64,000 nucleotides of DNA from a bacterium (lineage in GTDB: Bacteria; UBA8248). The DNA lies in assembly GCA_965200245.1 (NCBI GenBank), contig CBDATS010000002.1, forward strand, positions 224,001 to 288,000. The letters run 5' to 3'. The position numbers were made by a program, and so were the translations under genes. Every line of letters begins with the position of its first letter. The stretch's first letter is position 1. Shown here piece after piece: positions 1 to 64,000 of this stretch. Below the pieces are notes generated by a model. That model searched no databases. It saw only the letters and a list, made by a program, of their open reading frames with translations, and had not been told where the DNA came from.

Positions 1-1
1 G

Positions 2-139
2 TGGTATGGGATCTATTACATGAACAGGGGTACAGAGAAACGATCTGAAGACTCCATGAGAGTTCATGAAGAAGCCATGAAAAAACATGAGGAATCCATG
101 GTGGCACTTCGGGCCTTGATTGAGCGAACGCGAGGGTAA
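2..139 (+). CDS. 3' end of small hypothetical protein (partial, runs off window)
   Basis: Open frame from base 2: WYGIYYMNRGTEKRSEDSMRVHEEAMKKHEESMVALRALIERTRG, TAA at 137-139. Confidence 0.5.
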   Translation, partial: WYGIYYMNRGTEKRSEDSMRVHEEAMKKHEESMVALRALIERTRG

Positions 140-356
140 GGAAACCATAAATCCTGGGATGATTTCCCGGATTATACGGAGAGCACTTCTTCTATTCTGG
201 ATCCAAGTCATCTCAGAAAGAATTCTGAATGATTAGGTGTAAGGGAAAGAAGAAGGGAAATACCACCGAAGGAAAGGCTGACTCCCGATTATTCAGATGA
301 ATTCAATGAAGAATTTTTCTCCACAGTTCCAGGCGGGCCGATTGCGGAGATGAACG

Positions 357-1490
357 TCAGGATTTTCTTCTGAGTTGCGCTCTCTTGCTGCCTGCGCCTT
401 CGCTGTGCGCCTCGCCTTTACGGCGGTGTCGGATAAGTTCGGCGACGATGGCGACTCCGATTTCGCCCGGCGTATCGGCACCGATATCAAGACCTATAGG
501 CGCATGTACTCGCTCGATGAGTTCACCCCTGTCATAACCCTTGTCCTGGAGGTGGCGATACGTGAGCAGCACCTTGCTCTTCGAGCCTATCATTCCGATG
601 TAGCGCACGTCGGTCTTCATCGCCCACTCAAGGACGACCTCGTCGTTCGCATGCCCTCTGGTAATGATAGCCATATAGTCGGACTCATCAACGGGGATTT
701 TCTCGAAAATCTCTGGAAATTCCCCCACGTAGAACGATTCCGCCATCGGGAAGCGCTCCTTGTTGGCGAACGAAGGCCTGTCCTCGACGACCGAAACGCG
801 GAATCCCGCGAGATAAGCCGCCTGCGCGACGCAAAACGACACGTGTCCGCCGCCGAATATATACACGAGGGGCTGGCCGGAGATAGGTTCGACAAAAATT
901 TCAGTCGTGTCCGTGAGCTTCGAGCGCTTTTCTCCCGCGTTCGTGAACTGCATGAGCGTGGGACTGCCATTCCGGATGATTCGGGTGCTCTCCGCCCAGA
1001 CTTCCGTTGAATAGTCGGGAATCTCGCCAACGGCGCTGCCGTCACGCCGGAAGAGCATCTTTCTGTTCTTCGTATCCGGCACGTCGATATCGCCCGGCTG
1101 AACGATGGTCGCCAGCGCCGCGCTGCCACCCTCGGTTCTGATGCGGTTGATCTCTTCGAGCAACTCTTCCTGAAACGCCTGAAACGGCTCCACAAGTATC
1201 TCCACCACGCCACCGCAGATGTGCCCGCTGTCTTCGGCTTCTTGCTGGGTGAGGTCAAAGCGGAGCTTTTCAGGTGCACCCGTCTCAAGGACGCTCATGG
1301 CAGTTTCCCACACTTCGGCCTCAAGACAGCCACCGCCTACGGTACCCTCCGTGCTACCGTCCTCGCGCACGAGCATCTTCGCGTCGCCGCTCATGGGCGC
1401 GGACCCCTTGCGGGCCACGACGGTGGCGAGCGCGCCGCTCTGGCCTTCTTCCTTGAGCCTTGCCATCTCCCTGAAAACGTCCTTGCCCAT
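357..1490 (-). CDS. xdhC: XdhC/CoxI family molybdenum hydroxylase accessory protein
   Basis: ALATVV..KGSAP, GTVGGGCLE, CGG, IFGGGHV, TRGH..D, YIGMIGS, HAPIGLDIGADTPGEI motifs. Confidence 0.93.
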   Translation of the reverse strand: MGKDVFREMARLKEEGQSGALATVVARKGSAPMSGDAKMLVREDGSTEGTVGGGCLEAEVWETAMSVLETGAPEKLRFDLTQQEAEDSGHICGGVVEILVEPFQAFQEELLEEINRIRTEGGSAALATIVQPGDIDVPDTKNRKMLFRRDGSAVGEIPDYSTEVWAESTRIIRNGSPTLMQFTNAGEKRSKLTDTTEIFVEPISGQPLVYIFGGGHVSFCVAQAAYLAGFRVSVVEDRPSFANKERFPMAESFYVGEFPEIFEKIPVDESDYMAIITRGHANDEVVLEWAMKTDVRYIGMIGSKSKVLLTYRHLQDKGYDRGELIERVHAPIGLDIGADTPGEIGVAIVAELIRHRRKGEAHSEGAGSKRAQLRRKS

Positions 1491-1521
1491 TCCTTTCTCC
1501 GCCTACGTGAAATAACGCCCT

Positions 1522-2343
1522 CTACGGCGTGATCCGCAGGATAACTTTACATTCGCTGTTCATACAAGACGTGAAGAGAATGCCGTCCGCCAAACCATGA
1601 GGCTTGCCAGCCAATTCCCATACAGTATAGGCCGTTTTTTCGAGTTTTTCCAGTGAAGTTTCCAAATCCGTCTTGTTGATGACGATCCACTTGCGCGCAC
1701 TGGCCCCGACCCTTCGGAAAAGACCATCGGGATGCGCGCACAGCCTCCCGATTACCTCCGCAGTTATCTCCCCGCCCGCATCCAGTCCGCAGATTCGCGC
1801 CAGCGCTTCAGGGCGAAAGACGTGCTCTGCGCTCAAGGGCGTGCCCAGTGCATCCAGTCCTACGACGCCAAGTACCGTGTCCAGGCTTTCGGGCAGTACG
1901 GGTTCATCGGGACCCGGCGCCTTGATGGGCAATCTTCTCGCCCCGTCCGCCTCGATAAGCGTGATCGCGTCGGTGAGCTTCAAACCAGCGGTTTCATGAG
2001 GCGCGAAGCCGCTCAGCTTCATGCGCCGCTCGCCCTCCTGACCCGGAACCGGGGAGTTGCCCTCGCGCCTGCGGGCGATCCAGGACATGCCGCAAGCATC
2101 CATATAGGTGCGGAGGTTCCTGGCGAGCGTTTCGGCATCACCCAGGGCGAGGTGGATTCTTTCTTCGGAAAGTGGCGCGAATATCTTCGTCGTCGTCGTG
2201 AGAATCGCAGGTTTTCCGCTTTGAGCGTGAAACTCCCTGGCGATGGCCGTCAGCAGGCTCGTTTTTCCGCCTGCGCCGACAGCCGCGACGCTCTGCCCCG
2301 GATTTATACCGAGGGAGAGAACGACACCTTGTTGCGCTACCAA
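1522..2343 (-). CDS. yqeC: selenium cofactor biosynthesis protein YqeC
   Basis: VGAGGKTSL, LTTTTKI, IEADGARRLPIKAP..EPV, INK motifs; clustered with yqeB and xdhC. Confidence 0.88.
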   Translation of the reverse strand: MVAQQGVVLSLGINPGQSVAAVGAGGKTSLLTAIAREFHAQSGKPAILTTTTKIFAPLSEERIHLALGDAETLARNLRTYMDACGMSWIARRREGNSPVPGQEGERRMKLSGFAPHETAGLKLTDAITLIEADGARRLPIKAPGPDEPVLPESLDTVLGVVGLDALGTPLSAEHVFRPEALARICGLDAGGEITAEVIGRLCAHPDGLFRRVGASARKWIVINKTDLETSLEKLEKTAYTVWELAGKPHGLADGILFTSCMNSECKVILRITP

Positions 2344-4109
2344 GCACGACTCTCCACGCCACCGAGCAGTTCGCGCCTCAAAATGTTTACAAGTTCGGTG
2401 GAAAGCTGGGAGAGGTCCTGCACCACGATGTGGTTGGGGTAGATTTGTTCCACGAAAGGGTCCACGACACCGACGCCTATGACGCGCACGCCCAGCTTCT
2501 GCAGCCGGTTCACCGTGTTCACGAGGTGGGTCGCGTCTCCATTGGGTTGGCCGTCGGAAGTGATAATAATTACCTTCTCCTCCTCGGGCCGCTGGATAAG
2601 CCTGCGGTATGCGAAGAGCAGGTGCTCCTCGTCCCAGTTGTTGAAGCGCGGGTAGATGTTGACGAGCCTGTGCTTCACCTGGGCAAACTGGTCCTCAAAA
2701 CCCTTGTAGATTCGGTGCTGCAGCGGCGAATGCCGGATGTGGCGGAACTTGAATGCCGGAATATGCCCCAGTGCCGCCGCCATGGCTGCTTCCGAACTCT
2801 CGGTGGAGTAGCCGATGATCTCGAAAGGCACGTCGAGACGGTCGAGGGCTTCTGCGAAGAAGATGGTCGCCTCCCTCGCTGCCATGTACTTCGACTCGCG
2901 GTTCATGCTCCCGCTCTCGTCTACCAGCAGCGTGAAGCATACGTCCAGCTTGTCGGGTTCTTCCTTGCGGTGAAAGAGATGGAATTTCCCCAGCCGCTGC
3001 TTCCAGAGCTTGGGGAGGTCCAGCTTGCCTGATCGGTGCGAACCGCTGTAGCGCGTGTAGGTTCTCTCCTGGATGATCTGCATGAGCTTCCACACCAGCA
3101 CCTTGATGTGGCTGCCGGCATTGTCGATGACCGCGGCGTATTCCTCGGCCTTCCCCTCGGGCGGCAATACGATGGTCCGCTCATCGGGATGTTCGGCGGT
3201 GGGGTGAACCTCCTTCCTGTTGCCCTCAAGTTCGAACCAGGGAGCGGCCCAGTGCCCGAGTGCCGCGAGTTCCTCGGGACTCAGGTCGACCTGCTCGCCC
3301 ACGTTTTCCTCGTCGATTTCCTCGGCCGCTTCGGGGTGGAGCATTTCGAGGGGTTCGTCATCTTCACCCTCCAGGTTTTGGCTCTCGATTTTCTGGAGGA
3401 TTTCTTCGGGAATTTCCGAGAGGTCCTGACTCTCGCTCATCTGGGCGAGTTGCTCTTCCGTGAGGTATCGCTGGATGGCGTCGTAGATTTCATTCGCGCA
3501 ATCGAAGGCAGTCTTGGGATCATCGGCAGCGCATGCGCGGTCAATCAGCGGGATGAGCCTGTGGAAAATCTGCACGACCGGGGAATCGAACCAGGCCGCG
3601 GGCAAATCTCCAGGCCGCGAGGAGGGGACACCGGGTGTCTGCCCTATTCCGGCGAGATAGAGTCCCCACTGGATCTGGAGAAACAGGGGAAGTTGCCCGC
3701 CCATATGGTTGCGCTCTGCCGCCTCGATGGCCGGCAGGATGAAGGCGCGGAAATTCTTCCTGGTGCCGGGCAGCGATTCCGCAAGGCGGTTTTCGCAGCG
3801 CGCGTCCTCAAGGGTGTGCCAGATATGGAAAAGACCCGGCCTCTCCCGGTTCGCGAGCGCGGCGCGGCCGGCCCACTGGAACGTTCCGTGGATTTTGTGA
3901 GCCACCTCGATGAGCGTCATACCCTTCTGGTACCTGAGTACGTGTTCATCATTCAGGTCACCGCCCAGGCGCGCCAGGGTCTGTTTGGGATCTTCGACGT
4001 GAATGGCGTCCTCGCCGTCCTTCGCCTTGGGGCCGAAGTTCAGGGCGAGTTCGTAATCATGCGCGGTCACCTGCGCGAGTGCCTCAAGACGGGCGCGTCG
4101 GCGTTCCAT
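2337..4109 (-). CDS. VWA domain protein (CobT/NorD-like partner of AAA+ ATPase)
   Basis: LEDARCEN N-terminal motif, SGKLD, MIDAS LLVDESGSM, ITSDGQP. Confidence 0.85.
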   Translation of the reverse strand: MERRRARLEALAQVTAHDYELALNFGPKAKDGEDAIHVEDPKQTLARLGGDLNDEHVLRYQKGMTLIEVAHKIHGTFQWAGRAALANRERPGLFHIWHTLEDARCENRLAESLPGTRKNFRAFILPAIEAAERNHMGGQLPLFLQIQWGLYLAGIGQTPGVPSSRPGDLPAAWFDSPVVQIFHRLIPLIDRACAADDPKTAFDCANEIYDAIQRYLTEEQLAQMSESQDLSEIPEEILQKIESQNLEGEDDEPLEMLHPEAAEEIDEENVGEQVDLSPEELAALGHWAAPWFELEGNRKEVHPTAEHPDERTIVLPPEGKAEEYAAVIDNAGSHIKVLVWKLMQIIQERTYTRYSGSHRSGKLDLPKLWKQRLGKFHLFHRKEEPDKLDVCFTLLVDESGSMNRESKYMAAREATIFFAEALDRLDVPFEIIGYSTESSEAAMAAALGHIPAFKFRHIRHSPLQHRIYKGFEDQFAQVKHRLVNIYPRFNNWDEEHLLFAYRRLIQRPEEEKVIIITSDGQPNGDATHLVNTVNRLQKLGVRVIGVGVVDPFVEQIYPNHIVVQDLSQLSTELVNILRRELLGGVESRAW

Positions 4110-4123
4110 GCCTCATCTCCCGG

Positions 4124-5008
4124 CTAGAAATGGTTGTCCACTATGTCCTCAAGCACTTTGGCGTCGAAAGAATTCACCTTGCCGAAAATGGTCGAGACGG
4201 CGGCATCCATCGGGTCGAACCGCGCTGCCATGCGTGCCCAGTCGATGAGACGCCGGGTGCTGAACGTGCAGAACACCTTTTCGTTCTGCATGGCATCGCG
4301 CACATCGTGGCCCACGCGCACCATGCGCTTGACGAGTTCCTCGTCGCCGTTCCCGCTCTGCTGCATAATGACTTCGACTTCCGCGTCGAAGGGGAGGTAG
4401 TCCATCTTCACGGTGACAGGAAAGCGGTCCAGAAGTGCCTCATTCAATGGCTTGGTGCCGCCGTACCTGCGGTCTTCGTGCGGATTCATACTGGCAAAGA
4501 GTCGGAAGTTCGGGTGCGGTTTGACGATGCGTCCATCGTATTCGGACAGGACGATCATCCGGTCGTCGTCGAGAAGGCTGTGCAGACAAAAGGCGATTTC
4601 CGGCAGACATGCGTTGATCTCGTCGATGAGCAGCCAGTCGCCCGATTGCATGGCGTCGACCAGGATGCCGTTCACCCAGTAGGTGCCCTGTTCGTTGATC
4701 ATCAACTTGCCCACGAACTCATCGACCGTGGTCATGCCGTTCAGGTTCACGCGCCGAAAGCCGTTGTTCGTCATGTGGGCCAGATGACGCACCGATAGGG
4801 TCTTTCCAACACCCGTCTCACCCACCAGGAGAACGGGCAGGTTCTGGCTCACCGCCCACGCGATGCGCTCAAGCGCGTCGCCCGCCGCGAGATAGAACTG
4901 CGCAGGGGGAACGAAGGAGTTTCCGTTCGCCTCGTTGAGGGGAATTTCGCTGCGCCCGATACTGTAGACGCCGTTTTCCACCGTTTCGGTCAGTATTTCG
5001 GTACTCAA
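4124..5008 (-). CDS. MoxR-clade AAA+ ATPase (CbbQ/NirQ/NorQ/CobS-like)
   Basis: Walker A GETGVGKT, Walker B LLIDEIN, PHPNFRLFASMNP, LNEALLDRF, STRRL. Confidence 0.9.
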   Translation of the reverse strand: MSTEILTETVENGVYSIGRSEIPLNEANGNSFVPPAQFYLAAGDALERIAWAVSQNLPVLLVGETGVGKTLSVRHLAHMTNNGFRRVNLNGMTTVDEFVGKLMINEQGTYWVNGILVDAMQSGDWLLIDEINACLPEIAFCLHSLLDDDRMIVLSEYDGRIVKPHPNFRLFASMNPHEDRRYGGTKPLNEALLDRFPVTVKMDYLPFDAEVEVIMQQSGNGDEELVKRMVRVGHDVRDAMQNEKVFCTFSTRRLIDWARMAARFDPMDAAVSTIFGKVNSFDAKVLEDIVDNHF

Positions 5009-5859
5009 TTCGCATACTCCATCGCTGAAACGCCAAACAGGAACATCATGATGGCCTCAAGCGCGCCGCCGCCGATGGCGCGCGATTTATCGGATATCGT
5101 GTGGCAATGGGAGGGTTCGGCCCTCGGGTCGACGTCGCCGACCTTGAAGCCCGCACTCACATCGATGCCGTCCCTCAAAAGTCCGCGCAAAACGCCGTCG
5201 ATGGCGGAACACACCTCCAATCCGTCCACACGGGCGACGGCTTCTCCCGCGCGCACCGCGTCGCCGATTCGGGCAATGGAGGTAAAGACGCCCGCCCGGG
5301 GGGCGCGCAGCAGCCTCTCGGTGGTGTAGCCGCCGATGGGTCCGGGAACACCCGTATTGGGTCTGGCCGCACCCTCCAGAATCACCCTCCCCAGGTCATG
5401 GCCCCGGGAGGTTTCGACCACGGCATGGCAATCAACGCCCGCCGTGAAACCCGGCCCCAGACCGATCACGACCTGCGCATCGTCGATGCGCGTGCCGAGG
5501 TTTCGCTTCGCCAGAATCGCATCTATCACGACGGCGGGCCGGAGATAAGCTATCGCCTCTGCGCGGGGGTCCACCATCACCGGAACAGAATCCGCCTCCA
5601 GAATGGCACGCGCGTTCGCCGCTTTTTCCTCTATGGATTCGCCTTCCGCCCGGGCGGAGGTCACACCCTCTACTTTCCATTCACCGGCGTAGAGGCACTC
5701 GGCGAAGGAGACGGTGCGCCGCACCATGGTGGGGTTCCCGATTTCGGTGATCGCTACCGGAAAACCCGCGCGGTGCAGGCGGTGCGTCACACCGGTGGCG
5801 AGATCGCCACCCCCTTTGACAAGCACGAGCGTATCGGCAATGGCCCTGCGGTTGCTCAT
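5005..5859 (-). CDS. yqeB: selenium-dependent molybdenum cofactor biosynthesis protein YqeB (EF2563 family)
   Basis: KGGGDLATG, VRRTVSF, DAILAKRNLGT, GLGPGF, ETSRGHDLGR, KVGDVDPR, ISDKSRAIGGG; ATG at 5859 just downstream of the RidA stop. Confidence 0.92.
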   Translation of the reverse strand: MSNRRAIADTLVLVKGGGDLATGVTHRLHRAGFPVAITEIGNPTMVRRTVSFAECLYAGEWKVEGVTSARAEGESIEEKAANARAILEADSVPVMVDPRAEAIAYLRPAVVIDAILAKRNLGTRIDDAQVVIGLGPGFTAGVDCHAVVETSRGHDLGRVILEGAARPNTGVPGPIGGYTTERLLRAPRAGVFTSIARIGDAVRAGEAVARVDGLEVCSAIDGVLRGLLRDGIDVSAGFKVGDVDPRAEPSHCHTISDKSRAIGGGALEAIMMFLFGVSAMEYAN

Positions 5860-5863
5860 GCTT

Positions 5864-6256
5864 CTAGTCTTCCACGAAGGCGACCACGTCAATCTCGATG
5901 AGCCATTCGGGTTTCGCCAGCCCGCTTATGATCAGGAGCGTACTCGCCGGGTAGGGTTCATTGAAGTAGGTCTGCCGCACTTCCATGCTGGCCGGAAAAT
6001 CCGCGGGGTCGGTAATATAGACCGTCAGACGGACGATGTCCTCCATCCCGGCACCCGCCGCTTCGAGTGCGGCCTTGATGTTCTCGTACACCTGCCTGGT
6101 CTGGGCTTTCATGTCATTGACCCCGACCGTGTTGCCGTCCACATCGACCGCTACCTGGCCTGCCAGCATGATGAGATGTCCGTTCGATACCTTCCAGCCT
6201 GTGGAATACGCGGCGACAGGCTTCACCTTATCGGAGTCGATTCGTTGTTTCGCCAT
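5864..6256 (-). CDS. RidA family protein
   Basis: AYS..G, LAGQV, Q.RQVYENI..AL, YPASTL..ISGLA..WLIEID. Confidence 0.88.
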   Translation of the reverse strand: MAKQRIDSDKVKPVAAYSTGWKVSNGHLIMLAGQVAVDVDGNTVGVNDMKAQTRQVYENIKAALEAAGAGMEDIVRLTVYITDPADFPASMEVRQTYFNEPYPASTLLIISGLAKPEWLIEIDVVAFVED

Positions 6257-6473
6257 AGGTTGTTCCTCCTGCGCCTTGTTAGAAAAGAAAGGTCATCTTC
6301 CCCAGAGGGGGAGAATCTAGCACGGGGCCGAAACCGAGGCAACGCAAACGGGGCAATCGCCTGGAAGGGGATGATTCGCCAAAACGCCGCCATTCCGGCA
6401 CATACCGAAATGATGAATGCAAAAATCACATGACCGAGAACGCATTTTTCGGGACCATCAATGATCTGGACAG

Positions 6474-6659
6474 TCAGTTCTTTTTCCTCACCAGGCAGAC
6501 TGACCGGAGGACTGCCAGTGCCAGTTCGTCAGCAGTCGCGTCGATGCGGACCGATTCCTCTGGCCCGGCCTTTGGTGGCTGATAGCTGGATGGCTTGAGG
6601 TAGACTGTTGGTTTTTCAGTTGCTGCCCGACCGGTCATTTCACTTTCCTGTTTTTTCAC
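6474..6659 (-). CDS. small hypothetical protein
   Basis: 61-aa ORF KPTVYLKPSSYQPPKA..ESVRIDATADELALAVLR at the edge of the islet. Confidence 0.45.
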   Translation of the reverse strand: MKKQESEMTGRAATEKPTVYLKPSSYQPPKAGPEESVRIDATADELALAVLRSVCLVRKKN

Positions 6660-6703
6660 AACTCACAAGTTCTGGAAAACCCATCTTCTTGTGAAGACAA
6701 GAA

Positions 6704-7525
6704 TCATATCTTGATGAACTCCAGTTTCGTACGCAAGGAATCCTCGAATTCCCCGCGCCTTACAGTCTCAGCCGACAAAAGTTTGTCGTTCGAAGCTTCC
6801 AGCGACAAAACCTCCCAATGATATTCTTCCAACTGATAATCGTCGCTCATGCGGGGGACAAGCCAGACGATATCCCCATCGTTGAGATCTTGCGATGGAT
6901 TGTCAGTCGCTCCGCCTATAGCCTCAAAAAACGGAAGATCAACGGCGACAGCCAGCTTTGTGCCCCAACGCCGCAAAGTCGGTGCCTTGATCTGGAGTTG
7001 GGGCATCAACCGTTTTGCGCTTGATGATCGCCAGTCCGGCCTTCTGAATTCCGTTGGTGCCGGGGGCTGGTCACTTTCATCTGTCAACAGCATCTCGAAG
7101 TCTGACAGCATCCCTCTGCCGGAAAAGTACACGGCCTGAATCTCCAGCCCGAACCATGCAGAAGCCTCGCAGTCTTGTGCAACAACCAAATCAATGCGCC
7201 CTGCCGGTCGTCCCGTTGCCGGCGAACGCATAAACGGTACTTCCCGGGCAAGATAGACGGGAGGGAACCCGACAATACGCGCCAGCCATGTGGGCAGGAG
7301 ATTGTTCTCGTCAAACTGGCTCGGGCAGGTGATGACAGGCTGGCCATCTGTTGCCTAGATTGAACATACACCACCTTTCTTGCTGCATAACGGTTGCCCA
7401 CGCTGAAAAGGACATGGGGGAGGAGGGTCATATCCTAATGCGGAACGAGCCAGTTTCTGTCGTCGCTGCGCATCCATCGTCCGGAAGGGCTCGCCAAACC
7501 ATTCGGCAATGCCATGCCCGCTCAT
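6704..7525 (-). pseudogene. NotI-family restriction endonuclease with in-frame TAG
   Basis: ATG at 7525 overlaps the methylase stop; MSGHGIAEWFG..CPF..CSKKGGVCSI*ATDGQPVITCP (Cys cluster), then GRID..LEIQAVYFSG, RRPDWRSSSAKRLMPQL; TAG at 7355-7357 in frame. Confidence 0.8.
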
Positions 7526-8383
7526 GCGAACAGCGGCTCTGAGGTGATGACCAGTTCTGACAGATTGTTGTGGTGAGTGTTTTTCATGGAACCCCCCACA
7601 GCGTCAAAGCCGTGTTCCCGTACCAATTCGATGATCTCCGGTGCTGCATCATAGGTCATCAGGAAATTCGAATCGTTCGCAGCCAGGATGCGAAACAATG
7701 CCGCATGATTGATGGTCGAGTGTGCATAGAGTCGTGTCCCTGCCTTTTTCCCTCCGGGTGCCGAATAGGGGGGATCGAGAAATACCCCGGCTTTCCGGCC
7801 CCAGCCACGCAACAGGACCGGAAGAATCTTCAGGCCGTCACCTTCCAGGCAAGCGATCCGGTCAGCGTATTCCTGTATGGCTGCAAGGCGTTTCAGGATA
7901 CCATCGTGATCCAAGCCCCTTGCCGTTCTCGCCATATCGCGAGAACGATGCACCCGGAGCAAGAATCCCGCCTCTCCGGGTCCGGTTCAGGACCAGAGTT
8001 CGAAACCCGTGTTCCGCGACAGTGCCGGGTGGTTCGCCCTGCAGCCTTTCCAGGTTCTCGTGGGTCGGCGCGAACTGACGAATCCATTCGCACAGTATCG
8101 TGCCGCTTTCCAGCGCAGACCGCCAGAAGGCAGCCACATCACGGTCGAGTTCGACCATCACAGCGGACGGAACCAGATCTTCCATGACCGCCGTGAGGGA
8201 TACGATGGCACCCCCTGCGAACGGTTCTATCAGGATTTCGGGCTTCGTGTGACGAAGCCATTCACGGATATGCGGGATCAGCCAAGTCTTGCCGCCGGGA
8301 TAGCGGAGCGGACTGCGCTGGGGGACCTGAGCGACGTTGACAACCGGAACCCGAGAGGAAGGGAATGTGACAGTTGTACTCAC
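7522..8383 (-). pseudogene. Dam-like (D12 class) DNA adenine methyltransferase, frameshifted
   Basis: SPLRYPGGKTW and IEPFAGGA in one frame, FLDPPY and FLMTYD in another; frame switch near 7885-7897. Confidence 0.85.
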
Positions 8384-8722
8384 GACCGCGCCCCTGACAC
8401 TTTCCCGTCTCCTGCGATAATATCCATATAACAATGTAATACACTGCAATATAATGCATGAGAATAAATTTCAACATCTATATATTGGCTATTGCCTTGT
8501 CAACTGAACAATTACATGGAAATCGTAGAGTGCCTTCGGTCGGCCTTCCGTTGCCAATCCCATTATCCACCACCCAGCAGATAGTCTCATTTTGCAGTCT
8601 CATGCATTTCTTCACCACCAATCTTGCTGCGCCAGTAACGCAACAATTCGTGTGATGCTCGATGAAGGAGCAAAATCATAGAGGAAATTGCTAAAATTTT
8701 GTAGGCTTCCATGAATTACGCT

Positions 8723-9406
8723 TCACTTGTCGAATATTCGTCTAATATTCAGGGACACTTGATCAACGAAACTTTTCCAGTCTTGATAAACACGGACTGA
8801 TGCTTTTTTGACTGTCGGTGCTTCAGTAGTCCTTCGAAGTCTTTCTCGCAGAGACTACATATACTGATTAATTTCTCGTGCAGAGGAATAACGCTCACGA
8901 TTTGGTATCTTGTTGCTGTCCAAGAAGCCCTTGGGGATATTGTGTTCAGCAAATTTGAAGTTTTCTGGCCATAGATTTCTTTCACGATCGTTTCCAGGTT
9001 GGATGGATCCATTTTTGTAATCTTCATGGAACAATTTGGACGCTGCCACCAAACGCTCGAAAAGAGAAGGCGATACAATGCTGAAATCCAGGTCTGAATT
9101 TTCATTAAATTCTCTTCCGAATTTAGAAGACGCTGCCAACGAGTAACCTATTCTCGAACTTCCAATGAGGGTGATCTCTTTCGGGTGAACATCAAGTCGG
9201 TCTCCAAGCCAGCCGCGTATATCTTCATAGATTGCGGGACAATCGCGAAAAGCATATGGCACTCCTTCAGCCAACCATAGACGTACGAAAATCTCTCGCT
9301 CCCGTTCCGTGCTGTTTTCCAAAGCGTTGCGTAATTCAACAGGACAAGGGAACGGATAGGGCAGTGCCTGAAACCCCGGGTCAATTCTGAATGGTTTTGT
9401 CATCAA
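8723..9406 (-). pseudogene. pol-beta-fold nucleotidyltransferase-like protein with in-frame TAG
   Basis: LIGSSRIGYS...SDLDFSIV (GS-x-DxD); TAG at 8855-8857 followed by 43 open codons (SLRERLRR..VRVYQDWKSF..) to TGA at 8723. Confidence 0.6.
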
Positions 9407-10018
9407 GATGCTCGTAAGTTCCGGCCTGGATATGACGCTGGTAAAGACCGAGCAGATGTTTGCTCCGTCGCTTTATCTGTCGAACAAGGGATACGGGCGC
9501 AATTCTCGCTTCTGGATATTTTAATCGAGCAACAACGAGGCGGCCTCGTCCAGTGACAAGGAATTGGGATGAAACCCAAGGCGCTGACACGCTTGAAAAT
9601 ATCCGTTCATACGCCAGCCATAGTAGGCGATAGACAAATAGACGCTTGGGAGAATGTTTTTCTGGAAAGAGGCATCGACAAGTATTGCCAAGAGAATCTC
9701 ATTCAGTTTGCGGTGAATGGTACGCTCATATCTGCACGTAATGGTACGGACAATCTGCTGTTCAATGGTACTGGCACCTTCACGTGATCGGAAAGCGATT
9801 CGCCGCCAGACAGCTCTGCAAATAGCAATGATATCGAAACCAGGGTGGCGAGAGTGTCTGTGATCTTCTCCCGAAACGAGAAGTTGTTGAGCGACCAAGG
9901 GTGGTGAATTTTCTGGATGGGCGAGTCTCGCGCGTTCTGCCTCGACACGAGACCACACGAAGTCCCAGTCTTCGCATGTTAAACGGCGCAACATCTTCAA
10001 GATAAAGTTTCGAACCAA
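9381..10018 (-). pseudogene. stand-alone transglycosylase (GT51-like) domain protein, frameshifted
   Basis: EDHR..RHPGFD, GASTIEQQ.VR, RK..E, YL..AYYG motifs; C-terminus (VARLKYPE..) continues in another frame after ~9535. Confidence 0.7.
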
Positions 10019-10085
10019 GTGATGGTATCCTTTATCAATTCCCAAGCTTACAACCAACGTGGTTAAGGGAATGTAGATATTCCTC

Positions 10086-11159
10086 TCACCTATTCCTGAC
10101 CAGCCTTGCCGCGAGAATGAGCGCGTCGACCATGCTGGAGGGGTCGGCGATGCCTCGACCAGCAATGGGGTAGCCCGTTCCGTGCTCGACCGAGGTTCTG
10201 ACGATGGGCAGACCCAACGTGACGTTGACGCCGCGCACGCGTGCCTGTCCATCGGAGTCGAAGCGGAAACACATCAACTTACCCGGTATGTGGCCCTGAT
10301 CGTGATACATCGCCACCACGCCGCCGTAGTAGCCACCGCGCAACTTGCCAAAAATCGTGTCCGGCGGTTCGGGGCCGTGCGCGTCGACACCCATTTCTCT
10401 CAGGTCCGCGACCGCGGGCGCAATTTCCTGCACTTCTTCTGTTCCGAACAGTCCGGACTCACCCGCATGGGGGTTGAGACCCGCGACGCCGATTTTATGT
10501 TTCTTACCTTCGAGCCGGTGGAGGGCGTCGTCCAGAACGCGGGACACATAGACGATTCTCTTTCGCTTGACGCGCCTGAGCGCAACTTTCAGGGGGCAAT
10601 GGGTGGAAACGTGCGCGATGCGTATCCTGCGGTGTGCCAGCATCATCACGGGTTGTCCCTCGCCACACAGATCGGCGAGCATTTCGGTATGACCCGGATA
10701 GCCATACCCCCCAGCTTGCAAGGATTCCTTGTTTATCGGCGCGGTCGCGATGGCGTCCACCCAGCCTGCACGCGCCATCTTGACGGCCTTTTCGATAAAT
10801 TGGCCAGCAGCCGCGCCCAGTTCGGGGAGAACTTTTCCGTATACCCGGTGCTCACCAGCGACATTTGCGAGATCGAGAACGGGGGTGACGGTCGGGTCCC
10901 CAGGTTGCGGGAGTCTGCTCTCATCCGGCATCCGTGTCAGCCGCGCCGGGATATCCATCCGCCGGGCATGCTTCCTGAGTACAGCCATATCGCCCACGAT
11001 GAGAGGCACACACCTTTTCCGAACGCTCGGTTCCAGGGCGGCTTTGAGACATACTTCTGGACCCACCCCCGCCGGGTCTCCCATGGTCATGGCAATGACA
11101 GGTCTATGTTTCAACGGAACTTCCTTTCTTTCCCGGCACATCATTTGCGGAATATTCAT
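10086..11159 (-). CDS. pdxA: 4-hydroxythreonine-4-phosphate dehydrogenase PdxA
   Basis: TMGDPAGVGPE, TAPINKE, GHTE, GLNPHAGESG, AMYHDQG, GLPIVRTSVEHGT. Confidence 0.95.
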   Translation of the reverse strand: MNIPQMMCRERKEVPLKHRPVIAMTMGDPAGVGPEVCLKAALEPSVRKRCVPLIVGDMAVLRKHARRMDIPARLTRMPDESRLPQPGDPTVTPVLDLANVAGEHRVYGKVLPELGAAAGQFIEKAVKMARAGWVDAIATAPINKESLQAGGYGYPGHTEMLADLCGEGQPVMMLAHRRIRIAHVSTHCPLKVALRRVKRKRIVYVSRVLDDALHRLEGKKHKIGVAGLNPHAGESGLFGTEEVQEIAPAVADLREMGVDAHGPEPPDTIFGKLRGGYYGGVVAMYHDQGHIPGKLMCFRFDSDGQARVRGVNVTLGLPIVRTSVEHGTGYPIAGRGIADPSSMVDALILAARLVRNR

Positions 11160-11341
11160 CTATCCCCAAAATCCGAACTTACCAGTTCCGGAAGGTTACC
11201 ATATTCCTGCTGTCTTCGATTCCAGGTATCGTCTCCGATTCCAGATATATTCCACCCGGAACCCTTGACTTTGACGATGCCCGGCGCGGAAGATGCTTCT
11301 CGACACGAAAGAATATGCAATTCTCACCGAGAGGAAAATCC

Positions 11342-11851
11342 TTGAGCGAAACAGGCGCAAGTGCTGGTAAAACCGTCCAGAAACTTCACGAACTCGGATT
11401 CACGCATGCTCTCATGATCCCCGACAGCGAAAGCAGACTTCTATATGAGGCACTGGAAAACGACCCGGAAATCGACTTGATCACCCCCTGCCGCGAGGGG
11501 GAGTCGGTCGCTATCGCGGCCGGTCTGTGGACGGGCGGGCTCAAGCCGTTGCTCGTGATTCAGAACACAGGGCTGATGGAGGCGGGAGACTCGCTGCGGG
11601 GTTGCGGCACGGGACCCAAGGTGCCACTGCGCATGATGGTCGGCTGGCGGGGGTATGGGGGCGCAATGGCCGGAAAGCTGCCGATCGATTCGGCCTATAC
11701 TTTCACCGAACCGCTGCTGCAGGCGTGGAAAATCCCGACCTGGCGGCTCATGTCGGATGATGACCTGGGAACGCTCGCCCTGATGGACCAAACGGCGGCG
11801 GAAACTTCATATCCTGCCGCCGTCATCACCGGCTATGCATTCAGACCCTGA
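11342..11851 (+). CDS. TPP-dependent decarboxylase alpha subunit (sulfopyruvate decarboxylase ComD-like)
   Basis: IPDS, REGESVAIAAG, IQNTGL, VGWRG motifs; TTG start after GAGG. Confidence 0.75.
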   Translation: MSETGASAGKTVQKLHELGFTHALMIPDSESRLLYEALENDPEIDLITPCREGESVAIAAGLWTGGLKPLLVIQNTGLMEAGDSLRGCGTGPKVPLRMMVGWRGYGGAMAGKLPIDSAYTFTEPLLQAWKIPTWRLMSDDDLGTLALMDQTAAETSYPAAVITGYAFRP

Positions 11852-11864
11852 AAGGTGGAATCCC

Positions 11865-12506
11865 TTGATAGAGCGCATGGAACTGTTCCGCACGGTGGCG
11901 GAGCGAAGGACAAATGAGATAGTGGTGATGACCATGACGGCCACCCTGCAGTGGCCGCTGGTTTCACAGAGTGAACTCGATTTCGATTTTCTCGCCTTCG
12001 GTATGGGACATGCCGCCGATTTCGGCCTTGGCCTCGCCATCGCCCGGCCCGAGCGAAAAACCATCGTCTGGAAAGGCGACGGAGGAATACTCATGAGCCT
12101 GGGTTCTCTGGTCACGCTGGCCAGGTATGCGCCGGAAAACCTCGTGGTATTTCTGCTTGAAAACAGGAGCTACGAGATGGTGGGCGGGCAGGAGCTTTCC
12201 CCGCGAGCCAATTTCGTCAAACTGGCGTGCGCCTCGGGCTTCGAGGGTGGCGGTGCGACGTCCAAAGGCAAGGTGGAACGCATTGATTCCCTCAAGGCAT
12301 TTCAGGACGCCCTGCCCCGCATACTCACCGAGGCGGGTCCTCACTTCATCGTATTGCCGGTTACCAACAGGGAAAAACTTCCGCCGGTGAATCATTCGGA
12401 TCATGCAGGAAGAATCCAAACCCTGAGAAACGCGCTGAACGTCTCCAGAACCCTGACACGGCTTACCCATGAATCAGTATCTTCTCCAATTCATCGAGTG
12501 AGTTGA
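11865..12506 (+). CDS. TPP-dependent decarboxylase beta subunit (ComE-like)
   Basis: MGHA..GLG.A, TPP motif GDGG.LM.LG...LEN..Y..VGGQ. Confidence 0.75.
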   Translation: MIERMELFRTVAERRTNEIVVMTMTATLQWPLVSQSELDFDFLAFGMGHAADFGLGLAIARPERKTIVWKGDGGILMSLGSLVTLARYAPENLVVFLLENRSYEMVGGQELSPRANFVKLACASGFEGGGATSKGKVERIDSLKAFQDALPRILTEAGPHFIVLPVTNREKLPPVNHSDHAGRIQTLRNALNVSRTLTRLTHESVSSPIHRVS

Positions 12507-13205
12507 TTTCCGCGTCGATTTCATGCGGGACGCGTTCCTTCTTTTGCCCGAATCGATTGACCCATACGACGCGGTACCCGAAATGAGAAGCGCCCGCGAT
12601 GTCCCAGCCGTTCGAGGAGAAAAAGCAGATTCTGTCGGCGGGAACTCCGAGGCGATCCACCGCAAGTTGATAGACCGATGCGTGCACCTTGAATATCCCG
12701 ACGCTCTCTACAGAGAGAACATCCTCGACATATTCCTCGATTCCGGCGTTTTCCACCGCGCTTTCAAGCATTTCGGGAGATCCGTTCGATAGAATCGCGG
12801 CCCTCATCCCGTCTGCGCGGAGCTTTTTTAGCACGCCCTTTACTTCAGGATATGCATTCAGCCGCCTGTAGAGCGCCATCAGTTCCTCACGAAGTTCCGG
12901 TCTTTCCATTCCCAGCGTTTCCAGGGCGAAATCGAGCGCATCGCCTGTCACTTGCCAGAAATCCGCGTGGCAACCCATCAGACTTCTCAGCCACGTATAT
13001 TCGATCTGCTTGGTTCGCCAGAGAGAAGAGAGCGCCTGCCACTTCTCGCCGATTTCCGATTGTTTTTCTGCCGCCGCAGCGGATACGTCAAAGAGGGTGC
13101 CGTAGGCGTCGAACAGGCATCTGCCGCCGCAGCGGATACGTCAAAGAGGGTGCCGTAGGCGTCGAACAGGCACAGGTCGATTTCGCGATCTCCCAACAGG
13201 AGCAT
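12463..13205 (-). pseudogene. haloacid dehalogenase type II disrupted by 53-bp tandem duplication
   Basis: FDAYGTLFDV N-terminus, WRTKQIEYTW, LSNG, K, SSNGWDIAGA; removing one repeat copy restores one frame. Confidence 0.88.
13067..13172. repeat. perfect 53-bp tandem duplication (2 copies)
   Basis: tctgccgccgcagcggatacgtcaaagagggtgccgtaggcgtcgaacaggca at 13067-13119 and 13120-13172. Confidence 0.95.
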
Positions 13206-13237
13206 CTGCCCTGCCTCCTCAAAATACGGTCGTTCTC

Positions 13238-14212
13238 CTAAGGGACCAAGTTTATCTTGCCCAGGAATTTTCCGCTCAGCAGAACTTCGTGCGACTCGTT
13301 GGCTTGCTCCACCGGAAATTCCCGTCCGATGTGGGGCTTGATGGTTCCACTCTCCAGCAAGGGCTCCAGACGCCTGAGGATACCCGGAACAAGAGGGCTC
13401 AAATTGCCCGAGGAGAGCGCCAGTATCCTGGCGTCCCGACCCATGGCCGCGGGCAAGGCAATCGTCACTTCCGGCCCTTTGCCGGTTCCCGTTCCGACGA
13501 CGACGATTCGGCCGTTGATGGCGTTAAGCCTGATGTCCGAAGGCAGATTGTCACAGCCCACGTTTTCGACGACCACCTCGACGCCACGACCGGAAGTCAG
13601 TTCCATCACGCGTTCGGGCACGTCTTCTTCCCTGTAGTTGATGGCCGCTTCGGCCCCTGCCGCAAGACAGAAATCCGCTTTTTCGCTTGAACTCACGGTC
13701 GCAAACACACGGCAGCCTATCGTGCGGGCAAGCTGAACCGCCAGATAGCCCACGCCGCCGGCTCCACCTTGTACGAGCACGCAGTCACCCGGAGCCGCCT
13801 CTCCCTTCACGACCAAGGCGTTCCAGGCGGTGAGCAGAGGGATGGGCAGTGCGGCCCCTTTTCCAAAGGGCATCGAATCCGGCAGCTTTCCTGTCGATTC
13901 TGCCGGCAGCAGCCCTTTTTCGGCGTATGCCCCCGTGGAAGCACGGCCCCACACCCTATCACCCGGAGCAAACGCCTCGACGCCTTCGCCCACCGCCTCG
14001 ACCTCGCCCGCGACGTCCGTGCCGCACGTATAAGGCAGCGTCATCGCCCTGGCCCGCGGATGGTTCCCGGTACGAATCGCCACTTCCAGAGGGTTCACCC
14101 CTGCAGCAACGATTCGCACCAGCATCTCACCCGGCCCGGGCCTTGGCTCCTCCACGTCTTCCACTATCATGGGATGTTCAAGCCCGAACTGCGTCACTCT
14201 CACAGCTTTCAT
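13238..14212 (-). CDS. NADPH:quinone reductase (MDR/zeta-crystallin family)
   Basis: AGVNP, G.DVAG.V..VGEGV, GAYAE, VLVQGGAGGVG, GRGV.VV. Confidence 0.9.
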   Translation of the reverse strand: MKAVRVTQFGLEHPMIVEDVEEPRPGPGEMLVRIVAAGVNPLEVAIRTGNHPRARAMTLPYTCGTDVAGEVEAVGEGVEAFAPGDRVWGRASTGAYAEKGLLPAESTGKLPDSMPFGKGAALPIPLLTAWNALVVKGEAAPGDCVLVQGGAGGVGYLAVQLARTIGCRVFATVSSSEKADFCLAAGAEAAINYREEDVPERVMELTSGRGVEVVVENVGCDNLPSDIRLNAINGRIVVVGTGTGKGPEVTIALPAAMGRDARILALSSGNLSPLVPGILRRLEPLLESGTIKPHIGREFPVEQANESHEVLLSGKFLGKINLVP

Positions 14213-14242
14213 CTCATTCTCCTTCAGCGCCTCGGCCCGCCG

Positions 14243-15229
14243 TTACGGAACCAAGACGACTTTCCCCAAAAACTGACCCTCCAGAACATAGTCATGCGCC
14301 TCGTTCGCTTCCTCGAAACCCGACGTCCTGTCAACATTGACTCGAAACGCGCCCTCTCGCAGCAAGGGCGTGAAGCGGCGCACCAACTCCGGCATTTTCG
14401 GAAACAGATTCACCACGGCCAGCCCCAGCACCACGGCGTCTTTCGTCATGACCGCAGGTACCCGGAATTCCGCCCCCGGACCTTTCCCCGTGCCCGTACC
14501 GATGACAATGATTTTTCCATCCACGCGGATGGCGTCCAAGTCCTTGTCGAAATTGTCGCACGCGCAAAGCTCGACGATGACATCGACGCCGCGCCCGCCA
14601 GTGAACTCCATGCAACGTTCAGCGAAATCCTCCTCGCGGTAGTTGATTGTCTCATCCGCACCCATGTCTTTGCAGAATTGCGCCTTCGCATCGGAACTCA
14701 CGGTAGCAAACACGCGACAGCCCAGACGTTTGGCGAGCTGAATCGCCGCCATGCCGACGCCCCCGGCACCGCCTTGCACCAGCACCGTCTCACCGGGACC
14801 CGCCTGCGCCTTGATGACGAGCGCATTCCAGGCCGTATAGAACGCAACGGTAATGCACGCGCCCTCTTCATAGGAATAAGTCTCGGGCAATTCCGCCGTG
14901 GCGTTGGCCGCAAGCCGCACGTTCTCGGCGTAGCTACCGCCGATAGCGCGACCATACACGCGCTGACCGATCTGCCAGCCCTCCACGCCCTCTCCCAGGG
15001 CAATGATTTCCCCGGCCGCCTCGGCTCCCGGAATGTACGGCGGAGTAACCAGTTTAGCGTATGGGTGTTTTGCGGCCCGTATGGCCAGATCCACCGGGTT
15101 AATGCCGACCGCCCCGGCCTGAATCAGTACTTCACCAGGTCCTGGCTTCGCGTCTTCCACCTCGTCCACCCGCATGGGAACATCCATGTTGAATTGATGT
15201 ACGCGCACTGCTTTCATCAGAATTTCCAC
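14243..15229 (-). CDS. NADPH:quinone reductase (MDR family), tandem paralog
   Basis: GINPVD, PYIPG.EAAG, GGSYAE, VLVQGGAGGVG; closely similar to neighbour. Confidence 0.9.
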   Translation of the reverse strand: MEILMKAVRVHQFNMDVPMRVDEVEDAKPGPGEVLIQAGAVGINPVDLAIRAAKHPYAKLVTPPYIPGAEAAGEIIALGEGVEGWQIGQRVYGRAIGGSYAENVRLAANATAELPETYSYEEGACITVAFYTAWNALVIKAQAGPGETVLVQGGAGGVGMAAIQLAKRLGCRVFATVSSDAKAQFCKDMGADETINYREEDFAERCMEFTGGRGVDVIVELCACDNFDKDLDAIRVDGKIIVIGTGTGKGPGAEFRVPAVMTKDAVVLGLAVVNLFPKMPELVRRFTPLLREGAFRVNVDRTSGFEEANEAHDYVLEGQFLGKVVLVP

Positions 15230-15314
15230 TCCTCAGTTTTGAGAACCAGTCCGAAAATTATCGGACAATGTAAAGAATCCGCCTCATACCTTATCAAAGA
15301 CATGCGAAAAATCG

Positions 15315-16166
15315 CTAAAACTCATCCGTCCAACTCCTGCGGCGTCTTTCGCCGGCGTCACACGCAGGAGCCGTTCTCGCTACCAGAACGGGACTTTCAT
15401 GAGGGTGCACCAAATCATTCGCCAGTCGCTTTTCCTTCTCCGGCCGTCCAACTATCTCCAGAATCAGTTTCCTGCGAATGCCGTGCCCGAAAGTCCTGAA
15501 ATCCTTTGCAACCACCAGGAAAGCGCGCCTGCCCCCGATAACGCACTTTCTGTAATACGAATCCAGATTCGGCATCGGCATTCTTCCCCAGGGGCTCGGA
15601 CGGTCGTTCACGATGGGAAGCCCGTTTATCGTGACTCCGGCTCTAATTGCCCTGTCCCGAGCTTGCACCACAAATTCCCCGCTGTTGTTCGGCCCGTCTC
15701 CTGATATGTCGATAACGCGGCGCTCACTCGTGAATCCGTTGTTGTCAAACAGCGGCAGCGCAAAATCAATCGCACCACTAATCGACGTGTAAGGCCCCAC
15801 CCCGATCGGTTCACGGGCGAGCCGGGAGGCGAACTCCTCGGCACTTGCCTCGTCATGAATCCGCTGCCAGTTCACCACTATACTCTGGGAATCGAAACCC
15901 GCCCACTCCATATAGGTGACCGCAATGCTTTTATGCCTTCCCGATCGAATGGCACGCAAGACAGAGGGGGAACGAAAAGCGTCCACATACCCCATTCGCT
16001 GGAGTTTGCCTTCTTCCTCATCGACGCTTCCGGAAACATCAACGGCCAGAACCAGTTGCAAATCCACACTGACCGGAGCAGGCCACGCGAATTGCACCGG
16101 GGCAGAAAACGCGAACGTCGCAATGAGAACCATCAGTATCCTGGCTTTACGGCTCATCTCTCTCAC
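15315..16166 (-). CDS. DUF1194 family (VWA-like) exported protein
   Basis: Signal peptide; VDLQLVLAVDVSGSVD, RRVIDISGDGPNN, TINGLPI, YY..CVIGG. Confidence 0.85.
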   Translation of the reverse strand: MREMSRKARILMVLIATFAFSAPVQFAWPAPVSVDLQLVLAVDVSGSVDEEEGKLQRMGYVDAFRSPSVLRAIRSGRHKSIAVTYMEWAGFDSQSIVVNWQRIHDEASAEEFASRLAREPIGVGPYTSISGAIDFALPLFDNNGFTSERRVIDISGDGPNNSGEFVVQARDRAIRAGVTINGLPIVNDRPSPWGRMPMPNLDSYYRKCVIGGRRAFLVVAKDFRTFGHGIRRKLILEIVGRPEKEKRLANDLVHPHESPVLVARTAPACDAGERRRRSWTDEF

Positions 16167-16203
16167 CTTGCCCCGAACTCTTGCAAACGGCAGGGTTTCG
16201 TTT

Positions 16204-17214
16204 CTACCTTATCGTTTCGGATACCGATTGCAGTTCGTAGCGAATCTGCTCCACCAGGGAGGCGTACATGTGTTCCGTCGTAAACAACTCCTCGGTTTCT
16301 TCATTCATTTCTTTACGTTTACCCAAGCCGTAATCGCAACGATCCACTCTCCACTGCGCAAACCGTCGATAAAGTGTCAGGATTTCACTTTCCTTTTTCG
16401 CAAGTCGCGACTGCAGCCTGACGTATTCCGATCGTGCGCGAGCGTAGTCCTTCTCGATGAAGTAGCTTTCGGCAAGTGCAATATCGTACAAGACGTTTTT
16501 CGGAAATCGCTCGCGCAGGAACCCGATGTCTTTTCTCGCCTGTTTGAATTTTTCCACCCGCAAGAGCGCCCAGAAAAGGGCCATTCGCGCCGAGTTGGAA
16601 ACCCATTTGCCTCCCTCCACGGCGCGGCGTAAATACTTTCTGCCCTTCCCGCTCGTATCACCGATGAAAAACCGGAACATTCTCACCCAGCTTTCCGTAC
16701 TCCCCCTGACGTGATAGATACCGAGCCCGTAATAGGCATCGTGAAGTTTCGAGTCGAGTTCGACCGCTTTTTCCAGGTATTTCTCCATCGAGCCTGCCCG
16801 CAGGAACGCGATCAGATAGCTGCTGTTATCGAGTGCATCGACGATACGCATGCCTTCCGTCAGACCGGCCAGGAGGAGGGCCCTCGCATCTTTCGGGTTA
16901 CTGTCAAGCAAGTCCTTGCAGATGGCGAGCGCTTTCTCCGCGTTGTTCCGCCAAGTCTCGATATAGTCCTTGCGCTGGATATGTTCTTTGAGCAGATGGA
17001 AAACGGATGCCTTGAAGAAATATCCCTCGGGACGCCCGGGTGCCGATGCGATCACGCGGTCGAACGTACCCGCCGCCTCCGAATAATCGCCAGCGGCAAT
17101 CTGCCCGAGTCCAAGATCGATTGATTTCTCATCCAGGGATGCGCCATGGGACACGTTCGTCGATACCGAGAAAACGATAAAAACAATGATTATTTTCAGA
17201 TAATGGGCCACCAT
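16204..17214 (-). CDS. tetratricopeptide repeat protein, likely exported
   Basis: Hydrophobic N-terminus MVAHYLKIIIVFIVF; TPR-like helices (LEKAVELD..DAYYGLG). Confidence 0.7.
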   Translation of the reverse strand: MVAHYLKIIIVFIVFSVSTNVSHGASLDEKSIDLGLGQIAAGDYSEAAGTFDRVIASAPGRPEGYFFKASVFHLLKEHIQRKDYIETWRNNAEKALAICKDLLDSNPKDARALLLAGLTEGMRIVDALDNSSYLIAFLRAGSMEKYLEKAVELDSKLHDAYYGLGIYHVRGSTESWVRMFRFFIGDTSGKGRKYLRRAVEGGKWVSNSARMALFWALLRVEKFKQARKDIGFLRERFPKNVLYDIALAESYFIEKDYARARSEYVRLQSRLAKKESEILTLYRRFAQWRVDRCDYGLGKRKEMNEETEELFTTEHMYASLVEQIRYELQSVSETIR

Positions 17215-17353
17215 GTACCCTCCGGCGCCTGACGCGCTTGGACTTGGGCTCTGAATAGGGCGGACAACACCACAATCTACGATTTGCCCGCTTACTGGAT
17301 TAAGCCTATCGTAGTATTGATGATTCGGGTATTTCAACCAGAGAGAATCGACA

Positions 17354-18679
17354 ATGTCGGACATCAAGCCTCCAGATGCGGCGATTCGGATTATCCAGAC
17401 ATTGGAAGCGGCGGGCCACCGGGCACTCCTGGCAGGCGGATGCGTGAGGGACGCTTTATTGGGTCTCGAACCGAAAGACTGGGACATCGCCACGGATGCT
17501 GAACCAGGAATCGTACAGAACCGATTCCAGGAAACGGTTGCAGTGGGAGCGCAGTTCGGTGTGGTCATCGTGAAGGTGGACGGTTGCGACTTCGAAGTGG
17601 CGCAATTTCGTAAAGACGGTCCCTACGGCGACGGGAGGCATCCCGACTCGACCCGTCCCTCAGGTGAGCAGGGAGACGCGCGGCGACGCGATTTCACGAT
17701 CAACGGAATGTTCTACGACGTATCGGCGAATCGGGTGTTCGACTACGTGGGCGGGCGGCGCGACCTTGAAGACGGGATCATCCGGGCCATCGGAGATGCA
17801 AATCTCAGGTTCCGGGAAGACCATTTGCGGATGATGCGGGCGATTCGTTTCTCGACGAGGTTTGGCTTCACCCTCGATTCGGCAACCGCCGCCGCCATCA
17901 AGGCCAACGCAGGGCTTATCGGGAAAATCAGCGCCGAGCGGATTCGAGACGAACTGACGAAGATACTCACTGCGCAAAACGTCGACGCCGCCTTCGCCAT
18001 GCTCGACGACCTGGGCCTGCTCGAACGGGTACTGCCCGAAGTCACCGCGATGAAGGGCGTGGCGCAGCCACCTGAATTCCATCCCGAAGGCGACGTGTGG
18101 ACGCACGTGCTTGCCATGCTGCGCACCATGGGCTCCGGCTCGTCTGCACTCGCCTGGGGCGTGCTACTCCACGACGTGGGAAAACCTGTCACATATACCG
18201 AAACGGACAGAATCCGCTTCAACGGACACGACAAGGTCGGCGCGGCGATGAGCACGGAAATTTGCGAGAGGCTGCGAATGCCGAAATCGGAGGCAGTGAG
18301 AATTCACGACCTGGTCGCTCACCACATGCGCTTCATTAACGTCGAGAAAATGCGCAAGAGCCGCCTGAAACGCTTCATGCGCGAACCGTTTTTCGAGGAA
18401 TTGCTCGAACTGCACCGAATCGACTGCCTTGCGAGCCACGGGAATCTGAGGACGCATGGATTCTGCACAAAAAAACTCGCGGAATTTCGCGAGGAAGCCC
18501 TGCGTCCACCGCGCCTGCTCGATGGACGCGAACTCATGGCGATGGGCTATCCGGCAGAGCGCAGGCTGGGCGAAATCATCTTCGCGCTCGAAGACGAACA
18601 ACTTGAAGGCGGTATATCCACCAAGGAAACGGCCAGGGAATTCGTCCGGCGCAATTTTCCGCTTTCCGGCGATGATTGA
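17354..18679 (+). CDS. cca: CCA tRNA nucleotidyltransferase with HD domain
   Basis: GGCVRDALLG..PKDWDIAT, RRDFTIN, EDHLRMMRA.RF, FHPEGDVWTH, LLHDVGKP. Confidence 0.92.
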   Translation: MSDIKPPDAAIRIIQTLEAAGHRALLAGGCVRDALLGLEPKDWDIATDAEPGIVQNRFQETVAVGAQFGVVIVKVDGCDFEVAQFRKDGPYGDGRHPDSTRPSGEQGDARRRDFTINGMFYDVSANRVFDYVGGRRDLEDGIIRAIGDANLRFREDHLRMMRAIRFSTRFGFTLDSATAAAIKANAGLIGKISAERIRDELTKILTAQNVDAAFAMLDDLGLLERVLPEVTAMKGVAQPPEFHPEGDVWTHVLAMLRTMGSGSSALAWGVLLHDVGKPVTYTETDRIRFNGHDKVGAAMSTEICERLRMPKSEAVRIHDLVAHHMRFINVEKMRKSRLKRFMREPFFEELLELHRIDCLASHGNLRTHGFCTKKLAEFREEALRPPRLLDGRELMAMGYPAERRLGEIIFALEDEQLEGGISTKETAREFVRRNFPLSGDD

Positions 18680-18736
18680 ACCTTTGATTCGGGCATCCAT
18701 CGGCACCAGGATACCCCCCATCGATACCCTTATGCT

Positions 18737-19282
18737 ATGGACACCTTTATGACGCAAATATCCATCATGACGGAGCAGGAACTCGCACTTTCGCTCAACA
18801 GAATCGCCTCGGAGATGGTCGAGGCGTGTGCAGCGGAGGGGAACATAGCGCTCATCGGCGTACTCACCCGCGGAGAGCCGCTGGCGAGGCGGCTGGCACA
18901 GTACATCGAAGAACTAGAGGGAATCTCCCCTCTTCTGGGTGCGCTCGACATCGGTGTCCACCGAGATGACGGCGGTCATCCTGCCGAGCGGCGCGGCTTC
19001 GAACCCACCCTCATCGATTTCGACCTCACGAACCGCGGCGTATTCCTTGTCGACGACGTCTTCTTCACAGGCCGGACGGTACGCGCGGCGCTCGACGCCA
19101 TAATGGAGCTCGGCCGCCCGCGCAAGATATGGCTCGCCGCCCTGATCGACCGCGGCCACAGGGAACTTCCCTTCCGGCCAGACTTCATCGGCAAGAACGT
19201 GCCCACCTCGCTCAATGAGCACATCCACGTCAGGATGCGCGAGGTGGACGGCGAGGACGGTGTCTGGCTGCAGAAGCGCTGA
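18737..19282 (+). CDS. pyrR: pyrimidine regulatory protein/UPRTase PyrR
   Basis: TRG.PLA.R, LVDDV.FTGRTVRAALDA, DRGHRELP.RPDFIGKNVPT. Confidence 0.93.
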   Translation: MDTFMTQISIMTEQELALSLNRIASEMVEACAAEGNIALIGVLTRGEPLARRLAQYIEELEGISPLLGALDIGVHRDDGGHPAERRGFEPTLIDFDLTNRGVFLVDDVFFTGRTVRAALDAIMELGRPRKIWLAALIDRGHRELPFRPDFIGKNVPTSLNEHIHVRMREVDGEDGVWLQKR

Positions 19283-19331
19283 GTCCATCTCCCGCGAATA
19301 CGGGCAAATACGCCGTCGCGAAATTCCGGAA

Positions 19332-19449
19332 CTACATACTTGAATCCACAAGTCTGAATACCTGAATTTTGGAAAGACGGACTCTACGGCCGCCGGTTTC
19401 CCGGGAGAGCGGGGACACACGGACGGGGTTCCGGGAGGAAGCCTGTTCC
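19332..19449 (+). promoter_or_regulatory. conserved non-coding element upstream of NHLP precursor 1
   Basis: Aligns nearly ungapped with 38413-38530 upstream of NHLP precursor 2. Confidence 0.7.
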
Positions 19450-19574
19450 TCACCGGAAAAACCCCAAAAATTCTTGCGTTCCCATCGGAATATCCCATAT
19501 CCTGTTCATGATGCAAAAAAAACGGAAGCATTGGGGTATCCTCCCCACATTTTCTCGGGAAAGGAGACAGGAAC

Positions 19575-19841
19575 ATGAAGACAGCGGCCGAGATGCGGCA
19601 GCAGCTGAGTGAGAAGGCAGGCACGGACGAGGCGTTCCGGCAGAAACTGCTCGACGACCCGCGCGGCACGATCGAAAGCGAGTTCGATGTCGCCCTGCCG
19701 GCCGGTTTTTCGGTTTCGGTGCTCGAGGACAGTGCGGATCATGCGCATCTGGTGATCCCGCCCTCGTCGCTGATCCCCGACAGCGACCTCGAGAGCGTCA
19801 GCGGCGGGGCTCCATGGTACAATGATGGTTGGCCAGAATGA
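19575..19841 (+). CDS. NHLP (nitrile hydratase-like leader) RiPP precursor, predicted core APWYNDGWPE
   Basis: KA.TDEAFRQKLL.DPR..IE, LP....V.EDS....HLVIPP, DLESVSGG double-Gly; RBS AAGGAG. Confidence 0.88.
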   Translation: MKTAAEMRQQLSEKAGTDEAFRQKLLDDPRGTIESEFDVALPAGFSVSVLEDSADHAHLVIPPSSLIPDSDLESVSGGAPWYNDGWPE

Positions 19842-20212
19842 CCTGGAGACACAAGTTGAAAGACGCCAGTGACGGCGATTATTGGGACGATGCTCGCAGG
19901 TATCAGGGAGATTGGGGTGTCACGATTTCCTGCCCCGGACGGCAACTGATCGTCCAGGGGAAACAGGCCTTTTACCAAAACGCGCGGGTGAGGGTGCCTG
20001 GCGGGCGTTTCTGGCGGCCCGTGGCGTCGAAACTGTCCGGCGCGAGCCAGTGGTCGTGTGCCTGGCGGACAGCAGATCATTCCTCCCGGGTGAGGGAAAA
20101 CCAGGCCGTATCGCGGCTGCGTCCCCTGACGATCACGGTTGATATCAATAAGGGAATTTATATGCGAAACTGCCCACTTTCGGGTTACTGTCAGTTCCGG
20201 TGTATGGGCTGA
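19838..20212 (+). CDS. hypothetical Trp-rich ORF coupled to NHLP stop (possible second core cassette)
   Basis: ATGA overlap with precursor stop; begins MTWRHKLKDASDG-DYWDDARRYQGDWGV. Confidence 0.3.
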   Translation: MTWRHKLKDASDGDYWDDARRYQGDWGVTISCPGRQLIVQGKQAFYQNARVRVPGGRFWRPVASKLSGASQWSCAWRTADHSSRVRENQAVSRLRPLTITVDINKGIYMRNCPLSGYCQFRCMG

Positions 20213-20820
20213 ATGGAAGAAGGCGGCGCATATACTGGTTCTGACAGTAATTCCGCCTGTGACGCAAAACAATACACCCGGAAAACGCAAAATCAGGATA
20301 CTCAGACCTGCGGATTAAGTAGATAATTCCCCGGAATTCTGATCCGAAAAATACCGGCAAATAATCGATAAATTACTTTAGATATTCATGATAACCATTT
20401 GATATTATTTGAATATTTATTTTATTTTACCATAAACATTTTATTGATTCATCGTATTTTCCAGAATTGTGAAATCAGCGCGCATTGATTCGATCCAGGC
20501 ATATTGAATCGCCTGAGCACCTGTTTTCGTCCCGACAGGCCTCCCGCCCTTTCCACAGGATCGGCGAGAAAATCCGTGCGTCAGATGCCGCGGCCTTGAC
20601 GTCAAATACGGGAAATTGCGTGCCGGGGGCAAAGGCCAATGCGCGGATCAGGACAAACAGCGACATGGAAACAGTGGCTTCCAGGTCCTCACGGTGTTCA
20701 GTGGTTCATACAGCCCACACTGGCAGGCAAGATGGAGCGCTGGCCCGTATCTTCAGAGTCTCGTCGGATGTGATCGGTACGTTCTGTTCCTGCAGAATCT
20801 TTTCCTGTCCCGAAAAAACC

Positions 20821-21606
20821 CTATCCTGCCGTATAGCCCCCGTCGGCGTAGAGGATGTGGCCGGTGTAGAAGTCAGACGCGCGCGATGCCAGGAACAGAA
20901 GCGACCCGGCCAGATCTTCGGGCTCGCCAAGCCGCCCCTTTGGTATCCGGCTCACGATACCCTCCCGCACCCGGACCGCCTCGGGAGCGTCGGTGAACAT
21001 CCAGTCGGTCAGGAGCGAGCGGAAGACGGTCGGCCCAATTGCGTTCACGGTGATGCCCGTCGGACCCAACTCGCAGGCAAGCGCCTTCGTGATGCCGTCG
21101 ACCGCGGCCTTCGAAGCGCAATAGGCGGTATAGCCCGCGGGGTGGCCGAGCAGCCCGCGCGTGGAGGAGGCGAGGATTATCCTTCCGCCATCACCCTGCG
21201 CCTTCATCTGGCGCGTCGCGGCACGGGCCAAAAGCCACGACTGTGTGACATTCGCATCCATCACCTCTGCGAACGTCTCAGGCGCCATCTCATCGATCAT
21301 ACCTACCCTGTTAATGCCCGACGCGACTACCAGAATGTCGAGACGGCCATGGGTCTCGACGGCTTTTTCCACCATGGCGTTGGCCACCGTCTCCGATTCA
21401 GGACGCGCATTCACCGTGGCGACTGCAGCCCCAAATTCACGGCACTCGCCCTCGACGGCGTCCAGCGCCTCCGCATTGCCTGCGGTCAGCGTGAGACGGC
21501 ATCCCGCCTCGGCCAGTGTCCGCGCGGCCACTGCGCCGAGTGCGCCCGACGCGCCGGCGACAAGCGCGGAGAGTCCGTTTACGTCGAATAGTTCAGATGT
21601 TTTCAT
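20821..21606 (-). CDS. SDR family oxidoreductase
   Basis: GASGALG, GRLDILV, YCASK, VNAIGP, IPKGRLGEPED, ADGG. Confidence 0.9.
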   Translation of the reverse strand: MKTSELFDVNGLSALVAGASGALGAVAARTLAEAGCRLTLTAGNAEALDAVEGECREFGAAVATVNARPESETVANAMVEKAVETHGRLDILVVASGINRVGMIDEMAPETFAEVMDANVTQSWLLARAATRQMKAQGDGGRIILASSTRGLLGHPAGYTAYCASKAAVDGITKALACELGPTGITVNAIGPTVFRSLLTDWMFTDAPEAVRVREGIVSRIPKGRLGEPEDLAGSLLFLASRASDFYTGHILYADGGYTAG

Positions 21607-22091
21607 GGCATATCACTCAAATGGAGGATCACAGCAGATGTCCTGAATGTCTGAGGAAAGGTTCCGTATGCCCCATGCTAGGTATCATTCGGTCGTCATG
21701 TCAAGAATGTCGTCAAACCCGACCGATGAGGGAAAGTCTGCCAGTGATTGAATATGGTATCGATCCCAACAGGACATAGCGACGGGTTTCGGTCTGCGAA
21801 ATGAACCTCGGGAGGGGTTTGTCCCTTTCATCCACTCAAGTGGTCGAGGGCAACGGCGTCGCCCCTGGCGAGCGGCGAGATGAGCTTCATGTCCGCAGCG
21901 GTTGGGGCAGCGTGTTCGCTGTCAGTTCATAGACTAGTGCGGTGAGATCGCGGAAGCGACCTGTGTGACCTTCCAAGAAACCTTGAAGAACCTGAAAACC
22001 CTACTGGCGAAGCATGCGGAAGAATGGCGAGCATTTTTATCTGCCCAAGGAAAACAAAGCTTCCTGAATAGTTGGATAGGGGGAGGACGTT

Positions 22092-23282
22092 ATGGTCGAA
22101 CTGAATGAATTGAGCGCACAGGAAATCGGCCGACGCCTTCGGCTGGCGCGCGAGAACGCGAACATACGACAAGATGATGCAGCCCGGTTCATTGGCATGT
22201 CACGCCCGACACTGGTCTCGATCGAAAAAGGGGCGCGCAGTGTGCGTATTCAGGAACTCCGAGTGTTGGCCCGCCGCTATGGCGTATCGGTGAACGCTCT
22301 CCTCCGCCGCGAGGCCGTTCATATCGATCTCGTGCCCCGTTTCCGGAGACTGCGGGAAACGGAGGGCAGGCATAAGGCGGAAGCCATTCAGCTTTTCAAT
22401 GACCTGATCAAGGCGGACGTCGAGTTGGAAAATGTACTCGGCATCGAACGGCGCCGGAACTATCCGCCGGACCGCGGCATCAATGAAGGCAACGTTCTGA
22501 CTTTGGCCGAGAAACACGCCCAAGAGTTGCGCGACTGGCTGGGCCTCGGTCCAGGGCCGGTTGCTGACATATTCTCGATCATGGAACTCGGCCTCGGGAT
22601 TCGTCTTTATCAGCGCCGCCTGTCATCCGAATCCAGGGTGGCAGGTATGTTCACTTACGATGATACCGTCGGCGCCTGCATTCTTCTAAACGCCAACCAT
22701 CCACTGCCTCGGCGTATCCAGTCGGCCGCGCACGAACTCGGCCACTTCTACTGTACCCGCAACACTCCGGAAATACTTGATGAGGACGAGAGGTTTTTGT
22801 CTCGCGACAAACGTTATGCCAACGCCTTTGGTCGCGCATTGCTGACGCCCGCCGAGAGCTTCAAAGAAAGCTTCCGGCAATTAAAAGAGAGCACTGGCAA
22901 AATTACCCGCCGGCTGATCATTCTGCTTTCCCGGCAATACGATATCTCCCGCCAGACGTGCGTACTTCGTCTGGAGGAACTTGGCATTGCGAGACAGGGG
23001 ACGTGGGATTGGTTTGAGAAGAACGGCGGCATTACGGAGACTCACGTGCGAGAGGTACTTGGCGAGATGGCCGATCGACCTGACCCAGCCAAGCTCGACG
23101 CCGACCGTCCGATTTCCCACCGGATGAGCCTGATTGTCCATGCCGCCTGGAAAAATGACCTCATGTCGGAAGGCCAACTGACGGAACTGTTCAAGATTGG
23201 TCGCGTCGAACTGCGGAATATAATTGACCAGATCGAGCTTGAGGATAGCGAGACGGATGACCTACTCAAGCTCCCTGACTGA
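22092..23282 (+). CDS. XRE-HTH + ImmA/IrrE family metallopeptidase
   Basis: N-terminal HTH (IGRRLRLARE..SRPTLVSIEKG), AHELGH zinc motif, ANAFG..LL.P. Confidence 0.9.
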   Translation: MVELNELSAQEIGRRLRLARENANIRQDDAARFIGMSRPTLVSIEKGARSVRIQELRVLARRYGVSVNALLRREAVHIDLVPRFRRLRETEGRHKAEAIQLFNDLIKADVELENVLGIERRRNYPPDRGINEGNVLTLAEKHAQELRDWLGLGPGPVADIFSIMELGLGIRLYQRRLSSESRVAGMFTYDDTVGACILLNANHPLPRRIQSAAHELGHFYCTRNTPEILDEDERFLSRDKRYANAFGRALLTPAESFKESFRQLKESTGKITRRLIILLSRQYDISRQTCVLRLEELGIARQGTWDWFEKNGGITETHVREVLGEMADRPDPAKLDADRPISHRMSLIVHAAWKNDLMSEGQLTELFKIGRVELRNIIDQIELEDSETDDLLKLPD

Positions 23283-23864
23283 TGAACTTGGTCCGTTGGT
23301 TCTCGATACGAGTGTCTTATCAACCTCTACGCCTGCAGCTATGGCGTGCGTATTCTGGCGGCTATTCCCAACGACATCATCGTTCCGCAGGTCGTAGCCA
23401 CGGAACTTGAACACGAAACAAGCCGCAAGAAGGGAGAACACGGTTTTTTGAACGACCTAATAGCCGGAGGAAAGGTGACGCTCGGCGAAATGTCTGACGA
23501 GGAGAATAAACTCTTCGTCAATTTCATCTCCGGCTCACCGTCCCTCGACGATGGCGAAGCCGCGACGATTGCGATTGGGGCCAAATGCCAATTCCTTCCG
23601 CTCCTGGATGATCGAAAGGGGCGAGCACAGGCCATCCATGTCCTGCGTGGCCGAGAACCGGGCTGGCCCATCGACCTGTTTCGCCATACTTCGATAATTC
23701 CTGCCTTGGGGAACACTATTGCGATTGAAGCTCTGTATCTGGCGCTTCTCAATGGAAGAATGCGCGTCCCCGTTGAAAGCACCGAGCACATCATTGAACT
23801 CCTCGGCCGCGAGCGGGCGAAAAACTGTACCTGCCTCCCGAATTACCGGAAACTCTTCGGGTAA
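23257..23864 (+). pseudogene. PIN-like domain protein, frameshifted near 5' end
   Basis: ATG 23257 gives ..LVLDTSV, then INLYACSYGVRIL..V..EL..LDDGEAATIA..LLDDRKG in another frame; 1-nt loss near 23315-23320. Confidence 0.7.
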
Positions 23865-24146
23865 TCCATGAACCGACATTCGATAGAGAAACAAGAAGAA
23901 CACCAGAAAGTTGATGGATCAGAATCAGGTACAGGCCCGGGTGAAGGTCTGTCTGTTCATTCCAAGCAGAGATTTCCGGGTTGTCACACAGATGGCGATT
24001 GCCTTGCTTTTGATTGAGTTCCCGGTCAGTGACTCGAATGACACCACCGTGGTCGTTGGCACAGGCGAAGGTCAGGTGAACGAGATAATATAAAGGCTAC
24101 GAAGAACTGATCGATTCCGGCAACTGTTCCCGTATGGAACCCGCCC

Positions 24147-25520
24147 CTACGAAAGCATGGCGGTGAGATGAGTCAGATCCTCCGCCGTATCGAGACGATA
24201 CCAAGCGTCCCAAGCGGCTTTGGCCTTCCCTGCCGGGAGGCCAGAGGCGCATTCCAGGAATTTCTCCCGGAGTTCCAGTTCCGTCAGGGGATTCTCGACG
24301 TGGCCTCGCGCGCGGGCGAAATGGCGGGTGAGATGGCGCCCGTCTTTAAGTTCGACCCAGACTTCAGCCGCCTCGGTTTCAGGGTCCTCGCGCGACATCT
24401 TCTCGTCCAACTCAAACGCCACACGCTTCTGGAGCGCGACTATCTCGGGCCGCTGCACACTTTCCTCCCTGAACTGGTGGATACCGACCTTCCGGTCCAC
24501 AAGTGCGGAAGCAATGCAGAACGGCATGGAGAATTTCCCCTCGAGACCCGTGGTCGCTTCCCTGTAACGCAGGACCTTGAGCGTCATGGTGGATGCCCGC
24601 GCGCCCAGGGCCGCCACGTCTTCCACGTTGACATCCTCGCTCGTCACCAGATCGAGCATGGCGTCGATGCCCGGATGCGTCATTGCGCAGCAGGGATGAA
24701 TCTTGACACAGACGCCCTCTTCAATGTCCCAGGGTGCACCCCAGGGAATGACCGCACTCTCCCAGTCCGCGAATTCATGGGCTTTCGGTCCGATTCCCTC
24801 CGCCGCCATGGCCGCCGTGAAACCCGTCTCCAGCGTATCTTCTGCCGCCGTGAAGCCGCCTTCCGCGAGTTTCGCCGCCACGAGGCCCGCTCTTGCGGAC
24901 TGGCCCGCATGAAAGGGTTTCGTCATCGTGCCGAAGTTCGACACCAGCCCCGCCGAGCCGCTGGCACCCAGGCTCAGGGCGTTCATCGCCTGCGTCTCGT
25001 CCAGCCCGAGCAGATACGCTCCTGCACCTGCCACACCGACCGAACCGAGTGTGGCCGTGGCGTGGAAGCCCCGGCGATAATGCCCGGGATTCACCGCACG
25101 GCCCAAGACATGCAACAGTTCGAAACCGATCGTGTAGGCTTCCAGCACTCTGGCACCCCCGATTCCCCTCTCCTCTGCCAGTGCGATGAGCGCAGGCACC
25201 AAGGTGACGCTCGGGTGCCCCAGCATCACGAAGTCCACATCGTCGTAATCAAGCGCGTGGCCCGCCGTTCCGTTCACGAAGGCGGCCCAGGAGGCACTCG
25301 TACGCTCATCGGTACCAATCAGGCGAGCAACAGGCGCACCGCCCTCGGAGACTGCAAGCCGATGCGCGAGCCTCGTGCATTCATCCTCCCGACCGGCCAG
25401 AATCACGCCCAGCGTGTCGAGCACGGCGTTTCTTGACTGCGCGCGGGCCTCCTCGCTGACGTCGGAAGCACGAGCCGCCACGATTCTTTTCGCCAGCTCT
25501 CTCGTGGCCGGATAGGTCAT
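24147..25520 (-). CDS. MmgE/PrpD family protein
   Basis: AAFVNGTAGHALDYDD..GHPS, GFHAT, GTMTKPFHAG, K.HPCC..TH, KFS.PF. Confidence 0.92.
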   Translation of the reverse strand: MTYPATRELAKRIVAARASDVSEEARAQSRNAVLDTLGVILAGREDECTRLAHRLAVSEGGAPVARLIGTDERTSASWAAFVNGTAGHALDYDDVDFVMLGHPSVTLVPALIALAEERGIGGARVLEAYTIGFELLHVLGRAVNPGHYRRGFHATATLGSVGVAGAGAYLLGLDETQAMNALSLGASGSAGLVSNFGTMTKPFHAGQSARAGLVAAKLAEGGFTAAEDTLETGFTAAMAAEGIGPKAHEFADWESAVIPWGAPWDIEEGVCVKIHPCCAMTHPGIDAMLDLVTSEDVNVEDVAALGARASTMTLKVLRYREATTGLEGKFSMPFCIASALVDRKVGIHQFREESVQRPEIVALQKRVAFELDEKMSREDPETEAAEVWVELKDGRHLTRHFARARGHVENPLTELELREKFLECASGLPAGKAKAAWDAWYRLDTAEDLTHLTAMLS

Positions 25521-25598
25521 GGAGGATTCTCCTCGCATACGGGTGAATATGGGCGGGATGGCTCCCGCAGTGCCGGGGGACCGACCTCGATTTTCAAG

Positions 25599-27233
25599 TC
25601 AAATGCCGCGCGGACGCTCGGCCGGTTCTTTCGCCCTGCGCCCCCTGCCCGCCGGTTTTTTCATGTTCTCGGTAAGCCTGAACTTGTTCACCGCGTTCAG
25701 GAAGGCCTTGGCACCCGCTTCCACGGTATCGGGACTCGTCGCGTGGCCCGCTATCTGCAAGTTGCCCTCGAACTCCACCATCATGTTCACTTCGGCGAGC
25801 GCGTCACGCCCATGCGTGACGGCGTTCACCGAGAAATCCGCCAGACGGCACTCAATCCCCACCACACGGCAGATGGCGTTGATGGCCGCATCCACAGGGC
25901 CGTTGCCCTGGCTCACGTCCGAGAATTCGTTTTCCCCCTGCCGGATGCGCACCGTGGCCGTGGAAGCAGGCTGCGTGCCCGTGGAGCAGGTAACCTGCAG
26001 GAATTCGAGGCTGTAGTAGTTTTCCCCACCCTCGGAGCGGTTTTGCTGCAACAGCGCTATCAAGTCCTCGTCGTAGACCTCTTTTTTCTTGTCTGCGAGA
26101 TCGATGAAACGCGGGTAGATGGCCGAAATATCCTCGCGCGACATCCTGAAGCCGAGTTGATAGTAGCGCTTCCTCAAACCCGCGCGGCCCGAGTGCTTGC
26201 CGAGCACGAGCGTGTTCGAGGGTCTGCCCACGGACTTGGGCGTCATGATCTCATACGTGATGGCCTTCGATATCACGCCGTGCTGGTGGATACCCGCCTC
26301 GTGTGCGAAGGCGTTCTTGCCGACCACCGCCTTGTTGGGCTGCACGGGCACGCCCGTCATGGAGGTGAGGAGCCTGCTCGTGGGATATATCTCGCGAGTC
26401 TTGACCCCCGATTTGTAGTTGAGTTCGTCGCGCCGCGTGGCGATGGCCATCACGAACTCTTCCAGTGAGGCGTTGCCAGCCCGTTCGCCGATACCGTTGA
26501 TGGTACATTCCACCTGCCGCACGCCGGATTCGATAGCCACAATGCTGTTCGCCACCGCGAGACCGAGGTCGTCGTGGCAGTGCGCGCTGAAAACCACATC
26601 GTCATAATTCGGCACTTTCTCGAAAATGTGCTCCCAGAAGCGCTTGAATTCGCTGGGGATGATGTAGCCCACCGTGTCGGGCAGGTTGATGGTGGTCGCC
26701 CCCTCCTCGATGGCGATTTTCACCGTCTCGACCAGGAAATCCCAGTCCGAGCGGGTAGCGTCCTCAGCACTCCATTCCACGTCCTTGCAGAGGTTTCGTG
26801 CGTGGCGAACCGAGGCGGCAATTTCCTTGAGAAGTGCCGTGCGCGTCATCTTGAGCTTGTGCTTCAGGTGAATGTCCGACGTGGCGATGAAGGTGTGGAT
26901 TCTGGGTTTTTTCGCGTGACGCACCGCCTCCCAGCAACGGTCGATATCCTCGCGCGCGGAGCGCGAAAGTCCGGCGACGACCGTCCTGGTTACAGCCTTG
27001 GCTACATCGCGCACCGATTCGAACTCATCGTTCGACGCGATGGGAAAACCTGCCTCGATGATGTCCACGCCCAGCTTTTCGAGTTGAAGCGCCATCTGTA
27101 CCTTCTGGAAATGATCCATGCTGCAGCCGGGCGACTGCTCTCCGTCCCTGAGCGTGGTGTCGAAAATACGGATTCTGTTCGAGGCCGCGCTTCTCGATGG
27201 TTTTTTTCGTACTGCCGTGGCTTTTCTCGCCAT
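25599..27233 (-). CDS. leuA: 2-isopropylmalate synthase
   Basis: FDTTLRDGEQSPG, IEAGFP, LPDTVGY, HCHDDLGLA, NGIGERAGN, HEAGIHQHG, LGKHSGR, GNGPVDA. Confidence 0.96.
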   Translation of the reverse strand: MARKATAVRKKPSRSAASNRIRIFDTTLRDGEQSPGCSMDHFQKVQMALQLEKLGVDIIEAGFPIASNDEFESVRDVAKAVTRTVVAGLSRSAREDIDRCWEAVRHAKKPRIHTFIATSDIHLKHKLKMTRTALLKEIAASVRHARNLCKDVEWSAEDATRSDWDFLVETVKIAIEEGATTINLPDTVGYIIPSEFKRFWEHIFEKVPNYDDVVFSAHCHDDLGLAVANSIVAIESGVRQVECTINGIGERAGNASLEEFVMAIATRRDELNYKSGVKTREIYPTSRLLTSMTGVPVQPNKAVVGKNAFAHEAGIHQHGVISKAITYEIMTPKSVGRPSNTLVLGKHSGRAGLRKRYYQLGFRMSREDISAIYPRFIDLADKKKEVYDEDLIALLQQNRSEGGENYYSLEFLQVTCSTGTQPASTATVRIRQGENEFSDVSQGNGPVDAAINAICRVVGIECRLADFSVNAVTHGRDALAEVNMMVEFEGNLQIAGHATSPDTVEAGAKAFLNAVNKFRLTENMKKPAGRGRRAKEPAERPRGI

Positions 27234-27616
27234 GGTTCAGGACTCCTCGGGAAATTTCATTTTTTCGTGAATGTGCGCCTTGAGCGGAACGCCAGAAATT
27301 GAGTTAACGGATCGGCGCCTGCACGCAAGGCGGGTGAGCGCGCTGGTTTCCTAAGAAACCAGTGGATGGCGGGGCGTCTTGAAAACGCCCCAGGACCTCC
27401 TGCGATCCTGATGACTCATCGAATCAAAACTCCATTTTGATCAATTGGTTGCGAGGCCGCGCTACGAAACGGACTGTCACACGGAAGTCCCCGCGAAAGC
27501 AATACCGATCTTATGGGTCATGCGTGTGCCGAGGTCAAGTCGCCTTTTTCGTTTTTTTCGATTTCCAGGATCAGCACCTGGAACGCCATGACTTTCGCAC
27601 ACATGAAACCTCACCC

Positions 27617-28411
27617 CTACTGCGCATACTGCCCACCGTCGACAACCAAGGTCGAGCCCGTCATAAAGCTCGAAGCGTCGCTCGCCAGAAAGAGAATCGC
27701 ACCCTTGAGCTCTTCGGGCCGGCCGATGCGCCCCATCGGGATGTGGGCCCTGACGAGCCTCTGGCCGGCTTCCGAGTCGAAGAACCTGCTGTTGATGTCG
27801 GTGAGAAAATACCCGGGCGCCAGTGCGTTCACACGCACACCCGTTTTCGCCCATTCGAGCGCGAGCGTCTTGGTTAACTGAATCAAACCACCCTTGCTCG
27901 CCGTGTAGGCCGAGAGCATCTTGACGCCGATGTACCCTGCGACCGAGGAGACGTTCACAATGGCCCCGTCTCCGCGCTCGACCATACCCGGCGCCACGGC
28001 CTGGCACATCAGGAACGCGCCGCGCAGGTTCGTTTCCAGCACCTGATTCCATCGTTCAAGCGGAAGATCCGTGGCCCAGCCCTCGCCGCTGACCCCGCTG
28101 TTGTTCACCAGAACGTCGATGCGCCCCAATGCGTTTTCCGCCTCGCGCGCCGCCTCGCGGACCGAATCGGGTTGCGTCAGGTCGCACGCGACGACACAGG
28201 CTGCACGACCCAGGGCACGAATCTCCTCCGCCGCCTCCTCAAGCTTGTCCTTTCGCCTCGCCGCCAAGGCGATATCCGCTCCCGCTTCGGCCAGCGCATG
28301 GGCCATCGCACGTCCGAGACCGGTGCCGCCACCCGTGATCAACACCTTTCTTCCGCTTAAATCAAATAGTTGTGACAATTCAATTTCACCTGACTGGAAC
28401 ATTTCCCACAA
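27617..28411 (-). CDS. SDR family oxidoreductase (FabG/glucose dehydrogenase-like)
   Basis: TGGGTGLG, VNNSG, YTASKGG, VNALAPGYF, VDGG. Confidence 0.9.
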   Translation of the reverse strand: MWEMFQSGEIELSQLFDLSGRKVLITGGGTGLGRAMAHALAEAGADIALAARRKDKLEEAAEEIRALGRAACVVACDLTQPDSVREAAREAENALGRIDVLVNNSGVSGEGWATDLPLERWNQVLETNLRGAFLMCQAVAPGMVERGDGAIVNVSSVAGYIGVKMLSAYTASKGGLIQLTKTLALEWAKTGVRVNALAPGYFLTDINSRFFDSEAGQRLVRAHIPMGRIGRPEELKGAILFLASDASSFMTGSTLVVDGGQYAQ

Positions 28412-28610
28412 ATTTCGTGGAAAAGTTGTGGGTAAGTCTGCCTAGAAAGCCTCTAAACCCCTTTTTTTCCTACAGCTACTACGGTTTGACACGAATTTGC
28501 GCAAATTTTTCAACCATAATATATTCAATAAGATACACCGTATTTTCGCCTTCCGGGGCCTTGTGCCTTTGTTCTAAACATTGTTTTTGCACAAGTTTCA
28601 TGGACAATAT
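28400..28610. other. AT-rich segment with DnaA-box-like 9-mers (candidate oriC or DnaA-bound site)
   Basis: TTTCCCACA 28402, rc TTTTCCACG 28416, rc TTACCCACA 28427, TTTTGCACA 28585; AT-rich tract 28500-28535. Confidence 0.35.
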
Positions 28611-28642
28611 CCCGAATCAGCGCCGAACCGACTGGAATTTTT

Positions 28643-29239
28643 TCATTTCGAAACATCATTGTCACCTGACTTCCCCGCCGGGTCCGCTTCATAGAAAAGC
28701 AAAATCGTATCACCGTAGCGCTTCTCGCGCACGAAACGTGCCCCGCACGTTTCGCTGTCCCGGTGCCCGCCCCCCCGGGGAGCCTCCATCACCAACTCCG
28801 CACATATCGGCTCGGGCGTGAAGACCGCCTTGAGAAGCGCCCTGCGCAAGTCCTGTTCTCGCCAAGGTGGATCGCCGAAGGCAAGATCGAACCTGAGCGC
28901 GGAATCCTTGCGCATGCGGCCCAGTTCGTCGATGATATCCGAGCAGCGCACCTCCAATCCTTCTGCCAAACCGAGTGCCCTGGCGTTTCGCCGTATCGCT
29001 GCACAAAGGCGCGGGTTTCTCTCCACCGCCACGACGCTTGCAGCCCCCCGGCTGAGCGCTTCCAGGGATATCGCGCCAGAGCCCGCGCACAAATCCAGAA
29101 CGCGCGCGCCGGGGACAGCGTCTCCCCAGATGCTGAACAGCGCCTCCCGCACCCTTTCGCCCGTAGGCCTTACGCCCGCCTCTTCCGGCGAGGCAATCCT
29201 CCTGCTCCTCGCCCGGCCGCCAATGATTCTGAGCGACAA
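28643..29239 (-). CDS. rsmD: 16S rRNA m2G966 methyltransferase RsmD
   Basis: LRIIGG, RPT..RVREALF, LDL.AGSGA..LEALSRGA, DPP, KRYGDT. Confidence 0.9.
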   Translation of the reverse strand: MSLRIIGGRARSRRIASPEEAGVRPTGERVREALFSIWGDAVPGARVLDLCAGSGAISLEALSRGAASVVAVERNPRLCAAIRRNARALGLAEGLEVRCSDIIDELGRMRKDSALRFDLAFGDPPWREQDLRRALLKAVFTPEPICAELVMEAPRGGGHRDSETCGARFVREKRYGDTILLFYEADPAGKSGDNDVSK

Positions 29240-29248
29240 GGCAAGTCC

Positions 29249-30157
29249 TCAGAGACGCTCGAAGCGGGCCAGTTCGCCAAAGGTCCGGTAGCGCGCGTCG
29301 ATTTCCTCGCGCGTGAGGGCACGCATACGATCGTAACTGAACGATTCCACGTTGAACGACGCCATGACGCTGCCGAAAACGACCGCCCGGCGCATCCCGG
29401 ACTCACTGAGGTCGCCCGTGGCGGCTAGATGGCCCATGAAGCCGCCGGCGAAGCTGTCACCGGCCCCCGTTGGGTCGCATACGTCCTCGATCGGAAGTCC
29501 GGGAGCGGAGAACACACTACCTTCATGAAAGAGCAGCGCGCCGTACTCACCCTGTTTCACCACGAGAGTCTTCGGACCGATTTCGCGGATGCGGCGCGCG
29601 GCACGCGCGATGTTCGCCTCTCCCGACAGGGCGCGGGCCTCTGCGTCGTTGATGACCACCAGATCCACCATCGAGAGCGTTTTGAGAAGTTCCCCGCGCT
29701 TGCCCTCTATCCAGAAGTTCATGGTGTCGCACGCCACGAGCCTGGGCGATTTCGTCTGGCCCAGGACATCGGCCTGAAGTTCGGGGTCGATATTCGCCAG
29801 AAAGACCAGATCGGTGCCCTGGAAACTATCCGGCAACCTGGGCGAGAAACTCTCGAAGACGTTCAACTGCGTGTCGAGCGTGTAGGCTGTGTTGAGATCA
29901 AACCCGTACTCCCCCTTCCAGCGGAAGGTCTCCCCTTCTCTCCGCTCGATGCCCGAGATATCGATTTTGCGCTCCTTCAGGAATTCAATCGTATCGGCGG
30001 GAAAATCCGACCCCACGACCGCGACAAGCCGCACATCCGTGAAATAGCTTGCCGCCACGGAGAAATAAGTGGCCGACCCTCCCACCGCCTCCTCGCGCTC
30101 GCCGAAGGGCGTCTTCACCGAATCAATCGCCATGGAACCGACTACCAGAAGACTCAT
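29249..30157 (-). CDS. PfkB family carbohydrate/nucleoside kinase
   Basis: VGS.A.DSV.TP, GGSATY, DPTGAGDSFAGG. Confidence 0.92.
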   Translation of the reverse strand: MSLLVVGSMAIDSVKTPFGEREEAVGGSATYFSVAASYFTDVRLVAVVGSDFPADTIEFLKERKIDISGIERREGETFRWKGEYGFDLNTAYTLDTQLNVFESFSPRLPDSFQGTDLVFLANIDPELQADVLGQTKSPRLVACDTMNFWIEGKRGELLKTLSMVDLVVINDAEARALSGEANIARAARRIREIGPKTLVVKQGEYGALLFHEGSVFSAPGLPIEDVCDPTGAGDSFAGGFMGHLAATGDLSESGMRRAVVFGSVMASFNVESFSYDRMRALTREEIDARYRTFGELARFERL

Positions 30158-30378
30158 TTTTCTCCACCTTATAACGATATCGGGCAGCTTGAGCCCGCCT
30201 CATCAATTGACTTCGTCCCTGCGCGTTTTCTGTCCCGCATTGCAGGAGAGCAACTCTAGCTTCAAAGCGCGCGCGTTTCAAAGAGCATATCCGATTCGCA
30301 GCAAAATATGCTATAGATTCAAAGACCCCTGACAGCAAGCAGTCCTATTTTTCTGCTTGATGGGTGAAGGAGAGCTGT

Positions 30379-31476
30379 ATGGACGCGAAACATCCCCTTG
30401 CCACGCGCGAAGAGTTGGCAAATCTCGATTTCTTCACCGACCTCGCCGACCGCTACCTCGCCGTGGACGGTCTGGAAGCACGGTGGGTGAGTTTTTCGAA
30501 AAAAGAGATTCTTCCCGACCCGGAAACCACCAGGCGCATGCACTACCTGGTTTCCCTAGCACGCGCTGTCGAGGAAACGCTCGATTCCGCCTTTCGGGCG
30601 GGCCACATCCCCGGCACCGCCTTTTTCGGGCGGGGAAACGAGGGGGCGAGCGTCGCGAGCGCGATGTGCCTGGAAGATGATGAATGGCTCGTGCCCATGC
30701 ACAGAAACTGCGGCGCGCACCTCGCCAAGGGCCATCCGCCGCGCAGCATCATGTCGCATTTCTTCGGACGCGCCGACGGGCCCTCGGGCGGGCGTGACGG
30801 GAACTTTCACATGGGCTACCGTCCCAAGCGCATCACACAGCTCATCAGCCATATCGGCACCATGGTGCCCATCGCCACAGGGGTGGCCTGGGCGGCCAAG
30901 GCACGCGGCAAGGGCGAGGCCACCATCAACTATATCGGCGACGGTGGCACGAGTTCGGGCGATTTCCACGAGGCCGTGAACTTCGCCGCCGTGCGGAAGC
31001 TCCCTCTCGTCGTCATCATCGACAACAACCAGTACGCCTACAAGACGCTTCTGAGCGATCAATACGCCTGCGACACCCTGGTGTGCAAGGCACCCGGCTA
31101 CGGGATTCCTGGTTTTCTGATCGACGGCACAAACGCGCCCCTGATGCATCACGTCTGCAGCCAGGCGCTTGCGCGCGCGAGGACGGGCGACGGACCCACG
31201 CTCATCGAAAGCATTACCCTGCGCGCGGCCGGCCATTCGGTCTACGACAAGTTCGCCGACTACGTGGACATGGCACACTTCGAGAAATGGACCAACGAGC
31301 GTGATCCCCTCAAGCGGCTGGACGAGACGCTCGTCGAGTTCGGCCTCATGACGGCGGAAGAAGTCACCGCCTCTCACGCGCGAGCGAGAAAAGACGCCGA
31401 AGACGCGCGCGATGAAGCACTGAAAAGCCCGATGCCCGATCCCGTGCACCTGACCGAGGGAGTGTTCGCAGAATGA
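30379..31476 (+). CDS. TPP-dependent 2-oxoacid dehydrogenase E1 alpha
   Basis: G.EG, GRDGNFH, GDGGTS.GDFHEAVN, NNQYA, GPTLIE...R..GHS..D. Confidence 0.9.
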   Translation: MDAKHPLATREELANLDFFTDLADRYLAVDGLEARWVSFSKKEILPDPETTRRMHYLVSLARAVEETLDSAFRAGHIPGTAFFGRGNEGASVASAMCLEDDEWLVPMHRNCGAHLAKGHPPRSIMSHFFGRADGPSGGRDGNFHMGYRPKRITQLISHIGTMVPIATGVAWAAKARGKGEATINYIGDGGTSSGDFHEAVNFAAVRKLPLVVIIDNNQYAYKTLLSDQYACDTLVCKAPGYGIPGFLIDGTNAPLMHHVCSQALARARTGDGPTLIESITLRAAGHSVYDKFADYVDMAHFEKWTNERDPLKRLDETLVEFGLMTAEEVTASHARARKDAEDARDEALKSPMPDPVHLTEGVFAE

Positions 31477-32465
31477 TTACCTACCGCGAAGCCCTCAGCG
31501 AGGCCCTCTGGGAGGAAATGGAACGGGATGAGGACGTGTTTCTCCTGGGAGAAGACATCGGTCTGGGCGGCGGGGCCTTCTACATCACAAAAGGGTTTAT
31601 GGAAAGGTTCGGGCGCGACCGTGTGGTGGACGTTCCCCTGAGCGAGGCGGGCTTCACGGGCGCGGCCATTGGTGCCGCACTTTGCGGAATGCGGCCCGTG
31701 GTGGAGTTTCAGTTCGCCGATTTCGTCACGGAATCCTACAAGATGATCGTGGATTTCGCCGCCGGGAACCACTACAGACAAATGGGGCCGGTACCTGTCG
31801 TCCTGCGTCTTCCGGCGGCCGCTCTCGTGAGCGCGGGCCCGTTTCACAGCCAGAACCCCGAAATCTGGTTCTTCGGAACGCCGGGCCTCAAGATCGTAGC
31901 CCCCACCACCGCCCACGACGCCAAGGGCATGCTCAAGGGAGCGATAAGGGACCCCAACCCCGTCATCTTCATGGAATACAAGAAATTCTACAACTACCCG
32001 GTTGACGAGTTGCCCGAGGTGCTGAGACCCGAAATTCCCGAGGACGACTACACCGTGCCCTTCGGACAAGCGAGAACCCTGCGCGAGGGGGACGACGTAT
32101 CGCTCATTACCTTCGGCACCACCGTGCTTGAAGCCCTCGAGGCGGCGGAGGTGCTTGAGGGTGACGGGGTCTCGGTCGAGGTCATCGACCTCAGAACCCT
32201 GGTTCCGCTCGATAAAGAGGCCATCCTCGAAAGCGTAAGGAAAACGGGAAAGATTCTCTTCCTGCACGAGGCGAGAAAGCGGGGCGGCGTGGGCGGCGAA
32301 CTGGCCGCCATCGTGAGCGAGGAGGTCTTCGAGTATCTCGACGCCCCCGTCCGAAGGGTCGGTGCACCGGACGTCCACGTTCCGCTCAGCCCTCCGCTCG
32401 AGCGCGCCTATCTGCCGAGCACCGTGAAGGTGGTGGGCGAACTGCGTGATCTCGCCGCGTTCTAG
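31473..32465 (+). CDS. 2-oxoacid dehydrogenase E1 beta
   Basis: YREAL..AL.EEM, GEDIG, PLSE.G..G.AIG, EFQFADF, HSQ.PE, DLRTL.PLD. Confidence 0.93.
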   Translation: MITYREALSEALWEEMERDEDVFLLGEDIGLGGGAFYITKGFMERFGRDRVVDVPLSEAGFTGAAIGAALCGMRPVVEFQFADFVTESYKMIVDFAAGNHYRQMGPVPVVLRLPAAALVSAGPFHSQNPEIWFFGTPGLKIVAPTTAHDAKGMLKGAIRDPNPVIFMEYKKFYNYPVDELPEVLRPEIPEDDYTVPFGQARTLREGDDVSLITFGTTVLEALEAAEVLEGDGVSVEVIDLRTLVPLDKEAILESVRKTGKILFLHEARKRGGVGGELAAIVSEEVFEYLDAPVRRVGAPDVHVPLSPPLERAYLPSTVKVVGELRDLAAF

Positions 32466-32546
32466 GCATCGCTTCATCTGGCGCAATTTCAGGTTTTCGA
32501 GTAAAACGGATTTTCCATCTACTTCATCACATGTAAGGAAATATGC

Positions 32547-33821
32547 ATGTACACCGCGCGCATCCGAATGCCCCGCATGGGAACCAGTGTACACGAGAGC
32601 ACGGTGATCGAATGGAAGAAAGCGGTGGGCGACAAGGTGGCAAAGGGCGAGGCCCTTCTCTCTGCGGAGAGCGACAAGGTGGAATTCGAAGTCGAAGCTC
32701 CCGCGGACGGCCTGCTGACAGAGATCCTCGCGCAAGAGGATGAGACTGTGTCCGTGGGCGAAGTACTGGCGACCATGGAGACCGAAATCGAGGTTGCCGA
32801 AGAAACGCCCGAGACCGATTCGGGCGCGGGCGCCTGGGCGGCTCCCGTCGCGCCGCTACAACCGAGAGAAAAACCCGTCATCCCGGCAGCAAGGGTGGAA
32901 AAGACGCCGCGCCACTCGACCGCGATGAAAACCTGGCTCTCTCCGCGCGTCCAGAAACTCGCCGCCGAGCACGGAATCGGGCGGTACGTGCTCGAGGGAA
33001 TCAGGGGCACGGGAACGGGCGGAAGAATCAGCGCACGCGACGTGGAGGCTTTTGTCGCAGGCGGCGGTGTGCCACCCAGGCTCAGGATGTCATGGGAACC
33101 GCTCAGTGCAGGTCAACAGGAGCGCGTCGAGCCACTCGGCAGGGTCAGGAAGCGAATCGCCGAGAACCTCACACGTTCGGTTCAGGAAATTCCCCAGGTT
33201 ACCAGTTGGCTGGAAGTCGACATGAGCGGGGTTTCAGCCTTTCGGGATGCGAACAAAAATGCCTTCCGCGAGAAACACGGCGTACACCTCACCTACACGC
33301 CTTTTTTCATCATGGCCATCGTCCACGCCCTGCGAAGCGAAGAAAACGAAAGATTCAACGCCACTTTCCAGGATGACGCCGTCACCATCAGACGCTATCT
33401 CAACCTGGGCGTCGCCGTTGACTCCCCAGGCGGTCTGGTGGTGCCGGTACTCCATTCGACGGACACCATGAACCTGGTGGAGCTTTCCCTTCGGCTGGAC
33501 GAACTGGCCGCCAGGGCCCGCCAGGGCGCACTGACGCCGGAAGACGTGCAGGACGGCACGCTCACCCTCACGAATTTCGGTGCCTCCGGCGCGCTGGGCG
33601 GAAACCCCATCATCAACCCGCCCGAGGTGGCCATCATCGGCACGGGGGCTATCGCGCCGCGCCCTGTGGCCTTTCCCGGCGGTTCGGTTTCCGTGCGGCC
33701 CGCCATGATTCTGGCGATCACCTTCGACCATCGCGTGAACGACGGCATGGCGGCGGGCCGTTTCGTCTCAGATGTCCGCAACGCGCTCGAGAACATGGAC
33801 TTTTCCCTTTTGGAATACTAG
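32547..33821 (+). CDS. dihydrolipoamide acyltransferase E2
   Basis: Lipoyl ESDKV, SPRV.KLA, GTG.GGRI, PIINPPEVAI, TFDHRV.DG. Confidence 0.93.
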   Translation: MYTARIRMPRMGTSVHESTVIEWKKAVGDKVAKGEALLSAESDKVEFEVEAPADGLLTEILAQEDETVSVGEVLATMETEIEVAEETPETDSGAGAWAAPVAPLQPREKPVIPAARVEKTPRHSTAMKTWLSPRVQKLAAEHGIGRYVLEGIRGTGTGGRISARDVEAFVAGGGVPPRLRMSWEPLSAGQQERVEPLGRVRKRIAENLTRSVQEIPQVTSWLEVDMSGVSAFRDANKNAFREKHGVHLTYTPFFIMAIVHALRSEENERFNATFQDDAVTIRRYLNLGVAVDSPGGLVVPVLHSTDTMNLVELSLRLDELAARARQGALTPEDVQDGTLTLTNFGASGALGGNPIINPPEVAIIGTGAIAPRPVAFPGGSVSVRPAMILAITFDHRVNDGMAAGRFVSDVRNALENMDFSLLEY

Positions 33822-33885
33822 ATTCCGACATTTTCGTTCCTTTGCTTCCGACATGAAACCAAGACAACAAGGAGCAAGAAATCCC

Positions 33886-34800
33886 ATGGCCAGACCAGAC
33901 ATCGACACCCCCTTGCGCTCCATGCTCTTTATCCCTGGTTCGAGCGAGAAGATGGTGGGCAAAGGACCCACCATCGAGGCGGACGCCGCCCTGTTTGACC
34001 TGGAAGACTCCGTCGCCCTCCAGATGAAGGAAAAGGCGCGCGAACTCGTCCGTGCAGGTATCGCGGAGACCAGCGGTGCGCCCGACGGCCCCTCCACCAT
34101 CCTCGTGCGCGTGAACGACGTGGAATCGGGCATGCTCGGGGAAGATATCGACGCCATCATGACCGAAGGACTCGACGGCATCTTTCTCCCCAAGCCCGAA
34201 AGCGCTGCGGACGTTCGGACGGCGGACGCGCTGTTGACAAAATACGAGCGCGAGCGCGGCCTCGAAGAAGGCGGGGTCGGCATCATCGCCCAGATCGAGA
34301 GCGCCTCGGGCGTGGTACATTGCTACGATATCTGCAAGGCAGCGGACCGGATGGTGGGCGTCAATCTCGGGAGCGCCGAGGATGCGGACCTTTGCCGCAG
34401 CCTGGGGGCCACCTGGACCGAAGACGGCACGACACTCCTCTACACGCGCAGCAAGGTGCTCGTCGAGGCGCGGGCAGCGCGACTGCCCCACCCCACCGAC
34501 GGCGTCTACATGCGCCTGCAGGACGACGAAGGCTGCCGGGCGGACGCGGAATTCGCCAAAAAACTCGGCTACACCGGCAAGGCGGCCATCCACCCGAGGC
34601 AGGTGCCGATTTTCAACGACGTCTACTCGCCGAGTGAGGAAGAAGTCACCTACTACACCGAGATGGCCGAAGCCTACCGCGAGGGCGAGGCGCAAGGACT
34701 GGGCGCGGTCTCCTTCCAGGGGAAGATGATCGACATCGCCATGATCAAGCATGCGGAAAACGTGCTCGCCCGCGCACGCGCCATCGCCGAAAGAACGTAG
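33886..34800 (+). CDS. CoA ester lyase (CitE/malyl-CoA lyase family)
   Basis: RSMLFIPG, DLEDSV, VRVN, LPK.ES, IES..G, GK.AIHP.Q, GKMID. Confidence 0.9.
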   Translation: MARPDIDTPLRSMLFIPGSSEKMVGKGPTIEADAALFDLEDSVALQMKEKARELVRAGIAETSGAPDGPSTILVRVNDVESGMLGEDIDAIMTEGLDGIFLPKPESAADVRTADALLTKYERERGLEEGGVGIIAQIESASGVVHCYDICKAADRMVGVNLGSAEDADLCRSLGATWTEDGTTLLYTRSKVLVEARAARLPHPTDGVYMRLQDDEGCRADAEFAKKLGYTGKAAIHPRQVPIFNDVYSPSEEEVTYYTEMAEAYREGEAQGLGAVSFQGKMIDIAMIKHAENVLARARAIAERT

Positions 34801-34809
34801 GCGAAGCAG

Positions 34810-35790
34810 ATGGCGAATATTCCCGACCCGGTTGAGCATTTCTTCGCGCAGCCCTGGTCCGACGGCCTGCCCGTCGTCGTTCCAACCGAAGAACGCCTGG
34901 CCAAAATGCTTGCGAATCATACGCCCGATGCGCTCATCGGCCATGTGCCGCCCGCGAACCATCCCGCGACGGTGGAGGCCGTCGCGCTCCACGCCGTCAT
35001 GGCAGGTTGCAAGCCCGAATACTTTCCGCCGCTTCTGTGCGCGCTCTCATGCATCCTGGACAAACGCTTCAACATGAACGGCATCCAGGCCACGATGAAT
35101 CCGGCTGGCCTCCTTCTCGTGATGAACGGCCCCTACCCCCGCGAGATTGACGTGCACGGCGGCACAGGCTGCCTGGGGCCGGGTTTTCGGGCGAACGCGA
35201 CCATCGGACGCGCACTGAGGCTCATGCTCCTGAACCTGGGCGGGGGGATTCCCGGCGTGGTGGACATGAGCACCTTCGGCAGCCCCAGCAAGTTCGCCTA
35301 TTGCCTTCGCGAAAACGAAGAGACAAGCCCCTGGCCCTCACTGGCCGAAGAACGGGGCTTCGGGAAAGAAGAGAATGTCGTCACCGCATGCGCGGGAGAA
35401 GGTCCTCGCATCGCACTCGATGATTCGAGCGATCATCCAGACGGCGTGCTCACCACGATTGCGAGCACCATCGCCACCATGGGCACGCGTCACGCCTATT
35501 CGCGCGTGGGCCTCACTGTCATCATGGGGCCCGAACATGCACGGCTTCTCGCAGGGCATGGATACAGCCGGGCTGATACAAAAAAGGGCATCACTGAACG
35601 CGCCCGCCTGCCCGTGGGACTACTCAAGCGCGGCGGTCGATACCGGGGGAAGGAGAAAAGCGAATGGCCCGCGTGGGTGGATCACGACGACGATGAATGC
35701 ATGGCCCCCATGATCAGGGAACCCGAGAACATCACCCTCCTGGTAGCCGGCGGCCTGCCCGGCCCCTCTTCATTTGTCATCCCCGGCTGA
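34810..35790 (+). CDS. conserved hypothetical protein (DGLPV.P..MAGC family), possibly truncated at TGA
   Basis: WSDGLPVVVPT, VMAGCKPEY, GPGFRANATIGRALRL, ENEE.SPW; frame stays open 14 codons past TGA to TAG at 35835. Confidence 0.75.
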   Translation: MANIPDPVEHFFAQPWSDGLPVVVPTEERLAKMLANHTPDALIGHVPPANHPATVEAVALHAVMAGCKPEYFPPLLCALSCILDKRFNMNGIQATMNPAGLLLVMNGPYPREIDVHGGTGCLGPGFRANATIGRALRLMLLNLGGGIPGVVDMSTFGSPSKFAYCLRENEETSPWPSLAEERGFGKEENVVTACAGEGPRIALDDSSDHPDGVLTTIASTIATMGTRHAYSRVGLTVIMGPEHARLLAGHGYSRADTKKGITERARLPVGLLKRGGRYRGKEKSEWPAWVDHDDDECMAPMIREPENITLLVAGGLPGPSSFVIPG

Positions 35791-35867
35791 AACGAGACCA
35801 GTCGACCCGTCTCCAGGACGTTCGCCGTGGAGTAGCCGCGAAGCGCACCCACGCGCCGCACCGGTCC

Positions 35868-37406
35868 CTAACACCCGTAGGCCTTGCCCTCTTGGGGGGC
35901 GAGCTGCTTCCAGGCCATCGCAAGTTCGACCAGAATCCGCACACCAACGCCCGTGCCGCCCTCGGGGCGGTAGGCTTCGGCCTTCGCGGTATGGGAGGGC
36001 CCCGCGATGTCCAGGTGCACCCAGGGTGTCTCGTCGACGAAATGCTGCAGGAACGCCGCGGCGGTGTTCGCTCCGCCCCAACGGCCACTCGATATATTGC
36101 ACATATCGGCTATCTTGCCCTTCATCGCCTCGCTGTATTCCGGAAACAGCGGCATGTGCCAGACGCGGTCGCCCGTTCGCTCTCCCAGGTCCCGCACGCG
36201 TCCCAGCAACTCATCATGCGTCCCGTACATACCCGTCACCTTCTGGCCGAGTGCCACCATGCACGCGCCCGTCAAGGTGGCGAGATCGATCATGCACTGG
36301 GGCTTGTATTTCTCGCGCGTGTAGTGGAGTGCGTCGGCCAGGACGAGCCTGCCCTCGGCATCGGTGTTGTGGATTTCCACCGTCGTTCCCTTCATCGAAC
36401 GCACGATGTCGCCAGGTCTCGTGGCGTCGCCGTCCACCATGTTCTCGACAAGACCTGCGACACCAACGACTGGCGTGCGGGGCTTTGCGCGCGCGATTGC
36501 GAGCATCGCACCCAGTACGGCGGCGGCCCCGCTCATGTCGGTCGTCATTTGCTCAAGGCCGCCGCTCGGCTTGATGGATATGCCGCCGGTATCGAACGTC
36601 ACCCCTTTACCGACCAAGGCAATGGGTTTCGTACGTACGTTCCGGGGATTGTATTCCAGAATCACCATGCGCGAAGGCGCGCTGCTGCCCCGGCCTACGG
36701 AGAGAAGCGCGCCCATCTTCTGTCGCTCCATCCGCTTCTCGTCCAACACGCGGCACCGCAGGCCCTCGCGCTGTGCCATGGCGCGCGCCATATCGGCCAG
36801 CACAGGCGGACGCTTCTCGTTGCTGGGCGTGTTGATGAGGTCGCGCGCGTAATTCGTCCCGTCGCAAAGAGCCCGCCCGAAGCGCACGCCGCTTCGCATG
36901 GCACTCAGATTCCTGTTCGGCCCCCCGCAGAGAACGGCGCTCGTCACTTCGCCCCTGTCCTCCTCGGCACCTGTCTTGTACCTGTCCATCCGGTAGAGAC
37001 CGAGTCCCACACCTTCCACGACGGCCTGTGCCGCCCCGCGCGCGTCGAGTTCCCTGTCCACGAGAGAAGAGGCCGAGACGGCGATGCTTTTCAGACTTTC
37101 CGAGCGGGCGCGTTTCGCCGCCATCGCGGACGCGCGGCGAACAGACTCAGGCGACGCCTCATCGCCCATTCCTGCGAGAATCGCGAACCCGGGCCCGTCT
37201 CCTTCGGGCATGGGCAAGACGGAGACCTGCCCTTCCTTGCCCTCGAACACCTTACGATCACGCAAGGAAGCCAGCGCGCTGCCCAGAACATCTTCGAGTT
37301 GCTCGTCTTTCTCGTCTTTCCTCATAAGGCGAACCAGGGCGTCCTTCCCCTGGTCGAACCCTGCACCGCCCGCAACGGAGAACCGCATGACCATCGCCTC
37401 ATCCAA
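35868..37406 (-). CDS. pepA: leucyl aminopeptidase (M17)
   Basis: VGKGVTFDTGG.SIK, DMSGAA, NTDAEGRLVLAD, DLATLTGA, WVHLDIAG. Confidence 0.95.
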   Translation of the reverse strand: MDEAMVMRFSVAGGAGFDQGKDALVRLMRKDEKDEQLEDVLGSALASLRDRKVFEGKEGQVSVLPMPEGDGPGFAILAGMGDEASPESVRRASAMAAKRARSESLKSIAVSASSLVDRELDARGAAQAVVEGVGLGLYRMDRYKTGAEEDRGEVTSAVLCGGPNRNLSAMRSGVRFGRALCDGTNYARDLINTPSNEKRPPVLADMARAMAQREGLRCRVLDEKRMERQKMGALLSVGRGSSAPSRMVILEYNPRNVRTKPIALVGKGVTFDTGGISIKPSGGLEQMTTDMSGAAAVLGAMLAIARAKPRTPVVGVAGLVENMVDGDATRPGDIVRSMKGTTVEIHNTDAEGRLVLADALHYTREKYKPQCMIDLATLTGACMVALGQKVTGMYGTHDELLGRVRDLGERTGDRVWHMPLFPEYSEAMKGKIADMCNISSGRWGGANTAAAFLQHFVDETPWVHLDIAGPSHTAKAEAYRPEGGTGVGVRILVELAMAWKQLAPQEGKAYGC

Positions 37407-37637
37407 AAACGCAAAACATGAAAGTGAAAGGGCTCCAGTCTAACCCAGAGCGGCAGGCTCGGCTATGCGAACCGGACTCACCCGGCTTTTTTCCCGCGCG
37501 AATGAGCACACCGATTGCCTAATCCCTCCCCCCGCCCCTAGAATGATCCCACATCGTTCGCAAAAAAACGGGCGGGCCGTACCCGTCGAGGTTTCCCGCT
37601 CTCAAATGGTTATTTTCACTCACACCTGGGAGACGCC

Positions 37638-38075
37638 ATGAGTTTCTACAACTGGGACATGCTGCCCCTGAGCCACGATCGCCCCGGCGTCGCGCACAGA
37701 AGGATTTTCGGCGACAACATCCAGATGCAGCACCTGATCACCGAGCCCGGCGGGACGCCCTCCAAACTGCACAGCCATCCCGATCACGAGGAGTTCTTCT
37801 ACATCCAAGCGGGCGAGTGGGAGTTCACGCTCGAAGACGAGGTACGGCGCGTGGGACCCGGGGACGTAGTGCACGTCCGGGCGGGCGCGATGCATACGTT
37901 GAAACTCGTGAGCGATGAGCCGGGAATGGCGCTCGAGGTGTTCTACCCGATGTGGAACCCCGAACTCGCGGGGAGCATGAAGGATTTCACGATAGACGCC
38001 ATCAAGGGCCGCATGGAGTTCGCGGAGGAACCGGACGAAATGAACCGGGGCCGCCCGCCCGGACGAACGGAATGA
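37638..38075 (+). CDS. cupin domain protein
   Basis: LHSHPDHEEFFY..G, GPGDVV.V.AG..H. Confidence 0.85.
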   Translation: MSFYNWDMLPLSHDRPGVAHRRIFGDNIQMQHLITEPGGTPSKLHSHPDHEEFFYIQAGEWEFTLEDEVRRVGPGDVVHVRAGAMHTLKLVSDEPGMALEVFYPMWNPELAGSMKDFTIDAIKGRMEFAEEPDEMNRGRPPGRTE

Positions 38076-38079
38076 TGGA

Positions 38080-38148
38080 GAGAAACCAGGGGCGGCAAGG
38101 TTTTTTGCCGCGGGTGAATTTGCCGGAATTTTCCCCGGTGAACACAAA
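38080..38148 (+). repeat. 69-bp direct repeat, copy 1
   Basis: Ungapped match to 39058-39126; core 38098-38148 has 44/51 identities. Confidence 0.8.
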
Positions 38149-38186
38149 CAGACAGGCGGTGCCTCCCGACACCGCCTGTCTGTTTT
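38146..38186. terminator. intrinsic terminator-like hairpin
   Basis: 16-bp perfect stem aaacagacaggcggtg / caccgcctgtctgttt with 8-nt loop, between convergent genes. Confidence 0.75.
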
Positions 38187-38231
38187 CTGATTCCCCTTGA
38201 TGTTCCGTCTCAGGTAACACCAAGGGTTTGC

Positions 38232-38327
38232 TTACGGCTTCTTGAGAACCCTCTTTCGGGAGCGAGGCGTCTTCATGACCCTCAGGAGAGATGTTTCAAG
38301 GGCGGTTACTATCAAGTTTCTTGCCAT
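38232..38327 (-). CDS. 31-aa basic small protein
   Basis: MARNLIVTALETSLLRVMKTPRSRKRVLKKP; RBS GAGGAGG; own promoter and terminator. Confidence 0.55.
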   Translation of the reverse strand: MARNLIVTALETSLLRVMKTPRSRKRVLKKP

Positions 38328-38368
38328 GACAGCCCTCCTCTTACGACTTTCTAACCCGTACCCAACGT

Positions 38369-38397
38369 AATATATCGAAAGGCAGTATCCGTGTCAA
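38369..38397 (-). promoter_or_regulatory. sigma70-type promoter
   Basis: TTGACA-N17-TATATT on the minus strand. Confidence 0.7.
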
Positions 38398-38412
38398 GTA
38401 TTTGGGGGGGGT

Positions 38413-38530
38413 CTACATACTTAATTCCACAAGTCCTATTCCCTGAATTCTGGCAAAACGGCTACTTCGGCCGCCGGTTTCCCGGGAAATCGGGGAACAT
38501 GCGGACGGGCTTCCGGGAGGAGCCTGTTCC
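38413..38530 (+). promoter_or_regulatory. conserved non-coding element upstream of NHLP precursor 2
   Basis: Homologous to 19332-19449. Confidence 0.7.
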
Positions 38531-38591
38531 CCAACAGAAAAACGAAACAGGATATCAAACCATACTCGTTACTCCAGGACAGGAGACCCAA

Positions 38592-38855
38592 GTGAAATCT
38601 CTTTCCGGGATGCGCGAGCACCTGATCGGGAAGGCAGGCGACAGTGAGGAGTTCCGTGCCCGTCTTATCTCCGAACCGAGGGCCGTGGTATCCGGGGAGT
38701 TCGGAATCGCGGTGCCGGAGACTTTCAACCTGCATGTGATGGAAGACGACGCCGAGAACAGCTATCTCGTCCTTCCGCCTTCGGCCCGGCTCACTGAGGA
38801 AGAACTGGAATCCGTTCACGGTAGCTATGGTTTCGAAGATCCCGGCAGGTGGTAG
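38592..38855 (+). CDS. NHLP RiPP precursor, predicted core (S)YGFEDPGRW
   Basis: GTG after AGGAG; KAGDSEEFRARLISEPR, VP....HV.EDD....LVLPP..RLTEEELESVHGS. Confidence 0.85.
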   Translation: MKSLSGMREHLIGKAGDSEEFRARLISEPRAVVSGEFGIAVPETFNLHVMEDDAENSYLVLPPSARLTEEELESVHGSYGFEDPGRW

Positions 38856-38856
38856 T

Positions 38857-38937
38857 ATGCCACTCGCTTCTCAGCGGCTGGAAAGCACCCGCGGCAGCTA
38901 TGGTTGGCAGCTATGGTTTCAACGATGGTCATATTAG
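38857..38937 (+). CDS. 26-aa mini-ORF: truncated leader end + alternative core
   Basis: ATG 1 nt after precursor stop; MPLASQRLESTRGS-YGWQLWFQRWSY; contains 13-bp tandem duplication GGCAGCTATGGTT (38893-38918). Confidence 0.35.
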   Translation: MPLASQRLESTRGSYGWQLWFQRWSY

Positions 38938-39057
38938 AACATAAAGGAAATCACAGAGGAGGGGGTTTTCTCGTAGATGGAGATGACGGACGAGGGGCAG
39001 CTGGCGATGCTGGTCTAACAGGTGCTTCATTGTGTCTTTTTCTGTCTATGTTTTCAG

Positions 39058-39126
39058 GAGAAATCAGAGACAACGAGGCTTTTTGCCGCAGGTGGATTTC
39101 CCGGGATTTTCTCCGGCGAACACAAA
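39058..39126 (+). repeat. 69-bp direct repeat, copy 2
   Basis: Matches 38080-38148 at offset 978. Confidence 0.8.
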
Positions 39127-39141
39127 AAAACAGGGATTTGA

Positions 39142-39495
39142 TCAAGCAAAATTTGTTTCACCTTTGAAACTTGTACGAAGTTTAAGTGTCACCGGTTCAC
39201 TTTCTCTATGAATATTCTTGGCCGTGACCTCTACCGCATATTCAGTATCCGGTTTCAAGTTCACAAAACTGCATTCAGTGATGGGTGTTTCAACTCCAAC
39301 GAGCCAATCAACCGCACCCACCTCTTTTATACGAATAATGTACGTAATTGGCGGAGTCCACTGCACTTCTATCCCATTTGATATTTTTGGGATATCTTTT
39401 ATTTTGGTCAACTTTATGTGGAAAGTTTTTGTCTGTGAATTCCATGAAACGGGAGGCTGATTCTGCTTTACGGTTGACCAGGGATTCTCATTCAT
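39142..39495 (-). CDS. fibronectin type III domain protein
   Basis: VQWTPP..Y.I, NLKPDTEY.VEVTAKN...SEP; low-GC gene. Confidence 0.7.
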   Translation of the reverse strand: MNENPWSTVKQNQPPVSWNSQTKTFHIKLTKIKDIPKISNGIEVQWTPPITYIIRIKEVGAVDWLVGVETPITECSFVNLKPDTEYAVEVTAKNIHRESEPVTLKLRTSFKGETNFA

Positions 39496-39498
39496 TTT

Positions 39499-39819
39499 CT
39501 AACCCTGCCCCTCTTCCCTTCCAAGACTTTTCCACTGATAAACGGAACTCTCATCTGGCTGACTCGTGAACGCACCCAATAAACCTTCAATTGCAGCAAT
39601 ACGGCTTCCGAGGCTCATGCTTGTGTCTGCCATTCGTTCCCCTGTGCGCTTTATCTAGTTTTGAACCTCTCGAATATCGGTTTTCAATTCCCCCGTCCGA
39701 GTATGAATATCGGTTTTCAATTCTCTTATTTGGATATAAAGAAAAGCTGCAAGGGCTATAAGAGCACCTCCGAGAGTTATGAAAATACCTATGAGAGAAA
39801 GTATCTCGTTAAACTTCAT
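39499..39819 (-). pseudogene. membrane-anchored coiled-coil protein relic
   Basis: MKFNEILSLIGIFITLGGALIALAAFLYIQ, frameshift, then ELKTDI repeats (19-bp repeat at 39672 and 39705), TAG, then RIAAIEG. Confidence 0.5.
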
Positions 39820-40290
39820 ATTTCTCTCCCCCGATTTATTTAGTCATTTGATGTAGGCAATATAGTGATAGGGATGGGGCGAAAGCAACCACTGAGGAGT
39901 TAAAGATAGTAGTTTTTGGTAAAATAACCGAGCAGTGTTTTGCGGGAGTTGGTATATAAATCCCAAAACATGTCTACCGAGGTCCACGGGGAGAGAAAGA
40001 CCCAAAGATGTTATCGAGTGTGCCGTTCGTGTTGCCCAGAGAGCAACAGGTGAAGTAGTGGCAACTCAAACGGAAGGCCAAGCAAATGCCTGCAAGATCG
40101 GCCACATATAAACGAGAAATCTCACCCCAGAACACAGAAAAGAGATCACGCAAAACGTCGCAGCGGTGTGGTGGGAAACTATTTTAGCCTCCCCAATGTC
40201 ATTAAATTTCAAGTCCTTACATTTCAACACATTACCTGAAAATATCATGCCGGAAGATCACCACCTCTCCCGACTCGTCCCATTGCGCAG

Positions 40291-41400
40291 CTAGGTCTCG
40301 ATGACAGCGGCGACAACGCCTCCGCCCACCGGCCCCTGGTGGAACACGAGGCCCGCAGAGACGTAGACCGCCGGGTCCTGCAGCACCGAGGCGATGACGG
40401 CGTTCGCAACCGCGCGCACGGGCCGCGTGCCCAGAACCGAATCCGTCAAGAGCGTGACCCGCTTGCCCAGGAGCCTGCCGTCCCAGGGCGCGCCCGCCTT
40501 TGCGAAGGCGTGCACCACCCTGCTCAGATCCTCCTGGCCTGGCAGAGCATCGAAGGCGAGACCCGCGTTCCTGAGCGCCTGCCTTACGGCGTCGGCGTCG
40601 ATCAGGTTTTGCATCACCGCACGGCCAATCCTGTAGCGACTCACGGATTGTGAGGAATTCGCCAGAACGACGACTTCAGAGCGCATGAGTTCCACACCCG
40701 CCGAGCAGGAGATCATCTCCGAGTACAAATCGCCTCGGCTGCAAACGTCGGATATCTCGAACGACTCGCGGGCAATTTCCCCGATGCCCACCGCCGCGCC
40801 CAAGGCCGAGCAACCGTTGGAGAGGCTCATCGATCGTGTGGTGTCCGTGCTGACCACTTTCTTGCCGCGCGAGGCCGCGTCGTTGATGCGATCAGACGTC
40901 AAAAGGGGGCACTTCACCTGCACGTAGCCTACATCGTCAAGCGAGTCTACGCCCGCCTTGTCGAGCGCCTCCGCCGCCGCCTCGGCCACGAGGTCCACCT
41001 GGGCCATCGTGCCCAGTTCCTCGGGCAAAAGTTCACGGGTGAAGGCAACTCCCATGGAGAGGCGCTTCTCTCCGGGACTTTCTGCGTCGCCCACATCGGT
41101 CCTGGAAAAAGCCACCGCGTGGGGACTCATCACCCCCTCGCATCCTCCCGACATCACCATCGCACACATGCCCTGCACCTCGGAACGTGTGAACCCCAGT
41201 TTCTCCATCATATAGTCCTCGAAGGAGTGAAGTGCGTAGGGCCTCGAATAGTCGTTCACTCGCCCGTTGCCCTCCGTCTTGGCGATAATGGCCTGAATGT
41301 CTGCCGCCCGGATGAGGCCTCTCTCCACCGCTTCCGCGAGCCCCGAGACGTCCTCGGGTCCCGACATCTGAAACTTCACCACCTGGGTATCGAACACCAT
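40291..41400 (-). CDS. ring-opening amidohydrolase (cyanuric acid hydrolase AtzD/barbiturase family)
   Basis: P.DVSGL, KTEGNG.VND.SR, MSGG.EGV.SPH, VQVKCPLLT, SCSAG.EL, HQGP.GGG. Confidence 0.92.
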   Translation of the reverse strand: MVFDTQVVKFQMSGPEDVSGLAEAVERGLIRAADIQAIIAKTEGNGRVNDYSRPYALHSFEDYMMEKLGFTRSEVQGMCAMVMSGGCEGVMSPHAVAFSRTDVGDAESPGEKRLSMGVAFTRELLPEELGTMAQVDLVAEAAAEALDKAGVDSLDDVGYVQVKCPLLTSDRINDAASRGKKVVSTDTTRSMSLSNGCSALGAAVGIGEIARESFEISDVCSRGDLYSEMISCSAGVELMRSEVVVLANSSQSVSRYRIGRAVMQNLIDADAVRQALRNAGLAFDALPGQEDLSRVVHAFAKAGAPWDGRLLGKRVTLLTDSVLGTRPVRAVANAVIASVLQDPAVYVSAGLVFHQGPVGGGVVAAVIET

Positions 41401-41448
41401 TGCACCTCCTCAGAATTCATATGGAACGCCCGATGCACGAGCGCCGTA

Positions 41449-42852
41449 TTAATCTCCCGGTACCATCAGGCCAGCGCGTTCAACAATGGCTGCGGACGCC
41501 GCCTGCGCCTCCTCTCGAATCATGCGCTCCTCGTCCTCGCTCACCCTAGTGAGACGCCCCGCCTCCATGAGCGGCTCACCGTCCACCCAGGCCCATCGCA
41601 CCTCCGTCCCATGGGCTTGATATGCAAGAATGGAGGGCAGATGATGATTCGGGAACATGTGGGGACCGTTCATGTCGATCAGAATCACGTCCGCACGCTT
41701 CCCCACCTCGATGCTGCCTGTCTCGGCTTCCATGCCGAGGACGCGCGCTCCGTTTCGCGTGGCCATGTCGAGTACCTGCTGGGCCGTAATGGCGGCGGGG
41801 TCCTGCTGCAACCCCTTGTGAAGCAGACAGGCGAGCCTGACCTCCCAGAACATGTTGGCGAGGTCGTTGCAATTCGCGTTGTCCGTCCCCAGGGCCACGG
41901 GAACACCGTAGCCCAGCATACGCGGCACCGGCGAGACGCCAGATCCCAGATACATGTTGCTCGAGGGCAGATGCACCACCTGCGTCCCTGATTCCTTCAG
42001 CAGCCGCACGTCCTCCTCGCTCAGGTGGATGCAGTGTCCCGCCACGAGGCGCTCGGAGAGCAGACCCCAGGCTGCGAGATGCTGCACGACCGGGAGGCCG
42101 CAAACTTCCGATTCCATGGGGTCTTCCGAGACGTGTGTGGAGACGCGAAGGCCGCGCGCTCCGGCCCATTCGTCCACCTCACGGAACGTTTCGGGCCTGA
42201 CGTACACGGGAATGTTCGGCCCCGGCCAGACGAGTACCCGGCCATTCGAGCGTCCATGGTATCTCTCCACCAGATACGCGATCTCTTCGAAAACCTCATC
42301 CCGCGTCTTGAGGCTCGGGGGAAACATCTTCCCCCAGGCGGCGATGTGCGATCGCGCCCGATCGGCGAGTTTTCCCTGTGGCGGTATCTCGTTGAAGCTC
42401 AGGGCAAAGACGCTCCTCATGCCGGTATTGTCCATCGCCTCTATCATCGCCTCGGCCAGCGGGATGGGGATGCGCTCGTTCGTCACCACAGCAGTCGTGC
42501 CCGAGCGAATCGCCTCACACGCGAAGAGTTTCACCGAGAGCACCGCATCCTCCGGGGTGTAGACCACCTGGCCGGGGGCCATCACGTTCAGGCGCCAGTC
42601 CATGAGCCGCCTGTCAGCACCCAGACCGCCCCTCAGCAGGATGCACATGATATGACTGTGGGCATTCACCAGTCCCGGCATGAGCGCCATGCCCTCTGCG
42701 TCGATCACCCGAGCGGAGCCCGCATTTGTCCTGGAAGCAGAAATTTCCGCGATGCGGCCGTCCTCGACCAGCACCGACGCACGGGGGATGACCTCACGTT
42801 CCTCGTTCTGGGTGAGGACGCGTACGTTTTCGATCAGGAAACGATCCGCCAA
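41449..42852 (-). CDS. metal-dependent amidohydrolase/deaminase (AtzA/MtaD-like)
   Basis: MPGLVNAHSH, THVSE, GHC.HL, P.SNM.LGSG, LGTD, GSIEVGKRAD. Confidence 0.9.
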   Translation of the reverse strand: MADRFLIENVRVLTQNEEREVIPRASVLVEDGRIAEISASRTNAGSARVIDAEGMALMPGLVNAHSHIMCILLRGGLGADRRLMDWRLNVMAPGQVVYTPEDAVLSVKLFACEAIRSGTTAVVTNERIPIPLAEAMIEAMDNTGMRSVFALSFNEIPPQGKLADRARSHIAAWGKMFPPSLKTRDEVFEEIAYLVERYHGRSNGRVLVWPGPNIPVYVRPETFREVDEWAGARGLRVSTHVSEDPMESEVCGLPVVQHLAAWGLLSERLVAGHCIHLSEEDVRLLKESGTQVVHLPSSNMYLGSGVSPVPRMLGYGVPVALGTDNANCNDLANMFWEVRLACLLHKGLQQDPAAITAQQVLDMATRNGARVLGMEAETGSIEVGKRADVILIDMNGPHMFPNHHLPSILAYQAHGTEVRWAWVDGEPLMEAGRLTRVSEDEERMIREEAQAASAAIVERAGLMVPGD

Positions 42853-42998
42853 AGGAGAATCCTCCGTTTCGGGTTTTTTTCCGAGAATACGACAATCGGG
42901 CGGATTTGAGTATCCCCGGCGCAAACTGTGCCTTGCCAGAGAGCGAAAAGAGCATTAAAAGTGTGGGAGATAATCCGACAACCCGAGGAGAGACGCCG

Positions 42999-43394
42999 AT
43001 GTCCAAAATCAAGTTCCTGCAACACTTCAGCATCTATTGCCGGGATTTGCCTGCCATGCACGAATTCTATAACGAAATCCTGGGGCTACCCGAAATGCCC
43101 CGGCCCCACTTTCCCTTCCCCGGCTATTGGTACGAGGCGGGAGAGGATCACCAGATCCACCTCGCCAAGGTGAGCGACACGCACGTCAAGCACTCCATCA
43201 GCGACAACGAGGACAGCTACATGGACCACCACTTCGGGATGGTGACCGAGGATCTGAAGGGAATGAAGGAGAGGCTCAAGGCGCACGGCATCCCGTTTCA
43301 TGACGAACCCTACGGGTATCCCCAGATCTTCTTCAGGGACCCGGAGAACAACCTGATCGAGGTCGCATCCACAGCGATGTTCGACATGGAATGA
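42999..43394 (+). CDS. VOC/glyoxalase family protein
   Basis: QHFSI, FY.EILGL...RP.F.FPG.W, QIHL, HHFG, QIFFRDPENNLIE. Confidence 0.88.
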   Translation: MSKIKFLQHFSIYCRDLPAMHEFYNEILGLPEMPRPHFPFPGYWYEAGEDHQIHLAKVSDTHVKHSISDNEDSYMDHHFGMVTEDLKGMKERLKAHGIPFHDEPYGYPQIFFRDPENNLIEVASTAMFDME

Positions 43395-43511
43395 ACAGCG
43401 TGCGGACTTGTGCCTGGCTCGCCGTGACCCCTCATCCGCACCGGGCAGGAATGTTCATCCGAAGGACATCGTAGCGTCCTCGCTGCCTGGCCGCGCGTTT
43501 TCCGATATTTT

Positions 43512-43931
43512 ATGGAGACCATGCCATTCCAGAAATTCCATACCACGCAGGTGACCGCCGGGGCGGGGAGCTATTCCCAGGGCCTGCTAGCAGGCAGGAC
43601 GCTCTATCTTTCGGGTCAGACGGGCGAGGGACTCAACGGCACGCCGCCTGCGCGGGGCGACGCCGCTGCCCAGACCCGCCAGGCTTGCGAGAACATCCGC
43701 CAGCTTCTCGAAGAGGCCGGGGGCGATCTCTCCCATGTCGTCAAGCTCACGAACTACATCACCGACAGGGCATACCGAAAACCCGTGTATGCGGTAATCG
43801 CGGAATACTTCGGTCCTCATGCGCCGGCGAGCACGGGCGTCATCGTGGACGGATTGGCTTCGGAAGATTTTCTCGTGGAAATCGATGCCACGGCCTATAT
43901 TCCCGAGCCCGGATCAGAAAAGGAGAATTGA
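43512..43931 (+). CDS. RidA family protein
   Basis: YSQG, LYLSGQ, QTRQA.ENI..LL, PASTG..V.GLA...LVEIDA. Confidence 0.88.
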   Translation: METMPFQKFHTTQVTAGAGSYSQGLLAGRTLYLSGQTGEGLNGTPPARGDAAAQTRQACENIRQLLEEAGGDLSHVVKLTNYITDRAYRKPVYAVIAEYFGPHAPASTGVIVDGLASEDFLVEIDATAYIPEPGSEKEN

Positions 43932-44021
43932 GAAATCACGTGCAAGGAGGCACAATAGAAGTGTATTCACACCAGTTCCCAGGCAGCCCGCGAGGCTGAG
44001 TCCTTTCAGAGGAGAAGGGTC

Positions 44022-45608
44022 ATGACCGAATCTTACGATGGTCTGTTCGTCGGTGGCGGACACAACAGCTTGGTATGCGCCGCCTATCTGGCGAAAGCCG
44101 GCAAAAAGGTAGCCGTCCTGGAACGCTCCGGCGTCGCCGGCGGAGGCTGCTCCACGCACGAAGTCACGCTGCCGGGCTTCAAGCACAACCTGCACTCGAA
44201 CTACTACGTGGGTCTGGACAGAAGTCCCATCCTGCGCGACCTGGAACTCCACGAATATGGCTTCAGTCTCATTTTCCCGGAGTTTCAGCAGGGCTGCATC
44301 TTCAGCGACGGCACGGCGTTCGTCATCCACCGCGACGTGGAGAAGACCATCAAGTCCATCGAGCGCATCAACAGGAATGACGCGAAGACCTACCGCGACC
44401 TTCACGTCAAGTTCACCGAGGGAATGCTGGACATCATCACTTCCTTCATGTACTGCGCCCCCCTGCCGTCCGAGGAACTCAAGGAGCGCTTCGCGGGACC
44501 GCTGGGGCGCGAGTTCCTGAGCTACGCGAACCTCAGCATGTACGAGGCGGTAGACCAGCACTTCGAGGACGAAAAGCTGCGCGTACTCTTCAAGCTTTTC
44601 CTCGGCTCCTTCACCCTGGAAAACACGCCGACGACAGGCATCTTCTTCCCCAGAATCTTCTCGCGCATTTCGAGCTTCGCCCTGCCCGTGGGCGGTTCAG
44701 TGAACTTCACGCGCGCGCTCGAGCGCGTGGTCGTGCGAGGCGGCGGCCAAGTGTTCACCGACGCGGAAGTCCGCGAGATCACAGTCGAAAGCGGTGACGC
44801 CACCGGCGTCATCCTGGAGGACGGCACGCGCATCGAAGCCACCGAGTTTGTGGCGAGCGGGGTGAACTGGCCGCTTACCGTGCGTCTGGCCGGAGAAGAC
44901 TACTTCGGCGGCAAGCTTGCAAGAGCCGCACTCGAATTCCAGTGGGCGAGCCACGGCCTGTGCACCATCCACCTGGCACTCAAGGAAGCACCCGACTTCA
45001 AGGCCGCGAAATACGAGCCCGACATCAACAAGACGTTCAACATCTTCTGGGGAGCGGACTCGACCGAGGAGATCAACGAGTGCTTCGAGACGATCCACGA
45101 CGGCGAACTGCCCAAGCTCATGGGCAACGGCGGCAGCAACAGCCACTTCGACCCGACCTATTCGCCCGATGGTACGCACGTGGGTTACTGGTGGCCGTTC
45201 GCGCCCTTTGAACTTAAGGACGGCGGAGCCGAAGCATGGGACGCGCGACGCGAGGAGTATACCCAGCACTTCATCGACTCCTGGACACCCTATGCACCCA
45301 ACATCAACCACGACAACATTATGGGCAGCTATCTCTACACGCCGCTCGACATCGTGCGCATGAACCCGAACTTCGTCCGCGCGAGCCACCACGTGGGTGC
45401 CTACATTCCCGAACAGTTGGGCTACAACCGCCCGCATCCGGACGTGAGCGACTTCCGCACGCCGATCGGGAAACTGTATCTCTGCGGTTCCAGCTCGCAC
45501 GTGGGCGGCGCGGTGACGGGAGCGCCCGGCTACAACTGTGCGAACGCCATTGCGGAGGATCTGGAAATCGAACGCTTCTGGGCACCCGTCGAGATCATGA
45601 TGACCTGA
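44022..45608 (+). CDS. FAD-dependent oxidoreductase (phytoene dehydrogenase-like, COG1233)
   Basis: GGGHNSLV.AAYLAKAG..V.VLER..GGG, RTPI..LYLCGSS.H.GG.VTGAPGYN.A. Confidence 0.9.
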   Translation: MTESYDGLFVGGGHNSLVCAAYLAKAGKKVAVLERSGVAGGGCSTHEVTLPGFKHNLHSNYYVGLDRSPILRDLELHEYGFSLIFPEFQQGCIFSDGTAFVIHRDVEKTIKSIERINRNDAKTYRDLHVKFTEGMLDIITSFMYCAPLPSEELKERFAGPLGREFLSYANLSMYEAVDQHFEDEKLRVLFKLFLGSFTLENTPTTGIFFPRIFSRISSFALPVGGSVNFTRALERVVVRGGGQVFTDAEVREITVESGDATGVILEDGTRIEATEFVASGVNWPLTVRLAGEDYFGGKLARAALEFQWASHGLCTIHLALKEAPDFKAAKYEPDINKTFNIFWGADSTEEINECFETIHDGELPKLMGNGGSNSHFDPTYSPDGTHVGYWWPFAPFELKDGGAEAWDARREEYTQHFIDSWTPYAPNINHDNIMGSYLYTPLDIVRMNPNFVRASHHVGAYIPEQLGYNRPHPDVSDFRTPIGKLYLCGSSSHVGGAVTGAPGYNCANAIAEDLEIERFWAPVEIMMT

Positions 45609-45653
45609 ATATGAAGATTTGATTCACGTTTTCGCGAGAAAGGATACAATTTC

Positions 45654-46367
45654 ATGGAACTGATCGACCTCTCACAGACAGTGGCCGCAGGTGGATTCGA
45701 GCGTCCCTTCCACCCCAAGGTGGCGATCGAGCCGATGATGACACACGAGGAATCCTCCCGGAAATTTCTCGGGAAATTCTCATTCGCGGCCATGAAGCTC
45801 ACATTGTCGGACCACACCGGAAGCCACGTGGACGCCCTGAACCACTACGTACCGGGAGAAGACGCCCCCTCCATTGACCGCTTACCGCTCGATCGCTTCT
45901 ATTCGAGCGCGATCTGCGTGGATTTCTCGGACATCGCGCCGAAGACCTACATCGAAACCGAACACATAGAACGCGAACTGGAAAAACACGGACTTTCCAT
46001 TCAGGAAGGCGACGCCTTCTTGTACTACACGGGTCACTACCAGAAGTGCTTTGACGATCCGGACCCGGACAAATGGTGGAAGGAATTCGCGGGTCTGAGC
46101 CGGCCCGCCACCGAGTATCTTGCAGATCACGGGGTGCGGAACATCGGCTGTGAGGCGTTTACGATAGAAAACCCCACGCAGATGTTTCCCGAATCGGAGG
46201 AACCCTACCCCTCACACCAGGTGTGCAAGGAACGGGGAATGCTCAACACGGAGAACCTGGTGATCCCCGAACGGCTGGTGGGCAAGCGCTTCACCTTCCT
46301 TTGCCTGCCCATCAAGCTGAAGGACGCCACCGGCTCGCCCGTGCGCGCCGTGGCGGTGCTGGACTGA
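45654..46367 (+). CDS. cyclase family protein (kynurenine formamidase-like)
   Basis: IDLS, HTGSHVDA..H, ENL, LPIKL...TGSPVRAVA. Confidence 0.9.
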   Translation: MELIDLSQTVAAGGFERPFHPKVAIEPMMTHEESSRKFLGKFSFAAMKLTLSDHTGSHVDALNHYVPGEDAPSIDRLPLDRFYSSAICVDFSDIAPKTYIETEHIERELEKHGLSIQEGDAFLYYTGHYQKCFDDPDPDKWWKEFAGLSRPATEYLADHGVRNIGCEAFTIENPTQMFPESEEPYPSHQVCKERGMLNTENLVIPERLVGKRFTFLCLPIKLKDATGSPVRAVAVLD

Positions 46368-46373
46368 TTTGAG

Positions 46374-47264
46374 CTAGAGGCCGAAACCGAAAAGCGCGTT
46401 CGCGTTGGCGAAGGCGGCCTTTTCGATCTCCGCCTCGGCGATGCCGCCCCGGCGCATCGCGCGAATCGCCCGGGGGATGCAGTAAAGGTCGTTCGACGTG
46501 TAGGGGATTAGATCCGAGTTCAGCATCATGCGATCCGCCCCGTGACGCCGCACCCATTCCACGACGGCGGAGGGCGGAATCGGGCGGAGCCGGCTTCCGA
46601 GACTCGTCGCGCACCAGGCCCCCGTCTTTTCGTGAACATAATCCACTATCGTCGCATCCACGTGGTCGATGACGAGCAGTGAGTGGTCGAGCCCTGCGGC
46701 GTCTATGACTTCCAGGTCCATCTTGAGATAATGGAGCCTGAATTCCTCGGGCGAAACCGCACCTTGCGTTTCCACGCCGCCCAGGAACTCCCCGGGGTTC
46801 TTCCAAGTGGGCGTGTGGAGAATCAATGGCATTCTGAGTTCAGCCGCAAGACGCGCCTGCGCTTCGAGACATCTGGCCTGATCTTCCAAATCCCAGGAGA
46901 AACCGAAATACTGCCCCGGGTCGAGACCCACCTCGCCCAGGGCGACGACCCTCCCGTCCCCGAGATAGCCTGGCAGCGCGTCTATGAGTTGCTCCCAGCC
47001 CTCTACCCGCGTCATCGAACTCACGCCCACGGCGCAACGGGCGCGAATGTGGTGTTTGGCCTCGGCGGCTTCGGCCATCCTGAGTGGACTCTCCCAAAGC
47101 CGCCTCACGTCTTCGGGTCCGGGCGCGCGCTTCCATATCTCCCGGTGCACGTGGGGGTTCCCGCAGGAGATCACGGAGCCCACCATCCCGCACATGCCCT
47201 GGAGTTCCCAGTCGTCGAAGCTGAATCCATGCAGGTGATTGTGGCTGTCGATGAACCTGTCCAT
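46374..47264 (-). CDS. TatD family hydrolase
   Basis: IDSHNH, VALGEVGLD, PLILHTP, IDHV, MLNSD, NA..LF. Confidence 0.85.
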   Translation of the reverse strand: MDRFIDSHNHLHGFSFDDWELQGMCGMVGSVISCGNPHVHREIWKRAPGPEDVRRLWESPLRMAEAAEAKHHIRARCAVGVSSMTRVEGWEQLIDALPGYLGDGRVVALGEVGLDPGQYFGFSWDLEDQARCLEAQARLAAELRMPLILHTPTWKNPGEFLGGVETQGAVSPEEFRLHYLKMDLEVIDAAGLDHSLLVIDHVDATIVDYVHEKTGAWCATSLGSRLRPIPPSAVVEWVRRHGADRMMLNSDLIPYTSNDLYCIPRAIRAMRRGGIAEAEIEKAAFANANALFGFGL

Positions 47265-47266
47265 TT

Positions 47267-48058
47267 TCAGGCCTCTGGTTTTCTTGCCAGGAACACGTAG
47301 CGGTTGAGACTGAAAAAATACTCGCCGCGCTCGCCCAGCATCATCAAGTCCTCCGCCCAGGCCTTCGCCTCTTCGCTCGCCACGCCGCCCTTTCGGATGA
47401 CGAACGGAACGATAACGCTCACCATTGCGTGGCTGTAGTTCTCCGCAGGATACTCCGTATTGAGAAGGGGCAAAACCCCCGTATCGACAATCTCGAAACC
47501 CCCACCCCTGAGCAGGCGCGACAATTTTCTCGGCAGATGGGGGTCCGCCAGATGCGCGTCCCATGCCTGGAAAATCCGCTCCGCCCGCGTAGCATCCTGC
47601 GCACTCCACACGAGCGAACCCCAGTCGGTGTCCATGATGAGGGCGCGCCCGCCTGGCCGCAGTACACGGAAAAGCTCCGCCAGGGCGGCCTCCATGTCGG
47701 TCACGTATTCATACACCTGGGAGATGATAACCGCATCGAAACCTTCGTCCGCAAAAGGCAGGTTCAAGGCGTCCGCTTCCCGGAACGAAACGTGGCGCTG
47801 CGTCTCGCAGCGCACCCTGGCGAGTTCGAGCATCGGCGCACTCCTGTCCACGCCAATTACGGTTCCCTCCTCCCCCACCATGCGCCCGGCTTCTAGCGTC
47901 ATGAAACCCGGGCCGGAACCCAGATCGAGCACGCACTCTCCCAGACGGGGAGCGAGAATTTCCAGCAGGGCGTCTCGCTGGGCGGCCACATCCGCCGTCG
48001 TGTATACGGCTTCGACGCGCCGGGCCGCCTTTGCATCGAAACCAGGTGGCTGGCTCAT
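47267..48058 (-). CDS. class I SAM-dependent methyltransferase
   Basis: VLDLGSGPG, GVD.S..ML, DA..LPF.D..FD, RVLRPGG, DTDW. Confidence 0.9.
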   Translation of the reverse strand: MSQPPGFDAKAARRVEAVYTTADVAAQRDALLEILAPRLGECVLDLGSGPGFMTLEAGRMVGEEGTVIGVDRSAPMLELARVRCETQRHVSFREADALNLPFADEGFDAVIISQVYEYVTDMEAALAELFRVLRPGGRALIMDTDWGSLVWSAQDATRAERIFQAWDAHLADPHLPRKLSRLLRGGGFEIVDTGVLPLLNTEYPAENYSHAMVSVIVPFVIRKGGVASEEAKAWAEDLMMLGERGEYFFSLNRYVFLARKPEA

Positions 48059-48341
48059 GCGTTGTCATCTCTCATCGTTGTGCAGACCCGAACGAACAGC
48101 CAAAGTGTTATCGTCCGCGCCGGGTCAAGTCAAGCGCCTCGGGCGTCATCATTTTCGGTATCGCGCATCATCATCCGGGAATTTGCGGAACCAACCCCTC
48201 GGATCCAGGGCACGGAGACCAGGCGGTGCACCCTCGCTTTTTTGCCTCGATGCACACTGCGGCATTGACGCGCGTTTTCTCCAGAACCTATAAGCCTAAC
48301 GAGAGGCGTTTCCCGCGTTCCCTGGAATCTATGGACCCTTC

Positions 48342-49538
48342 ATGACCCCATCAAAGATTTTCAACCTTTTCGCGATTACGGGCAGCCACGCCGTCAACGC
48401 CTTCTACACGCAACTGCTCATCCCCGTCCTTCCGCTCATCGTCGCAGAATTCGAACTCAACTACGTACAGGCCGGTCTCATCGTCACGACCTATTCGGTG
48501 GCGAACAGCGTCTTCCAGTTTCCCCTTTCCTTCATATCGGACTACACCCGGCGCTGGCGGACGATCCTCGCCCTCTCGCTGCTCACACAGGCGCTGCCCG
48601 TTCTGCTCTACGGCTACGCGGCGAGCTACTCACTACTGCTGCTCTTCGTCTTCATCGGCGGCATCGGGAGCGCGGCCTATCATCCCCCCGCCGTTGCACT
48701 CATCACGCGCGAACTGCCCGAGAGGCGTGGTTTCTGCACGAGCCTTTTCAACGGCGGAGGCGAAATGGGGAACATCATCTCGCCCGCTATCGTGGGCTGG
48801 CTCGCCGTATATCTGGCGAGCTGGCGGCTGGCGGCGCAGCTGTACGTGATACCGGGTGTCATCTGGGCGGCACTCATCTGGTTCCGCTTCCAGGATCAAC
48901 TCGGTGAGCGCGTGCCCCTGCGCCAGGCGGCGCGGTCCACCTACAGCGCCATATTCGGGAACAAATCACTCATGCTGCTCATCGCCCTCTCCTCGTTCCG
49001 GATCATGGGGTTTCGCGGTTTCACGGCCTTTATTCCACTCTTTCTCGCGGAACAGTTCGGCTTCGACACAAAAGGGGTGGGCTGGCTGCTCAGCACCTAC
49101 TTCCTTCTGGGTTCGGCCACGTCCGTCATCGTCGGCAGGTGGTCGGACTACACGAGCAAGACAAGAATCATCGTCGTGCTCACCTTCATGTGCGCCGTCT
49201 TCATGGCCGCTCTCACCTGGGTTTCCAGTATAACGACGATGCTGCTCGTTCTTTTCTCGGTCGCCTGCATCCTGACACCCGTGCCCAGCCTGGTTCTAGC
49301 GGTCGGCACTGAACTGGTGGACGAGAAGGTGCGCTCGAGCTCGGTAGGAATGATCTACGCCTTCAACGAGGCCGCAAGCGCGCTCTCGCCGCTCGTGGGC
49401 GGTCTTGTGGCCGAGGCGATGGGGCTTCAGGTGGCGTTCAGTTTCTACGCATCGATGTTCGTGATCGGCGGGTGCATCGCTATCTTCCTGCACAGGGAAA
49501 GTGCCCTTCAGCCCCGGGCGCAGGAGGGCGAGTCATGA
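48342..49538 (+). CDS. MFS transporter
   Basis: About 12 hydrophobic segments, G.GSAAYHPP, GRWSD. Confidence 0.88.
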   Translation: MTPSKIFNLFAITGSHAVNAFYTQLLIPVLPLIVAEFELNYVQAGLIVTTYSVANSVFQFPLSFISDYTRRWRTILALSLLTQALPVLLYGYAASYSLLLLFVFIGGIGSAAYHPPAVALITRELPERRGFCTSLFNGGGEMGNIISPAIVGWLAVYLASWRLAAQLYVIPGVIWAALIWFRFQDQLGERVPLRQAARSTYSAIFGNKSLMLLIALSSFRIMGFRGFTAFIPLFLAEQFGFDTKGVGWLLSTYFLLGSATSVIVGRWSDYTSKTRIIVVLTFMCAVFMAALTWVSSITTMLLVLFSVACILTPVPSLVLAVGTELVDEKVRSSSVGMIYAFNEAASALSPLVGGLVAEAMGLQVAFSFYASMFVIGGCIAIFLHRESALQPRAQEGES

Positions 49539-50737
49539 GCCGGGCGGAGAGAATCGGAACGGGGACGGGTGCGGAAAGACAGGTGCAGGACATCCCCTGG
49601 GGCGCACTCGCCATTTTGTTCACCGCCCACTTCGTGGTGGACGGCACGGTGAATTTCATCGCCCCGCTCCTGCCCCTGATCCGGGAGCAATTCCAGGTCT
49701 CGCTCTCCACAGGGGGCCTGCTCCTCACGTTCGTCTCGATGAGCGCTGCCCTTTCACAACCGATCACGGCGATTCTGGTGGACCGCTGGCCGGGCCTCCC
49801 CTGGCTCGTCGCAGGGATGGTCGGCAGTGCGCTGTTCATCACCTCCATCGGCTGGGCGCCGAACTTCACGACCCTCACCATCATGGTCGCCATCGGCGGC
49901 GCGATGGTCGGCCTTTGCCATCCGGACATGGCGTCGCGCGCCGGAGCGCTTTCGGAACACCGCAAGGGGCTGGTGGTGAGCGTTTTCATCGCCGGCGGGC
50001 GCGTGGGCCACGGGCTGGGACCCGTCATCGCCATCGGCATCGTCTCGCTCGGGGGCATGAAATGGCTCTGGGCGTTCACCCTGGTGGCAGTCGGGATCGC
50101 ACTGGCGGTGCAATACGGGCTGCCGAAACCCGAGTCGCCCCACAGAACCGAAGACAGTCAAGCCTCCATCTGGGACTTCGTCACAGCACTGCGCTCAGCG
50201 GGTACGCCGCTGCTCCTGCTCTCTGGCGTCACGATTTGCCGCGCCGTCGTGAACATCAACTTCATCAGCCTGATCCCCTCGTTATATGCCGAACACGGCA
50301 TGGGCATCTGGAGCGGAGGAGCGGCCAGCGCCATCATGCTCACATCGGGCGCATTGGGCGTCATGGCGGGCGGTGCCCTGGGCGACCGCTTCGGGAAAAA
50401 GGAGGTTATCGTCGGCGGCATCGGACTCGGCGCCTTGTGCGTCTGCGCTTTTCTGGTGGTGCCGCCCCAGTGGGGCTTCGCGCTGCTGGCTTTCCTGGGC
50501 GTCGCCACCTACCTCCCGATGGGGGTGACGATGGCATTCGCCCAGCAACTGATGCCCCACAACCGGGGACTGGCCAGTTCGATCACGCTCGGACTCTCGT
50601 GGTTCATCGCGAGCCTGACGGTCTACCCTATGTCGGTTCTCGGCGAGTGGTTCGGCCTGGCCAACGCCTTCTGGGCACTGCCCGGTTTTTTCATCGCCGC
50701 GCGCGCGTTCGCGTGCTTTCTGCCGAAGGTACGGTAA
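49535..50737 (+). CDS. MFS transporter (Fsr-like)
   Basis: HFVVD, PLLP, QP, HP, GGALGDRFG.K; ATGA-coupled to previous MFS. Confidence 0.88.
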   Translation: MSRAERIGTGTGAERQVQDIPWGALAILFTAHFVVDGTVNFIAPLLPLIREQFQVSLSTGGLLLTFVSMSAALSQPITAILVDRWPGLPWLVAGMVGSALFITSIGWAPNFTTLTIMVAIGGAMVGLCHPDMASRAGALSEHRKGLVVSVFIAGGRVGHGLGPVIAIGIVSLGGMKWLWAFTLVAVGIALAVQYGLPKPESPHRTEDSQASIWDFVTALRSAGTPLLLLSGVTICRAVVNINFISLIPSLYAEHGMGIWSGGAASAIMLTSGALGVMAGGALGDRFGKKEVIVGGIGLGALCVCAFLVVPPQWGFALLAFLGVATYLPMGVTMAFAQQLMPHNRGLASSITLGLSWFIASLTVYPMSVLGEWFGLANAFWALPGFFIAARAFACFLPKVR

Positions 50738-51138
50738 TACGCACGACAAAAAGACGACCCCGAAGTTCAAAAGCAGAGCGACCGCGAGCGGGTTGTGTCG
50801 AGAAGCGCGACTGGTCAAGCCGCGCCCGCTTCCAAGGTGAAAACAGGCCGCGCTGCCAATCGCGCGCACTACGCGGCCGGTAAGGCTGCCTAAAAACCCT
50901 ATGCAGGGCGAATACGGGAGCCAAGCCCCGGCTCAACGCAGCCTCGGCCTCACATTGACCACCCAATCATCCAACAACACCATGATCAACAAACTGAATA
51001 CGTCAGCGTCTCACCCTGATTGTCACGCATATAAGGGCAGATGAAATGACAACTGGCCGGAAACGCATTCGAATCGGATTTTTTCCTACGGAATTTCATG
51101 GCTCAAGGGATTGACACATCATATTGTGTTCAGAGAAA

Positions 51139-52362
51139 TCATTTGCAGGCACGCGCCTGCACGTCCCGAATGAAGTCGCGGAGATTCCAGAGCCATGCAC
51201 GCTGGCCATTCGTGTAGGTTTCCTGAATTGACTGTGGCACCACCAGTTGCAGGTCTGAGCTCGCCATCTGGCTTGTTTGCGGTTCTGAAATCCCCGGTTC
51301 AAGTGTAAGGAGATGCTTTCTCGGAATCTTCGATGCCTCAGCCAGCACCTGTCTCCATCGATCCTTGCAGCTCGACTTCGCAACGAGCATGGTCAGGCAC
51401 GCATGGCCAGCGTCAGGAGCGGCCCGATACGCTTCTATACCGGGAAACAGGAAATCCGGTCGCTGGTTGTTCTCGGTTACGGCACCGCGGACACAGGCGA
51501 TCCCGTGGGCACGGAACACTGCTTCCAGATGGTGTTCCAGTGCCTGTCCCATGCGCGATTTCCTCCGGTTCTGGACACTGAGCGAGAAGCGGATGAAGCC
51601 GTCAACATCAGCCGCTCCGCTCCCGTCCCGGAATCCTCCTTCAAGGCGTGTGGCAACAATCCGTCGTTCAAGACGCCGGAACAACGCTTCCTCGTGGCTC
51701 AGCCACGCCACAAGCGCCGTATCGGGGTCGTCCTCGGCCCTTACCCCGGGCAGCGTGTCGCGGGCGAGGCCGGAGAATTCCACGGTCCCCGGAAATGTAA
51801 TACCGAACCGATCGATTATGGTGTCCAGCCTGCCTGCATCCGGCTCTTCAGGCTCGATGCCAATCTCGTCGAGGATGAAACGCGCAGCAAAGTCCAGTTC
51901 CGGCTCGTCATCCGCGACCTCGCGTGACACGAATGACCGCCCGCTCGGGTGAAGGTCGAAAAGCCATGAGAGTTGCCGTTCGCTGGTTGACCCTTCCGAT
52001 GCGACGATGAAATACAGCGTCCGGTCGCCGGTCATGGCGAGAAACAGAGAATCGTGTTCCCGCATGGCCTCCGTGACCGGATTGGATGGATAGTAGAGGC
52101 ACCATTCCGGTGCCCTGTGTGCCTGCTGTTCCCGCGCATCGTAGTGAGTGGCGGTGCCCTCGACAGTGAAGCCGTCCTGCTCCTCGCCAAGCCAGACTCA
52201 GACAACCGGGAACCGTTGCTGGACTTCGCCGAGGAACTGGCGGCGCATGTCCCGGGTGGTGCCCACCTCGTGCTGGTTGGACCGGCCGGGTTCGGCGTCC
52301 ACGGCGGTCAGCCGCTTGACACCCGCTCCGGTGAAACAGTCACGTAACTGTCCGCGTCTCAT
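51139..52362 (-). pseudogene. EcoRII-family restriction endonuclease with in-frame TGA
   Basis: KRLTAVD..SNQHE N-domain; NRRKSRMG..LE.H, PDFLFP, KSSCKDRWRQVL.EA, HLLTL; TGA at 52198-52200 (codon 55). Confidence 0.85.
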
Positions 52363-52813
52363 CGCCGCCCATATCCATTTCCGGCTCGTCGGACTCCAGC
52401 CATGCTGCGCACCGTTCCGCCATCACGTCGTCCGGAAGACGTGACCGCCCCTTAAGGGCGCATTCCCAGATCGTGGCCACCCGCCAGCCGCTGTCCAGCA
52501 ATGCCTCCAGGTTCCTGCCATCGCGGGCAACGTTCGAGTTGATCTTGTGTCGCCAGAATTCACTTCGGGTCTTCGGCCATTTGAACAGATGGCAGTCATG
52601 GCCGTGCCAGAAACATCCGTGGACAAGAATCACCGCCCTGTGCTTCGGAAACACGATATCCGGCTTGCCGGGAAGATCCTTTCGGTGCACGCGGAACCGG
52701 AATCCCAGCCGATGCAGCGCAGAGCGGATTGCCTTCTCCGGCCTCGTATCCCTGCCCTTGATCCCCGCCATCATCCGGCTGCGGACATCCGGCGTCACGG
52801 TATCGGCAGCCAT
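52340..52813 (-). CDS. vsr: very short patch repair endonuclease Vsr
   Basis: RS..M..I..RDT.PE, LPGKPDIV, VHGCFWHGH, FW..KI..N..RD, GWRV..IWEC. Confidence 0.95.
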   Translation of the reverse strand: MAADTVTPDVRSRMMAGIKGRDTRPEKAIRSALHRLGFRFRVHRKDLPGKPDIVFPKHRAVILVHGCFWHGHDCHLFKWPKTRSEFWRHKINSNVARDGRNLEALLDSGWRVATIWECALKGRSRLPDDVMAERCAAWLESDEPEMDMGGDETRTVT

Positions 52814-52816
52814 GGG

Positions 52817-54088
52817 TCAGGTGGCCACGGCCGGCTCTGGAAACAGGAACTCGTTCTGGAGCGCGGAAGGTAGCTGGCGCCCTTCCCGTGAAAGCAGTTC
52901 GGCGATATGCGGCTTCATGAGTCGGGCCACGGCACGGGCCACGGGCACGACCACGGCGTTGCCGAATTGGCGATAGGCCTGGGTATCCGACACCGGGATC
53001 CTGAACGCTGCCCCGCCCGGCCTTTCGAAACCCATCAGGCGCGCGCATTCCCTCGGAGTCAGGCGACGGGGCCGGCGACCCTCCTGCCGGATCAGTATCT
53101 CCGAACCGTCCTTGTAGTAGCGCGCAGAAAGGGTACGGGCCACATCATCCGGACCGAACAGGGAATAGCCGAATCCGTTGCCCGCGCGCCGGTGCCTTTC
53201 CCTGTAGTCCTGAAGATAGTTCCACAAGTGGCTGCTGAGCGTGTACTTCGGATCGACATCCGTATCCAGGACCGCCCGGAGAATAGGTCTCCGGCCGGCC
53301 GGTATTGCCAGTCCGTCGAAATCGAAAGCCGTCGGCTCCCGGAACCCGACCATGAATATCCGCTCCCGCTTCTGGGGAACCCACGGAGAGGAGTCCACAA
53401 CCCGCGTGCGGACGCTGTAGCCCAGCTCGCTCTCAAGCACGTGCATGATTGTCGCGAAGGTCCGGCCGCCGTCGTGCCGCTCCAGATTCTTCACATTCTC
53501 GAGCAGGAAGGCAGGCGGGCGGTGATAGTCGAGTATCTTCGCCAGGTCGTAGAAAAGCGTCCCCTGCGTGTCGCAAAGGAAACCGTGCGGCTGGCCGAGC
53601 GAATTCTTCTTCGACACACCGGCAATCGAAAACGGCTGGCACGGGAACCCCGCCAGCAGGACATCATGCGCAGGCACTGTCCCGGGCTTCTCTGCATACG
53701 GACGTATGTCGCCCGCAAATTCGTGATCACTTTCTGCCGGTTCCGGGAAATTCGCGGTGTAGGTCTCCCTGCAGAACCGATCCCACTCAGACGTGAACAC
53801 GCAGCGGCCACCGATTTCCTCGAACGGGCGGCGCAACCCGCCAATCCCGGCAAAGAGATCGATGAAGCGAAAACCCTCCTGCCGGCCTGCGGGACAGCGG
53901 GTATTCGCGACCTCGCGAAGCTTTTCGATCTTCAGCCGGTCAATACGTTTACTTTCGCCATTGATGTAGCGCCGCACGGTTCTGGCACTGACGCCCAGCA
54001 ATTCGGCAGCCTCTCCAATACCCAGCCCGGCACGGGTCATCAGTTCAGGGAATTCGCTGGTGCCTCGAAGGTTCATGTCATCATCCAT
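52817..54088 (-). CDS. dcm: DNA cytosine-5 methyltransferase with N-terminal HTH (Dcm/M.EcoRII-like)
   Basis: FIDLFAGIGG, GFPCQPFS, ENVKNL, PQ.RER, TLSARYYKDGSEIL, RRLTPRECARL, YRQFGNAV. Confidence 0.93.
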   Translation of the reverse strand: MDDDMNLRGTSEFPELMTRAGLGIGEAAELLGVSARTVRRYINGESKRIDRLKIEKLREVANTRCPAGRQEGFRFIDLFAGIGGLRRPFEEIGGRCVFTSEWDRFCRETYTANFPEPAESDHEFAGDIRPYAEKPGTVPAHDVLLAGFPCQPFSIAGVSKKNSLGQPHGFLCDTQGTLFYDLAKILDYHRPPAFLLENVKNLERHDGGRTFATIMHVLESELGYSVRTRVVDSSPWVPQKRERIFMVGFREPTAFDFDGLAIPAGRRPILRAVLDTDVDPKYTLSSHLWNYLQDYRERHRRAGNGFGYSLFGPDDVARTLSARYYKDGSEILIRQEGRRPRRLTPRECARLMGFERPGGAAFRIPVSDTQAYRQFGNAVVVPVARAVARLMKPHIAELLSREGRQLPSALQNEFLFPEPAVAT

Positions 54089-54239
54089 GTGTCATTTCAG
54101 GACAATATGTCATGATTTGCCCCAGTGCACAACCCGGCATGTTGGAACGTGCCGACGAGAGCCGTCGGGTCGTCTGTCCCGAGGATCCGCCCACGAGGTG
54201 ATCGTCGATAACGGACGATGCCCTTGCACGGGCTCTCAG

Positions 54240-54737
54240 TGACTTCTGGCCATGGCTCCATGCGATGGCGTAGTCGAATATGTTGCGTAGCATGTCATAA
54301 CTGAGGTTCGCTCCCCCAGCTTTCTGTGCCCGTATTCACAGAAGAAGCGGGCAATGTCGGTTCGCACAACTGATCTGACGTGTAGATGGCCGGGAGCGGC
54401 AATGGGCAGGTGATGGCCGCCCTACTCACGCACGAGAAATGCAAGTGCTGCGGATCACACTTGGTCGGCCTTCACCATATCGGGCTTGCCGAGCGTGACG
54501 CGACGTGGCTTGCTGTCACGGCGGAAGCGAAACACCCGGGATCGTGCGCCATGGACGAGGACAAGGCCACTGTACCTGGCACGGGGCCCGGTCGAGGCGG
54601 TCAATGAGAGCGTAGTCCCTGTTGCCGGCGATAACGACAGGGGTTCAAGTATCCGCATGTCGTCAAGCCTGGCCCGAGCACGGATGCGGCACCCAGTCTT
54701 CTGAAGATCAGTGGCGGGCGCGAGGATTCCTGCCCAT
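54240..54737 (-). mobile_element. degraded tyrosine integrase (arm-binding and SAM-like domain relics)
   Basis: GARSRVFRFRRDSKPRRVTLG fragment, then RTDIARFF..GGAN...LRNIFDYAIAW; multiple stops and shifts. Confidence 0.6.
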
Positions 54738-55352
54738 AATGACCTCCAGGGTTGTCCTCCTTACCGGGCTGACGCCGACCACGCGCGGTTCGGCGCGAAT
54801 ACTGATTCGCAACCAAGCATCGCGTCATGCTGCCATTGCTCGGCAGTGTGAGCGCCGAGCATTTCAGGCTGGTCGAAGAACTGTCTCACGTTGACCGGAC
54901 CAAAATCACCCGGGTGACCGACTGATCCCACTGTGTCATAGAGTATACTACTGCGCATCTCAAAACCCTGTCGTCGTTCACAAAAAATATCGATCTGGAA
55001 GTTTGTCCTGCACGTCGTTTGCGTGATCATACTTGGTGCACTTACCGATCTGTCAAATACAGAATATCACGCCCGAATCTACAAGCGCTTACACTCATTT
55101 GCCTGGTGAACCTGTGTTCGCTTCTACCAGGCATGGTCACTCCCGGTCGATTCGTAATCAAAACGTATACGATCGGCATGCAACGGGAGCGAAGCGAAGC
55201 ATAAATATAACGAAAATGCAAGAAGCAACAGGCAGGGACAAAAAAATACATGAGCAATAACAGATGTTTATATCAATTGAGGAAGATCCGTCGTATCATT
55301 GTCGACAAGATGGATCTCGAGTCCTGTATTTCCGCTTTTACTGTCGCCCTGC

Positions 55353-55991
55353 TCAGGCCGTAACGGCCTGCTCGGCGAGGAGTTCGTCCAGCACCCGGTC
55401 GATCCGGGGTTGCTCCGTCCAACTCGCCTTGTAGGCGATGTTCCCTTCCCTGTCGATGACGAAGACCATGTTCGGCATGCGCCCGTAGGCGTTCACCACC
55501 GCCTCGTCGATGTCGTCCACCAGAACAGGGATTTTCATGCCGAATTCTTCCACCAACTCCTTCGCATAGCCTAACTTGTGCTCGAAAGAGGTGTGCTGGG
55601 TGTATTTTTTGAAGTACTTGCGCTCCTGCGCATGGGGTTCCTTCGAATAGACAACGAAGAACTCGACATCCTTGTCCTTGTAGCGCTCATACAGTTCGTC
55701 CATGCCCGGCACCTGCCGGCGGAAGGGCGGTCACGTAATGGCGCCGAATTCCAAAACGATATTCTTCTTCCCGCGAAAATCGGCCAGATTCACGGTCTCG
55801 CCCGATGTGCTCTGGAGCTTTACCGGCGGCGCGGCCTGGCCGGGTCTGAGTTGATCCTCAAACGCCTTGTGGCGAACCTTTCTGAACCCACTCAGTTCGC
55901 GCTTGATCATCAGAAACGGATCCAGATACCATAGGCTCCACAACCCCCCCAGGGGGCCGGGCGGCCTGTCGATATAGTCTTCTTTCTGCAT
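55353..55991 (-). CDS. deiodinase-like thioredoxin-fold selenoprotein (Sec at UGA 55731-55733)
   Basis: Two track ORFs join in frame: LADFRGKKNIVLEFGAIT-U-PPFRRQ..VEFFVVYSKEPH; SECIS-like hairpin 11 nt after UGA. Confidence 0.88.
55706..55719 (-). promoter_or_regulatory. putative bacterial SECIS element
   Basis: CCGGC-AGGU-GCCGG stem-loop starting 11 nt 3' of the UGA. Confidence 0.6.
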
Positions 55992-56105
55992 CTCTCAACC
56001 TCCTGAAAAGATGAATGACGAATACGGAAAACTAGTCTATTTTCCGGGTTTTGTCGATTCCCCTGAATGAAACCGGCCCCCCGTGCGGTGATATCGCGAG
56101 AGTCG

Positions 56106-56876
56106 CTATTCGGCCTCACGCCTTTCAAACGCGCTCCAGCAGACGTCCAACACCCGCTTGAAACCCACGCCTTCGAACACGCGCTCGGACGCCTCGTTTC
56201 CCTCTACGATGTAGCAATACACCTCGCGCCCTCTCGCGAATTGCGCCTCGACAAGGGCCGATACAACCACGCGCGCAAGCCCCTGCCCGCGGAAACGTTC
56301 CATGGTGTGCAACATACCGATGGAGCCATTCGCATGGATCACCATATAGGAGGCGAGTTCTCCCCCGATGCGAATCGCCGCGGTAGGGGCGGTCTGTATT
56401 CTCGCCAGGGCGTAATCCTCCCCCTGATCGTAGGGAGAATTCTCGGCCAGCGTCTTCGCATCCTCAATTTCGAGACGTTCCACACGGTGCGTACTGAAGA
56501 CGGGCCTGAAATCTTTCTTTTCGAGAATAAACATGCCCACGGGCGATGAACGGACGAGTTTCCTTCGTTTCTCGATCGCCTTTTGCACATCGACACACAG
56601 GGAGGCGAACTTGAGATAGCCATCGCTCTCCTCTATCTGTGCGGAGAGCCGCTCCATGTCTTCCAGTTTTGCCATTATCGCCTCGCTGCGCCCCAGCGGC
56701 GCGAGCCAGCCTCGCCCGGCATGTACCACCATCCGGGGCGCGGTGAGATTATCGACCCAGAGGGGGATGTCCCCTCCCCCTTCCGCGATGGCTTCCGTAA
56801 AACGCACCCTGAGCGGTCCCTGCGCGTTCAGGAAATTCTGGATGGATTCGCTCCGGGGGTTCTCCAACCGAAACAT
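56106..56876 (-). CDS. GNAT family acetyltransferase (FR47-like C-terminus)
   Basis: IGMLHT..RFRGQGLA, N.AS..VFE..GF. Confidence 0.8.
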   Translation of the reverse strand: MFRLENPRSESIQNFLNAQGPLRVRFTEAIAEGGGDIPLWVDNLTAPRMVVHAGRGWLAPLGRSEAIMAKLEDMERLSAQIEESDGYLKFASLCVDVQKAIEKRRKLVRSSPVGMFILEKKDFRPVFSTHRVERLEIEDAKTLAENSPYDQGEDYALARIQTAPTAAIRIGGELASYMVIHANGSIGMLHTMERFRGQGLARVVVSALVEAQFARGREVYCYIVEGNEASERVFEGVGFKRVLDVCWSAFERREAE

Positions 56877-56989
56877 TTTTCGCTACACTCCTATGTCGAT
56901 GACAAACACCACCGCTGAACGGGTTGATTATACCTGCTCATCTGCTCGAATGCAGAGGCAGTAAATCCTTAAAGGCTTCAGGAGAAAAA

Positions 56990-58063
56990 ATGAAGGAATA
57001 TCGCATCATCACCATCCCAGGAGACGGGATTGGCCCCGAACTCATGGAATGCACCCTTGCCGTGCTCGAAGCCGTTCAGGAGGTGAACGGCGCCGTGAAA
57101 CTCAACCTTGAGGAACACGATGCGGGAGCGGGCCGCTACGCCAGGTACGGCAAGCGCATCAGCGATGAAACCCTCCAGGCCTGCCACGAGGCGGACGGCG
57201 TCCTCAAATCGCCTGTGGGCGACCCTGCCATCCGCACGCCGGAAGGCACCGAGGGAGGGCTTCTGGGCGGAGTGCTCAGAACCAGCCTCGATGTTTTCGC
57301 CAACATGCGGCCCGTCAGGCTCTACCCGGGCATCCGAAGTCCGCTGGCGGGCTATGAGCCCGGTGGTATCGACTACGTCGTGATTCGCGAGAACACCGAG
57401 GGTCTCTACGCCTCACGTGACAAGGGAGTCGGCGGCCCCGAAGCCGTGGCCGACACCCTGCTCATCACCCGAAAAGGGACAGAGCGCGTAGCGAGGTTCG
57501 CCTTCGAACTTTCGCGCAAAAGAAACGGTGCGCCCGAAGACGGTGTGCGGCGCGTCACCTGCGTGGACAAGGGCAATGTCCTGCGATCCCTGGCGTTTTT
57601 CCGCGAGATATTCTTCGAAGTTGCCACTGATTATCCCGATATCGAGGCGGAGGCACTGTATTCAGACGCCTGCGCCTACAATCTGGTGATTCGACCGGAA
57701 CACTATGACGTGCTGGTGATGGAGAATATGCTGGGAGACCTGCTGAGCGATTTGGGCGGCGCCACGGCAGGCGGCCTGGGAATGTGTCCGTCCGGAAATA
57801 TCGGGGAGAAATACGCCTTTTTCGAGGCGGTGCACGGATCGGCCCCCGATATCGCCGGGCAGGGCATAGCGAATCCCCTGAGTCTCATCCTCTCCGCCGC
57901 TCTCATGCTGGCCCACATCGGGGAGGAGGAGGCCGCAAAACAGATAGAAACCGGCGTGTGGGGGGCGCTCGAAGCCGGGGAAATTCGCCTGGACGACAAG
58001 GGACGCGCTCTGAACGGCAGCCGGGCCATCACCGAGGCGGTGTGCGCCCGCGTGAGGGGATGA
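56990..58063 (+). CDS. isocitrate/isopropylmalate/tartrate dehydrogenase family protein
   Basis: IPGDGIGPE, FANMRP, IRENTEGLY, VDK.NV, EN.LGDLLSDL, FEAVHGSAPDIAG.GIANP. Confidence 0.92.
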   Translation: MKEYRIITIPGDGIGPELMECTLAVLEAVQEVNGAVKLNLEEHDAGAGRYARYGKRISDETLQACHEADGVLKSPVGDPAIRTPEGTEGGLLGGVLRTSLDVFANMRPVRLYPGIRSPLAGYEPGGIDYVVIRENTEGLYASRDKGVGGPEAVADTLLITRKGTERVARFAFELSRKRNGAPEDGVRRVTCVDKGNVLRSLAFFREIFFEVATDYPDIEAEALYSDACAYNLVIRPEHYDVLVMENMLGDLLSDLGGATAGGLGMCPSGNIGEKYAFFEAVHGSAPDIAGQGIANPLSLILSAALMLAHIGEEEAAKQIETGVWGALEAGEIRLDDKGRALNGSRAITEAVCARVRG

Positions 58064-58064
58064 T

Positions 58065-58784
58065 TCAGGAAAAGCGCTCGCGCAGGAGCGTCCATACGGC
58101 GATGAAACCATCCCGCCACGTTATCTTCTTGCCCTCCGCATAGGTGCGCCCGTAGTAGGATATCGGTACCTCGTAGATGCGCCATCTGGCTGGCTTCAGG
58201 ATTTTCGCGGTAAATTCCGGCTCGAAGTCGAACCCCTTGGCACGGATTTTCATATCCTTCACCACCTCGCGGCGGAACATCTTGTAGCAGGTTTCCATGT
58301 CGGTGAGCGTACAGTTGAACAGCAGGTTCGCCAGCGTGGTCAGCATGTGGTTCCCCACCTTGTGCCAGAACATATGCACACGCTGGGGTTTTCCGCCGAA
58401 GCGCGTGCCGTAGACTACGTCGGCAGCCCCCCGGCGGATGGGGTCGTAGAGTTCGGCGTATTCGGCGGGGTCGTATTCCAGGTCTGCATCCTGTACGACG
58501 ATCACGTCTCCGCTCGCTGCAGCGAAACCGTCGCACAGGGCGGCTCCCTTGCCCTCGTTTTTCTCGCGGTAGATAACGCGCACGTCGTTTTGTTCGATCT
58601 CGGCCAAGATGTCCCGGGTGCCGTCCGTGCTGCCGTCGTCCACGATGATAAGTTCGATGCCCATCTCCACCGCCTGGACGCGGGCGACGATTTCGCGAAT
58701 CGTGTCCCGCTCGTTGTAGCAAGGCATTACCACGCTCAACAGATCCGGCATCTGGCCGTCATCGTTCACAACAACTCTCTCCAT
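58065..58784 (-). CDS. glycosyltransferase family 2 (DPM1-like)
   Basis: LSVVMPCYNE, VDDGSTDGT, QDADLEYDP, TDMETCYK, EGKKITWRDG. Confidence 0.92.
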   Translation of the reverse strand: MERVVVNDDGQMPDLLSVVMPCYNERDTIREIVARVQAVEMGIELIIVDDGSTDGTRDILAEIEQNDVRVIYREKNEGKGAALCDGFAAASGDVIVVQDADLEYDPAEYAELYDPIRRGAADVVYGTRFGGKPQRVHMFWHKVGNHMLTTLANLLFNCTLTDMETCYKMFRREVVKDMKIRAKGFDFEPEFTAKILKPARWRIYEVPISYYGRTYAEGKKITWRDGFIAVWTLLRERFS

Positions 58785-58965
58785 CCGAGGGTCGGGCGCG
58801 CTATTCGCCCAGGAGGGTATCGCGCCAAAGCCTACATGCTCCCTCCTGCATGGTCAATTTATTTCAAGCGTCAGGGTTCTCCGGCTTGGCAAGCGGCGAC
58901 CCCACGTGAGAGTATTGCTGCGCTTTGAATTTCATCACATCTGACTACAACTTCGGGATTATGAA

Positions 58966-60093
58966 ATGCCATCGCCCCTGCTCGAGAAAATGAAGACGCT
59001 TTGCGCCCTGCCCGGCCCACCGGGTCATGAGGGCGCGGTGCGTGACGCCATCGTGGAGATGTTGAAAGGCTGCGCGAGCGAGTTGCGGCGCGACCATATC
59101 GGGAACCTCATCGCCCGCCACAAAGCGAGCGAGTCGGCCCCGCACATTCTTCTGGAATGCCACATGGACGAGGTCGGGCTCATCGTCACGGAAGTGGAAC
59201 GGGGTGGCGCGATTCGCTTCGAGAAAGTGGGACTCGTGGCGGATTCGGTTTTCCCTGGCCGTGAGATATCCCTCCTGACGCTGGATGGCAATCTCCATCG
59301 GGGCGTCGTCAACGTACGCAGCGGGCATCTCCAGTCCCTGCAGGGACAGGAACATCCCGGCGTCGACAAGATGTGGATTGATCTGGGGGTTTCCGACGAT
59401 GCGCCGATTCGCGCCATCGGTATCGAGGCGGGCACGCCGGGCGTATTCCACAGTCCCTTCACACAGCTTCCCGGTGGAGCGTGGAAATCGAAGGCCGTGG
59501 ACAACCGTTCGGGCTGCGCCCTCTGCGTGGAGGCGTTCATCAACACGGCCAACTCGCTTTCGGACAAACTCCGCCTGAGCACCGCCTTCTGCGTACAGGA
59601 AGAAATCGGAGGGCGCGGTGCTTCGGTGCTTTCGGTGGATGAAACAGGCAGCAACACACCCTCCCTCGCCATCGTGCTCGACAACGTCCCCTCAGACGGC
59701 CCGGGCAGGTCCGACGCACGGGGGTCGAAGATCGGGGCGGGGCCGGTATTGCGCAGATACGACCACCAGCCCATGAGCCTCTACGGCCACATCACCCCGC
59801 CCGAACTCATCCGGTGGGTGAAGGACGTGGCGAGCGAAGCCCATGTACCCCTGCAGGAAGACGTGTTCCTGGGCACGTTTCTCGATTCCGCCACCCTGAG
59901 CAAATCCCGGCCGGGCGGATTGCCCGTCGTGCCGATCAACCTGCCGAGGCGCTATTCCCACAGCCCCGTGGAGACGTTCATGGAATCAGATCTGGAGGCC
60001 ACGGCCGCGCTCATCGGCGCGCTTCTGCGCTCCGCCGCCGAGGGGGGAGCGCCCGTCCTGGGGCGGGACTACCTGTCTTCCCCGGATGCGTGA
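58966..60093 (+). CDS. M42 family metallopeptidase
   Basis: GPPGHE, HMDEVG, KAVDNR.G, QEEIG.RGA, RYSHSP.E. Confidence 0.88.
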   Translation: MPSPLLEKMKTLCALPGPPGHEGAVRDAIVEMLKGCASELRRDHIGNLIARHKASESAPHILLECHMDEVGLIVTEVERGGAIRFEKVGLVADSVFPGREISLLTLDGNLHRGVVNVRSGHLQSLQGQEHPGVDKMWIDLGVSDDAPIRAIGIEAGTPGVFHSPFTQLPGGAWKSKAVDNRSGCALCVEAFINTANSLSDKLRLSTAFCVQEEIGGRGASVLSVDETGSNTPSLAIVLDNVPSDGPGRSDARGSKIGAGPVLRRYDHQPMSLYGHITPPELIRWVKDVASEAHVPLQEDVFLGTFLDSATLSKSRPGGLPVVPINLPRRYSHSPVETFMESDLEATAALIGALLRSAAEGGAPVLGRDYLSSPDA

Positions 60094-60130
60094 AATCCGG
60101 AACACACCATAATCTGGAGAGACGAGACCT

Positions 60131-60982
60131 GTGTCAAAAGTCATTCGCGTCGCCCATAGTCCGGACTCGGACGACGCCTTTATGTTCCACGCCCTGGCGA
60201 ACGGGAAGATCGCCCAGAGTGAATATGAATTCGTCCACGAACTCCACGACATCGAAACGCTGAACCAAGCCGCTTTCGAGGGCAAATACGAAGTGAGCGC
60301 CATCAGCTTTCATGCGTATTGCTACCTGGCGAATCGTTATGCCATCCTGCCGCACGGGGCGAGTTTCGGAGAGAATTACGGACCGGTCATCATCTCGCGC
60401 GAGCCGATGACGCCCGAAGCGCTCCGGGACGTGGAAATCGCCATTCCGGGTCGCCTGACAACGGCGTATCTTACGCTTCGCCTCTATGCCGGGGGAGAAG
60501 AGCCCAAACATCGCGTGGTGCATTTCGAACGGATCATGGACGAGGTGAAAAAAGGAGCTTCTCCGGCGGGGCTTCTCATCCACGAGGGCCAGCTCACCTA
60601 CGAGGAGGAGGGTTTTCATCTCGTGGAGGACCTTGGCAAGTGGTGGATGCGCGAAACCGGAGGTCCCCTGCCCCTGGGCTGCAACGTCATCCGAAAGGAC
60701 CTGGGTTCCGACGTGGTCAGCGAGGTCAGCCGCCTGCTGCATCAAAGCATCGTCTACGCGCTTGAGAACCGAGACGAGGCACTCGACCACGCCATGGCAT
60801 ATGCCAGGGATTTGCCGCGCGACAAGGCGGACATCTTCGTCGGCATGTACGTGAACGAATGGACGCGCTCGTACGGCGATGCCGGGAAGAGGGCCGTCTT
60901 CACACTGTTGAACCGCGCCGCCGGGGCGGGCATCATACCGGAGAAAATAGAGCCGGAATTCGTATCCTCACCCAACGAATGA
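60131..60982 (+). CDS. mqnD: futalosine-pathway MqnD-like (MqnA/MqnD family) protein
   Basis: AHSPDSDDAFMF, DIETLN, IAIPG..TTA, GLLIHEGQLTY, PLPLG, MYVN. Confidence 0.8.
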   Translation: MSKVIRVAHSPDSDDAFMFHALANGKIAQSEYEFVHELHDIETLNQAAFEGKYEVSAISFHAYCYLANRYAILPHGASFGENYGPVIISREPMTPEALRDVEIAIPGRLTTAYLTLRLYAGGEEPKHRVVHFERIMDEVKKGASPAGLLIHEGQLTYEEEGFHLVEDLGKWWMRETGGPLPLGCNVIRKDLGSDVVSEVSRLLHQSIVYALENRDEALDHAMAYARDLPRDKADIFVGMYVNEWTRSYGDAGKRAVFTLLNRAAGAGIIPEKIEPEFVSSPNE

Positions 60983-60999
60983 CGAACGGAGGTGGATTC

Positions 61000-61383
61000 A
61001 TGCTGGCTGGAATGCACCACATATCCATCAGCGTCGATGACCTGGAAGAAGCCCGCGACTTTTACGCCGGACTGCTGGAGCTTGCGGAAATCGACCGTCC
61101 GAACCTGCCGAATCCGGGCTACTGGTTCCAGGCAGGGGCCTGCCAGCTTCATCTCACGGGACGCCGGGATCGCGCGAGCGAAACGGGCATCCCGGGCACG
61201 GGGGCCGGTGAAACACACTTCGCCTTCGCTGCGTCTGAACTGGAACCCGTAAAGGAAAGGCTCGAAATGGCGGGCGTGGACGTGAAAGACGGTATCAACG
61301 CCGGGTTGGGATTGCGACAACTGTTCTTCAGGGATCCCTCGGACAACCTTGTGGAAGTATTCTGCACACTGGACGAATCATGA
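61000..61383 (+). CDS. VOC/glyoxalase family protein
   Basis: HHISI.V.DL..A..FY, QLHL, HFAF, QLFFRDPSDNLVE. Confidence 0.88.
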   Translation: MLAGMHHISISVDDLEEARDFYAGLLELAEIDRPNLPNPGYWFQAGACQLHLTGRRDRASETGIPGTGAGETHFAFAASELEPVKERLEMAGVDVKDGINAGLGLRQLFFRDPSDNLVEVFCTLDES

Positions 61384-61439
61384 TGGAAATTACGGGAAAT
61401 TTTCCGTCGATTTTCTTTTGCGGGCTGGCTTTGATGCCT

Positions 61440-61633
61440 CGCTCGCTGCTTTCATCATCCGGTACGCAACCCCCGATTCGGCGGCGAAAACCAGAATGCC
61501 GGGCACCTCTCGCAACCACCCGGCCATCTGTCCACCACCTGAAATAATCAGGGCGTTGGAGTTTCCGAAATACATGGGCGAGGAACACGGATGTCTGCCT
61601 GAAAAAACCCGGGCGCGGGTTCTGGCAGCCTGA
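61440..61633 (+). pseudogene. C-terminal relic of polyamine ABC substrate-binding protein (PotD/PotF-like)
   Basis: IRYATPDSAAK..NHPAICPPPEII..LEF resembles the PotD-family C-terminus; no N-terminus. Confidence 0.45.
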
Positions 61634-61652
61634 TTCATACAGGGACACCACC

Positions 61653-62081
61653 ATGAAGCGAAACAGATTTCACCTGGCCGGGGCCGTGCCTTGGCGGAAA
61701 ACGGAAGAGGGATTGGAAATCCTGCTCATCACGACACGCGACAGGCCCGTGGACGAAGACTATCTCTGGTGGATAGTGCCCCAGGGCGGCGTGGAACCGG
61801 GGCAGACCGCCCGGGAGGCCGCCATCGTCGAAACATGGGAAGAGGCGGGTGTTCGCGGCGTGGTGTCGCAGGAACCATTCGCATACTATGAATATCCTAC
61901 CGGCATGGGAAAGTGCCGGGTCGACATCTTCGAGTTGGAAGTCGAAGTCGTCGAGGACGATTGGCCCGAGAGCCACGAGCGAAAGCGCGTCTGGCTCTCT
62001 GCCGCGGACGCCCTTGAGGCGATTTCCGGGGATACGCTCAGAAACATCCTGGAAGAATTTGTCCGCATAAACGGGGACTAG
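61653..62081 (+). CDS. NUDIX hydrolase
   Basis: P.GGVEPG....AA..ETWEEAGV Nudix box, WPE..RKR.W. Confidence 0.9.
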   Translation: MKRNRFHLAGAVPWRKTEEGLEILLITTRDRPVDEDYLWWIVPQGGVEPGQTAREAAIVETWEEAGVRGVVSQEPFAYYEYPTGMGKCRVDIFELEVEVVEDDWPESHERKRVWLSAADALEAISGDTLRNILEEFVRINGD

Positions 62082-62376
62082 ATTTTTCGCGCCGCGATGA
62101 GCGTGCGATTGCAGTGCAGATACAAGGGCGCAGCCGAAAAACCGGCAGCCTCAAGCCATTCGAGTTGCTCACCCGGACTTGCGGGACAATCCCCCTTCCC
62201 ATCATATCGCTCTCGATTCTCGATATTCCTGAAACGTCATCGACACATCCAAATCATGACTGAGGCGATTCCAGACGCGCTCATATTCTTCGGGCAAGTC
62301 GTCGAAGCGCATCTCAAACCTGTCGAGGAAATAAAACGCGCCGCCCGGACGAAGGAATTCGAATACCATATTGTTG
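62078..62376 (-). pseudogene. C-terminal relic of class I SAM methyltransferase
   Basis: FLRPGGAFYFLD, frameshift, then EQLEWLEAAGF..LIAARKI stop. Confidence 0.5.
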
Positions 62377-62462
62377 ATTCGCCCGATCGGGATTGTCCCG
62401 CCTGACGTTCACCTTGTCCCAACTTCTGGCGAACCCCTTCTCCCCCCAGGCGTCTTTCGCCA

Positions 62463-63845
62463 TCAAACGGCCTTGCACGCGTTTATCAATGCACTCGCGT
62501 CGGGCGCCATCTCGAACGTCAGGCCAGCCTCCACGGCGGCGTCGAACTTGTGTTCGGGCAGGACACGGCTTGCGTTTCCCCGGAATTTGGCCTCCACATC
62601 CGCCGATCCCATCGGGTTTTCGGGGTTGCCCCAGTTGACGGGTTCATCGCGTTCCAGGACACGGCCATCCCTGAGCATCATCCGCACACCACCATGCAGG
62701 TATTTGGGAAATCTCTCAGAATCCACGCTCGTACACCTCACCTTTCCGGCAAGTTCGAGCACCTGCGCGTCGCCCAAATGCTCTTCCTCGAAATCATCAA
62801 GCGTGGCACGGCCCTTCACCACGTTCACTGCAAGACAATAGGGCAGGCTGAAAAGCGCCGCATACTGTGTGTTGGGTCTTCGCTTGTGCTCGATGGGTTC
62901 GCACACGATGTGGAGGATCGGATCGGGCGTGATGGTCTCGATATCCACGATCTCATCGAGAGATATTCCCGCCTCGCGTACCAGGTTCTTCGCCGCATCC
63001 ATCGTCGCGTGATTGAAATGGCAGCAGGGATAGGGTTTGAACGAAATGCGCAGTGTCTCCCAGCGCTCCCCGAGGCCGCCTGCCAGGATGTCCTCATCGC
63101 AGGAAGGATCGCCTAAATGCGTAGCGTAAAGACCGAACCTGCCTTCCAATACCTTTCGGGGACCCATGAATCCATGCCCCGCCATCTGTGCGGCGGTGAC
63201 GCCTGCATGAGAGGCCCAACCCGGATGAAAGCGCTTCACCCAACTCCCGTCGTCCAGAAATTCCTGAATCCCCGCTGCCTGGCTCCCGCAAACGCCGAAT
63301 GCGTTGGCGATGACCTCCGGCGAGTGGTTCATCAGACGCCCCATGATGGCCGCCGCCCCGAAGGCACCGCAAATCGGCGTGGCGTGGTAGCCCTCTGCGT
63401 GAAACGCTCCCGGCACTGCGCCTCCGATTCTGGCAATGACCTCATAACCCGCCACCATTGCCGCCAGTATCTCCCGCCCGCTCGCGCCTGCGGCCTCGCC
63501 CGCCGCCAGAGCCGTGGGTACCACGCAGGCACTCATGTGGGTGATGGAATCCGTATGGGTGTCGTCGAAATCAAGACCGTGTACGTAGCTTCCGTTCACC
63601 ATGGCAGCATGGGCAACGGGCAGTCTGTCCCCGTAACGCCAGACGGTTGCCTGGGGCGAACCGCCCCAATCACGCGCCGTTTTCGTAACAGCATCGGCGT
63701 AGGGCTCGCGCGTTGCGGCCAAGCCTATCCCCAGTGCGTCCAATAAATGCAGTTTCGCCTTTTCAATCACTTGCCCTGGAATGTCCTCGTAAGACAGGCC
63801 GGCGGCGAAACGCGCCAGTTTGTCGCTCATGGTTTCCATGTTCAT
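62463..63845 (-). CDS. MmgE/PrpD family protein
   Basis: NG...HGLDFDDTH, GYHAT, KRFHPGW, FKPYPCC, FSLPY. Confidence 0.92.
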   Translation of the reverse strand: MNMETMSDKLARFAAGLSYEDIPGQVIEKAKLHLLDALGIGLAATREPYADAVTKTARDWGGSPQATVWRYGDRLPVAHAAMVNGSYVHGLDFDDTHTDSITHMSACVVPTALAAGEAAGASGREILAAMVAGYEVIARIGGAVPGAFHAEGYHATPICGAFGAAAIMGRLMNHSPEVIANAFGVCGSQAAGIQEFLDDGSWVKRFHPGWASHAGVTAAQMAGHGFMGPRKVLEGRFGLYATHLGDPSCDEDILAGGLGERWETLRISFKPYPCCHFNHATMDAAKNLVREAGISLDEIVDIETITPDPILHIVCEPIEHKRRPNTQYAALFSLPYCLAVNVVKGRATLDDFEEEHLGDAQVLELAGKVRCTSVDSERFPKYLHGGVRMMLRDGRVLERDEPVNWGNPENPMGSADVEAKFRGNASRVLPEHKFDAAVEAGLTFEMAPDASALINACKAV

Positions 63846-63871
63846 CTCCTGGTCTTGAATCCCGTCCGCCT

Positions 63872-64000
63872 TTATGCGAGATGCCCTGCCAGCTTATCCA
63901 TCGTCTCGATATAATCCAGAGCCAGGGCGGCGTCCACCAGCGCGTCCTGTGCGTCGGGCGAAATCACGCCGCCCGTAATCTGTTTGAATTTCTGCACCAC
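63872..64000 (-). CDS. 3' end of upstream gene, probably another MmgE/PrpD protein (partial)
   Basis: VVQKFKQITGGVISPDAQDALVDAALALD..LA stop; resembles the PrpD C-terminal helix. Confidence 0.5.
   Translation of the reverse strand: MVQKFKQITGGVISPDAQDALVDAALALDYIETMDKLAGHLA

Follow-up and report, generated by a model that had tools for sequence, protein, structure and literature searches.

The leader end and core start of the NHLP-type precursor gene at 38592 occur a second time, without a leader, directly behind that gene in the 64,000-nucleotide stretch of bacterial DNA analysed here (the window), and the presence of this orphan junction is not due to chance. The segment 38857-38944 is probably a leaderless 'cleavage site + core' module, which was stranded by recombination among near-identical precursor copies, is not matured, and was re-framed by slippage at a later time. 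The features are collected in Table 1; positions given without a contig name are those of the window.

Table 1. Features of the 38592 locus and of the second example in the window
Feature	Position	Strand	Remarks
Complete cassette, second example	19327..20331	+	both repeats; 8-bp flanks 7/8
Divergent type-B precursor in the 19327 cassette	19575-19841	+
Orphan type-A junction in the 19327 cassette	from 19856	+	Gly(-2) -> Asp, stop lost
Degenerate left terminal inverted repeat	38408..38433	+	5/26 mismatches; terminal bases replaced by a G run
Shared cassette 5' region	38434..38591	+	shorter here than in most paralogs
RBS of the 87-aa precursor	about 38581-38586	+
NHLP precursor, 87 aa	38592..38855	+	GTG start, TAG stop; ends LESVHGS|YGFEDPGRW
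Leader of the 87-aa precursor	38592-38825	+	bears L(X)4L and the GS motif for cleavage, the cut being placed by comparison with 25 paralogs
Expressed copy of the 36-nt leader-end/core-start junction	38805..38840	+
Core YGFEDPGRW	38826-38852	+
Shine-Dalgarno-like sequence	38847..38851	+	within the last core codons, 5 nt before ATG 38857
26-aa ORF MPLASQRLESTRGSYGWQLWFQRWSY	38857..38937	+	14 leader-like residues followed by the Trp-rich tail YGWQLWFQRWSY in a shifted frame; folded NHLP domain absent
Orphan (leaderless) junction copy	38878..38926	+	27/36 identical to 38805-38840, duplication skipped; 73 nt downstream of the first junction
Exact 13-bp tandem duplication	38893-38905/38906-38918	+	shifts the frame
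Tail as read in the presumed older frame, GSYGFNDGHIRT-stop	38906..38944	+

The precursor gene and the junction copy behind it

The 87-aa gene reached 64.8 bits against the TIGR03793 leader_NHLP model (cut-off 50.9) and, besides this leader score, it has the L(X)4L motif, the double-Gly-type motif and the short core of NHLP/proteusin precursors. The core ends in Trp. The neighbouring genes encode a cupin, a small fibronectin-III protein and amidohydrolases; no maturase gene was found among them, and neither a terminator nor a sigma-70 promoter of the + strand was called across 38050-39250.

Some further elements were observed around the gene. A cyanuric acid amidohydrolase gene (AtzD, above cut-off; 40291-42924, minus strand) adjoins a TRZ/ATZ-like amidohydrolase. 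The precursor region is flanked by a 77-bp direct repeat (38080-38156 and 39058-39134, 80.5% identical, about 980 bp apart), of which no further copy was detected in the genome at E<0.5. The non-coding block at 39393-39868 is 90% identical over 279 bp to C15:100436-100834; it lies 5' of the fibronectin-III gene in the window and 5' of a prenyltransferase-fold gene on C15, where it adjoins a precursor whose leader is 207/210 identical to that of the 38592 gene.

Every sequence detail reported in the original prediction was confirmed, that is the gap between stop and ATG, which is the single base 38856, the 13-bp tandem, the 27/36 identity and both reading frames. The homology of the orphan and its own precursor junction is limited to 36 nt; upstream of it 8/30 positions agree, and the next 15 nt add 2 matches only. 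When the orphan was scored against a junction profile built without the junction of its own gene, a value of 16.3 was obtained, which was reached by none of 3000 random 120-nt windows and by none of 200 shuffles. In a genome-wide nhmmer junction search the orphan appeared at E=9.9 only; its signal is visible by positional (post-stop) scoring. As a homolog of the older-frame tail the paralog C5:32492 was considered and rejected, since its score of 27 was within the null distribution.

The best match of the orphan is its own upstream junction (27/36, local score 36 compared with a shuffle maximum of 33), and the next best among 35 paralog junctions is 22/36. This would be expected after a local accident, namely a tandem duplication of about 73 nt of the 3' end of the gene itself, followed by neutral decay and slippage, with no paralog exchange; in the other 34 rows the match is at most 22/36, and the spacing of 73 nt equals one module length. 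However, the flanks beyond the 36 nt are at chance level, and of the 9 differences 7 fall within 4 neighbouring codons, where one Ser codon is replaced by another through two base changes and a further codon differs at all three bases. Judged from the sequence, these clustered differences look more like another allele than like point decay. The other four orphans of the genome (see below) match non-adjacent paralogs, and a purely local origin was considered unlikely.

The 13-bp repeat is the sole exact tandem of at least 8 nt among 31 distinct junction regions. Since the two 13-bp copies are still identical, and the junction copies have diverged at 9/36 positions, the re-framing appears to be the later event. 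Single contigs of three DNA runs (X1, X3 and X4; two studies, one possibly of the source sample) cover 38754-39300 without any difference or gap, thus the 13-bp duplication is not an assembly slip. In a repeat family an assembly artefact has to be weighed, as the leader is repeated about 36 times, contigs break in it, and the assembly (95.8% complete) has 8.1% contamination; in view of the three spanning contigs the probability of such an artefact is practically negligible.

The downstream frame had been taken for an alternative Trp-rich core. This did not hold: the Trp-rich frame is not joined to an NHLP leader, and it is atypical of the library. The 26-aa ORF matched 0 Pfam families, and with only 14 residues preceding its core it does not possess a folded NHLP leader. 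It keeps L(-12), L(-7), G(-2) and S(-1), its position -4 is Thr where 25/25 intact genes have V/A/I, and the acidic residues between the leucines of the leader motif are gone. The tail contains 3 Trp and no Asp or Glu, whereas no intact core exceeds 2 Trp and 20/23 contain Asp or Glu. No RNA contig was found over 38844-38979 in run X6 or over 38830-39020 in run X7, where paralog cores were present (contigs show presence, not absence), and the small share of run X8 showed other paralog cores only.

The ribosome site of this ORF (-7.0 kcal/mol, 5-nt spacer; true starts range from -5.6 to -9.3) and its ATG next to the stop would suit a functional mini-precursor, in which re-initiation after the stop gives a 26-aa peptide, the 14-residue leader suffices, the locus has two products, and the duplication replaced the second core wholesale. 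This explanation is the nearest to the view of the original prediction. It is favoured by the retained L(X)4L and GS, and by the enzyme SrpI, which accepts truncated leaders that keep LXXXXL (PMC10858898). An in-frame start was found within -4..+1 of the stop in 3/5 orphans (null 17%, P about 0.04) and within -21..+1 in 4/5 (null 28%, P about 0.02), both values being post hoc and the loci non-independent. However, in the other orphans with such coupled starts the cleavage motif is disrupted, the start is a weak TTG, or a stop is not found nearby. Furthermore, the leader-dependent ABBA prenyltransferase MppC is inactive on a precursor that lacks the folded part of its leader (PMC12715784), and no halogenase was found in the genome. 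Together with the Thr at -4, the lost acidic residues and the RNA contigs, which leave the ORF uncovered, this makes a functional mini-precursor quite improbable. The Trp-rich peptide, having no folded leader, is probably not made, and the tryptophan-rich reading is likely an accident of the recent 13-base duplication and not a real product; it would probably matter only if switching or translation came to light.

Orphan junctions and exchange between gene copies

The precursor family comprises 37 alignment rows, which correspond to about 36 genes. The 36 family matches are spread over the genome, in agreement with the dispersed RiPP library that had been proposed. TIGR03793 gave 39 matches in this genome and 0-9 in 41 relatives of the family, whose precursors, as far as they were examined, have conserved cores; 2 of the 39 matches lie in a frame of about 265 aa, which is probably a nitrile hydratase. 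All intact cores (23/23) contain Tyr or Trp, and there is 1 Cys in 200 core residues. The library cores being almost Cys-free, they are not lanthipeptides. Indels re-frame cores at expressed positions too (C4:1518077 and C4:571461/C8:199183), thus frameshifting is common in the family. Loose contig ends at 38810-38821 in runs X3, X4, X7 and X8 carry junction-core alleles that are absent from the assembly, hence the library differs between samples or strains. A type-A leader encloses a type-B precursor at C2:304598-305596 and C4:1959-2466, the type-A remainder (from residue ~13) having no start.

When the 120 nt after each stop were scored, a second junction was detected 14-35 nt past the stop in 7/30 rows, which represent 5/25 distinct loci; frameshifted or divergent rows, 7 in number, had been excluded from the scoring. 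Comparable second junctions are therefore present at 4 distinct loci besides the 38592 gene. The orphans scored 15.5-16.9, while the 99.5th percentile of the background was 10.3. Among the precursors of relatives 0/23 reached 12 (the highest values were 10.7 and 9.4), compared with 12.1-17.2 for the orphans under the same profile. Two of the orphans are of common ancestry (0/2000 shuffles), so there were at most 4 independent orphan events. The orphans break positions that are invariant in the 25 intact genes, with changes such as G(-2)->D and L(-7)->P in addition to the V/A/I(-4)->T of the 38878 orphan, and one of them has a 1-residue core. Core-only remnants after the stop were also seen at C4:1372381 and C2:305166.

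Only the 38878 orphan best matches its own upstream junction; 4/5 orphans best match other, non-adjacent paralogs. The claim of core shuffling was upheld at the level of the library, where leaders and cores are recombined. As for duplication, which had been suggested as its route, the self-match of the 38878 orphan speaks for it and the other four orphans leave it unproven in general.

The junction-to-junction spacings cluster at 68-77 nt and one orphan is in frame at 72 nt, which might point to relics of an ancestral two-core precursor (leader-core-linker-core, cyanobactin-like) that was later split by a stop. However, 4/5 orphans are out of frame, the inter-junction segments are mostly unrelated (1 clear pair in 10), and an intact two-core gene is absent from the 37 rows and from the 23 relative precursors. 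A stop codon separates the units at 5/5 orphan loci, so these are not multi-core genes of the cyanobactin type, and descent from such a gene is very improbable. A shared origin of the inter-junction segment at 38592 and that of C15:101578 (p=0.046, 1 of 10 pairs) was not accepted.

The clearest picture of a stranded module is given by the second example in the window. At 19575 a type-B gene is situated in a type-A cassette, ahead of the junction, core and 3' flank of type A (score 105; the null did not exceed 33). The whole 1005-bp unit at 19327 has a 100% identical twin on C15, which indicates that stacked precursor and orphan units move intact.

Exchange is also reflected in the intact genes. 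Compared with two paralogs, the leader of the 38592 gene is identical at 207/210 positions in codons 1-70, at 15/24 in the last eight leader codons and the core at 11-12/30. Pairwise differences among 14 type-A genes are at most 0.045 in codons 46-60, 0.30 in codons 71-75 and 0.68 in codons 81-85. Along the 5' region (38434-38591) the nearest paralog switches from C4:1427110 in the left part to C15:101578/C5:329354 in the RBS part. In a neighbour-incompatibility test (16 leaders, 29 sites) neighbouring sites were more compatible than shuffled ones (p=0.002), and all four combinations of start and core are present among 6 type-B genes. As a sequence pattern, the near-identical leaders are mosaics with a sharp divergence near codon 70. 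Because the identity collapses at about codon 70, the exchanged unit would consist of the last ~8 leader codons and the core, which matches the extent of the orphan. No reverse transcriptase, the hallmark of DGRs, was found in the genome (0 PF00078 matches, control positive in 3/14); a Y1 transposase was likewise not detected (0 PF01797 matches, controls positive).

The mobile cassette and the proposed history of the locus

The precursor family is carried by a cassette which has terminal inverted repeats and 8-bp target duplications and contains no transposase gene. The 26-nt end motif occurs 34 times in the genome, 29 of these within 2 kb of a precursor. By a mismatch search 8 inverted pairs were found, which bound elements of 663-999 bp, and further ends were obtained by an edit search. 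The 8-bp flanks of the 8 pairs match at 6, 2, 8, 7, 7, 8, 6 and 8 of 8 positions, that is at least 6/8 in 7 pairs. In the 38592 copy the left repeat is damaged, run X3 differs from the assembly in this repeat by one insertion and two substitutions, and no right repeat was found within 1200 nt. The best-kept cassette ends, at C4:570771-571728 and C8:198493-199450, carry a frameshifted precursor, therefore transposition does not track the function of the peptide.

Passenger-carrying non-autonomous IS elements are termed mobile insertion cassettes. The cassette resembles the non-autonomous elements of IS1595 in its inverted repeats starting with GG, the 8-bp duplications, the passenger gene and the lack of an internal transposase; unlike in those, the passenger here is a RiPP precursor, and the 38592 copy is damaged at the left and lacks its right end. 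Target duplications of 8 bp are typical of IS1595 (PMC8101967). One intact IS1595 gene is present in the genome, and its ends match the cassette in the first 8-9 bases only. No cognate transposase with the ends of the cassette was found in the genome, nor by eye in the flanks around exact-end matches elsewhere, and we infer that the mover is an IS1595-family transposase acting in trans.

The element at L055:1501-2229 (G034; 729 bp) has perfect copies of the same inverted repeat, 7/8 flanks and, as its cargo, two small ORFs that are unrelated, so precursors are not the only passengers of the cassette family. The same end motif was observed 3 times in an unrelated bacterial genome record (L072, L075 and L076), with no precursor or transposase in the 2.5 kb examined. 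At C4:988948 a cassette-like left end stands 5' of a CoA-transferase-like gene, and downstream of the C15:101578 orphan core there is a fragment resembling the start of that gene (both by eye). An IS1595 remnant at L003:1330-2863, bounded by 31-bp inverted repeats (87%), carries two small passenger genes which by eye resemble a toxin-antitoxin pair.

The history that we propose for the stranded module would be the following. The cassette, mobilized in trans, would have spread the precursor family over the genome. The leaders would then have recombined, the end of the leader and the core being exchanged as one unit. If the downstream join of such an exchange fell out of register, an incoming leader-core-stop would be placed before the resident junction, which would thereby be orphaned; the arrangement at 19575 fits this step most clearly, and at the 38592 locus a local duplication of about 73 nt may have had the same result. 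The orphan, freed from selection, would have been re-framed recently by the 13-bp slippage duplication, so that its Trp, Gln and Phe codons would have arisen by chance. The locus would yield YGFEDPGRW; an ABBA-fold enzyme whose gene lies at another place would likely prenylate it on Trp/Tyr, and the NHLP C39 transporter would export it.

The orphans could also serve as a reservoir of silent cores, which are switched on by deletion between the junction repeats; we regard this as rather unlikely. If it were so, one deletion would fuse the full leader to the Trp-rich tail (at the first 13-bp copy) or to the older tail (at the second copy), and a single locus would encode three alternative peptides. 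Until their activation the silent modules could drift and change frame without being under selection. Coupled to the mobile cassette, such a reservoir would parallel, for RiPPs, the antigenic variation that draws on silent cassettes, and it would offer a concrete mechanism for hypervariable cores. A skip of 73 or 86 nt, by which the full leader is fused to a stored core, was seen in none of the contigs of the three runs, contigs being prone to drop rare variants; in the raw-read runs X10 and X11 there were 13 and 12 reads, none of which extended beyond 38829. Like the silent pilE/pilS cassettes of Neisseria, the orphans are non-expressed partial copies with a conserved anchor and a variable region (5/25 loci here). 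In contrast to that system, there is no single expression site, no dedicated machinery was identified, the orphans look decayed, and no switching appeared in the contigs.

Modifying enzymes and comparison with known systems

An analogy with the brominating SrpI system had been drawn, which was not supported by the content of the genome. No PF04820 Trp halogenase was found in the 95.8%-complete genome (0 matches, control positive in 6/14), the single match of a halogenase motif turned out to be an oxidoreductase, and the Trp-rich ORF ends in Tyr, not in Trp. YcaO, PqqD/RRE and SPASM also gave 0 matches (controls positive), so that the genome search proposed in the original prediction, for RRE maturases and halogenases, returned neither. 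The same prediction was to be given up if the genome held no NHLP-modifying enzymes and if other loci had no comparable junction duplications; candidate modifiers and an NHLP exporter are present, as are the junction copies at the 4 other loci. The exporter is an NHLP C39 gene (TIGR03796, 902 vs 853 bits); a C39 domain is encoded at C8:222519-224708.

The candidate modifiers belong to an unnamed family of ~340-aa enzymes, for which there is no Pfam or NCBIfam model. It gave 12 profile rows with 4 full-length open frames, most of them within 3.6 kb of a precursor. The full-length frames are situated at C15:99063-100316, C8:325398-326591, C2:5567-6745 and C2:7332-8687. A structural model of one member (pLDDT 90) has a repeated helix-strand pattern, and the Foldseek matches listed were aromatic prenyltransferases only (best E 1.2e-5, TM about 0.4-0.6); a PDB sequence search with the enzyme gave no match. 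Based on the predicted fold, the family likely represents ABBA-fold prenyltransferases that modify the library. Since ABBA-fold enzymes lie near the precursors and 23/23 cores have Tyr or Trp, prenylation is the likely, predicted modification. The complex prediction for the C15 prenyltransferase-fold protein with the 87-aa precursor (0.22 and 0.18, mark 0.32) counts neither way.

Two members of the ~340-aa family are followed by squalene-cyclase-like genes (one by a weak Pfam match, one by eye). These neighbours may be likened to MppC/MppE and to the NctPC-type prenyltransferase-cyclases, reportedly described by Hubrich in 2024. As with MppC/MppE (PMC12715784), an ABBA-barrel family is found beside long-leader precursors with Trp/Tyr cores; unlike in those systems, there is no lanthionine here and no enzyme at the 38592 locus, and the likeness comes from a predicted fold. 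With the srp proteusins (PMC10858898) our system shares the NHLP leader with LXXXXL, a main precursor ending in Trp and, judging by the labels of the runs, the sponge-metagenome setting; it differs in that neither a PF04820 halogenase nor YcaO was found and in the Tyr end of the Trp-rich ORF.

The procA libraries are composed of dispersed precursors with a conserved long leader and a hypervariable core with indels; a transposase-linked expansion was proposed for them, a causal role of the transposase was later no longer supported, and the prochlorosin cores, according to the authors, do not derive from domain swapping (Laurenceau et al., bioRxiv 10.1101/2020.03.09.984088). The library described here has the same many dispersed precursors, long conserved leader and hypervariable, indel-bearing core. 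It is set apart from prochlorosins by its TIR/8-bp-TSD cassettes, its mosaic leaders and the stranded modules of junction and core; no Y1 transposase (TnpA-REP) was found, and Cys is nearly absent from the cores. The system behaves as a library of prochlorosin style driven by a mobile cassette, and it belongs to none of the srp, prochlorosin and DGR families. The mechanism by which a constant leader is combined with wholesale core replacement was left unresolved for prochlorosins (Laurenceau et al., bioRxiv 10.1101/2020.03.09.984088). This genome preserves intermediates, i.e. mobile copies, mosaic leaders breaking near the cleavage site and stranded old cores, therefore module swapping can be tested at five named loci.

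In the literature no account of orphan junction-core remnants or of transposon-borne NHLP precursors was found, subscription papers lying mostly outside the search, and a metagenome scan gave 1 unrelated locus only. In relatives (L049:6397-7698 and L050) an NHLP leader is fused to a squalene-cyclase-like domain in a 433-aa protein, the cluster of which also encodes a fusion of desaturase and GlnE, a protein judged YcaO-like by eye, a prenyltransferase-fold enzyme and a precursor of the LCCCW type.
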